DNA of 50,754 bases, taken from contig JBEWZL010000082.1 of assembly GCA_045837725.1 (NCBI GenBank), positions 1-50,754 of the forward strand. Reading direction: 5' to 3'. The position numbers and the translations under genes were made by a program. This DNA is from Vermamoeba vermiformis (Eukaryota). The notes below the pieces were generated by a model that was not told where the DNA came from, did not search any database, and saw only the letters and a list, made by a program, of their open reading frames with translations. Below are positions 1-50,754 of this stretch, piece by piece (the first letter of the stretch is position 1; the number at the start of each line of letters is the position of its first letter).

Positions 1-1
1 C

Positions 2-160
2 TGTAGTGAGTCGTCCGAGTAAATAATGAGGCGTGGTATTCAGTGTAAGATAAGGCTTAACAAGCCTGATTTTTATTTAGGTATACAAATACAGTTTATC
101 AACCGACGGAATCACATCTGTGAATCCGCAGCACGTGGAGTGTAGATCTACTCCACTACA
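2..160 (-). repeat. 3' LTR (159 bp)
   Basis: TGTAGTG...CACTACA terminal inverted repeat; base-for-base identical to 6512-6670; minus-strand AATAAA. Confidence 0.97.
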
Positions 161-175
161 TTCCTCCCTTCTTTT
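161..175 (-). promoter_or_regulatory. Polypurine tract (PPT)
   Basis: Minus strand AAAAGAAGGGAGGAA directly abuts the 3' LTR. Confidence 0.9.
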
Positions 176-205
176 AATTGCTCCCCTATATTAGAGTGGT
201 CAGCT

Positions 206-3200
206 CTATCTTCGACGCTGTGCGTCTTGAATCTCGACGTCAAATGTCTCTTCGAAATTTGCTAGACACGTTCTTAAAAAGTCAATGAACTCGTCATGAT
301 TTTTAAGAGCGGTAATTTGTCTTGCAAAATTTCTTATTCTGTTACTACCGGTAATATTAGGTGAAGTAAAGATATTCTTTAATTCCTTTTTGACAGGTGC
401 TATATTTAGCGACGGATCCTTATCACGATATTGAACATAAACGTCGACAAGAGCATTATATAGCTCCTTTTTATGTAAAGGTTCGTTCCACGTTTCAATA
501 AACTCTGATTTCGGAATTTCAACCGGTGGATTTGGTGCGATATTTTCAGAATAGAATTGTGGTAATTTTTCCTTTACTGGTTCGACTTTATTCTCTACCT
601 TAGGGTAGTGAATATCATGTATTCGGCGTTTAACGTCCTTAATTAGAGGTTTTAATTCGTTGTTATTCATTTCCTCCCTTCTTTTAGTTAATGATGCTTT
701 TAACGCCTCTAGTTGATCAATATTACCAGATTCATCTATAATTTTGCGAATAATATCGCTATCCGATAATATTGGTTCATAATCTGTCATTGGAATATCG
801 ACGAAATTCGGATCTGGTACTGGAACTATGTCCTCGACCTGATTCGTAATTTCGCGCATTACTGGTAGCTCTACGTATTGTTTCTCTCCTCTTTCAACGG
901 CAGGGTCAAAACTGTCGTTCTCGTGTAATGAGACGAATTCTTTAGGAGTACCAAGCACTGAGGTACACGGTTTTAGGCGGTCTACGTGCACTGTCTGCTT
1001 GAGTGTCGTACCATCTGGTTTCATTAATCGATAGTTAACGGGACCTACTATCTCTTTAATCCAGTACGGTCCTGACCATGGTATACTAAGCTTTAATTTA
1101 GGTGCGTCAACACCTCGTGCCGGCCAGTAAAACCACACTCGTTCACCCAACTCGTATGAAACATCTCTTCGATTAAGGTTATAGTACTCCGTCTGTCTTT
1201 CACGAGCGAGTTTGAGTCTATTCGAAACATCTGCGTGCATGTTTTTAATTCTTTCCTTAATGGCTTCGAGACCATTCTTACTACTCGTTAACAATTCTAA
1301 TGACACATCGGGAAACTTAAAGTCAACCAATGGGCGCGGTGAATATGTTCTTAATAACTCGAACGGCGAGTAGCCAGTTGAGGTATGTGGTGTGTCTCGG
1401 TATGCGTATTGTACGAAGGGTAAGAACAAATCCCAATCACCTTGGTTGTCATGTACGTACATCGATAGCATTACGCACAACGTGTGGTTAAACCTCTCAG
1501 TTAAACCATTAGTTTGCGGATGATACGATGTCGAAGGAGCATGTTTCACTCCTGACGCTTCAGCTAGCGCCTTAAATACTTGACTCATGAATTGTGAACC
1601 ACGGTCGGAGATTATTCTCGACATGGGTCCATATTCTAACAACACTTTCAAGAATTTCTTCGCTACTGTTAACGCAGTAATATCTTTTAAGCGGAAGCAA
1701 ATAGGGAATTTCGTAAAATAGTCAGTGAAGACTAGAATGTATCTATATTTACGTGGTGTCATCGGTAACGGTCCGAGAATATCAACTCCTACTATATCGA
1801 ACGGGTGTTTCGCTTCGATGGCTTGCATTTTTCCTGCTTTCAAGACTCGTGGGGTCTTCTTAGCGATACACTTTACGCAACTGCGCACGTGATCACTAAT
1901 TGATTTGTACATTTTCGGCCAAAAATATCTTGATGCGATCAAATCGAATGTCCTTTGAATACCTTGATGGGCACCCAATGGATCATTGTGGAAATAATGC
2001 AATATTTCTTCACGATACTGTTCTGGTACTACGAGTCGAAGTCCAGCTGTCACTGAATGTTTTCGTTGCGGATAGTATCCGTGATACAATACTCCATCAA
2101 CCATGCAGTACAGTTCTGATTCAACTAGTATTCTCTTTGCGACGCGTCTATTATTGGGTAAGTGATCGTCTTTCAGATACGCAATAATTTTTCGCAATGT
2201 ACGATCTTTGCTTTGCAATTTTGCTAATTCCTTCGGATCAACAGTATCAGCGAATGTATCGTAGGATTGAATAAGGTTAACGGGTAGTCTTGATAACCCG
2301 TCAGCGTTTGCGTTCTGTGCTCCCGGTCGCGCTATCACGTCAAAGTGATAATCGCTCAGTGTCATTCTCCATCGTGCGACTCTACCGTTATGATTTTTGA
2401 ACGAATCAATATGCTCTAACGGTTTGTGATCAGTCATCACGACGAATTTCTGACCGTATAAGTACGCAAAAAAAAAAAAAAAGTGTTTAATACTCTCGAC
2501 CATTGCTAAACACTCTCGTTCCATGATAGCGTATTTCCTTTCACTATCGGAGAATTTCTTTGAGAAGTACGCGATGGGATGTTCACTATTGTCGTAGTAT
2601 TGAGTTAATACTCCTCCCATCCCATAGTCACTCGCATCCACTTGTAGAACGAACGAAACGTTCAATCTTGGGTACGCAAGGACTGGTTGTTTCGCTAACG
2701 CTTTCTTTAACCTGTTAAATGACCGTCTGACATCACTATCAATACAAAAAGGTGCATTCTTACGCAATAATTCGGTTAACGGTCGACTTATGCTGGCATA
2801 ACCACGAATAAATCGCCTGTAATAACCTGTCATTCCTAGAAATGCTTTGACATCAGTAACGCTTTGCCATAAATCGATATCTAACTTGTTAATCGCTTCA
2901 ATCTTTGTCGGATCTGGCGACACGCCGTTGAAATCAATCTTATGTCCTAGGTACGTAGTACTATCTTCACCGAACGAACACTTGGAACGTTTCAGTTTCA
3001 AATTAGCGTTTCTTAGTCTATCAAATACACATCTAAGATGGACCATGTGTTCTTCGAAAGTTCGTGAGAAAATCAAAATATCATCGATATATACGAGACA
3101 CATTTTCCAATTCAATCCTGCTAGTACCAAGTTCATTAAACGTTGGAATGTCGCTGGCGCATTCGTTAGGCCAAACGGCATCACGTTATATTCGTAAGAG

Positions 3201-4780
3201 CCTTCCTCCGTTATGAAAGCTGTCTTTTCTTTATCTTCTTCAGCTACTGCGATTTGATAATAGGATTGAACCAAATCGAGCGTAGTGAAATATTTCATGC
3301 CATCAAGACGTTCTAAAACATCTTCGATGCGCGGAATTGGGTACACATCTTTCTTCGTTACGCTATTCAGCTGTCGATAATCGACGCAGAATCGTTTAGT
3401 ACCGTCTTTCTTTTGTACTAGCAGAATTGGACTAGACCATGGTGAACTCGATGGTCTTATAATACCAGCTTCGAGTGAGTCTTGTATATACTTCGATACG
3501 AAAGCCTTTTGACTTATTGGCGTCCAATAAGCTCGTTGTTTGCGAGGTGGGCCGTCAGTATAAATTCTATGCGTAACTAGCGGCGTAGTTGATCTAATAT
3601 CAACGGAAAACAGATCTTTATATTCCTCTAGGAATTCGATCATGATCTTTCTCTGTTCTTCTGTTAACCGTTTCGCAATTCCCGAACTAGAAGGTTCATC
3701 AACCGGCTTGGAATTAGAATGGGCGTCTTTGATAGAGGTTACCCTCTCATTCGAATCTTTCAAACGCATTTTCTCAATTTTCCGAGTCAGTTTCAGAACT
3801 TTGCGTCGAATCTTACGGGGCATATCATCTGGTGATTTATCACTCTTTGATGTATCTACGTAAGCAGAATCAGTATTTCTACTATCATCAGTGGTTTTGA
3901 CACTGTTCGACGAATCATTCGGCTTCGCAGCATTAGTCTTTTCTTCAAGGGCATTGAGCGTCAGAGCCTCTCCTTTCTCATCGCACCATATCTTTACATT
4001 ATCTGACGCATATGCTATTGGTAGATTGCCCGAGATACTCAAACAAACGTTATGCGAAGTATTGGTGATAAAGACATCGACGTAACCATCTTTGACAGTC
4101 CGTAATTGCAATGGTACTTGTCCATGTGAGAGTTTGAACTTCGTCGATTCTATCAAATAATCACCATCTTTAACTACACCTTTAACCTTTGCTTTCACGT
4201 TCATTCCTGAAAGCGGTTTAATTACAGCTCGTTGTACTGACATTACGAGTTGACCAGGCGGTTCTACCAACGCCGTAGTCACTCTGTTCGATGTTCCCTT
4301 TAGCACCTCGTCGGCCTTATCACTTACACCGGGTCGACTAAGCTCCTTTCGGGGCCAGATAACCTCGCCTTCGCACACAATGCGAGCTCCAGCAGCATAG
4401 AGTACGTTAGTCCCAATGATAAGTGGGAACGAAATTTCGGGTACGTACAAAGCGTACACTCTGATTGGCGTTGCCACCAATTGGATTGTGATATCCACGA
4501 ATCCTTTGACGGGCATTAGCTCGTCGTTAGCGGCTTTAATCATATGCCCGCTATCAGTAGAAGTCACGACCAAGTTCAAAGAGTCAACAAGCTTTTTATT
4601 TATCACTGTTACAGCAGCACCAGTATCGATAAGAGCTCTCGGTACTGTGCTTCCATTCACGACCACTTTCGCTTCAGCGACATTGCTAACAGTGCCTTTT
4701 GGAACAGTTATCGTTGACAAAGTCGCGACAATGAAAGGGTTGTCTTCGTCAGTTGACTCTTCTGACTCGGTCGAATCGAG
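206..4780 (-). CDS. pol: Pol polyprotein: aspartic protease, reverse transcriptase, RNase H, integrase with GPY/F motif and C-terminal extension
   Basis: LIDTGA (PR); RFCVDYRQLN, MPFGLTNAPATFQ, YIDD (RT); VDASDYG, TDHKPL, NANADGLSR (RH); HHCC, SDRGSQF, NGLTERFN, WSGPY (IN). The frame is open from 4780, directly after the gag stop; the ORF track's 4720 start is TTG. Confidence 0.96.
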   Translation of the reverse strand, partial: LDSTESEESTDEDNPFIVATLSTITVPKGTVSNVAEAKVVVNGSTVPRALIDTGAAVTVINKKLVDSLNLVVTSTDSGHMIKAANDELMPVKGFVDITIQLVATPIRVYALYVPEISFPLIIGTNVLYAAGARIVCEGEVIWPRKELSRPGVSDKADEVLKGTSNRVTTALVEPPGQLVMSVQRAVIKPLSGMNVKAKVKGVVKDGDYLIESTKFKLSHGQVPLQLRTVKDGYVDVFITNTSHNVCLSISGNLPIAYASDNVKIWCDEKGEALTLNALEEKTNAAKPNDSSNSVKTTDDSRNTDSAYVDTSKSDKSPDDMPRKIRRKVLKLTRKIEKMRLKDSNERVTSIKDAHSNSKPVDEPSSSGIAKRLTEEQRKIMIEFLEEYKDLFSVDIRSTTPLVTHRIYTDGPPRKQRAYWTPISQKAFVSKYIQDSLEAGIIRPSSSPWSSPILLVQKKDGTKRFCVDYRQLNSVTKKDVYPIPRIEDVLERLDGMKYFTTLDLVQSYYQIAVAEEDKEKTAFITEEGSYEYNVMPFGLTNAPATFQRLMNLVLAGLNWKMCLVYIDDILIFSRTFEEHMVHLRCVFDRLRNANLKLKRSKCSFGEDSTTYLGHKIDFNGVSPDPTKIEAINKLDIDLWQSVTDVKAFLGMTGYYRRFIRGYASISRPLTELLRKNAPFCIDSDVRRSFNRLKKALAKQPVLAYPRLNVSFVLQVDASDYGMGGVLTQYYDNSEHPIAYFSKKFSDSERKYAIMERECLAMVESIKHFFFFFAYLYGQKFVVMTDHKPLEHIDSFKNHNGRVARWRMTLSDYHFDVIARPGAQNANADGLSRLPVNLIQSYDTFADTVDPKELAKLQSKDRTLRKIIAYLKDDHLPNNRRVAKRILVESELYCMVDGVLYHGYYPQRKHSVTAGLRLVVPEQYREEILHYFHNDPLGAHQGIQRTFDLIASRYFWPKMYKSISDHVRSCVKCIAKKTPRVLKAGKMQAIEAKHPFDIVGVDILGPLPMTPRKYRYILVFTDYFTKFPICFRLKDITALTVAKKFLKVLLEYGPMSRIISDRGSQFMSQVFKALAEASGVKHAPSTSYHPQTNGLTERFNHTLCVMLSMYVHDNQGDWDLFLPFVQYAYRDTPHTSTGYSPFELLRTYSPRPLVDFKFPDVSLELLTSSKNGLEAIKERIKNMHADVSNRLKLARERQTEYYNLNRRDVSYELGERVWFYWPARGVDAPKLKLSIPWSGPYWIKEIVGPVNYRLMKPDGTTLKQTVHVDRLKPCTSVLGTPKEFVSLHENDSFDPAVERGEKQYVELPVMREITNQVEDIVPVPDPNFVDIPMTDYEPILSDSDIIRKIIDESGNIDQLEALKASLTKRREEMNNNELKPLIKDVKRRIHDIHYPKVENKVEPVKEKLPQFYSENIAPNPPVEIPKSEFIETWNEPLHKKELYNALVDVYVQYRDKDPSLNIAPVKKELKNIFTSPNITGSNRIRNFARQITALKNHDEFIDFLRTCLANFEETFDVEIQDAQRRR

Positions 4781-6487
4781 TCAGTCATCTCTCTTTCTCT
4801 TTCCAAGGTAAGGGCGATCACGATCATCATAATGACGATCTTGGTGACCTCCGCGACCTCCTTGGCCATAGCCATCACGGCGATCTTGGTGTCCTCCGTG
4901 ACCACCTCGACCTCCTCTGCCACCTCTGCCACCTCTGCCGCCTCTACCACCGCGAGTACCGGTTCTACAGTCTCTCGCGAGATGGTTCCTGCCGCCGCAC
5001 TTGAAACAGACGCCTGCATTTCGGAGTGCGTTAAGCATCTCAACGAAGTTAGGCACTGCATCTGTCTCATCTTGTTCCGTGTAGACTTCAAGTTGCGGTT
5101 GAGGGGCTTGCACGACGTTCACCTTGGCGGGGGCTGGAGCTGGCGCGTCGATGAGCTTGAGGTTCTCGTGGTCAACGACCCATTGTGTCATGGCCTCGTA
5201 GGACTCGAGTCGATCCAGGTTGAGTTCAGCTTGGGCACGCATCGCTGGCGGTAACTTGTCCAAGAGTAACAAGATCTTGGTTTGTTCGTCACAGTCAGCA
5301 TGGTGAATGAAGCAATGGTTGAACTCGGCGATGAAGATCGGCGCAGATCGTCGTAGATCCCAACGATAGTTGCGAGCAGCTTGTTGAGCGTGCATTCTAT
5401 TGCCAGGTGATGGATAGGTTCGCAAGAGCCAGTTCGCAGCTTGCGTGATTGAAGCAGTATTCACGTCATATCGAGAATTAAATAACGCTCGTGGAGCGTC
5501 ATCCAGGCATTCATGAAAGAAAACCACTTTCTGTCGATCCGATAAATGGTTTGACGTGCATATGCTCAGAAAGTTCGTTAACCAAGTCTTCGTGTGCCCG
5601 TTGTTGGTCTCGGGGTTGAAGATTTTAAGATTCTTTGCCTTTCTTGCTTGATCAAGACTACTGGATTTCTCCGGTGGTACAAAACCTTGCGCAAAAGGTT
5701 GAGAAGCTGGTTGGGGTTTCTTTGGACTCGCTTTTGGAGTAACAGGGACAGGTCTTTCGGTTTCTCGAGTTGCATCCAAATTCGCGGTTAGATTCGCGAT
5801 CTGACTGGCGACTCTACGGTCCACCAATTCTTCTAAATTTCGAGAATCAAAGGAGCGACTTTCAACATCCTCTCTCCACAAACGTAAAACATCATCAACG
5901 GTTAAATCAGCATCGCGTGATAAATCGTCGATGAAATTTCGTACGGAATTTGTCGGTTGGCCTGTAAATTGATTAACCGTCTGGGAGTTATCCCTTCTGG
6001 ATTCACCAAATATAGGTCCTTTCTTCGCGGGTGTCTTTGGCGGAGTCACCTTCGCGTTAGGTGTTTCGGCACCAGATTTGGCCGTCGATCTGGGTGGAGT
6101 ACTCGTCTTAGGTGCAGACGCTGGCGTAGTAGTTGTCTGACGATTCTCTTGTTGTTCTCCACCGGGTTGGCGACGCGTTGCTTGATCATACGTTGCTGCA
6201 AAACCTTGTTCAAGCTCCTGGCGGATCTGATTCAGTTGCTCCTGCAGTACGTTGTCGATGTTCATAGGCTGGCCGTTATTATTGTTAACACTTGTGTTGA
6301 TTGCAGCAGGCTCAACTTCCATTGACTCGATGTTGACAGGCGTGTCATCGACGTCATTGTGAACAGTTGTGGCAGTCAGTGTAGGCGGATCAGCAGTTGG
6401 TACTTCAGCAGCAGGAACGGTTCTTCTATTTCCCCTCCCTCTTCCTTTGGCGGGAGTCTTAATGTGCGGAGATGTAGCGCGAGACAT
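4781..6487 (-). CDS. gag: Gag with CCHC zinc knuckle and RGG-rich nucleocapsid tail
   Basis: CFKCGGRNHLARDC knuckle, (RGG)n tail, capsid-like central region; first ATG at 6487 (the ORF track's 6511 start is TTG). Confidence 0.93.
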   Translation of the reverse strand: MSRATSPHIKTPAKGRGRGNRRTVPAAEVPTADPPTLTATTVHNDVDDTPVNIESMEVEPAAINTSVNNNNGQPMNIDNVLQEQLNQIRQELEQGFAATYDQATRRQPGGEQQENRQTTTTPASAPKTSTPPRSTAKSGAETPNAKVTPPKTPAKKGPIFGESRRDNSQTVNQFTGQPTNSVRNFIDDLSRDADLTVDDVLRLWREDVESRSFDSRNLEELVDRRVASQIANLTANLDATRETERPVPVTPKASPKKPQPASQPFAQGFVPPEKSSSLDQARKAKNLKIFNPETNNGHTKTWLTNFLSICTSNHLSDRQKVVFFHECLDDAPRALFNSRYDVNTASITQAANWLLRTYPSPGNRMHAQQAARNYRWDLRRSAPIFIAEFNHCFIHHADCDEQTKILLLLDKLPPAMRAQAELNLDRLESYEAMTQWVVDHENLKLIDAPAPAPAKVNVVQAPQPQLEVYTEQDETDAVPNFVEMLNALRNAGVCFKCGGRNHLARDCRTGTRGGRGGRGGRGGRGGRGGHGGHQDRRDGYGQGGRGGHQDRHYDDRDRPYLGKRKRDD

Positions 6488-6499
6488 GTTGAGATTCGT

Positions 6500-6510
6500 C
6501 GGGCGCACCA
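6500..6510 (-). promoter_or_regulatory. Primer binding site (tRNA 3' end complement, possibly tRNA-Gly)
   Basis: TGGTGCGCCCG one base after the 5' LTR; TGG pairs with tRNA CCA. A GCG-initiated acceptor stem with discriminator A fits eukaryotic tRNA-Gly (inference). Confidence 0.8.
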
Positions 6511-6511
6511 A

Positions 6512-6670
6512 TGTAGTGAGTCGTCCGAGTAAATAATGAGGCGTGGTATTCAGTGTAAGATAAGGCTTAACAAGCCTGATTTTTATTTAGGTATACAAAT
6601 ACAGTTTATCAACCGACGGAATCACATCTGTGAATCCGCAGCACGTGGAGTGTAGATCTACTCCACTACA
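6512..6670 (-). repeat. 5' LTR (159 bp)
   Basis: Identical to 2-160; followed on + by GTACC, the candidate target-site duplication (base 1 = C agrees). Confidence 0.97.
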
Positions 6671-6969
6671 GTACCAAGCAAGATCTGCGACAAGACGAAG
6701 CCCTGGTGAACCCCTCGAAAGAGCGCGAACAAACACTCGTGAGCAGGCAAGAAGGCACGGAGTTAGCCCATAAATTAGGCGCCGTTGCCTACCTTGAGTG
6801 GTAAGTGCAGTGTCGTCGTTCCTATTGTAATAGTCATAACTAATTAGCACGTAGCTCTTCATTGACGCAAAGTGGTGTTAAAGAAGTGTTTGAAACGGCG
6901 CTCGCTGCCTCTGTCAAGATGAAAAGGCTGACTGGACAGATCCGAGACCGAGAGTGTGCCATGATGTGA
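6671..6969 (+). pseudogene. 3' half of a Rho/Rac-family small GTPase gene interrupted by the retrotransposon
   Basis: (G)TKQDLRQDEALVNPSKEREQTLVSRQEGTELAHKLGAVAYLEC / intron 6801-6854 GTAAGT...TAG / SSLTQSGVKEVFETALAASVKMKRLTGQIRDRECAMM*: G4 TKxD, G5-like ECSS, Rho insert and CaaX box. Confidence 0.9.
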
Positions 6970-7195
6970 AGCTACAGTCGCCAAGGCGAGTGCTTATGTA
7001 GAATAGTGCCTTTTAAAAAATCGATCTTTTTATTGGTTCGCCTCTTCTCGATATTGCAGTTCTGTCGTTTTGTGTGAACCCTAACGAGCGTGTGCTCGGT
7101 GTGCAAAAAAAAAAAAAAAAAGCTGGAAGGAAATTACCCATTTTAATTATCAAAATAATACGCTCTCCACAACAGGTTGCAAATAATATAATAAA

Positions 7196-9448
7196 ATGGT
7201 AAGTTGAGCATTTAATTGTGGATTTGGCAAGTTTGAGTAGAGCTGGACTAATCCGCCATTAGGAGAGGTCCTCTCGTAGCGACAGAGATAGTCAACGAGA
7301 CAGTCAAGATAATGCTCTGCTTGAAGAAGACGAGGAGAATAATGAATGGGAGATTGATACAGATGATGAGAAACATAAAACAACCTGTGGTGAGCGGATC
7401 TGCCGAAAGGTAAATTAATTTAATAGCTTCAAAATAATACCAATTATGTGCCTTCGTTTCCGCTGATTAATTATTAATTTAAATTTTTTCGAATTTATTT
7501 TTCGAAATTTTGCGCCAGATCCGTACTAACTCCTTATTTACCAACCATAGAAAAGGCACCGTTATTTATTTGTAGGAGTTGGTGGTGGATTAGTTGTGGC
7601 TGTTATATTGACGGTATTTTTGGCCGTCACCATCCCATCGATTATCAGAAACAATCCTCAATCATCAACAAGGTATGCAACAAAATAATAATAATTAATG
7701 CTCAAATAATTATGATGATTTAATCAATAATGTACAACCCTTCAACTTTCAGATCCGAAGATCTGCAGAAAATTCTAATTTCATCAACCAGTGCAATTTA
7801 ATTATTCGGATAATATTATATTTATACAAATAGTAATCCTTTATTTACAATAATTAATCTTTTATTCAATTTAACAGCAGAGATATTTTAATTTTGATCT
7901 CCTTCGATGGCTTCAAATACGACTACTTAAGCAAAAAATACACGCATCCAAACTTCGATAAATTAATGTCACAAGCTATCACTGCCCCAATCAAGCCTGT
8001 ATTTCCGACTAAGACCTTTCCCAATCATTATTCGTTGAGTACGTATTCCAACACGCACCTTTACAGTCATAAAATCACACTGAATTTTCATTATAATACT
8101 CATTTAGACATAATCCCATCATTTAATATAATAACAGTGCCTATTAGATATTGTATATGATATTGTTATAGTATTAATTGTTCTTGTCTAGTCACGGGCC
8201 TGTATCCAATTCACCATGGCATCGTGGATAATTCATTCTACGCGCCAGAGCTCAATCAAACCTTCTACTATCGCAATTACACAACTCAAAATCCCGCGTT
8301 TTGGCTTGGAGAACCTTTTTGGAATACAGTCAAAAAAGCAAACATGAAAAGTGCTACATTATTTTGGCCCGGATCTGAGATCTCGATCAACGGTCAACAG
8401 CCCGATTTTTGGTAAATACTCATACATAGTTATTTAAGATTATGATATCTAACCTGCACAAGGATGGCGTATGATGGTGCAATGACCGTGTCAGAGCGCA
8501 TTGAGCGTGCCATGGACTGGCTCGACAGCGATGACAAGCCACAGTTTGTGACCGTAAGACACATACGACGTGATTATACTCGCCAGTCTAACACAACATC
8601 ATAGCTCTATTTCGATGGCATTGACACTGCAGGACACATCTATGGTCCTGATTCAGTTGACATGGCGGTATGACGCGTGCAATATTTCACGCATGATTTT
8701 GTAATGACATTTTGACACGTTAGAGCGCGATTACAAACTACGCAGATGACGCGTTGGGTAAATTAATGAGCGCCATTGCAGTTCGCACAACTGCGTTAAT
8801 GAAGTTCAAGTTGGTCGTGGTTAGTGACCACGGCATGGCTCAAATGAGCGAGTCACGTGTCGTTTTTATTGAAGACTACGTCAACCTCACTGATGTCAAC
8901 GTGTTGCGCTGGTCACCTGTAGTGCAAATGTGGCCTAAAGATATGAATATGTTAGATAGTATCATGACCAGCCTGTCCAAGTAAGTCACTTGAACCTTTG
9001 TTTGACACGTGTCATTTTTTAACTTCGAATTAGCCTCTCGAACGCTAAGGCCTACAGAAGAGAAGAACTTCCTGTTGAATGGAACTACTCGAATAGCTCA
9101 AGAGTGGCACCTATTGTTGGTATGTATTGAGTATAAGTTATTTTGAGTTTAACTAAGCGTTGTGAAGTCGTCGCGGATCTGGGTTGGACAATCACCACTC
9201 GATCGTATTTCAGAGCTAATTGGTTTAAATTCAACGGTGGTGATCATGGCTTCGACCCTAAGTACACAGAAATGAACGGCATATTCATTGGCAAAGGTGA
9301 ACCATTCCTGTCAAATGCGACGTACAGCCAGATCCAGTCCGTTGACGTGTACAATATTCTCGCCCACTTGCTTAATGTCACATCGTATGCGGCACCCAAT
9401 GACGGATCGTTTTATTGGGACATGTTTACCAATACTACAACTCCTTAA
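7196..9448 (+). CDS. Ectonucleotide pyrophosphatase/phosphodiesterase (ENPP/NPP family), type II membrane protein, multi-exon
   Basis: LISFDGF, PTKTFPNHYSL, FWPGSE, DTAGHIYGP, VVSDHGM, GDHGFDP motifs; N-terminal TM (FVGVGGGLVVAVILTVFLAV); first coding exon is only ATG. Confidence 0.93.
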
Positions 9449-9889
9449 ATACTGATGTAAATACATATTTCTCGTTTACATCTGTGCCCTTATAATTATT
9501 ATTATCATGCCCTTCGATCCTATTATTCTATTGCTTTAAAAACTGGATGGTATAAAAGCGAAATTACACAAGGGAACCATAAAACCAAATAATGTTCTAA
9601 AAAGCTTTAAATGCAATAGAAAAATCAGTGTAAGTAGTATTTACATGTAGTATAGATTTGTAACGCCAAGGCAATAATACCGCAGCAAATTTTGACCGAG
9701 AAATTAAAAGTTGACATCCCGAACACCGAGCCATTTGCGGAATTGATTCTCGTGTATTGCACGAACATTAGCATAATGTATTGTCTTTCTTAGATTTTTC
9801 TGCCTTGCCTGGTTGTTTTCGAAGATTGTGTCACAAATACAACCGGTTTAAATTCAAGGCCACTGTCTGTCCACCACAATTGCTTACTA

Positions 9890-11071
9890 ATGGATGAGAA
9901 AATTGAGCAAACGGAGGTGGAAGATACCGTTGAATATGAGATCGGCTCCTATTACGGAATGAACGAGGGCACGATCGATTTTTTGGATTTGCCCATTGAC
10001 GTAGTATATATTTTGTTCGACCGATTTGATAAAATTGATTTAATGGCGTAAGTTACAAGCATAATAGAATTTAAATACTAAAAATTTTAGCCGTTTGATT
10101 AAATCGTTCATAGAGTGCGAACGGTTTGCCGCGGATGGAACGCCACGTACTGGACCATCTTTACGTCATTCAACTGGCGCATGTTTCCTAAAGAAAAATT
10201 CGACGGTCAAATGCTCTATTCACTCGCTAAACGGCTTGGTAGCTTGAAGCGAGTGGATCTGTCCAACTGCGAACTAATCCCGACAGCCACTATTATCGAC
10301 GCATTGTCCGCAGTGCCAGGTCTCACGGACCTCAATTTGTCAGGCACTCAAGTCAACAGCCCTGAAATGGTCCGTGTGTTGGATCAACTGCCGCGCATCC
10401 GTCGACTGAATCTGTCGTACACTGCGATCAATGACCGCGTTGTGTCCAAGATTTGCAACTTATATGGCTCAACCTTGCGCGAGCTTCGCATTGACAGCTG
10501 TCAAGTGCTGCTCGACAACTCGTCTCTGTCGCAGTTGAAGAAACTCGAGATCTTGTCATTGAGACAGTGCCGCAAAATTAAACCAGAAGCACTGGAGAAC
10601 ATTAAAAATATGACTAAATTGCAAGAGCTGCGATTAGTGAACAATTCCAATATCAGTTCACAGCTGTTGAGCCAACTTCTTGCCTCGTTGCAACAGCTCC
10701 AGATCTTGGAACTCGGATTTTACGACTTAACGCTCCAACTTCTCGACGCAATATTGGACCGAAGACCACTCGATTCATTCACTTTTCATCAGTTGTATAA
10801 AGTAGATAACGACACGATCCTGCGCATTCTCGAGAAGATTAAGAACTACACGCACAAAGGCAGGTTTTTTCTTAGCTCTAAGGGTAAAACAAAGTAACTT
10901 ACGGTGATTTAACTAGGGATGACTATGGATCCAAACGCCATTCAACAACTGGTGCAAAATCTTCCTCCCAATCTGCAATACGTTCATTTTGAAGGCACGG
11001 ACGGCTATCGTGAACTGTCCTTTACAATTAGCCCTGGCACAGAAAACGAATACCGCTGCCAGTGGCATTAA
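9890..11071 (+). CDS. F-box/LRR-repeat protein
   Basis: F-box LDLPIDVVYILFDRFDKIDLMA...VCRGW followed by LxxLxLSxC/T repeats; last exon boundary uncertain. Confidence 0.85.
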
Positions 11072-11274
11072 ATCACAGAAACGCTCGTCTGAATTCAAAC
11101 GGCCTTAAAAGATTAAGATGCCGTTCTGGAAGCTAATATGCAACCTGTTCGACGACTATGGAATTCCAATCGAAGATAAATATTTTTTTATGTAGTACTA
11201 CAACTGCACCTTAAGTGATCCTTATGTGCCAATAATTAACATAAATAGTTCCGAATCCGTACCAAAAACATTGC

Positions 11275-13667
11275 TTATTCAGAGGTGAATACGAACTTCA
11301 AGTAGATCTCTCCTTGAGCCTTATTGCCGTCCTTCTTATCCTTCAATGCAAAAGGCATGATGACCTCGCCCTTCTCGACGACCAAAGTGAGGATCTCGCT
11401 CAAAGTCCAGTGGATCTGACCCAAAAAGTCATCGGTGATCTTGTCCTTGTCCCACACTTCGACTTTAACCACTTTATCAGGATTGTAGCTACTTTTCGTG
11501 ACGACTAACAGTTCTTCCCAGACAGGGTTCAAGTTCTTTTTGATCACTTTGCTCTTGGCTTTGCAGTACTGCTTGTCCATAGCGCTGTCGCATAGTGACA
11601 ATACTACGTAAGGGTCTGAAAATCCGTTGCTATCTGCTGCTGCTAGATTGGTGGCTTTTTCTACAAAGACGCGAACGCCGTTCTTTTTCAATGCATTCAG
11701 AAACGGTTTACGAAGGGCGCGGTACTTCTCTTGCTCTAAAATAAATCGCATCTTAATGGCATTTCCAAATATGGCACGTGAGGATCGATCCTACCCATTT
11801 CTTTGCCGGTCTTGAAGTCCCAACCAACCACCGAGTACTTCAACGGATTCAATTTCCAATCAAACCAGCAGCTTAAAGTAGTCTCTGTAGCGCCAGCAGA
11901 GAGCGAGACTTGAGCACGACAAATGTCTTCTGCGTTCTTATCGCCGACTTGGATGTCGAACTTGATTTGGTCGGGAGACGATGAGCGGAACTGCTCGCTC
12001 AATTGTTTATGAGCTGAGTTAAGCTCGGAAGTCAAACTCGAGTCAACAAGATCCCTAATTCAACGTTAAGTACTGAGCTATTTAAAGTTCATGCTTTGTT
12101 TTTTGGCGTACTTAGCATCCTGGAGTTTGCTTGTTTGAAGAAGACCGAGCAAACATTTCTTCGTTTTGGCAACGAGTGCTTCTTTCACAACGGCGGGGTC
12201 TACTTCAATGATATGCGTTGCGGAATCAGGCTTGACATTGAACTGAACCAAGATGCCAGAGATCCACCTGAACTCGTACAACATATTGAACTTCTCGTAA
12301 GCCAAACGACCGTCGACTTCCACTGACTTCATGTTGTTGGCCATGATCTCTAGAGTTTCAGTTGCTTTTTTCAAAGATTCCTCGATAGTTTCTGCGTACG
12401 TTGTTAGCAGCTAATCTTGTTTGACACGTGTCATTTTTTTCGTACCAGTCATAGACCCGCCGTTCGAAAAAAATCGCTTGAATTGCATTTGAAGGACAGT
12501 AGGGTCTATTATATCCTTTAAACTGCTGTGCATAGTTGCGACAAACTTGTCCGTTTCGAAATGCACAACTTGTTCGAGTGCCTCGGAGGCCATCTTCAGA
12601 CCTATGTCACACCATTAGATATGATCTTGTCACTATAAAGCGATCATTTTTTACCATCACCCCACTGGGTATCTTTTTTGACCGACAAGATAGTAGAGCA
12701 GAAATCAAAGCCAATGATTTCGCCTGTCAACAAGAGGTCAGATCTGAAACAATTCCATTTTTGGCTGCTACCTTTCATCGGGGATGGGAACACCCAAGTA
12801 ATCGTTCCTCGACCAGTTGCAAATTCACGTTCGATTTTGAAGTTCATCACCAATCGGGAGATTCCCTCCTCTACCGAAGAAAATTATGATCTGTTGGGTG
12901 TACTATACTTGCCACTTACTTTCAGATGTTGATGCCACTTCGGGGATATTATCTGGGGTTACGGAAATGAATTTTCCGAGTTCTGATCGGTTGAGCTCTT
13001 CGTTGATCATTTGCTGTAGATCTTGCAAAGCCGATCAGATCTTCCGCAACGTCGCGCAAATCAATAGACTTACCATCCTCGCCTACTTTGCTACGAAGAC
13101 CAACATGGAAGTGAGGAAAAACTCCAGAGGGGTTACCAGAGTAAAAGGCTTGAATTACCGCTTGAGATCTCTCGACATAACTTGCCGTCTCGATTTCCTT
13201 AACAAATGCGGTAGGAGTTTTGGCAGAGTATAAGAAAAATGCCATAATCACGTCGTCAGGACCGAAAGTAACAGAGAATTCGAGAGTTCCATTAGCGAAT
13301 TCAAGTTCTCCAGATCTGATTGGATTAATTAGCAATCAATCATTAATTTATATTAGTACATAGAACAATTATTACAATGACCAAACAAAAAGTTTTGATC
13401 ACCCCAATTGAATTTCGATACGCATCTAACTTACTGAGATTTCGTTTTGCCTTGTACGACGTACGAACCAGCTGGCTTATCTGATAGTCTCTTTAGTCTT
13501 ACAAAAGGACCAAGCGCTTTGTTGATCGCACGGACAAAGTGGATCAACAGGGGCAGTTCGAACTTGGTTTTGAGCTCCGGATGGAAGATTTGGTAGACAG
13601 AGGGCACGTCGTTTTTTTGTAACGGCAATAAGAACTTGTTCTTAGCGGTCTCGGAGATATTGCCCAT
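11275..13667 (-). CDS. C2-domain protein, paralog A (N-terminal MG, repeated alpha/beta units, C-terminal C2)
   Basis: MGNISETA start; C2 motifs AADSNGFSDPYV, NLNPVWEE, VEVWDKD, DDFLG; GT-AG introns. Confidence 0.88.
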
Positions 13668-14001
13668 TGCTTAGGATCTGATCCGATTACGACAAACGTT
13701 GAGTGGTTGAAGCCGAAGATATTTGAGTTAATGGTGGCAGCTCGAATTCCAAATTTATAGCTGGCATGTCACATCTGTGTCAATTAAAACACGCGACCCG
13801 GCCTGATTGAATTTGTGTCACAGATTGCGTAATTTTGAAAGTGGAATTCATAAGCACTGCAAAAGGCAACAGTGTACCGATAGTGTATAGCAAAAGAATG
13901 CCTATTCGTAGTATTTTGTGATCTAAAGGATTTAATTCATAATATAACACGCTCGAATAATTTAAAAATAAATAGTTCCGAATCCGTACCAAAAAAATTT
14001 C

Positions 14002-16461
14002 TTACTCGGAGTTGAATACGAACTTCAAGTAGACCTCTCCTTGAGCCTTATTGCCGTCCTTCTTATCCTTCAATGCAAAAGGCATGATGACCTCGCCCTT
14101 CTCGACAACCAAGGTGAGGATCTCGCTCAAGGTCCAGTGGATCTGACCCAAAAAGTCGTCAATGATCTTGTCCTTGTCCCACACTTCAACCTTGATAATA
14201 TCTGAAGCAAGGAACACGGCGCCTTTGACATTGACACCAGCATTAAGTGTCAACATTTCGTTCCATACAGGGTTCAAGTTCCTAATTACGGATAATTAAT
14301 TACTGCTGCCTGCATAAAAAATTAATGTCGCCGGCACTTACTTCTTAATGATCTTGCTCTTCGCTTTAGCAGATCGCTTGTCAGTCTGTGAGTGAAGCGA
14401 CAAGACGACATAAGGATCAGAGAAGCCGTTGCTGTCTGCGGCTTCGAGGTTGACTGCCTTCTCGAAGAACACTCTCAAGCCGTGCTTTTGCAACGCTTCC
14501 CACAAAGGAGCTCTGATTTCGTTGTACTTCTGCCACTCTGCAAACACACCAGTTAGCCTCGCTGTAGTAAATAAGGCTTGTCTTACCAATCATAGCATCG
14601 CTCATTATATCCCAGTTAGTGATGTAACCGCCTTGGAGAGGGTCCAATTGCCAATCAATCCAGCCCGAGAAACTGTCTTTGCCCAGGGCGAACTTGACGG
14701 GAACTTTCCAAACGGGGTCGTTGCTTGTCGTAACGTGAATATTGAAGGTGACTTCTTCGAGGTTCTTGGGCTTGATCTTTTCACGGATGTGCACTTGAGT
14801 CTTGTCCAAGTGTTGAATTTGTTGCTGCAAGACTGCGGGGCTGATCAATGCTCTAACAGCCAATAGATTAAGATCGGATAATTAATGATAACGCATCACA
14901 AGGCACGTACCTTGCTTCAGCAATCTTGCTCATCTCGATGATCTTGACAATGAAGAGCTTGGACTTGTTTTCAATGATCTTAGCCACAGACTCGAGGTCT
15001 TCCTTGATATGAGCAGTAGAGTCAGGGGACACGTTGAACTCGTAGATTTTGCCACTGAGCCAAGAGAATTTGTACTGCAACTTGAACTGCTCGTACGCCA
15101 AGGTACCAGTGACACTGACCATTTTGAAGCCGTTTGGTGCGTTTTCAAATGTCTCAGAGGCCTTGGCTAAGGACTCATCGACGGATTCTAGTTACCATTG
15201 ATAGTTAATATCGGCTCAAATCGATCGATCGGATGGATCTTACCGGTAGGATTGCCAGGGAAGTTACGAGTAAACAAGTGCGACAGAACGTTCGGATCAG
15301 TCTTGTCTCGCAGACTCTTCATCGTAAGATCGACGAATTTGACGGTATTCTTATCAACGACGGCTTGAAGTGCATCCTTGGACAACTTTTTACCTGAATC
15401 CGATCGGATTAGCGCTCGATCTAACGTAGAAGACGTGAGCTATTCGCTTACCTTCACCTTCCTTAGGCTCGTGCTTCATTGAGATAACATTTTTACCAAA
15501 TTCGAAGGCGATGATAGTGCCTAAATAAGTTATGTTGTCAGCAAATTTTTCCGTTATCTCAGTGCCTTGATTTTACTTACCAACCATAGATTGGAAGACC
15601 CACTTAACGGTACCGCTCATAACGGCGTTTTCACGTTCAACACGGAACTGAAGAATCAATTTGGATTCGTGATCAGCTAAAAATAAATAATTATAAAACC
15701 GTTTTCTTTAAATTTAAAACTTACATTCGTCGTACTGGGTGTCTTGGATCGCAGGAATGTTATCAGGTGCAGTCGAAATAAATCCTCCGAGCTCGTCGCG
15801 GTGCAGTTCATGGGCAATCATCGCTTTCAAAGCTGGATCGAATTTAGCAACGTAAGATATCTTATCTTTAGAAAATAAAATCATCACTTACTTGCAGTAG
15901 GCGCAATACGACGTAAGTTAGGATGGAGCTCTGCAGACACGGTTGCGTGGTCATCATGGTAAAAGGCGTCGATCACGCGCAAAGAACGCTCCACATAAGT
16001 TGCTGTCTCAATTCGCTTGAGCCAAACTTGATCGAGGTTGGGAGAAAAGAGTCTAAATGCAGTAATTTGCTCGTCCGCTCCAAAGGTTACTGAATATTCT
16101 AAAGTTCCTTTTTCGAAGATGAGCTTTCCTCCTCTATAAATTTAATTAATTACGAGCGTTCAAATTATGAAACTAATATGCTAATACACATATAAGTATA
16201 ATATCAATTTTAAGGAATAACTTACTGAGTTTTGCTTTTGCCCTTATCAGATGACCAGCCAACAGCTTTCTCAATGTTCATCGGATCCGCTTTAACGAAT
16301 GCTCCGAGGCTTTCGTTCAATGCGTGCACAAACTGGGCAAGCACTGGAAGCTCAAATCGAGCTTTGAGATCCGGATGGAAGTTGTTGTAGAAAGTGACAA
16401 CATCGTTACGTTGCAAAGGCTCCAAAAACTTGTTCTTAGTGGCTTCTCCTACGTTGCCCAT
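14002..16461 (-). CDS. C2-domain protein, paralog B
   Basis: MGNVGEAT start; colinear with paralog A; same C2 motifs. Confidence 0.88.
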
Positions 16462-16933
16462 GCTTTTGTCTGTTTGGTGTTGTCGATTATTGTCTAACTG
16501 ACAATGAACAACAATTGCTATTTAAAGTCGTTATCTCCACGTGCCAGATTTTCGTTCCCATCAACTTGAAAATCGAAAACGGCAAGATAGAATTGCAAAA
16601 ACGAAGCGAATTCTTGACACGTCACCGATCGTTCGTTGATTTTTGGAGTGCGCAAAGTGGAATTCTAGATCTGTTCGTTTCTAACAGGAGGAAGCGGATC
16701 TGCTATCAATCAAAATTTATTGGTATTATACATGTAACAACAGATTAAGACAATAGAACATCGTGCTAATCGCGTGAGTATCCGAACACGCTACAAACGT
16801 TAACGGATAACGAATATCATTATTGAATAATTTTCGATTAGCACGTCTATCAATATTTAAAACAAGATTTCGCAAATATAACCAGTGATAAAAATGTACA
16901 AGGTGGAGAAAAATTGGAAGGATCTACGTTGGC

Positions 16934-19900
16934 TTACGACTGAGGGCCTAAAGCCTGGATTTCAGACTGTTGCGGATGATCCATGGAGTGACCGTTGGGC
17001 AGATCAGATTGCGTAGTTTCAACAACGTAAGTAGTCGTAGTAGATTGTTGATGGGATCTATCCGTCAGCGAGTTTCTATCCGTTGTCACACGCGGCGAAA
17101 CAAGGCCACTGGCGCCAATATCGTTCAAGTACGAGAGCCTGTCGCTCGGGAAGAACGGCGTCACGAGATTCTTCATGACTTGGTTCTTGAGAGGGGTCTC
17201 AATAGGAACCAAAGGAGCTTTAGAATCGGGTGTTGGGTTGGTCATAACAGCGCTCGTATTGTTGGTGCTCATCGGGGTTGTGCTGTTGACTGGAGTCACG
17301 GGAGCGGAGGCAGAGACTTGAGGAGACTGCACGGACAACTGAGGAACACCAGTAGGCTGCACAACTGATATATTGGGCATTGTTTGCACGACTTGAGGGT
17401 TGGGAGGAGCAGTCACGACAGGCTGAGGCACGAAGTGTGACGGCATGCTGACGTGGGGTTGCATCGAGACACCAGCAGCCAACAGCTGTTGTTGTTGAAG
17501 CAATTGTTGTTGCTGCAATTGTTGGAGTTGTTGCAATTGAGGGTTCTGCTGTTGCAACTGAAGTTGAGCCAGCTGTTGTTGCAATTGCGCAACTTGCAAG
17601 GGCTGTTGCATCATCATCGGTTGTTGCTGAGGAACACCGAGTTGAAGCAACTGAGGATAGAGCTGCAACAAGGTTTGCAACGGGATCGTCGTGCCGTTGG
17701 GCAGAGTAACTTGCTGTTGCAATTGTAATTGAGGTGCCAAGAACAAAGCATTGAGCAAGTTCTGATCGAGCTGCACTTGAGGTTGCGGCTGCTGAACGAC
17801 TTGTTGACCGGTGTACTGTTGTGCTTGATTGGGGTCCACAACTTGCTGAGGCACTTGTACAGGTTGTTGCACTTGCACGGGTTGCTGAGTTACTTGCTGT
17901 GTGTACTGTTGCGTGGCAAACTGTTGGGCCTGGTTCGGATCAACAACTTGTTGGGGCACTTGTACAGGTTGTTGCACTTGCACAGGCTGTTGAGTCGGTT
18001 GTTGAACATAAGTCTGACTGTTGGATTGCATCATTCCACCAGGAGTCATGAGCATTCCTGGTTGAATCACTGCAGACGACCGCCGAGAACCTTCGCCTGC
18101 TGAATGGTAAGGAAGTCCCATCAGCTGTTGGGCCAATAGATTTTGATCGATAACGGGTTGTTGAGGTATTGTCATAGGTGTCTGTACAGGTAGAGGTTGG
18201 TTGATAATGGGTTGTTGGATCATGCCAGGCTGAATGACGGGCTGTGCAATTGGCTGCGCAATAACAGGCATAGACTGGATGGAAAGCTGTCCGCCAGCCG
18301 GGTTCGAGCCACGAAGCTCGGGTGTGTTAAGGCCAGATCCAGGTACTGAAGTTGGCAAAACAGGCATCGAAGTCGGTTGTCCCATAACCATAGGCTGTTG
18401 AGGAATGTTGACTTGAGGTTGCAAAACCATGCCTGCTTGCGTGGCTTGAACGGGCATCGAGGTAGGTGCCATTCCTTGATTAGAATTCATGTACGTGTGG
18501 AACGCGGATCTTGAAGTATCAGGAGATCCGACGTGACTGCCACCGTTACCAGTGCCTTGGCCAGAAAACGACGTGGAAGGAAGCATCATCGGCGGGGAGT
18601 TAGGCAAGTTCATGCCGTTCAAGGCTTCGTACATCTCAGGTGAAGTGAAGAGGCCTTCAAACCTGCGATCACCTTCCAGCATGACTGACCTGCGCTGTTT
18701 CTTGCGTTCTAGCTCTTGAAGTTCGTAGTTTTGTCGCTCTAATAATGCTTGGATTTGACCTTCTAAAACCTTTCGCTCGCTGTCGTGCTTTGATTTCAAT
18801 TCTTCTGCGATTTGGCCACTGACTTCGAGAGGGGCGATAGAACCAACTACTTGGACGGACATGCGCTTGAGAGCCTTATCGTCAATGTGAGTCATGCGAG
18901 GTGTAAGAACCTGAGCAAGGCCAGCACTCAAATGCTTTTCACGCGTCGTGAGCTCGTGTTCCGGTGAGGCGGCTGTGCCAGATTCAGCGCTGCCAGTAGG
19001 CTCTTCGGGTACAGCAGGGTTGCGAGCAGCGCTATCCAGAGCGATGTTTGGCCTTGAGGGCGAGGCTGTAATATGGAAATCTGTCTTGGAAGTCTTGCGG
19101 AAATGACGCTTGATTGTGCCTTCGCCAAGTGCACGCTTGACGCTCGCTTGTTTGCGAACCCACTCATCAACACGGTTCTGAATGTAGCTAGATACCTTGT
19201 TAGTGTGTTGTTCTGGCAGACCGAGCTCGTGGATCAATTCGATAGCGACTCCAGTAGCAGTATCAGTGAGCAAGTGGAACTCGAATTCGATATCAATAGT
19301 CTTCTCGGGTGTTGTTAATCTGAGCTTCATGGGAATAGTGAACATCGCTTCTTGCTTCTTGTCGTCGTCTCCCATGTCGGAAGCGGCGTCGTCAATGTTG
19401 TTTCTGACTTCGGTCTTGAACCGAGGAATGACAGGTTGAGAAGTCTGTCTGCGTAAGTTAGCTTGACGCTTCTTGGCCAAGCTGTCTTCAGACTCGGGCT
19501 GAAGTGTGTCCAACGAGAGGTCATCGTCAGAGTCCTCTAAGTATGTATCCAAAAGCCGTGATGGAGGCCCACTAGTGGACAGAACTGCTGTAGCAGGATT
19601 CAAGCTTGGCAGATTAGGATTCTGACTTCGGCTAATGAAGCGCGTGCGTTTGGTTTCCTTCTTTTCAGAGGTGCCAGAGCCAACACTTTGATTGCTTGTC
19701 TTTCTTGACGGAATATCGTCGAACTCATCATCGTAGGCTGTGATTGGCACGGGACTCTCGCCTCTGCTACCAGTCCTGCTGACTGTTCGGCTACGCGACG
19801 CTCTGATATCCAAATCCGCAGAGCTGTTGAAGTCATCGTCTGATGTCAAATCGTTGTCACTGTATTCAGAATCAATTCCAGAAGACGAGTTGTTTCCTCG

Positions 19901-21639
19901 AAGAGGCGGTGACATTGGCTTAGTCATAGACACAGGGCGCGAGGAACCCGAGGACCCTGATTGCTTTGGTGTGACCAAGAAGTTGGCTGAAGTTTTGTCG
20001 TCATCCGATGAAGGGCTCATTGGAGCTATGTCGGTAGCTGTAATTGTAGGATCAAAGGTCATAACTGCAGGATCTTGTTGAGCAAGCCAGGCGTCAATCT
20101 CTTCGTCAGATCGCATGTCCAACAATCTGTCATTCTTGTCGTCATCACTGCAGGTCAGGAACGGGTGTCGAAGCAATTGTGCGGCTGACTTTCTGTCACG
20201 AGGGTTTGTTAAACAGTCCAACAGGAACTGAAACACTTCAGGGTCTTTGATTCTAGCGAGTGCGCGAGGTCTTTGGCCCTATAAGAAGTACTTTAATACC
20301 TACGCTCGTGCTAGCACTTCGAAAAAATGAAATTTTCTTACCGAAGAAACTTTCTTGAAAATTGATGCTGGGTTCGAGCATTCGCTATAAGGATATTCTA
20401 GCGTGACCATCTCTAAGACTGCCATGCCAAAAGCCCAAATATCGACTTTTTCGTTGTATTTCTCTTCGTAGAACTCTGGAGCCATAAACTCGGGTGTACC
20501 AATGATACTGAGCGGGGCTTGAACTGTAGCAATGGTAGCTAAGCCCAAATCTCCGATTTTGACTTCGCCGAGCGTGCCATTAATGAAGATATTGTCGCAC
20601 TTAATATCACGATGAATAATGGGAGAGGGACGCGTGTGCAAATAATTGAGGCCTTCTAGAATTTGAATGCACCAATTTTTGATTACGCGCAGCTTCACTT
20701 TTGTCGCCTTTCGAATAAACCTACGCACGGAACATGATTAATATGATTGCAACACCGAATAATTCCACGCCAAGCTAAAAGTTGTATCGAAAATTCGCTT
20801 TGGTAAACTTTTGGTAAAAAAGTTCAGGTCTTGCAAAAAAAATTGCAATTCCCTATCGGGACCAATTTAATTTTAGTACTATAATTACAGAAATTTGAGA
20901 ATTATATTAAAGAATAAGAGTACTTACTGCCTTAAAGTGCCTGAGGTCATGCACTCTGTAATGAAATTTAATTGCAATTTTTCTTCGTCGACCCAAGAGT
21001 GGTAGAAAATGATAATATTAGGGTGATTGAGCGATTGTAGCAATTGGATCTCTTTGTAGAGCTTGTCAAGATCCACGGAACGTGATAACTTGATTTGATT
21101 CCATGCTACTTCGAGTCCTCGATCACGATCAATGGCTCGATAGACGATCTTCGAAGCGCCACGGCCAAGTTCATCATTTCCCTATTTAACGCATAGGTAT
21201 TAGTATAAAAGAATAATATAGAGAATAGTAAATGAAATTACAGTCAGAAATTACAAACAAAAATAATTTTTCATTAACGAGGCGCAATCATGCAATTATC
21301 TTGAAATTTGGCTTTGTATCGTGCAATATGCTATAATTGAGTAGTATATTATGATTTTATATCGAAGTCTTTAATAATTTAATGAATAGTCCTTCGATCG
21401 AAATTAGTGATCAAAAAAAACCGTTTGTGTAACGGGATTTGCTCTGAATATTTAAATTATATCCCTAATAAATTATATACGAACACATTTTGTCCAATTC
21501 GTGCATACTATCGATTGTACAAAGCCATTTCGATTGCTTCGTAGCAATCCAAGAATAAAAACGACTAGCTTACCCTAACATAACGACCAGTAGGGTCTGT
21601 TTCAACAACTTGGTCTTGTCCAGAATCTGACTGGGACAT
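16934..21639 (-). CDS. WNK: WNK-family Ser/Thr kinase with long disordered Q/P-rich tail
   Basis: [18 protein letters not shown] (Lys in subdomain I), [37 protein letters not shown]-like motif [23 protein letters not shown]. Confidence 0.95.
17816..17995 (-). repeat. Internal tandem duplication in WNK (105-bp period)
   Basis: [25 protein letters not shown] encoded twice with synonymous differences. Confidence 0.9.
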
Positions 21640-22578
21640 TGAATAATTTTATGAGTTATTTGGGCCTAATTGAGTTGCATCCAAGAAAAAAATATAACGA
21701 GATTCAAAAATACAGGATGAGTACGTTTCAACTGCTTCGTTTACGACCAATATAAGAGCTCGAGCTGAAATAAATAAATGGCTCTTGGTCTGTAGCAAAA
21801 GATACTCGTTTGTGGGTGACTATCGTAAATAGAAAAATAAATAGCAATACTAATTGCGGGAACTTTGTTGAACGCTCCAACGGTAGAAATAAGACCATAA
21901 TTAGTGACTACCACCTTGCCACAACGCTGGGATGTGATAGACTTTCTCACCTTTTGTTTGGTTGCAATTCAAGACGAATTTCCTAACTCAGATTTAAATC
22001 TAAATCTGGACATTATGACGATTCTTTCGCATGTTCCGGCCATAAATCAAGTATATGTCTATTTTTAGCGAGCTTAAAGGCAACTGGGAAGCTAAAAAGG
22101 AATGCACGGTGGATGTTGCACGATGTAATTTTTAAACTCGATAGAAAATTTAATTTAGCTAAATTAGGCATACAAATGTTATACATACACTGCCTACTAA
22201 TTATTTTCAGGTGTAAAATTAATAAAGTAGTGAAGCCTAATAATAACTTTGGTTGGTCGGATTTAAATCAAGGCAACGGGCAAAACTACTTTGCTGAGCT
22301 ACGAACCACGTATTTATCTCGTGTAGCAACACTACATACCGTTTGCCCAAATATTTGTCGCAAATCCGTTGAACGTTGCAGTCACTTGGACGGTCCTGCT
22401 CCAGCTTCCTGTGCAGGATAGCCCCGATCAACATTACCCTCAGGTGCAACGCCTTGATGAAGTTATGCTCGTTCGCAAGAGCAAGCCCTCTCGTGTGTAC
22501 ACTCGTTAGCGCGGTGCGTTTTTTTGGGTTCGATCTCGCGGTCGTTTCATTTTGTCAATCGTTTGATTATCAGCAAAC

Positions 22579-24182
22579 ATGAGTGCAACATTTGTTGACG
22601 TTACTGGCGAAGCTGAGCAGTTTGCTGACTTGTTCGGCTATCTCGCTTCATTGAAGCCAGAGCTCAAGGCCGATGCAGACGAAAAAAATATTGAGAAAGC
22701 CGTAGAACAAAATAAACAAAGCGAGTTGTTGAAGAAATTATTATCTAGTCAACAGTTGGTTTTGGAACAAGGAGCAGAAAAAGGTAATTATTATAATTAT
22801 GAATTTTGAGATGATCTGATCGAAAAAAATTATCGATTCGGTTTGTGGAAGTCTTTTTCGCGATTATTAATTTAATAATATTACATATAGATGTCGAAGG
22901 ATTTTTTGGATTGCAAACTACTTTAATCTTGAAGCACGGAGGCTCTAACACAAAAGATCTCTTGCATCAACAAGTCAAGGCTGTCGCCGCTAATCCTACA
23001 GAAAAATCCTTGGTTAAAATCACAGTGTACGTATTATATTGACAATATTATGCTAATGCAAATTTGATAATAATTATGGAACTGCTATTACAAACAATAA
23101 TGCGTGCAAGCGCTTAATTGTCGTGATTAAAAGACTAATGCTGTATTTTGCAGTTTGAATAATATGTATAATCTGGCACAAGACAACGATCTCAGAGCAG
23201 AAATTTTTGTCTCCTTGTTAAAATGCGCTGCATCTAACAGCGATCTGGTTTACCCTCTTTTTGATACCGTCGAGGATAAGTTCAGAGAGTGGAAGAGCTC
23301 AGTGGCACAAAAGCGCGAGGTTTACAAATTGCTCCGCGAGATGACTAAGGAAAAAGAAACGTGAGTACTGACCTTGGTGGATCCACGATAAAACCGGATC
23401 TAATATCTTTATTATAGTGCTTTTTACAACAAATTTTCATTAAAATACTTCAAGACCTTCGAGGCCAACGAGGTTGCTAGCGTCACCGGCGAGGCTAAGG
23501 CTTATGCTTTGGAAGTTTTGAAATCCAAGGACAACTATCAATTCGATGAGCTTTTCAGTCTGCCCGTCGTTAAGGCTCTCGAAAAATCAGATGCTAACGT
23601 TTTCCAACTCCTCAAAATATTTAACAATGGTGATTTGGACAACTTTGCTTCATTCCCTCAAGGCGACGTTTCTGCTCTTGGATTGGATGCGGATGTTTTG
23701 CGCCGAAAGATTACAATGTTGACTTTGGTCTCTTTGGCCTCTCAAAAGAGCGAGTTGACCTACGCTGAAGTCTCTAAGGCTTTGAAGCTCCAAAACGAAG
23801 ATGAAGTCGAATACTGGGTTATCACCGCTGTTGGCGAGAAGTTGCTCGAGGCCAGAATGGATCCTACTGCTAAAACCATTTCTGTTGCGTAAGTAGTCGT
23901 GGCTTACAGTACATTTATACCATTATCAATATCCACAGTTGATATTTGAATGAAAATAATGACCACTTACTGGTTCGCTCACGCGGATCTTCTGACGATT
24001 ACAATTCGAGTATTTTTATTGCCAAAGATACTAACGAATATCATTATAGTCGATCATCTCACCGCTCATTCGACAAGGCTCAATGGGAGTCCTTGCGAGA
24101 TCGTGTTGCCTTGTGGAAAGAAAACTTGGTCTCCGTTCTCAAGGTCATCCAAAGCGCCAAGAACGAAAAGCAAACCGCTTAA
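22579..24182 (+). CDS. EIF3M: Eukaryotic translation initiation factor 3 subunit M (PCI domain)
   Basis: MSATFVD start, LNNMYN, FDELFSLPVVKAL, RRKITMLTLVSLA, EVEYWVI, HRSFDKAQWESLRDRVALWKENL. Confidence 0.9.
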
Positions 24183-24458
24183 GTGCCCTAAAATCGGAAC
24201 ATAAGTCCTTAATAGCGATAACGAAAAGAGTATATTTATTCCAAAGTTTTTGTAATGGATCTTTGTATGCGCGTTAATTTTGGTGAAGATTCATCCAAGA
24301 ACGACAAAAAAACATAAAAATAAATCAAATTATAATATGTTGATTAATATTTTTGTTGTGTGTTGCATTCCGAGGGAATCAAAATTTTGGATCACCGCAA
24401 TTTAGTTCACCTTATTGTAAAATAGATGAAACAATAGAATTTTATGTATATTTGTTAA

Positions 24459-27238
24459 ATGGAGAATATAGTTGCTTCAGCTGCGGATGTGATCAAAACT
24501 TATCGAGTTCCAAAGCTCGAAGCGGTTGTAGAATTTAAAAAACAGCACCAAGGCGAAATTAACGAAGTATCTTGGAACCATAATAGTAAGGAGATTGAAT
24601 AGATTCGATTGCAAGGGCGTAATATTATTTGGCGCCTTTTTAGAAAATCAATTTGAATTTAATTATGTTATTTCGGCTTCTACGAGCGTTTTAGTGATAT
24701 ACATAATTACGTGCATCTATTTATTAATATTCAATAATTTAGATAAATTATTGGCGACGTGCAGTGCAGATGGAAAAATCTATTTGAACAGAGCCGACGG
24801 TGCTTCGTTAGGAATGTTCCCCGACAAGGATAATTGCGTAAGCAGCATTTAATATTCACCAGTATTGCTAACTAGCATTTAGGAAACGAATTCCCTGTGC
24901 TTCAGTACCGGATCTCGTTATCTAGCTACAGGAGGCTCCGATAACCTCGTTAAAATTTGGGATTTAAAGAAAAAGAGCGTAGTTAAGTTATTCAAGGTAC
25001 GTCAAAAGCTTGCCATGTAGTAGACTAGAGATCCTAGATCCTTGATCTCGGTTGCTAGTGTTACGGTCTACGCTCGATTTTGTTAGTTTTAATAATATAT
25101 ATGTATAGACACACACGGATACTATCACATGTATACGATTCAGCCGTACAGACTCTCACTTAGCCTCGTGTACACTCAACGGAGAGCTGCATGTGCACAA
25201 CTTACTGAGCGGCAAAACAGTGGCTCAATATAAGTTAGAAGACGCAGTAAGTAGTAGTCGAGGCCGAAAATACGGAATTTAATATTTGAAGCGTGATAGT
25301 ATTCAAACTGTGTATGCGAATGTGTTCTAATGTCTCTGATTTGTTTAGGCTTTCAAGGCTATCAGATACGCACCGTTGAAAAAGAACCAATTTGCTACAT
25401 GTGCAGATTCGGGTGCAGTTCACATATGGGACTACACAAAGAAGCAACCAATTGGAGCGTTCAAAGGCACGTGTTAAGAGCGATATTATGCCTTAGTAAC
25501 ACCTTTTAATCTGATATTTTTCATACGAAATAGGCCACACTGCACCGACTAGTGCCATAGTTTACTCACCAACTATGCCAACGCTTCTTATTTCAGCCGG
25601 TCTTGATAAAAAGATCGTGCTCATCGATACAGTCAAACAAGCGTACGTCCGTCCTATTACTTAGCCTTCGGTCATATCATTAATAAACTTAATAGGGCCT
25701 CCAAGGTCATTCAAACACAAGTTCCTTTGACGGCCATGGACTTGCACGACGATGGCAATACATTGGTGGTTGGTACTGCTTCGGGTATGGTTTTCTCAAC
25801 TGTGGCTTATTACATTAATTGTACTGACCTTGCGCGATAGGCAAAATTATCGTGTACGACATTCGCAATGAAGTTAAGGCTGTTAGTGAGGTTCAGGCTC
25901 ATAGCACCATCATCAGATCCATTCAACTCCAGCACGCTGAAGTGAAGGTAAGGATTGTTTAAACTGATCAGTATAAGATATTATTACTCATGTCTGTGTA
26001 GTCCGAGTTGATTAAGGACGATTTTATCCCCACGAGCCCTTCAGCCATGTCATTTAATAGCGGTGTCGATGACTCCACAGACGATACTTTTGCTCGTCCA
26101 GGAGGCGCTCATGAAGTAGGTGACGTGCTTTCACCGTTGAAAGGGGGTAAGTTCTATGGATGTATTATTGATGGAAGTTCTAATAATGAATTGCAGCGAC
26201 ACCAACGCGTCCTGAAGACGTTCTATCACCCATCAGACCAATGGCAAACCTCGATGTCAATTCATCAATGGACCGCTCATTGCACACTCCAGGAGGTCCT
26301 AATATGTCGTTCGACAACGGCGTCTTATCGCCTTTGAGCACTAAGACCGGCAACAACTTCAGTGTCTTGTCTCCCATTCACCACGTCACTACATCTTCTC
26401 CGTTAGTGACAGCGAAGATGAGCTCACCGATGGCAGGAGATGTCTTGTCTCCGTTAGGAAAAGACACGTACAGCAACGAGCTTTACACCAATACAAATGT
26501 CATCTCGCCCATCACAACTGGCCCTTCATTAACGATCAACAAGCCAACCAATGCGGACCTGTTTTCAACGCCTGTCACCAAAACTGATCACAAGGACAAG
26601 GCTGCGTTCTCTATTGAAGAGTATGTTGCGCTTCTTACTCGTACAGCTACTAACAGCTCAATAGACCACCGGTTTCGCCAATCAAAGTTGAGACCCCTGT
26701 TTATCCCAAGTACACTCCTAGCGTCACAGCAGTTGACTTGCCACCAACGGGCAGCTTCACGAACTACCAGTCTTCGCCTTCAGTAGAAATGACTGCCCCT
26801 GCAGGCACACGCAAGAGCCTCAACCTTGGTCAACAGAAAGTTACAGACGTGTCAACAATGCAGACTGTTGAGTCTAGTACAGCGAGCATTGCAGCCGAGA
26901 CCATTAAGAAGCCTGCACCGCAGTTACAGCCGGCCGTACTGGCGAGTCACAGCAGCGGATCTGGTTCCGAATACACGAGCCCACCGCAGAGTGTCAACCA
27001 AGCTTTGCAGTTCCAACAACAGTTATTGCAAGGTGTTATCTCAGATAGCTTGGCATCGTTCAGAGAAGAGGTCCTGGGTCAAGTTCAGAACTTGCATCTG
27101 GAGCTATTAAGACAGTTCCAGATCCAACAAATGGAAATTAATGCTTTGATGCAACATCATTACGGCGAGAAGCAAGAGTTATTAGAAGAGATTAAGCGGC
27201 TGAAAGAAGAGAATAGGAGACTTAAGGACCTGTATTGA
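24459..27238 (+). CDS. NEDD1: NEDD1/GCP-WD gamma-tubulin ring complex targeting factor
   Basis: N-terminal WD40s (VSWNHN, SRYLATGGSDNLVKIWDLK, SAGLDKK), S/P-rich linker, C-terminal NLHLELLRQFQIQQMEI...LKEENRRL coiled coil. Confidence 0.9.
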
Positions 27239-27344
27239 GCTACTAAAAGTTACGTAAGCCTTTCTAACTATTACGGATCGATCACTGAACTTTTTTCTGC
27301 CGCAGATCGGACCACTAATGACAGTTTATTTAAAATTTCTATAG

Positions 27345-28746
27345 TTACAACATCAATATGATGCCACTAATAGTCAACAGCAAAGAAAGGTAGTTCGTTA
27401 CGTGAGTTACGTCGCTTGTCCTTGCTTTCGGCACGTTAGAGTTACCTTGAGGCGAGCTTGATGACTGAGGAGCAGTTGTTTGAGGACTTGCAACATACGG
27501 CGCTGATTGAGGTATTTGTTCTAATATCATTCAATCGATTAACACTAACTCGTGCATAAAGTTAATGCTGTTGCTGCTCGACTTACCAAAAGAACCGACG
27601 CGAATGAACCAAATGTTACTGCTTGCCAATGGCTGCATCACAAACACATTGAGACCAGGTACGTAAAGAAACCGCTTGTTGATGCCTGATCCAGAGCTGG
27701 GCGTAGAGGGTGGTGTCGCAGATCCCTCAGTCAAAGGCAAAGTACTCATTTCCCAACCATCACTGCCATCATTCGGAGTGATGACGTAGATACGTCCGAC
27801 CGAGGAGAGCTGGCCATAGTAGAACAGAAAGCGGTCATTCACGGGATCATAGTCCATGGCAGAGTACGTTGGAGCTTCGGAGATGAACAGATCCAGCGCA
27901 CTACTGTTTTTGAAAGTGACTTTGTACTGCGTGTCACCAGGGTTGAGTGGAATACGCGACGCTTGCACGCCTAAATCCGTATCATAGCCTTGACCGTCTC
28001 CGAACTCCAGTGTGAAAAGTTGATGACGACGCGTGTCATGTGCCCATGGCCAGCGTGCAAAGATGTTAGCAATCTTGGTGATTGGGTTTGTCAACTCTTT
28101 CTTCTCCAAATCAATACGAGTCAAGCTGTTGGCCCAAATGATGCTGCTGTTGGTTTCACGAAGTACTCCGTATCCTTTAGTGATGTTTGGCCAAGTGTTT
28201 TGCGGATCCCATTGATTCGTGTCAGGATTGAATCCGTCAATTGTGGGAAAAGCCGTACCACTTCCAAATACACCGTAGGCACCACATAGAATAATTCTAT
28301 TGATTGCAGGAACCCACATGCTGTGTTGATAGTTGTGGCGAGAAGAAGGCAAGCCATCTTTATAGTAGGCCACGTCTTCAACGACAAACTCTTGGGGAGT
28401 TGGCTGTGCGCGCATGATCCACTGTGGCTGATCGTCTGTCAGCTTAATGGAGACAACTCGATTATCATGAGAGTCATGATGACCACCGTTAGCAACGACG
28501 AACAACTCCGTGGTGTCTTCTCGAAGAACGAAGCCACCCCAAGGATCAATTGCTGCTCCTCCAGCACCGCTCGTGCCGTTGATTTCAAACCATTGATTCA
28601 TTGGCTTGCCTGCTAACCATGCTGGTTCGGCGGCCTAACAATGGTTTGAGGTAATATTCAAATGCCAATGTGGGAAAGTTGGCACTTACCGAAGTAGCTC
28701 CAACGACAGCGAAAAGAAAGAGAAGGAAATACAACCTTGAAAACAT
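27345..28746 (-). CDS. Secreted, predicted GPI-anchored beta-propeller-like protein, paralog 1
   Basis: Signal peptide MFSRLYFLLFLFAVVGA; exons 28746-28690, 28634-27587, 27520-27345; S/P/T stalk and hydrophobic C-terminus; GGHxDSxDN and DGLPSSRHNY motifs. Confidence 0.85.
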
Positions 28747-28992
28747 CAGAGCTGATTCGTGTTCGCGGAATGGAATTTAATATATTAAAGACCACGAGTA
28801 TTTATGGCTAAATAAGGGACGGGACAGGCCTGTCCCCAGGGGACGTTGGATTGAAATTTCACCAGAGTGTCACCGATCGATCAACAGTCATCACGGTAAC
28901 CGACTCACAAATCCTAATATAATCGTTCATTTATTAGCGTATTACAAAAATAACGTCATTTACTAGTACATAAAATAATAATGGCTCGGTTT

Positions 28993-30380
28993 TTAGCTCA
29001 TTAAAACGAGACTGATTATCACTACTATCACTGATAGGTAGCTCATAACGGCAGAAACATCGCTCGTCCTTGCTTTCGGCACATTAGAGCTTGATTGAGG
29101 AGAGTTCGATGACTGAGGAGCAGTTGTTTGAGGACTTGCGACATACGGCGCTGATTGAGGTATTTGTTCTAACGCCAATTAATTACTACTAACTCACTTT
29201 ATGATGACAGTAGTGTCTTGACTTACCGAAAGAACCAACACGAATGAACCAAATGTTGCTGCTCACCGATGGCTGCATCACAAACACATTGAGGCCAGGT
29301 ACGTAAAGAAATCTCTTGTTGACACCAGCCCCAGGAGCGGAGGGTGGTGTCGCAGATCCGTCGGCCAAAGGCAAAGTGCTCATTTCCCAACCATCACTGC
29401 CATCGTTCGGAGTGATGACGTAGATGCGACCAACAGAGGTAAGTTGACCGTAGTAGAACAGGAAACGGTCATTCATAGGATCGTAGTCCATGCCAGCGTA
29501 CGTTGGGGCTTCGGAGATGAACAGATCCGTTGTGGAGCTGTTTTTGAAAGTGACTTTGTACTGCGTGTCACCAGGGTTGAGCGGAATACGTGCGGCTTGA
29601 ATACCTAACTCGGCATTAAAGCCTTGACCGTCTCCAAATTGCAGCGAGAAGAGTTGATGACGGCGCGTGTCATGTGCCCATGGCCAGCGTGCAAAGACAT
29701 TGGCAGTCGTGGTGATTGGCTTTGTCAACTCTTTCTTCTCCAAATCGATACGAGTCAAGCTGTTGGCCCAAATGATGCTGCTGTTAGTTTCACGAAGCAC
29801 TCCGTATCCTGAAGTGATGTTTGGCCAAGTGTTTTGTGGATCCCATTGATTCGTGTCAGGATTGAATCCGTCAATCGTCGGAAAGGCATAGGCAGATCCG
29901 TACACGGCATAAGCACCGCACATAATGAGGCGATTAATTGCCGGGACCCACATGCTGTGTTGATAGTTGTGACGAGAAGAAGGCAAGCCATCTTTATAGT
30001 AGGGCACGTCTTGAACGACAAGTTCCTGGGGAGTCGGCTGTACGCGTACGATCCACTGTGGCTGATCGTCTGTCAGCTTAATGGAGACAACTCGATTATC
30101 ATAAGAGTCTCCATGGCCGCCACTGGCAGCGACAAAAAGCTCCGTAGTGTCTTCTCGAAGAACGAAACTGCCCCAAGCATTCAGTGCTGCTCCGCCAGCA
30201 CCGCTCGTGCCGTTAATTTCAAACCATTGATTCATTGGTTTGCCTGCTAGCCATGCTGGTTCGGCAGCCTAATTTATTGATATCATTAATATTTAGTTAA
30301 TTATTTAATTCAAAGTTGGGACTTACCGAAGCAAATCCAACGACAGCAAAAACAAAGAGAAGGGGATATAACTTTGCCAT
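28993..30380 (-). CDS. Secreted, predicted GPI-anchored beta-propeller-like protein, paralog 2
   Basis: Same 3-exon layout; highly similar to paralog 1; signal MAKLYPLLFVFAVVGFA. Confidence 0.85.
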
Positions 30381-30627
30381 TAGAAGTCGATTCGTATGTG
30401 GTCGTGGTATGGAATCAAGTTATATGACAGAACACGGAAACGCGAGCAGTTTGACAGGACGGGACAAACAGGGGACTTTTGCGAACAAAGAATCTTCGGC
30501 GAAATTTCATCCAACGACAGCTCAAAAAGCCTCACCCCGCTTGGCATTCATGTCACTACTGACGACATTTTTACAATTTTACCTTTGCAAGCCGCTTTTT
30601 TGCTTGCGTGGTGGTATTTATTTTAAC

Positions 30628-32620
30628 CTATACAGTAACGTACAATACAAACATAATTACAAGAGAATAGACAGGCGTCATTGCACCGCCAATAGACTTT
30701 GCATCTGCTGGCTGTTGTGGTGTCGCGGTTTTACTCGGCGCAGCAGATCTAGGCACAGCAGCTGATTGCGGCTGATTTTCGTTGCTCGGCCCAGCACTAG
30801 GCACTTCGCTATTAACTGGCGATGACGAAGGCGGCGAGGAGGTGTTGGGCGGATCAGTTGGAGAGGAGATCGGAGTATCAATAGGACTAGCAACTGGAGC
30901 TTGCGCCACCCGATCGCCATTCTCCTCGGATCCGGTCTCTTTCAAGCCTGACGAAACGAATCCTACAGTGCTCGAACCATCAGGATTGAGTACTTGGTTC
31001 ATTAAAGTCGTGTTTGAAGCACTTTGAATGAAAGTTTGAACACTTTGAGATGCTGAAGGTTCGTTGGTTCCAGAACCTGCACCAGCGATCTCGAGTTCGA
31101 GTGTGGCCAGATCCGCTTGATTGATCGATCGTTTAACACCTCCGCCATAAGTATATCCAATCACAATAATTCGAGAAGGCGAGATCTGCAGCAGAGTAGC
31201 GATCGATTGTACAATGGTTGCTATCTCCGCATCCGTCAAATTTCGCGCAGCTGTAAATGTAACGGATACTTTCAATGCTGACGGACAAAGACTATTGATG
31301 TTGGCAGTATTAATGGTAAGTTGATGATCGTCTAAAGTCCACGTCGTCGTTTGTCCATCCCAAGGAATCGAAAAGGCATTAACAGGGTAATACTCTAGTA
31401 GAAATTAGCAAGGGTGAAATATATTTTGTTTAACGTACGAGATCTGCCTGGTGCGAATGTCGTCAATTGACCTCGATCTGCATCACCTGGCGAGAAAGAG
31501 TTCTGGGGGCCTATATCAAACTGCTTGGACACACTTCCGAGATTATTATAACCGAAATGAGCTATATAAGAGCCTCCCCCTAAGTCCTCAAAGCACTCCA
31601 AAATTGGTACCAGACCAGTCGGCGCTGTACCGAACATTAATTTTCAAATTTAATTCTATTGTATATTAATATCCTTACTAGCTGTAAAGTCCCACGTAGT
31701 TATTTCTTGCTGCATATATCCACCGCCAGTTGCGCCGCTCAAGCCAAGGTAGTATTTGCCAGCTCCAAAGTACTGCGTAATGTCCAACGTGAAGGTCAGA
31801 TCCGTTGCGGTAACTGGAGCTCTAATCTAATTAAACACATCGAATTAATATCTTTAAAATGATAGACCAATAGTTTTTTTAGCTACCCGGAAACTGGATG
31901 GCGGGGAGTAGTCGATCGTAACGGTAAGCGGACCTGAGCATCGCCAAGACAACATATTCATGTCTTGCAGAAAAGGAACATTGTCGGCAGGGCCCATAGT
32001 CATGCCCACAGCGCTATATTACCAAACTCAGTAAAAGCTTAAAAAGTTTGACTTTGTATAAATTGCAATAACCATCGAGTATCGATAAAAACTAATATTT
32101 CAATGAATATTTGACCCTTTAGAGCTTATCAAAGACGTACTTTGCTTTGAACAGGATCTTGCCTTGCCAAACAATAAAGCCTACTAACGCGATGCTAGTT
32201 TTTTCAGTAAGACCCAACGAGGATCCAAACGATATGTCTTCGTTAGTATTAATTGACGGTGCAATGAAGAACGCAAAACTAAAAAAATAAAAAATTAATA
32301 CTTTAATAACAGTCGCCCACGAGATCTTACCCGTCCGCTCCTCCAGACCAGACAATAGTGTCACAGCTCGTACTTTGGTATGTTAATGTGGTAGTGAATC
32401 CATCCAATACGTTTTGGGCCTCGCTCCAGTAAACAACAGATCCGGTACCTTGTTCGGCCAAGCTTAAAATTATACTTGCTGTCGATATAGATCCGTTTCC
32501 TTGAAGTACGAAGTTATTTACAGGAATATTCGGAGCGGCGATGCTGAAATCCGCAATCGCGTGGTGCGTAAAGTAACCGAAAGTGAACAAAAATAAAATC
32601 CCTAAATTATATGACACCAT
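30628..32620 (-). CDS. Surface protein: signal peptide, L-type lectin-like domain, PILEC/FGYxN/RGQ module, SEA-like domain, GPI-like tail (paralog 1)
   Basis: FVLQGNGS, GFTTT, GGADG/FAFFI (legume-lectin-like); PILECFEDLGGGSYIAHFGYNN...DRGQLTTFAPGR; S/P/T stalk; hydrophobic end. Confidence 0.78.
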
Positions 32621-32758
32621 TTAGTGAATATTTACAGACTAAATGTGCCATTCATTGTACAAAATAAAAAAAAATGCGATTAACCTACGAACACATTTCT
32701 TTCCGCACGGATCCAAATTAGGAAATCGAGCTTATTTTATGCCGATCGTACCCATCGC

Positions 32759-34661
32759 CTATAGTAGGAAAAACCCCACCACTGCTACCACCAATGACAT
32801 TGCAGTTGAAATTGAAGTTGCGGGTGAAACCCCTATGGGCGCAGTCGGCGTAGTGGTAACAGGCTGTGCGACGGGCGTTGTGACGGGTGGAGCGACAACA
32901 AGTGAGCCAGTGCCTTCAACCCCCGTTGACTTCGGATTCACCGATATGACTTCAATGGTGTTCTCGGTGCCCGGAGGATTGAGCACTTCGTTCACAAGCG
33001 TGCTGTTCGATGCACTGTTGACGAACTTCTGAACACTTTCAGCTGCTGAAGGCTCGTTCTCCGTCTGTGAATCTGTGCCACTGATCTCGAGCTCGAGTGT
33101 ACCTTGCTGACTTTGCATTATAGATCGAGCAATTGGCAAAGAAATGATCACGTAATTGACACTCGTGACCGTGACACGTGTCGCTGAAATTCCCAAGAAG
33201 TTGGCCAGGGACTGCACAATCGCGTTGAGCTGGGTATCGTTGAGATTCGCTGCAGTTGAGAAGACGATGACGACTTTAAGTGATTTGGGACAAAGAAAAG
33301 CTGTGTTGGCCGCGTTGAACCTCACAAAGTTTGATGTCAAGTTCCATGTCAATTCAGCTCCGTTCCATCCAAAGGAGAACGCACTCAACGGATAGCTCGC
33401 TACGTATAACTTCAGTATGATGCATAATATATTCATCACATATCATTTGAATAGCTAGTATTAGACTTACTGGATCTCCCACTTTGGAAGGTTGTTGGTT
33501 GACCACGATCTTGCGGGTCTGGGAAGAAGCCGTTATTTGGACCAACCTCATAAGAGAGCGGTGCCGTCGTTGGGTTTCGATAGCCCATGTATGCTACATA
33601 TGTGTCTTTGTTGGCCGGCTGTTCGTAGCACTCCAGAATCGGAATAACCTCTGGGGGTGGCGGAACTAAAATCGAATACAATTAGCACTTATAGCGTACT
33701 AATACATTTATAGTCTTCGTTTGCGTACCACCAGTGAATTCCCAGGAGGTAATTGTTTGTTTCATGAACGCCTGACCAGTCGCAGCACTTAAGCCGACGT
33801 ACAACTGCGAATATGGATCGAAATAGTTCCTCAAGTCCATAGTGATCGACACATCGAGATTTGTAGTGTTGCTCGTTATCTACGCGATTATTAGTTCATA
33901 TTCTTGTAATACTCTGAAGAGTTTTGAACATACGCGGAAAGTTGGAGGAGCGTACTCGATTTGAACGTAGATCCCGGGAGAATAACACCGCCATCCAGAT
34001 ACAATAGCATTAACCGCTGTATAACCTGCACGGGGACCCAGAATAGCTTCGGTTCTGTGGCGGGAAAAAGATTAAATACGAACTTTAAAAAAGAATTATT
34101 CTATAAACCAATTTAAGATGGTTCAAACGCATCTTTGGATGTGGAGACTACGTAGAGTTCATATAGATTACTTACGTTGCTTTGTAAACGATTTTATCGT
34201 TCAACAGATCAAATCCGACCATTGCAATATTCGTTTTATTCGCTAGACCCAATGTCCCTCCTGTAGATAATGTCTCTGAGGTATTAATTGACGAGGCGAA
34301 GAAAAATGAGAAGCTGTCAAAATAAAAATTATTAATTAATCTTTGGATCGCGCAGTCTTGCTTACCCGTCTCCGCCGCCATAATAGGGAACCACATCGCA
34401 ATCCGTGCTTATGTATAATATAGTAGCTTTGAAGCCATGTTGAACATCTTGTGCGTATTTCCAATAGACAACAGATGAGGTTGCTTGCTGGTTCAACGAC
34501 AGAATTATGTCTGTAGTCGACACAGAGCCATTTCCTTGAAATACTAGATTATCTACCGGAATACTTGGGGTTGAAATAGTGAAATCAGCTGTAACTAGAA
34601 CGGATGCGCAACAAATATATAAAAACAAAATCTGTAAAGCGACGCTTAAGTTTGGGGTCAT
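32759..34661 (-). CDS. Surface protein with L-type lectin-like domain (paralog 2)
   Basis: LVFQGNGS, GGGDG/FSFFF, YVGLSAATG, PILECYEQ...AYMGYRN...DRGQPTTFQSGR; same exon organisation as paralog 1. Confidence 0.78.
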
Positions 34662-34957
34662 TTTTTTTCGAAACGACCTCATGTTGTGGCTGTAAGGCTG
34701 CGAATTAGAACTGCTGAGGAAAAGGGCAACTTTTTGTATCCCAATTTTGATATTTTGACACGCACAGAGCGGATCGAATTAAATCTGAATGGTGGATAGT
34801 TCAGAGGCAACGTAAAGAGATTCAGCGTACAACAGTACAGCGGATCTATAATCTATTGGTAAGATTTATTATTCTTCTATGTACATTGTTAAATTAATTT
34901 ATATAGTTCTATATATTATAGGTACTTAATTATTTGTATTTACAACGCGGATCTCGT

Positions 34958-36318
34958 CTATTTATGGTGCTTCTTTTTCTTGTGCTTGCTCGGGGTTTGT
35001 TGGATCACAACTGGCGACGAGGCTTCGGCACCTGCTTCATTCATTATGGCGCCTTCATCATCAAAAGTAGGCTTAGCATCAACTACAACAACGCCAGTTT
35101 CAACAGTTTCGTCAGTCTCGGCTCCTATGATCATACGAGTCAGTACACGATTTTATCAAATTTATTTTTAGTCGAATTAATATTAGCATTGGAAGAATTG
35201 AGATTTAAAATGTATATAACTTATATTAGGTACTTACGGATAGCAGCGTTCAAGTTGATAACAATATCATCGACTTGGTTTCTGAAGTCTTGCATGGCGC
35301 GCTTATCATTGGGAGAAGGGAATCTATCCTCCAATTGACTGAACATGTTCTTAATAACCTCGAGGCTACCAACAGTCTCGGTTTCAATCTCTTGGTGAGC
35401 GCGGACCTTCTCTTCCATTTGACGCAACAAAGCCTTTTCCTTGGTAGATCGCATTGAGGCCCAGAGAAGAGTGCCCAAGAACAAGAGGGTCTCTAAGCCG
35501 ACCCAGAACAAGTTTGAAGGGTCGTTCCAGAAGGCTTGAACGGGACCTTGAGTGAACTCGTCTTCAGCTATAAGATGAGCATTAATGACCTCGCAAAGTT
35601 TGCCACGTCGAATTTTCGGCGGATGGGCCAAGTACTTACAGACAGTAGCGGGCTTAGGAGCCAAGTTCTTGTTGAGATCTTGCTTGGCTTGGTTGTACTT
35701 TTGTTCCCAGTCCTTGGCGTTCTCGTTAGCTTCGGAAAGCTTACGATCCCATCTCTTGCGCTCGGTTTCGACGACTTGTTCGATGAGCTTTTCAACATCT
35801 TCATCGCTCATTCGACGCGAGGCTTCGTCTTTAGAGCCGCTTGTATCGCGATCGCTTTGACGCGAAGATTGTTGGTTTTGGCTTTGATCGGGTTGATCTT
35901 GGCGAGAGGATCCTTCGCCCTTACCCTTGCCTTGCGTACCTGAGGTATCCCCTCCATACGCTGGCCCTTTATTACTCTCTTGATCGATTCCTGAGAGGTG
36001 TTGTTGTCCATCTTGTTGAGATTTCGAAGGCAGCTCGTCGAGAACTTCTGTGTTGGCAGTCGTCACTACGGTAGTTTTTTCTAATGAAATTATTGGCAAT
36101 TAATAAGTTTATTACAAAAGAATAATCAGAATAAAGAATAAATATTGTAGATGTGCAGAATTGAAAAACATTTATAAATCACCAGAGCCTTCAATAAATA
36201 AACTAAACTTACCAATTTGAGCTGGAGGAAGGGGTTGTTGTGGTGGTAAAAATAAAGAGCCAATAAAAGCTGCTGCAAGAGCAACTGTGACAGTGGCACG
36301 GGTGTATAGCGCGTTCAT
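34958..36318 (-). CDS. Hypothetical membrane protein (N-terminal hydrophobic segment, coiled coils, one internal TM, basic C-terminus)
   Basis: Three exons with GT-AG introns; MNALYTRATVTVALAAAFIGSLFL; TM LFWVGLETLLFLGTLLWA; ends KHKKKKHHK*. Confidence 0.7.
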
Positions 36319-36686
36319 TGCTGGATGTGATCGCTATACGTTAATAAATATCTTAAAATATTGTTGTCTTTCTGTAGAACTCGATTTGAAGAATGACGAA
36401 GTGCTGCGGGCTCAAATAATAAGCAAAGTGTCTCGTCACCAAAAAACGCGCGAAATTTTGTCTAAATTCACCATAATTACAAGCGGACAACCTTGTCCTC
36501 GCGCTAGTAAATTTTGTTAATAGGCATTGCTAGGGTTACTAAATCTTGCCAATTACCCACCGGACATCGTTTCACTTGACGATCTGGATCTGCAAGATCT
36601 GCTTGTATGCTGGAATTAACTCTTTATTACGGAGTCAATTACAATTAAACTTAGTATTTGTAACGATGCCTTCTTATGGTCCATAT

Positions 36687-39116
36687 TTAGTGAGGGTATC
36701 TAGGATCGTGGCGGCGCTTTCTCTCGGGAGCCTTAATAATTTCATCGATACGCAAAATCATTTCAGCGGCTTCAGCGGCAGACATCAAGATCTGCATCTT
36801 AACCTTCAAAGACTCCTTAATGCCCATGCTGGCCATATCACCGATCTCTCCGGTCTCCATGTTCAAACCAGCGTGCACCTTGCCTTCGTAGTGGGCAGCC
36901 TTCAATTGAGAAACCAATTCTGAGCTGTCGTAACCAGCGTTGTCAGCCAAAATCGTAGGGATCATACGCAAAGCTCTGTATAACATCATTAGTATTGAAG
37001 TCGATTGATAGATCCGATCCGATCTTATTTTTTCGATTACATTCTACAACATTGTAGATGTTAAAATGTGGGAGTACCGGTACATACCTAGCAAAGGCTT
37101 CAATAGCAAGCAATTTCTTGCCCGGGGTTTTCTTGGCCAACTCTTCGACAGCTTGGGCCATGATCGATTCAACGCATCCACCACCGTACACGGTGCGAGT
37201 TTCTTTAGTGGTTTGGGTCAAGACGCACAAAGCATCGTGCAATGATCGCTCAGCTTCGTCTAAAATGTGCTTAGTAGCACCGCGCAAGACGATAGTGCAA
37301 GCCTCGCCGCGTTCAACACCGCTGAACTTGATAACCTTGTCTTCACCAATCATAATCTCTTCAATCAATTTGCAGTGACCGAGCTTGACACGTTCAGGGT
37401 TGTCGAAGGTAGAAACGATCTCACCACCAGTGACAAAGGCGAGACGCTCAATGCCTTCAAAGTCAGCGTGTTCAATGGCCATCACGCCGTGATCGGCGAA
37501 GTATTGTTCGGGCAAGTTGTAGATCAACTGTCTGTTGATAAAGCAGTTGATTTGATGGTTGACAATCTTCTCGCACTTGGCAAGCATGCGGTCCTAAGGG
37601 AAACAATTCTGTTAGGCGGATTCGGCATTGAATTTTCTAGATCACCGTTACATGAATTTTGTTATTATAAATAATATAAAGTGCACGTATATAATAATTC
37701 AGCATAGCTTTTGTAGTCAACTTACACGCTCAGCCTTCTCAATCTTAGCCAATTCAGCGGGCGAATCCACTTGGACCTTGGCACTGTAGATCTTGACTTT
37801 ATCGCTGTCCATAGCAGTGTTGGCCAACAAAATCTTAGCGTTTTCAATACGCTTAGGTTGACCGACACCGATCTTCTTCTCCAAAATAAAACCTTCGTCC
37901 AAGAATGAATCTTCTAATGAACCACCAACCTTCTTAATAATATGAATCATTTGTAAATCAGTGCTGCCCTTCAATCTCATCACTGCATCGACGGCCAACT
38001 TGGCGAAGTGGTCCATGTGAGTAGAGTTCTGGCCCAAAATCTTCGAGCCCAAAGTAGTACGAGCGATCTGCAACAGATCTTGTTTGAATTTTTCTGTTTA
38101 AGAAGAACCGTTAGTATATTAATAATGCTATTGCAATATTAAGCCACAAAAGTCCAACTCTCTATTCGATACAAGCAGATCTAGATCGTGTAACACGTGT
38201 GTTTGCGTACCTTTATCTGAAGAGTTATCAGTAGAAGACTTGACCAAAGCCTCGCGAGCAACATCGACGGCCATTCTCCAACCTATATTGATAATATTAG
38301 CACATTCGCTCGTATTACAAGCACGGAAAAATTGACGGATGTGACCTACCTTCGATGATGGTTTGAGGGTGGATCTTTTGGAACATAAGCTTCTCGGCTT
38401 CACGGAGGAGCTCACCAGTCAATACACAAACACTGGTAGTACCGTCACCGACTTCATCGTCTTGTGTTTTAGAAATATCGACCAAGATCTGCGATCGAGC
38501 GGTCAGTCTTGTTAAACGATAACAAGTAATTTTTATGATCGTAGAATATCCTTATATGAATATTCGTGATCGCTTGCAAATGTTTGTCGAGACTTACCTT
38601 GGCAGCAGGATTCGAAACGTGAATCGACTTCAAAATGGTAGCACCGTCATTAGTAACTTGAAGTTCATTGAATCGAGCGCCATCACTGGAGGGTTGCAAA
38701 ATTTTATCCTGCATGGTATTAGTTAAATTGGTTGTTATACGCCTTTGTCATAATAAATCCAGCAGAAAAATTATTCGCTGTAAATTAATAAATGAAGCCA
38801 GAAAAATATGCTTACTTGTCCTTTCGGTCCCAAAGTGGTTTTCAAAAGGTCTGTAACGGCAAGAACACCAACAAACAAACGCTATCAATTATAAAAAATT
38901 ATTATCAGCTCGATCCAATAATTATTATTCAAATCTCTCGTACGTTTCGTGCTTCCTCTCCCTTCTCTTCCTTAGTATCTTGTTGGAAAATGTTCACTCC
39001 TCCTCCTTGGGGAACGTTATCCTCTCTGCTTTGAAATTGCTCCTGATGCAGATCGGACAGTTAGTATCGGATTCATTCGATAGCTTCCGTCCAATTATTA
39101 ATATTACCTCCGACAT
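36687..39116 (-). CDS. CCT2: T-complex protein 1 subunit beta (CCT chaperonin)
   Basis: [74 protein letters not shown]. Confidence 0.97.
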
Positions 39117-39270
39117 ATTGTTTGTTGTGTGGGTTAGTGTAACAAGAACGACGAAAGTGAGAGCAGCCGCGAAAAAGGTTTTGGCTTTCGAGATCTCCCA
39201 AAGATAAGAATTTCTGCTTACTCTATTTTCGATCTTAAAATATACTCGTGATGAGCAGTGACGTTATTAT

Positions 39271-42012
39271 TTACAATACAGTGTTTGAAACACCTGTTTG
39301 AGCCACATCTGGTACTTTCTGGTTCTTAATGTATGCAGCGCTCTTCGCAGCCTGTTGGTCGTTGTACTTCTTAATGTCTTCGTCAGTAGCTAATTCAAAT
39401 ATAGGCAAGTGGTCCAATGTCGCAGTGATGGTATGCCAGTCGCCTCCTTTGAACACCGCACCAGATGAAACTTCTTTCCACGACTTGTTCGGGAATGGTA
39501 AATATACATATCGCAAGAATTGGCCTTGCTTAATTATAGGAGCTACGACCTGCAAGTTTGACACGTTAGCACAAATCCAAAAGAGATCTTATTATTGAAC
39601 AAGTACGCACCACTCTGTCGCCTAGTACGAACTGATCACCAATGGTATACGTTTTCTTATCATTAGGGGCGAGCCAATACATAGGACGGACAATAGGCCA
39701 TCCTGTCTGCATTGCTTCCTTGGCCAACTGAACGATGAGATCCGCGTACTTTTGATGCCATTCTACCGCTTTCAAACATAGTTGCGCACATTCTGCATCA
39801 AATGTCCATGGTGCGATAGAGAACTGCATCGAAGGCAACAAAGCATTGGCTTGTGCCCATCGTACCATCAGTTCTTTTGTGGGTCTAAACACACGTGTCA
39901 GGCAGCTATTTGCCAACAAAAAAGAACTAATTTGCTCGGACTTACGGTTGGCCCCAGTCATTTCCACCAATCATATCGGGCAATACAAATGGATACCCAA
40001 GCACTCCGAGAGTCAGAGCTCCCGTTAAAACGCTTTCGAGTCCATTGTCCAGACCCCAGATCGAGGCTTTGTCCCATTGTCTCATCTGAACTTAGTAAGT
40101 AAATATTGTTATATACATGATGTACTTACCAAGTGATGGCTATTCTGTGAATTATATCCTGTTCGAACTTCACCACACGCGAATTGGTTTGCCAGTTCTA
40201 CCCACTTCGTGCTGTAGTAATTCTTATTGTACATCGTGTCATTATTGCTATACGCAGCTGGATTGTTCGTTCTGTCGAGGAAATTGGACTCGCCTACATA
40301 AATAGATATTAATATCGTAGGATCTGACTCGTGCCGGCACTTACCTCCATCGAACTTGAACCCGTCAATGCCTATGTCCTTTTGCATCTTCTTAAGTCTG
40401 CTAACAAACCACTCTACAGCCTCGTTATTCGTAACATCCAAAATATAACATGTTCCCTAAGGGCTTACGTTAGTGGCTGAGACTGAAGGAAAATTTTTCA
40501 TTTAGATCCTTACGTTCCACCACTTGCTTGGTACTGACTTAGACGGATCGGTACTATCTTTGACCCAATATCCTTTGACTCGGCCTTCATGGTAAGCTTT
40601 GCTTGTCTCTTCAGCGAAAGGCGTCACCCAAAGAGTCACTTTAAAGCCAAGATCGTGGAGCTGATCCACCATCTTTTTGGGGTCTGAAGAGCGTTAATTG
40701 GTTAGCAACGAATGCACCGTATACAAGTTATAGCTTCGTACTCACCCGGAAATAACGTGGAGTTGAACTCGAGATCTCCGTGTGCACTCGACCATTTATC
40801 ATCGATTTCCATAACTGAATACGGATATTTGTTCGATATAATTTCTTTAGCGAATTCTAAGACTTTGTTTTGGTTGATATCGGTCTTGTATCTCGCCCAC
40901 GTGGTCCAAATCGGAGATCTGAGTAAATACTCCTCGGGCGTGCTTTTCGGCTTTTTTAGAGCGGCTAATTGTTTCTTCTGAGCTTCCATAGGATTATCAT
41001 ACGCTGCTATTTGATATTTCATAATTATCGGCTTTGATTGAAAGTGATCAGATCAAGTTGGAATTTTAGTAATAAGAGTAGCTACTTACGTTCGTTTTCG
41101 CGGAGTATGTAGGCTTATTCTTCTCATTGAATACAATTTTCAGGCAAAATAGACCATCGCCATCGTTTTGATTGAAAACAGGGTAAGGCGCGGCAGACTG
41201 ACAATGGAATGGTTAGCACCATTGAAAATGTTCATAATAACTGATGATGGCAACCACGGCACATATTATACGGAATTTATCGTTAAAAAATGAATCAATC
41301 GCTTCCGATCCGCAATCGGCAATTCAACTCACTTTACCAGAAAATTCGTGACCAGTGTTGTATTCGTTCATGCTAATGCTTATAAGGTACTTCGGATCGG
41401 CTATTATCGATGCCCCCGTTGAAGTAGTCCACATTGGTTGGACTACAGTGTTGATCCCTAAACATATTTCCAATTTTAGAAATACAATTGTACTAAACGT
41501 GTATCTGCATGTTTAGGCCGTATACCTGAAGGACCATTATCCCATGTTTGCAATGGTGCAGTATTTAAGTGCAGAGACTCGATGGGCCAATGTTGCCGGA
41601 CCAATTCCGCTCCTCCATACCAATTCACGCCACTAGCCAGTACAAAAGCGTCGCACACGACCAACTCGTCAGTAGTGTTCACGTCTATTAAATTCCACTC
41701 GAAATCGAAGCCTTCGGTGTCTGCTTGACGAATTTTCAAGCTCGTGTTCCTCCAGATCAAGTCGAATCCTTTAGTCGTCTTAAAATTGTCGCCATATTTA
41801 ATCTGAAATTGGGGCGTATCTGTCTGATGCTTTCCAACGAGCCATTTCAGTGCTAGCCTTGATTGGCGTCGATCAAATAATAAAATTTCAATTTTGCCAG
41901 TCCGTCGATCAGGAAAAACTTTAACATGAATGTCATTGAGCTCAGCCTTATCTGGTAGCGTAAATAGGGCTGGATGGCCGTCGATTGGCAGGTTTGACAT
42001 GTAGTTCTGCAT
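39271..42012 (-). CDS. Glycoside hydrolase family 31 (MYORG-like)
   Basis: WYGGAE, PIWTTWARYK, EIDDKW, GIDGFKFDG(GE) nucleophile motif, MQFSIAPW, PIVRPMYW, DQFVLGD. Confidence 0.92.
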
Positions 42013-42872
42013 CGTTGACTAAAGCAGGATTACGAATAGAAATAGGATCGAGAGAACTACCTGAAAATAAATAAAGGTTAATTTTCTAAATAATGTCAGA
42101 GTGCTTGACATAATATTTTCGAAAAATCGCAACGTGATCGAGCGTTTGTTAACGAATCTTGTTGATTTTGAGAGTTAATTGAACCGACATCCGAACGAAA
42201 ATCTTATGCTTTTTTGCTTACTTTTATAATATATATAAATATCAACGCCTTGAACTTATTATTTACAAATCTACTGCTGTGTATCCTCCTTTGAGTGTTA
42301 GGTGTAAAATGTCTCGAACGGAAAATAAAATCGATTATTCGATGTTTCTAGAAGCGAGCAACACTTTTTATTTGTGCAGAATAGTTAGTATTCACTCTGT
42401 TGAGGATTTGCAAGCCGAGAATGCATGAGGGACATCACACAAAGTGGCTGTTACGCCGTAATCGGAAGCATCCGCACCAATTAAAGTTATCAACGAAATT
42501 AACCCCGAAAATAAGGTAAAAAAATGCCCAAAATAGTCTCGAACAAATAGGCTAATTACGGACGCTGCAGTCGCATTAGATCGACACAAATTTTTTAAAT
42601 TCCACATGAAAAAGACATAAATTTGGTTGAACCCTGCAACTACGGCATTCCCAGTGTTTGCAGGCGCTATAATAAGCAATTTTTTGGTCACGTTGATTCG
42701 GCGCACATTAATTATCGGATCTCTCAGTCAAATTTTAACGAATTTCCCTATGAAAATCAATTTATTTTTTGATACTCGAATACACCTGTTCCGCAGCACG
42801 ATGGTGAAAAAACTATTTATTGGGATAATTTCTCTTTATTTTGTATTTCCTAACGACTAAGACACAACTAAA

Positions 42873-45759
42873 ATGAAGAAGTTTTTATTAACTCTGTGCA
42901 TCTCACTGCTACTCATTGGTGCGATAAGAACGCACCCTCTGTGCGTCAATGGTGATGGCCCTGCTAAAGTAAGTCCGAATACTTACTCTGAAAACACAGA
43001 TCAAGCGCTAACAACGTTTTAACTTCTAGCCCGCGACACCACTCGAACTCTGCACTGATTACAACGACGCAGGTTGCTGCACTATAGACACTGAAGCTAC
43101 TATTAAAACTGAACTAGCCAATATTGGCGTCGCTGCTGGCGAATGCCGTACTCTGCTTCAACAGATCCTCTGCTCGAGATGGTAGGATCGGATTTGTGTT
43201 CTGTAATCTCCGTTGAATTTTATTAATATAATTATTTAGTGATCCTTGGGCTGCGCATCTGTTTGGTAGGCATAGCAAGCTGGTTTGTATGAGTTTAAGA
43301 CTAACTTTTTGCAACAGATGCCGAGTCTGGCAACGGTGTTCGTGAAGCCCCTTTTCTTTGCACCGATTATTGCGGAAAGTTATGGAACGCTTGTCAAAAT
43401 GTAGTCATCAACGCTAACCCATTCGATGATCAAAAGCGCTCAATCTCTTTGAGTACGTAAAGATTAAGCGGAATAACTTTGCTGGATCCGATCCCTAACA
43501 ATTTTATTTTTAGACGAGCTCTACTCCTCTCAAAATGCTTTCTGCGCCGCTTATAAGACTAACTCTGGCCAATACTGCTATTCTGGCACCCCTTTCGTAC
43601 CGACTGTCATTACCGACAGTAATTTCACTGAAACGGTAATTAGCTAATTTGCAATTTATTTAAACTGACGCTAAATGGCTTGATATTAGGTTTGCGTTGA
43701 AAGAATATTGGATACTAAGACTTACCTCGTTATGGCCGTCACTCCTGTTGAAAAGGATAATCGTTTATTCCTCGGTACTCAGGTAAGTTTTTAACGGGAT
43801 CTCATTTGAAATGATTTGCGGAATCAAAAAGATCAGAAAATATCTTACTTTTGTTAATATGGCAATATATATTAATGCAACTTCATACGTAGAGCGGTAC
43901 AATCGATATCTACGATAAAGATACGCAAACAATCTCCGGAACTTTCTTGGATATTAGCGGCAAGACTTTTGTCAACGGAGAGACTGGCATGCACGGCTTG
44001 AATTTCCACCCCAACTACGAGACTAACGGCTTGTTCTATGTGGTACGTAGATTGAAAAAATGACACGAAGTGCGCGATCCGGAGATCTGATCTTACAATT
44101 TGTTTAGGTCTATTCTTGCCCTCCTAGCAACGCTAACTGCCAATGGAAGTGTGATCGCGGATGTCCTTACGGCAACTGCAAAGCTGACGGCTACTGCGAG
44201 AACTTGTCGCACGTGCAGATCATTGAAGAGTACAAAGTTGATGGTGATTGGTCGTAAGTTACAAAAATATAGTAGGATTAGTATGATAATGATAGTAAAT
44301 TAATCATATTATGCTATTTAGAGCCAACACTGCTGTTCCTACCGCTGTCCGCAGAATCTTAGAGTATCCTCACCCTTACGCCAACCACAACGGAGGAGAT
44401 GTGCATTTCGGTCCTGAAGACGGTTACCTCTACACTACTACTGGTGATGGTGGCTATCAAGACGATCCTTTTTATTCTTCTCAAAACCTCAAGAGCCTTC
44501 TCGGCAAAGTTTTGCGTATTGACGTCAACAACAAACAAAACGGTAAGTATTCGCTGACTATTATTCATATAGCATTATATATCTAATATATATGCTAGGC
44601 AAACAATACGCTATTCCTTCTGATAACCCGTTCGTCAACCAAGCTGATGCTCTGGGGGAGATCTGGGCCTATGGTTTGAGAAACCCTTACAGATTCTCGT
44701 TTGATAAGGTTACTGGCAAGATGTGGGTCGGTGACGTTGGTGGTGCGGTAAGTACTTTAATACGATATTCAAAATTAGAACTTTTACTCGATTATCGCAA
44801 GATCTGGTCATCGTTTGGAACCGTTAATTAATGCTGTGCTGTAGGTTGTAGAAGAAGTGGATATTATTCAAAAGGGTGGTAACTACGGCTGGTCTCGCTA
44901 CGAAGGAGTGGAAGTGCATCGCACTGACAAGCCTGACATTCCTGATCGCGTGCCTCCTACTATGGCCTATTACAGAACTTTTATTGACCCTGCTTGCGTT
45001 ATCGGTGGCTACGTCTATCGCTCATCGGTGAACCCTTGCTTGCAAGGCACTTACCTCTTCGCTGATTACTTTGGTGTTCTTCTGCAAGGCAAAGAAGTCG
45101 CTGACGGATCTGACGTTTGGAACATGTACAAAGTCAGCACCAAGTGCGCTTCTAGCTCTCCTAAGGCTTGCAGAACTCTTGATATTGTCTTCAGCTTCGG
45201 TCAGGATCGCAACGACGATATGTACATCTTGGCTAAAGACGTAAGTATCAAAATCAAAAATCCAAATCCGGATCGAATCTAACGTTTTAATTTTCTTAGG
45301 CGGTCTTCAAGATTGTAGACTCTAACAAATGCGGTCTTACTTGCACTGCTACTCCAGTCATCGAACAAAGTCCACCCGTTACTACGCAAACACCCATTAC
45401 TGAACTCGCACCCACTGCCAGTACTCCTATTGTAAGTACTCCCCCTATAGCAGTCGTTCCCGTTGCGTCTCCAATAGTCGAACAAACACCTGTTACTGTT
45501 GTTATAACGCCTGTTACTGCTACTCCTGAATCGGTACGAAAAAAAGTTGATCAAGTGCTGCTAACGTTTGAATGATGGAGTATTCAGAGGCGAATGGCTA
45601 AAGACTTTTATACATATATATATTACCGTAATATAAGAGACAAATTTCTAACGGTTTTGCCCTTTTTAGGTTAACAATCAAGTTACCAGCAGTGGATCCG
45701 TTCTCATCAACTCTCTTGCCTTTGTCGTCCTCGCCATTGCAAGCATACTCATGCATTAA
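42873..45759 (+). CDS. HIPL1/HHIP-like protein: Cys-rich folate-receptor-like N-domain plus glucose/sorbosone dehydrogenase beta-propeller, GPI-like tail
   Basis: Signal peptide; PLC, GCC, CDPWAAHLF, LCTDYC; NHNGG, GYLYTTTGDGG, LLGKVLRIDV, IPSDNPF, AYGLRNP, KGGNYGW. Confidence 0.92.
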
Positions 45760-45876
45760 AAATATTTATTTGTATATAACCGATTCAATATAAAACATTA
45801 CAATTTCAATTTATTCCGCCTTCTACATTCGAGTAATCGTTTCATAAAATTAATTGTTTGGATCTGAAAACAACAG

Positions 45877-48800
45877 ATGTTATCCTCGCTACTTAGGCGC
45901 TGTAGCGCTGTTGTTACTAAAGCGAGGACAACTACACATGGCACGCTATTTGCAGTCCGATCTCGCGTTCTACAGTCGAGAAGTTACACGACAAAAGTCA
46001 AATCTGCGAGAGCTGATGCTTCATCACCGGAAAAATCAAAGGATAATAAGCCAGTTAATTTATTAACCGACGAGCAGACTGATTTGTTGACGTTGTCTTC
46101 ACCAAGTAAGATCACGGAATGAAAATAATTTACAAAAATTCAAAATATAATATTAATTCTTTTAGACAGTATAAATATCATATACTAAAATAATACCCGC
46201 CATTAAAATAATTAATTACTTGATACAAAAATGTTCGGATCTGATCTTTTTAATAACTCGTTAATAAAACCTTGTATTATAGCTACACAGGCCCGACTCG
46301 TCGAATTATGTTCTCAATCAAAGCAATTTGATGTTATTAAGAAATTATTCATCGAGCTGTTGAGTGAAACCACGATGAAAGTGCATCTAATGAAATTATT
46401 AACCAAACTCGGCGAGATTGAAGTAGAGTACGTCAATAGTACGCTAAATATTATGGACCATATTAATAATATAATATATAGGAATGTAAAATATGACAAG
46501 GAAATTATTGAACTCGCCGACCTGGCCATTAAGCAAAGAAAATTGGCGCGAAAAGAAGCAGCATTAGTGCTATTAAAAATATTTTTATGGCGTGGACGTA
46601 TGGATCACGTATTAGAGCTTTTGCAACAATTAGAAAGGATTGGTATGGCTTGAATATCGGCAAGAGATCTGTTCTAATATTTCCTAATTAGGAATTACTA
46701 TTACGGAGAGTTTGTATTATGAAGTACTAAGACTCGGATTGTACCAACAAAAATACGAGTTCATGAATATGACTTTCCAAGAGATGTTCAGCAAGGGTAT
46801 AAAGCCGACACCGCTGACCTACTCCTTAATGGCCAGGTACGTTCATATTAATATATGTTATTATCATTGACATCTCTTGTCGTATTATGGCTTAAATAGA
46901 TCCGTAGAAGCTTGTGACTTTGCTAATTTTTGGTCGTCATCAGGGGTTATGCGGCTGCTGGCAAAAAGGACTTGGCAGCAGTTCTCGTCGATAAAATTCA
47001 ACTCTCAGACTATAATATCGATATTATTTACAATTTGATCTTCATGCACTGTTTAAACGGCGATACTTTCAAGGTAGATCCGATCCACGAAAATTAAATC
47101 ACAGTTCATGGTCCTAATTATTGACAATAGGCGATTAACTTGTTAGACGTCCTCTTAAAGCACCCTGGATCCGTAACGGAGAAAGAAGAAGTCAAGGTCT
47201 GGAAAGCAATCTTTTTGTCCTTCAGAAATGTTCGTCCGCCAATGGACGTCGTGAACGATGTCGTGAAAATGGCTGAAACGAGAAATTTCAAGTACATGGA
47301 TGAGATCTACCTTAGCGTCATTCGCTCATTGCCTGATGTTAAATACGTAGAAGAGTTTGTGCATTCATTGAAAAAACGTAAGTTACAACGGATCCAAACA
47401 ACGGATCCCAATTTGAGCGAGCAAATGATTTTAACACGATATTTCCTTATTAGGAAAGGCGAAGATTCCTTCAACTGTATGGATGGAATTGATTACTATG
47501 CAATCTCAACGTGGATTCTATAACGCTGTAAGTGCAAATATCGACTCGACTTTTTCGCGTCAAAAAAAAACTAACGAAGAATACCAGGCGTTGTTTTCTT
47601 GGAAAGAAATGCTGGAGTACGGCAGCGAAGTAACGAAAAAGAGGTGCGAGCAAATGATTGGTCTGGCTCAATATGTCAAACGAAGTGAAGCACGACACAC
47701 GTTTCAAAGAATGCGGGAGTTTGTGTTTGAACCGATGAAAAAACTGCCAGAAGATCAACGACCTGATGCACATACCTATAATTTGATGATTAAGGCTGCG
47801 TTGTTGATGAAACGACCTGCAAAGGCGTTAGAATTGTGGGACGAAATTGACGCACAAAAATTGCCGCTCGACACTGAAGAGAAAATGATCACGCGGAAAG
47901 AAATTCTTGAAATTTCAGAACTGAAACAAAATTTTGAGAAAGATAGGAGGAAAAGGTAATTATTAGAACCCTGCGAACTTATTTTATTTCAATTTTTCTA
48001 AGAAACGTTTTTTTCTTAGGATGGAAACGCTCAATCCGCTATCACGTGGTGTCAATTTCGATCGATCGGACGTTATTGTCATCGCTGAATTGATCCGTCA
48101 TTACTTGAAAGAGTACAGCGACTCGCGCTCTGTGGCTGCCTGGTAAGTTTGCCCCCATAGTTTATTGAAGACGGCAGTGTCACGTGACAATATCAAATCA
48201 CGCGATCATTGCGATAAATATTTACAAAGATTTCGCTTTCTAGAATTTTTGGTCATATTTTGTCTCCCAAGTCTGGAGCTAACGACTCTTTTTTTTACAG
48301 GGATTCATTGCCACCTAAGAATCTGAACAAATATTTCACATTGACTGAGCGACAAATTATTCAACAAAAAGGCATCGATTTGGATAACTTGCCGACAGCT
48401 TTTGATCGACAAACTGGTGGACCGGTCATTCAATTCAGCAGTCAAAAACAAGCGGAGGCTGATAAAGCTAGACTTGCTGAAGAAGAATTAAAAGAGCAAG
48501 AGCAATTGCAACGTAATTACGGCGAGGTTTTTGATAAGGAAGATTTTGACGAGGTGTGGATGCTGGACGACGCCAACGACGAAAACGAAAATGATAACGC
48601 TCCGACCTCGGAGGCTAAGCAACATCAGGAGCCACAGCAAAGTAACGAGGAAATTATTGCGAGGAACTCGGAGATCACTCCGGAATCGCGAAATTTCAAC
48701 GGTGCTATTTTTTCTGCGGACAACAGTTGGCGAAGCTTTTTCTTCGTGTATAATAGATTAGTTGGCGAAGGATTCGGTTACACATTATCAGTACGTAGAG

Positions 48801-49142
48801 CAATATATAATCATAGTATTCTAACTTTATTGCCTTATTTAGCAAGCCAAGCAAGACATGCGAATTAAGATGTTGGATCCGAACAACAAATTTTTCAAGT
48901 TTATCAAGGAACGAGTCACTGAAGTAGAATACAAGAACTTATTAGCAGTTTATCAAAGTTCTAGGAAATTCAAGAAATACTCGGTCCATTGGAACAAGAT
49001 TAATAGATCGCCCGAAGAAAGAGAATTAAACCGCGAAATCGCACGACAAAAGCGTGAAGCGAATCTCAAGGCTAAAGACGAAAGATACAAAGCTAATCAA
49101 GAACGGCGCAGGTTAAAAGAAATGCAAGCAAACCAGCAATAA
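45877..49142 (+). CDS. Putative mitochondrial PPR-like protein
   Basis: R/S/T-rich acid-free N-terminus (MLSSLLRRCSAVVTKARTT); PPR-like FQEMFSKGIKPTPLTYSLM and PDAHTYNLMIKA; multi-exon. Confidence 0.7.
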
Positions 49143-49432
49143 TGATAAAAAGTTTTTCCGCAATTTTTTTTGAGATCCGATTTAAATTTTAGTTCTATTT
49201 ACTTGGACGTTCCGAGGATAACGGCCTTAATAAGCTAGCTAAACTGGTTGGCGAAATAATCCACAATAGACGAAATCGGCGGAATGACACGTGTCATTAG
49301 GCCTTGGATCACAAAAACAATTCCTGGAAAAAAATTGCGCAAACAAAGCATAAAACAGCGTTGCTTCATCATTCAGCATTACTCAACCCAAGAACACGAC
49401 TCAAACCGAAGCCAGGTCTGACAAAGGAAACG

Positions 49433-50754
49433 ATGTCATCAAGGGTTTGTAAACCTGGCACGATTTGCCTGCAATTGGCTAAATACTAACCTCTTTCTAT
49501 TTTCGCAGGGAAAAATAAGCAGGAAAAGAATCAGAGAGGATTTAGAAGAGCGCCAAAATAAAAAACAAAAAGTTGCCCACGGATCTACGACAGAAATTTT
49601 AATAAATATCTCAGATATCCCAATTGAATGCCTAGAGGTTATATTGAAGGCCGTCCCCTTGGAATCCGCAGTCCCATTATTTTTTGTTTCAAGAACTGGA
49701 GGAGAATTTATTGCGGCCTTTTATACCGTAAAATCTCAACGGATTTAGGTAAATAACATTGAAAATATAGTCCGCATTAATCGGAATTATAGGGCTTCCT
49801 TTATCGAAGGCATTTTCTTTCCCCAACCAAGTGAAAAGAATTTACTCGAACATGGGTACGTGTATCTTGACCTCGTATTCTTTAACTAATCCATTATAAA
49901 GATATTTACGTACTACTGGAGCGTGCTATCGTTGCGGCAAAGGCAAGAGACTTCAGTTCACTTTTGGATCTGTCCACACGTTTAAAAGCTATCGAACATG
50001 ATCGTTTGTTTGGTGGACAACAAGAAGAAAAAAATGGATAAAAAGATTCGTACTTTGGTCGAACAGCATTGTAAATCACTAGTCTACACAGGTAATTTCT
50101 CTTCTAAATTTCGAATTGCGATCTGACTCGTGCAGGTTGGGAATCTGAGGTTGGCAGGTATAATGACGGTACAGATGGCGCTATTTCTAATATAGATCGT
50201 ATGTTGTATACATTACGTAGCTATAGCTTACGTTTGGATAGAGAAAATGTCGTTTTTTCTGGTTCGGATCCGAGGGCCATTACGTCCAAGCCAAGTGTCA
50301 CGACATTACGGGCTACGATCACGATGAGCAGGAGAGCTGGCGAAACCTTGAGTACGAGTTTTCATTGAAGAGCCTCAATAGTTCAACGACAAAGACTTTG
50401 AGCATCACTGCGGATGTAGATGATTGGGACCAGATCCATCCTTGGACAGACCAGAATGTGCGGCCAATCAAGAGATGGCTTGGCTTATTCGGAGTACCCA
50501 CTGCGGAGTTTGCTTTTATGTTCCCAACAATTGAGCGAAGCGATGCTTCGTATTCCACCAGCGATAACGACAGGCGTTACAGTCCCAGGGATTTAAACAA
50601 ATCAGAAGAGCGAAAATGGCGCGGAGATATCACCAATGAATTAGAACGAGTATTTAGAGTATTGTTGAATAACGAAACTGATTGGGCGAAAGAGATGGAA
50701 TTTGTAACGAATCGGATCAAAGTCAAATTGACACTTCTCGAAAGAATCAAGGTA
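49433..50754 (+). pseudogene. F-box-like gene, 3' truncated by the window, apparently frameshifted
   Basis: ISDIPIECLEVILKAVP...LFFVS followed by NWRR in another frame; splice signals present but no single spliced frame stays open (e.g. TAG 49746-49748). Confidence 0.5.

Follow-up and report, generated by a model that had tools for sequence, protein, structure and literature searches.

[quoted passage not shown] Among Ty3/gypsy retrotransposons, an in-frame TGA followed by CT has been described between gag and pol of Tj1 (Schizosaccharomyces japonicus), Tcry1 and Tosmo1-3 (PMC10085805 / bioRxiv 10.1101/2022.12.06.519325), and removal of the stop is reported to have abolished Tj1 transposition (PMC4600332). 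With this layout published for all of these elements (PMC4600332; PMC10085805), readthrough in retrotransposons is less rare than the initial annotation of the present locus had assumed. Skipper of Dictyostelium is also cited as a retrotransposon using an in-frame stop (Leng et al. 1998, cited in PMC10085805). The short context has been studied in reporters, where UGA followed by CU was described as enough for efficient readthrough in Ustilago maydis and HeLa cells, an A as the third base after the stop boosting HeLa readthrough further (PMC4207609). By comparison, the Tca2 junction alone reportedly failed to direct readthrough in S. cerevisiae reporters, and the study identified an internal promoter (PMC2194720); a gag–UGA–pol layout by itself is therefore no proof of readthrough.

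Here we describe the gag–pol junction of a young Ty3/gypsy-type element in a Vermamoeba vermiformis contig (JBEWZL010000082.1), of which a 50,754-nucleotide stretch, the window, was analyzed. We consider it likely that Pol is made from this junction by programmed stop-codon readthrough. Like Tj1, Tcry1 and Tosmo1-3 as published (PMC4600332; PMC10085805), the element encodes Ty3/gypsy PR-RT-RH-IN in one frame with gag, interrupted by one TGA with CT after it, and its pol lacks an AUG. Unlike in the fission-yeast elements, where a GAA codon upstream of the stop is described as strictly conserved, the upstream codon is GAC, and the 8-mer GAA TGA CT (PMC10085805) is absent. Published placements group those elements with Tf1/Tf2, and self-priming is described for Tj1 (PMC4600332), whereas the window element has a putative tRNA-type TGG site. 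It is also set apart from Tj1, going by the published description of the latter, by the lack of a Pfam-detectable chromodomain and by a different conserved C-terminal module.

Comparison with more distant systems shows the same mixture of likeness and difference. Cellular UGA-CU(A) genes (U. maydis Tpi1/Pgk1-type, human LDHB, MDH1) share UGA followed by CU and are described as needing no downstream structure (PMC4207609), but have A rather than C as the third base and append a peroxisomal targeting extension rather than a polyprotein. The gammaretrovirus MoMLV sets its Gag : Gag-Pol ratio through leaky termination at one stop within a single frame, as proposed here; its signal combines UAG with an 8-nt spacer and a pseudoknot (PMC13517186), whereas the window element has UGA, no significant 3′ structure and no Rfam match. 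In Tca2 of Candida albicans, too, a UGA in frame separates gag from pol, but the element belongs to another superfamily (Ty1/copia) and has a putative 3′ pseudoknot (PMC2194720).

Overall architecture of the element

The element is an LTR retrotransposon of Ty3/gypsy type, 6.67 kb long, on the minus strand of the window (positions 2-6670). Its two 159-bp LTRs were delimited by comparison with each other and by reading their ends (TGTAGTG...CACTACA); the 5′ LTR occupies 6512..6670 and the 3′ LTR 2..160, one base short of the window boundary. The pair is identical at 159/159 positions (100%), and because of this identity we call the retrotransposon young; it is nearly intact. Sequence inspection places a putative tRNA-type primer binding site, starting with TGG, one base past the LTR (6493..6510), and a polypurine tract, AAAAGAAGGGAGGAA (161..175), that abuts the 3′ LTR. 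No tRNA gene was found in the window.

The gag gene (4784..6487, ATG at 6487) encodes 568 residues comprising a capsid-like core conserved in the family alignment, a CCHC zinc knuckle, an RGG-repeat tail and an LGKRKRDD terminus. The pol frame (209..4780, with TAG at 208..206) encodes 1,524 residues, in which Pfam recognizes, in order, Asp_protease (38-125), RVT_1 (455-615), RT_RNaseH (708-811), Integrase_H2C2 (918-976) and rve (992-1088), followed by a conserved C-terminal module for which an Atlas look-up gave no usable lead. The domains are divided by the TGA, with zf-CCHC upstream and Asp_protease, RVT_1, RT_RNaseH and rve downstream, and Pfam detects no chromodomain anywhere in the element. 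Direct TG...CA LTRs, the PR-RT-RNase H-integrase order, the CCHC knuckle of Gag and a primer binding site and a polypurine tract next to the 5′ and 3′ LTRs, respectively, are the features by which the element is assigned to Ty3/gypsy (Metaviridae).

A run of 15 T residues (T15, 2468..2482) lies in the RNase H coding region, where the element reads HFFFFFAYLYG and its relatives HFRxYLYG. This copy may itself be inactive, because the run breaks the conserved RNase H motif by replacing its Arg with FFFF. To call the element active, as had been done initially, is thus an overstatement, even with open reading frames and identical LTRs.

The gag–pol junction

On the minus strand, positions 4789..4760 read GAT GAC TGA CTC GAT TCG ACC GAG TCA GAA. 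Gag and pol share one frame, and the TGA closing gag (4783..4781) is the sole stop in 2,093 codons. The 20 codons that follow (4780..4721) translate to LDSTESEESTDEDNPFIVAT, an acidic linker of Ser, Thr, Glu and Asp without any common start codon; the earliest ATG, GTG or TTG downstream of the TGA is a TTG at 4720. No methionine precedes the protease active-site motif DTGA (pol residues 52-55, 4627..4616), the earliest in-frame one being pol residue 80. The upstream boundary of the pol frame is the gag stop itself, with no gag/pol overlap. The stop context, TGA CTC (4783..4778), has CT after the TGA, C as the third base and GAC as the preceding codon. The shared frame, the junction letters, the 20 open codons and the missing ATG ahead of the protease motif had all been reported initially, with the minus strand left unstated, and each is present in the sequence; the further claim that UGA-C is leaky agrees with the leaky TGA-CT context defined experimentally (PMC4207609), and TGA-CT is also the context of Tj1, Tcry1 and Tosmo1-3 (PMC10085805). 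Since gag and pol share a frame interrupted by one TGA with C at +4, and no AUG precedes the protease active site, a Gag-Pol fusion requires readthrough rather than frameshifting.

In the mechanism that we propose, ribosomes would start at the gag AUG (6487) on full-length RNA, and the majority would terminate at the UGA (4783-4781) and release Gag. Because termination is poor where CU follows UGA, a minority would decode the UGA through a near-cognate tRNA. They would stay in frame through the acidic linker into protease, reverse transcriptase, RNase H and integrase, and the resulting 2,093-residue Gag-Pol would then be cut by the protease. We infer the occurrence of readthrough, its efficiency and the inserted residue.

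A genuine, conserved stop would also be found if Pol came from a separate transcript, through an internal promoter or splicing, or from a non-AUG start or re-initiation past the stop. We regard this as unlikely. The TTG 20 codons past the stop could serve such a start, and expression downstream of the Tca2 junction was attributed to a cryptic promoter (PMC2194720); the authors of that study nevertheless concluded that the gag-pol RNA is the template for Pol translation. The protease active site has no AUG ahead of it, and TGA-CT is proven to be leaky (PMC4207609); both speak for readthrough instead. An intron removing the stop was rejected on weak grounds, as only 4-5 host introns were seen: the 51 in-frame GT..AG candidates spanning it are accounted for by chance, and none has a host-like donor (GTAAGT, GTAGGT or GTAAGC, from the CCT-beta gene). 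The junction region is moreover GC-rich, whereas host introns are AT-rich.

Two kinds of recoding other than leaky termination were rejected. For selenocysteine insertion at the UGA, no SECIS match was found within positions 1-6800 at E<=5. A reassigned code with TGA as sense disagrees with the single TGA among the 2,093 element codons and with long host frames that are open under the standard code. The host CCT-beta gene ends in TAA and is uninformative on the use of TGA as a stop; its best named protein matches, at 75-77% identity, are scattered across Amoebozoa, animals and chytrids. An Atlas look-up of one host open reading frame returned weak, kelch-like, bacterial-labeled clusters, with recognition below threshold.

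Protein-level conservation of the gag end

Relatives were sought in an exhaustive HMMER search with a 420-residue junction query in which the stop was entered as W at position 280. Of 67 matches, 18 reached E<=1e-10; nine of these cover the gag side only and nine the pol side only, the latter starting at query positions 299-322, and none of the 18 crosses position 280. Six of the nine gag-side proteins were read (P0122, P0124, P0125, P0126, P0127 and P0129; 40-52% identical), and all six terminate 0-9 residues past a common LGKRKRDD-like motif. The gag termini observed, each directly followed by the end of the protein, are RDD, RDDY, RED, RDADD, RDEA, RDDP and RDDAYERDDA.

A second copy, P0002, matches the window copy at 989/996 aligned pol residues (99%) (substitutions, an indel and a frameshift set the two apart). 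The P0002 gene call, whose start was set by the gene caller, opens precisely at the TTG corresponding to 4720, the earliest start codon past the TGA; P0002 would therefore also have an upstream stop. Taken at the protein level, which shows only where gag ends, these matches suggest that a gag stop at the junction position is conserved in the family rather than being a private mutation of the window copy.

The opposite reading, under which the family normally has one continuous gag-pol frame and the junction is a lesion, whether a copy-specific nonsense mutation or a sequencing error, had been named at the outset as a result that would overturn readthrough. Single-frame Ty3/gypsy elements do occur among distant relatives (L001 and L010), as does a distant fused gag-PR protein (P0159), and the T15 run is another oddity of the window copy. 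The six gag ends, the absence of any junction-spanning protein among the strong matches and the start of P0002 argue against it, however, as does the position of the stop within the short linker between gag tail and protease, an estimated ~3% of the coding length, and in the specific TGA-CT context. At the level of these proteins the lesion is largely refuted, and we give it very little credence.

Nucleotide-level and wider searches brought in more distant elements. A scan of the genome contigs with the gag family alignment gave 23 pattern matches, none of which was confirmed, and a word-index protein search with the junction region (residues 430-720) against proteins of 1151-3663 residues gave no match among the 8,000 candidates listed, which RGG-repeat words probably filled, so that this negative carries no information. 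A PR-RT alignment scan identified 14 contaminant-like contigs in MAGs, with RT identities of 40-51% and none in the gag family of the element. Ten of the 14 loci carry both gag and pol: pol is in the -1 frame in eight (L002, L003, L004, L006, L008, L009, L012 and L013), two are single open reading frames and none has an in-frame stop. The 14 loci describe the wider Ty3/gypsy background, not the gag family of the element.

The prevalence of -1 layouts in that background could suggest that the family uses a ribosomal frameshift and that an indel near the junction brought the window copy into frame. This is highly improbable: the frameshift-type loci lie outside the element's gag family (that collection held no member of it), the pol frame begins at the gag stop without overlap, the LTRs are identical and P0002 is called from the corresponding TTG. 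Readthrough of a conserved stop remains the reading that we favor.

A hairpin around the stop codon

The stop lies, as had been noted initially, in the 5′ arm of an 8-bp stem (4784..4762), in which CUGACUCG (4784..4777) and CGAGUCAG (4769..4762) form the two arms and 7 nt the loop. This hairpin is the predicted minimum free energy structure (-12.3 kcal/mol, z = -3.65), and none of 200 dinucleotide shuffles was as stable. The 6,670-nt sense strand holds two perfect 8-bp hairpins with loops of 3-10 nt, one of them on the stop, against 0.94 +/- 1.09 in 200 mononucleotide shuffles. Equally stable folds occur at four distinct sites (five with the LTR counted twice) among 6,641 sliding 30-nt windows, and a post hoc estimate puts the chance of such a fold falling on the stop at roughly 1-2%.

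The initial annotation had made the hairpin part of the readthrough signal, a proposal that its geometry contradicts. Relative to the U of the UGA, the 5′ arm spans -1..+7 and the 3′ arm +15..+22, and ribosome geometry (PMC13517186) places the 5′ arm inside the ribosome with the UGA in the A site. The stem has therefore to be open during UGA decoding and cannot act like known 3′ stimulators. Structures of the stimulated type (the gammaretrovirus pseudoknot, or the 3′ stem-loop of alphaviruses and coltiviruses, starting at least about 8 nt 3′ of the stop) were not found: folds beginning 12 nt after the U of the UGA gave z = -0.10, -0.03 and -0.25, which is not significant, and the only Rfam match at E<=5 was a chance FinP hit elsewhere, with neither a readthrough pseudoknot nor another family recognized in the element. 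Readthrough efficiency would consequently rest on the short context alone.

The predicted hairpin is real and locally unusual, and we assign it no decoding role because it must unwind before the UGA enters the A site. Its stability and its coincidence with the stop could instead reflect a functional part of a recoding or regulatory signal, in which the hairpin would stall ribosomes a few codons ahead of the UGA or form a switch together with GAGUCA / CUGAC, motifs duplicated just downstream. Besides the geometry, two observations make this improbable. The alternative downstream 5-bp stem is weak (-4.9 kcal/mol, z -0.25), and codon choice explains the complementarity: TGA-CTC and GAG-TCA are reverse complements, and GAG-TCA encodes the Glu-Ser repeated in the acidic linker. 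A more specific proposal, to which we assign a still smaller chance, is that the stop-containing hairpin is a conserved cis element modulating readthrough or expression, through a ribosome pause some four codons ahead of the stop or through refolding with GAGUCA / CUGAC once the 5′ arm enters the ribosome. The lineage would then be an uncharacterized one within Ty3/gypsy, with a conserved KRKRDD end to its gag and a C-terminal module that is not a chromodomain. If true, a stem that includes the stop would be a geometry undescribed for known readthrough stimulators.

Discussion

Of the initial proposal of a programmed readthrough signal in an active element, the layout and the stop context are borne out, whereas the hairpin component and the activity of the copy are not. 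In annotations of the element, gag and pol are best recorded as a single readthrough product, not as two genes or a pseudogene. A new question would be opened only if the hairpin embedding the stop proves conserved. Retrotransposons that fix Gag : Gag-Pol by a leaky UGA-CU stop, in place of a frameshift or a single open reading frame, are few, and the junction would add to them an independent Ty3/gypsy lineage whose host is no fission yeast. It would thereby support the view that the short UGA-CU context serves eukaryotes generally as a readthrough signal and has been recruited repeatedly by mobile elements.

Architecture of the element and its gag-pol junction

The minus strand carries a complete LTR retrotransposon at positions 2-6670. 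Its two LTRs (6670..6512 and 160..2, 159 bp each, with TG...CA ends) are 100% identical. By sequence inspection, a TGG-type primer binding site lies one base past the 5' LTR, and a polypurine tract adjoins the 3' LTR. The 5' flank reads GGTAC, and past the 3' LTR the window holds a single base, a G (window 1-2). The gag gene encodes 568 aa, from the ATG at 6487 to the TGA at 4783..4781; pol follows from 4780 to 209, encodes 1,524 aa and ends in TAG. Pfam identifies a CCHC knuckle in Gag and, in Pol, an aspartyl protease, reverse transcriptase (RT), RNase H, integrase zinc finger, integrase core and integrase SH3/C-terminal domain; this succession is that of Ty3/gypsy elements. Pfam detected no chromodomain in the element.

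The initial annotation placed gag and pol in one frame, and the sequence bears this out. The junction (4789..4760, minus strand) reads GAT GAC TGA CTC GAT TCG ACC GAG TCA GAA, and its TGA is the only stop within 2,093 gag-pol codons. The peptide directly after the stop is LDSTESEESTDEDNPFIVAT. As had also been proposed, no methionine precedes the protease DTGA motif (Pol residues 52-55): the first methionine of Pol is residue 80, and the earliest ATG, GTG or TTG after the stop is a TTG at 4720. In another frame of the same strand, a stretch of 136 codons without a stop (4708-5118) overlaps the 3' end of gag and the junction. It probably stems from the GC-rich RGG-coding repeats, and it stops at 4708 without entering pol.

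Relatives of the element at the gag stop

We queried 1.84 billion representative proteins exhaustively with the 420-aa junction region, the stop being written as W at position 280. The search returned 67 matches, 18 of them at E<=1e-10. None of these 18 spans position 280: nine cover the gag side only and nine the pol side only, with pol-side starts at query positions 299-322. In six weak matches (E>=2.3e-5) the best stretch does span the stop. The three that were read are P0147 and P0156, both rich in Gly and Arg and lacking a protease, and P0159, a distant element whose gag is fused to the protease; P0157, P0160 and P0168 were left out.

We read six of the nine gag-side relatives, leaving out the fragments P0123, P0128 and P0132. 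All six end 0-9 residues past a common LGKRKRDD-like motif, at 40-52% identity in the search and 35-43% across the full alignment. On the pol side, P0002, the Pol of a second, 99% identical copy, matches the window Pol at 989 of 996 aligned residues and differs from it by substitutions, an indel of 3 residues and a frameshift late in the sequence. The gene call for P0002 begins at the very TTG that comes first after the window TGA. This start points to an upstream stop, as the ORF would otherwise extend into gag. The closest further relatives (P0003, P0005, P0006, P0010 and P0019; 42-61% identity) are all called as Pol only; four of the calls begin just ahead of the protease and that of P0006 begins past it. 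Taken together, the shared Gag end, the lack of strong matches across the junction and the P0002 start indicate, at the level of the relatives' proteins, that a stop ending gag is a feature of the family. The same three observations argue against a lesion private to this copy.

The basic-acidic LGKRKRDD motif closes the family Gag proteins (window 4784-4810; P0122-P0129) just before the stop and follows a variable RGG/Gly-Arg tail. It may serve as a nuclear localisation signal or as a site for the protease.

Splicing and the genetic code

The window bears spliced eukaryotic genes, and we used the host CCT-beta (TCP-1 beta) gene (36690-39051, minus strand, TAA stop) as the splice-site reference for this genome. 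A fragment of it is 96% identical to a transcript-derived protein and 75-77% identical to proteins from Filamoeba, dictyostelids, Lingula, Capsaspora and chytrids. Its introns are short (about 60-90 nt) and AT-rich, with GTAAGT, GTAGGT or GTAAGC donors. A spliced pol mRNA that bypasses the stop, which the initial annotation had named as a possible refutation, finds no support: none of 51 in-frame GT..AG candidates has a host-like donor, which is weak evidence given the few CCT-beta introns. Two observations exclude a reassigned code with TGA as a sense codon: TGA occurs once in 2,093 codons, and long host ORFs stay open under the standard code.

Two further minus-strand loci were noted. A gene of ~360 aa is tandemly duplicated at 27385-30268 (ORFs 27531-28634 and 29189-30268; 84-90% nucleotide identity, spacing 1634-1648 bp); it matches no Pfam family, and its Atlas neighbours are weakly kelch/beta-propeller-like, with recognition below threshold. 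An open frame of 1,114 aa (16934-20278), very rich in Gln and Pro, holds a 105-nt tandem repeat at 79% identity (17802-18004).

The hairpin at the stop

The stop does lie within an 8-bp stem, as first described: the predicted hairpin CUGACUCG/CGAGUCAG has a 7-nt loop and spans 4784..4762 (minus strand). It folds at -12.3 kcal/mol (z = -3.65), and none of 200 shuffles is equally stable. The element contains two perfect 8-bp hairpins, against 0.94 +/- 1.09 in shuffles, and four distinct sites (five with the LTR counted twice) among 6,641 sliding 30-nt windows fold as stably. Placement of the hairpin on the stop is suggestive of more than chance, at roughly 1-2% by a post hoc estimate. The complementarity is also accounted for by coding: GAG-TCA is the reverse complement of TGA-CTC, and the acidic linker after the stop repeats Glu-Ser.

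A role as a recoding signal, which had been part of the initial proposal, is unsupported. Counted from the U of the stop codon, the stem's 5' arm covers -1..+7 and the 3' arm +15..+22, so the stem has to be open while UGA is decoded. From 12 nt past that U, no unusual fold was found (z of -0.10, -0.03 and -0.25), the best being a 5-bp stem at -4.9 kcal/mol. An Rfam scan of the element returned no SECIS and no readthrough element.

Integrity of this copy and the Pol C-terminus

With its identical LTRs and open frames, this copy looks like a recent insertion. A T15 run in the RNase H region of pol (2482..2468, minus strand) encodes HFFFFFAYLYG, in contrast to the HFRxYLYG of P0002 and all relatives. 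It may be a copy-specific in-frame expansion that loses the conserved arginine, or a homopolymer assembly artefact. The label of active element is therefore not established for this copy.

At the C-terminal end of Pol, after the integrase, ~100 aa (about 236-508 of the window, minus strand) form a module conserved in P0004, P0005, P0006 and P0010, with the consensus ...KKxLYNALxxVYxxYR...IAxVKKxLKxIFSSPNVT...RIxxFxxQI...NHDxLIxFLRxCLxxFEEIF. It has no Pfam match and no Atlas lead. In chromoviruses, a chromodomain sits at the corresponding position of Pol; by this analogy of place, the module may be a targeting domain.

Probable readthrough in the Ty3/gypsy context

In a second scan of the prokaryotic genome collection, MAG contigs yielded 14 Ty3/gypsy loci, at 40-51% RT identity and outside the family of the window element; no member of its gag family was found in the scanned contigs. 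Both gag and pol are visible in ten loci, eight with pol in the -1 frame and two with a single ORF, in agreement with the stated predominance of frameshifts and single ORFs in Ty3/gypsy elements. None of the ten has an in-frame gag-pol stop. These loci (L001-L014), eukaryotic fragments in assemblies labelled bacterial or MAG, are most likely contamination from host or environmental eukaryotes; the L014 contig, from a Candidatus Glomeribacter gigasporarum assembly, is 271 bp long.

In reporter work with Ustilago maydis and HeLa cells, a CU after UGA is described as enough for efficient readthrough; the two bases next to the stop weigh most, with a further gain from an A in third place (PMC4207609). 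The window stop, UGA CUC, has the CU of this leaky context but a C in place of the stimulating A. Among Ty3/gypsy elements, Tj1, Tcry1 and Tosmo1-3 are reported to carry an in-frame TGA inside a conserved GAA TGA CT (PMC10085805 and preprint), and removal of the Tj1 stop is reported to abolish transposition (PMC4600332). A caveat comes from Tca2: in S. cerevisiae its junction by itself produced no readthrough, and a cryptic promoter was found; Tca2 Pol was nonetheless concluded to come from translation of gag-pol RNA (PMC2194720).

The programmed readthrough signal of the initial annotation thus stands in part: readthrough is well supported indirectly, the hairpin as a component of it is not. 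From the UGA-CU reporter data and the Tj1, Tcry1 and Tosmo1-3 precedent, Gag-Pol would most likely arise when a minority of ribosomes read the UGA by near-cognate decoding. The gag-TGA-pol layout of the window element is a further case of this published kind.

Follow-up and report, generated by a model that had tools for sequence, protein, structure and literature searches.

A Ty3/gypsy retrotransposon bordering the G4 motif of a Rho-family GTPase gene in Vermamoeba vermiformis

A contig of Vermamoeba vermiformis (JBEWZL010000082.1, assembly GCA_045837725.1) opens with an LTR retrotransposon that is followed immediately by the 3' part of a gene for a Rho-type GTPase, and the question raised by this arrangement is whether the element has inserted into the gene and, if so, what became of the gene. 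An earlier note, made from the letters alone, had read the locus as an antisense insertion into the G4 motif and as a fresh natural knockout. The window referred to throughout is the whole stretch of 50,754 nucleotides, from position 1 of the contig. The draft genome of the species has 59.5 Mb, 41.7% GC and 22,483 genes, and the ploidy was estimated as 4N, according to PMC7125106.

Four of the 24 listed sequencing runs (X1, X4, X5 and X21) were read against positions 161-9000 of the window. X1 and X4 come from one sample (S1), and X5 is an aquifer metagenome from another study (S2). X4 carried a DNA label given by guess and was treated as RNA because eight GT-AG joints were seen in it. The best-matching run, X1, holds 0.72 of the sampled window words and differs from the window at several sites, and it may not be derived from the source of the window.

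The element and its relatives

The features identified are listed in Table 1. The two LTRs are direct repeats with TG..CA ends that differ at 0 of 159 positions, gag and pol are both open, and the pol domains lie in the order protease, reverse transcriptase (RT), RNase H and integrase (Pfam positions 38-127, 455-615, 684-811 and 918-1088). This domain order, the direct TG..CA LTRs and the presence of a primer-binding site (PBS) and a polypurine tract (PPT) next to the LTRs place the element in the Ty3/gypsy group. The 13 nt of the PBS are identical in two relatives, L001 and L003.

Table 1. Features of the element, the Rho remnant and the adjacent gene
Feature	Position	Strand	Description
Left flank base	1	.	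Single C, putative last base of the left target-site duplication (TSD)
Ty3/gypsy LTR retrotransposon	2-6670	-	Complete, on LTR, PBS, PPT and domain evidence
3' LTR	2-160	-	159 nt, TG..CA, short terminal inverted repeat
PPT	161-175	-	15 purines, abuts 3' LTR; similar tract in L003
pol ORF	206-4780	-	1524 aa: protease, RT, RNase H, integrase (H2C2, core, SH3-like)
Integrase C-terminal tail	209-970	-	About 254 aa, two predicted helical bundles; candidate tethering region
A15 run	2468-2482	+	Within RNase H, in frame, 9 nt too long
TGA between gag and pol	4781-4783	-	Single, in frame, then CT; predicted readthrough site
gag	4781-6487	-	568 aa from first ATG; CCHC zinc knuckle, RGG-rich end
PBS	6498-6510	-	Begins TGG, one base inside 5' LTR
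5' LTR	6512-6670	-	Identical to 2-160
Putative right TSD	6671-6675	+	4 or 5 bp; basis, empty-site loose ends in X1, X4 and X5
Rest of Rho GTPase exon	6671-6800	+	G4 TKQD, Rho insert helix, start of G5 region
Intron	6801-6854	+	GT-AG, 54 nt, spliced out in X4 record 10
Last coding exon	6855-6969	+	Ends with CaaX (CAMM) and stop
Type I phosphodiesterase/nucleotide pyrophosphatase gene	~7197-9450	+	Multi-exon, directly downstream of Rho

Two features that might be taken for signs of decay were rejected as such. The A15 run is most likely an assembly error: the affected RNase H region reads KHFRxYL in a 99% identical sequence (P0003) and in nine other relatives, and over this region record 4 of X1 is 9 nt shorter than the window. 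The TGA separating gag from pol was rejected because it is conserved in relatives. TGA followed by CT was found in all three elements that include the gag-pol junction (two of the four relative loci fetched are without it), L001 and L003, whose pol products are 70-72% identical, read TGA-CTAG at this point, and record 7 of X1 crosses the junction with no differences. From this conservation we infer that the element makes Gag-Pol through UGA readthrough. An A17 run at 7105-7121, 3' of the Rho stop, could have been lengthened in the same way as the homopolymer at 2468-2482.

In a tree of 36 RT-RNase H segments chosen from 120 listed matches, the element falls within a clade of nine sequences with an SH-aLRT value of 100, and no informative family names occur in this clade. 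No Pfam chromodomain was found in any of the nine sequences, nor, for the element itself, on the whole of pol or on the integrase tail. The ordered parts of the tail are predicted to be all helix with no strands (mean pLDDT 68), and the tail is 32-47% conserved over its full length in four close relatives. Part of it is found in two further relatives, and the other four that were tested lack it. It gave no match in Pfam or Atlas and none in Foldseek at E 0.001, and its best structural Z, 7.7, was to generic helical bundles, which speaks neither to the absence nor to the novelty of a fold. The tail could serve as a tethering domain, and the lack of a chromodomain therefore does not show that targeting is absent.

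The exact LTR pattern gave no matches in the JGI metagenomes, three queries of viral contigs with pol gave none that was confirmed, and searches of prokaryote genomes with the right-flank pattern and with pol found nothing. Relatives of the element (the clusters of P0004 and P0005) lie on JGI contigs of 37-557 kb. Diverged relatives of gag were seen at 4893-4926 and 5156-5198, as loose ends in X1, X4 and the X21 RNA reads; families related to the element are thus present, one or more of them transcribed. A search of the open-access literature for LTR, gypsy or retrotransposon found no published description of LTR elements in Vermamoeba; one preprint refers to the genus for viral methylases only.

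A second copy of the element was seen in record 9 of X4 (depth 301), which comprises 2211 nt of other sequence, an LTR that carries a 2-nt insertion and one substitution, and then 331 nt of the 3' interior of the element, where it ends; the matches are to 6512-6670 and 161-491. The rest of the element is without matching depth in X4 and the contigs give no strand, and the record looks like a host transcript running into an element at another locus.

The Rho gene and its uninterrupted alleles

The first plus-strand bases to the right of the LTR are GT ACC AAG CAA GAT, and joining the two exon pieces gives a remnant of 81 residues (TKQD...LEC-SSLTQ...CAMM-stop) that aligns to Rac1 residues 115-178; the best 60 of 160 PDB matches are all to Rho-family proteins (best E 1.8e-4). 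The remnant has the G4 TKxD, the Rho insert helix and the CaaX box of the Rho family, and shares with Rac1 and RhoA a G4 in the context (I/L)VGTKxDLR as well as the helix and the CaaX end, though this comparison covers the C-terminal 40% of the protein, over which Rho-family membership is clear and Rac is not separable from other Rho subfamilies. Pfam gave no match on the Rho fragments, none of six candidates passed in a homolog search with the 42-aa exon as query, and no other GTPase motifs were matched within the window.

The uninterrupted site was found in three of the four runs, from two studies, with X1, X4 and X5 continuing to the left of position 6671 with the same non-element sequence. 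Upstream of the site this sequence, viewed over 30 nt in the runs and 16 residues in a database protein, encodes YWNVPFIIVG, which joins TKQD in frame; the element therefore splits the Gly codon of G4 (G/TKQD). Record 10 of X4, at 555 nt, spans the site with 258 nt on its upstream side and lacks exactly the predicted 54-nt intron, and the transcript of the empty allele extends to at least 7021. A search of 1.84 billion representatives recovered the uninterrupted exon in P0279 and in P0287, a member of its cluster. The fourth run, X21 (RNA), placed only 39 reads, all less than 95% alike and none on the Rho piece, and represents a diverged strain that is neutral as evidence. Hence, given the empty site in the runs, the spliced transcript and the two database proteins, the Rho gene is real, expressed and intact in the samples examined.

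Several of the proposals made earlier thus hold: the element ends inside G4, it lies antisense to the gene (minus against plus), the intron is intact and used, and the gene ends with a CaaX box. The 5' half of Rho that had been expected to the left of the element is present at the empty site and transcribed across it, and the empty allele sought was recovered in X1, X4, X5, P0279 and P0287. The statement that the remnant shows no decay was nearly right, as it differs by one amino acid in 42 codons; codon 6700-6702 is Ala in the window and Thr in both known empty alleles, and the exon differs from P0287 at 1 of 42 residues and from P0279 at 3 of 42. Loss of the gene on all copies was not borne out, as S1 contains intact DNA and a spliced transcript and S2 contains intact DNA, in a species reported to be 4N (PMC7125106). 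This outcome applies to S1 and S2, which may differ from the source strain of the window. The phrase "fresh natural knockout" can be retained in part, with identical LTRs indicating a recent event and the knockout limited to this allele.

The proportion of copies that might carry the insertion was examined using depth in X1, where the empty Rho contig is unbroken across the site, differs from the window by one letter and has a depth of 99.5, compared with 176-198 for the sum of two alleles of the neighbouring gene. Under a simple model a 95:95 heterozygote should show a depth of about 172 and 2:1 mixes 124-133; with no insertion 95 is expected, with 47:47 85, and with an odd 22:95 mix 99 (99.3). 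A simple 50:50 heterozygote is excluded in X1, and most plausibly the insertion is either absent from this run or on about one copy in four, the depths being contig means. Contigs with single-base deletions, at a depth of 40-67, were rejected as a sign of ploidy; four lie inside the element in homopolymers, by eye, and are likely read errors.

The junction and its explanation

The element ends exactly at its terminal CA, within the G4 Gly codon. No terminal base is common to the LTR end and the upstream flank of the empty site, and homology cannot, therefore, explain a mis-join. In a free linear cDNA, the base that lies between LTR and PBS should remain at the far end, which would put an A at position 1. 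Position 1 of the window is C, and neither end of the element carries the extra base or bases of free linear cDNA. The C fits a duplication of GTAC or GTACC, as had been proposed, though the left flank in the window is this one base, C makes up 21% of host bases (a chance of 0.21) and the flank of the second copy also ends in C. Base 1 was accordingly rejected as proof of a duplication, and the 4-5 bp TSD is put forward as a putative one. The relatives L001-L004 provided no TSD for comparison, with L001 cut inside an LTR, L003 a circular collapse with one LTR, and L002 and L004 fragments. The palindrome GGTACC lies at the centre of the target, and the flank of the second copy ends GCTAC; from these two sites alone, both would fit a 4-bp TSD with a preference for xTAC. 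Immediately upstream of the empty site, five bases repeat the first five bases of the LTR, possibly by chance.

The insertion is very probably real. The unlikely alternative is that a chimeric read, or an incorrect join at a repeat edge, linked a multi-copy element to the Rho exon and that no cell carries the insertion. No read or contig spanning the LTR-Rho junction was found among the records listed, though contigs drop variants, and the unbroken X1 contig has a depth that fits zero insertion. The window also starts one base before an LTR, as at an unresolved repeat edge, so that several copies may have contributed to a consensus for the left LTR and base 1; at least one other copy exists (X4 record 9), and the in-frame A15 error lies within the element itself. 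Against an artefact, the break falls at the exact LTR terminus where there is no microhomology to promote a mis-join, the element ends are unlike those of free cDNA and, weakly, base 1 matches the predicted duplication. A real insertion that later recombined with another copy, leaving a far left flank other than the Rho 5' half, would be compatible with the missing left flank and with a near-identical copy elsewhere whose flank also ends in C. Nothing positive indicates such an exchange, base 1 fits the expected TSD, and the LTR of the other copy has one substitution and two inserted bases whereas those of the window are identical. This is the most improbable of the explanations considered.

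If the insertion is real, it might still be on all copies in the strain from which the window came, should that strain be unlike the runs compared, with other Rho or Rac genes covering the loss. The limited agreement of the best run with the window and the private Ala at 6700 could be read in this way, and single rac knockouts are often mild in Dictyostelium, as described in PMC8305917, so even full loss of this Rho need not be dramatic. However, at the bubbles displayed for the neighbouring gene the window agrees with one of the X1 alleles, yet the sample that yielded X1 has an intact and transcribed Rho, and fixation on all copies takes time, yet the LTRs are identical. We consider fixation quite improbable.

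The explanation we favour, and regard as probable, is a recent integrase-made insertion in an expressed Rho exon that is carried by a minority of the chromosome copies or by a sub-lineage of cells, the null being sheltered by intact alleles. The anatomy of the element, the exact LTR end at the junction and the intact and spliced empty allele were observed directly; the steps that connect them are proposed. The integrase would have inserted the cDNA antisense into the exon, and the host transcript of the inserted allele would run into the antisense 3' LTR, where the chimeric frame reaches a stop 8 codons (5-bp TSD) or 9 codons (4-bp TSD) after the G4 Gly. The truncated product would retain none of the insert helix, G5 or the CaaX prenylation box and would also be missing the Lys and Asp of G4. 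By established GTPase biology a product with these losses is null, and the allele is therefore presumed to be null and would be masked by the intact alleles of a polyploid cell. Record 9 of X4 provides a model for such a chimeric transcript, from another locus.

Site choice, comparison with other elements and neighbouring genes

The TG..CA LTRs, tRNA-type PBS, PPT, CCHC gag and order of pol domains are shared with the non-chromovirus Ty3/gypsy elements (Metaviridae), from which the element differs in its clade-restricted helical integrase tail. Among amoebozoan Ty3/gypsy elements, Skipper-1, Skipper-2 and DGLT-A likewise have a CCHC gag. DGLT-A resembles the element in having a putative PBS and no chromodomain and differs in having one ORF and a location 13-33 bp upstream of tRNA genes, where the element has two in-frame ORFs split by TGA and an exonic site. 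Skipper, in contrast, has a chromodomain, and a polypyrimidine stretch replaces its PBS. These comparisons were made by description, from PMC5006619 and PMC5633606, and the tree included no named Skipper or DGLT-A sequence. An in-frame gag-TGA-pol arrangement, with CT following, has been described for the fission-yeast elements Tj1, Tcry1 and Tosmo1-3 (bioRxiv 10.1101/2022.12.06.519325); two relatives of the present element read CTAG after the TGA. The hosts belong to different supergroups, and the likeness is one of arrangement, with readthrough here a prediction.

Both sides of the empty site are Rho exon, which argues against the tRNA-gene targeting seen for DGLT-A, Skipper-2 and Ty3 (within about 150 bp). 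No tRNA genes are present in the window, the DNA further left being outside it. Though it had been claimed that the element does not avoid exons, this generalizes to a family from one site in a species reported to be tetraploid and is overstated; a single recent insertion in such a genome says little about site preference. According to PMC5006619 and PMC5633606, dictyostelid LTR elements use chromodomains or tRNA genes, and it is argued that non-targeting elements have been lost from the haploid, dense Dictyostelium genome. It is conceivable, though doubtful, that the element represents an active undescribed gypsy clade, with UGA readthrough, no chromodomain and a helical tail, that hits transcribed genes without a safe harbour while polyploidy masks the nulls. 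The second copy, seemingly in a transcribed region, fits an active non-targeting family. If this were true, a family sustained by polyploidy would run counter to the rule drawn from haploid Dictyostelium, would supply an insertional mutagen ready for use, and would allow a direct test of whether selection on the choice of target site is relaxed by ploidy. The single event is ordinary, as retrotransposons do land in exons and a polyploid cell conceals the damage. It does show recent retrotransposon activity in Vermamoeba and provides a defined locus at which the protection of this genome by ploidy, as opposed to targeting, could be tested. A family that is active could be used for mutagenesis in this amoeba, a host to bacteria and giant viruses.

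The phosphodiesterase gene downstream of Rho is expressed and spliced in X4, and two alleles of it are visible in X1. Over the window as a whole, ORF cover of 86% was rejected as a measure of gene density, since chance frames are counted. Tandem long single-ORF paralogues on the minus strand (27531-28634 and 29189-30268) resemble, by eye, bacterial-style secreted repeat proteins, a possible lateral transfer. The C-terminal exons at 30628-31404 and 32759-33442 (minus strand) are also paralogous and, with Pro/Ser/Thr-rich stalks and hydrophobic ends, appear by eye to encode surface or GPI-anchored-like proteins. An open frame of 1114 aa at 16934-20278 (minus strand) combines a kinase-like start with an extended Gln-rich region and may be WNK-like. 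The window also contains a CCT-beta exon that is identical to a Vermamoeba vermiformis protein at 165 of 168 positions and groups with tubulinean sequences in a tree of 31 rows, and a CCT-beta sequence filed under locust (P0215, on a 293-kb contig) groups with amoebozoan sequences and is probably from a contaminating amoeba.
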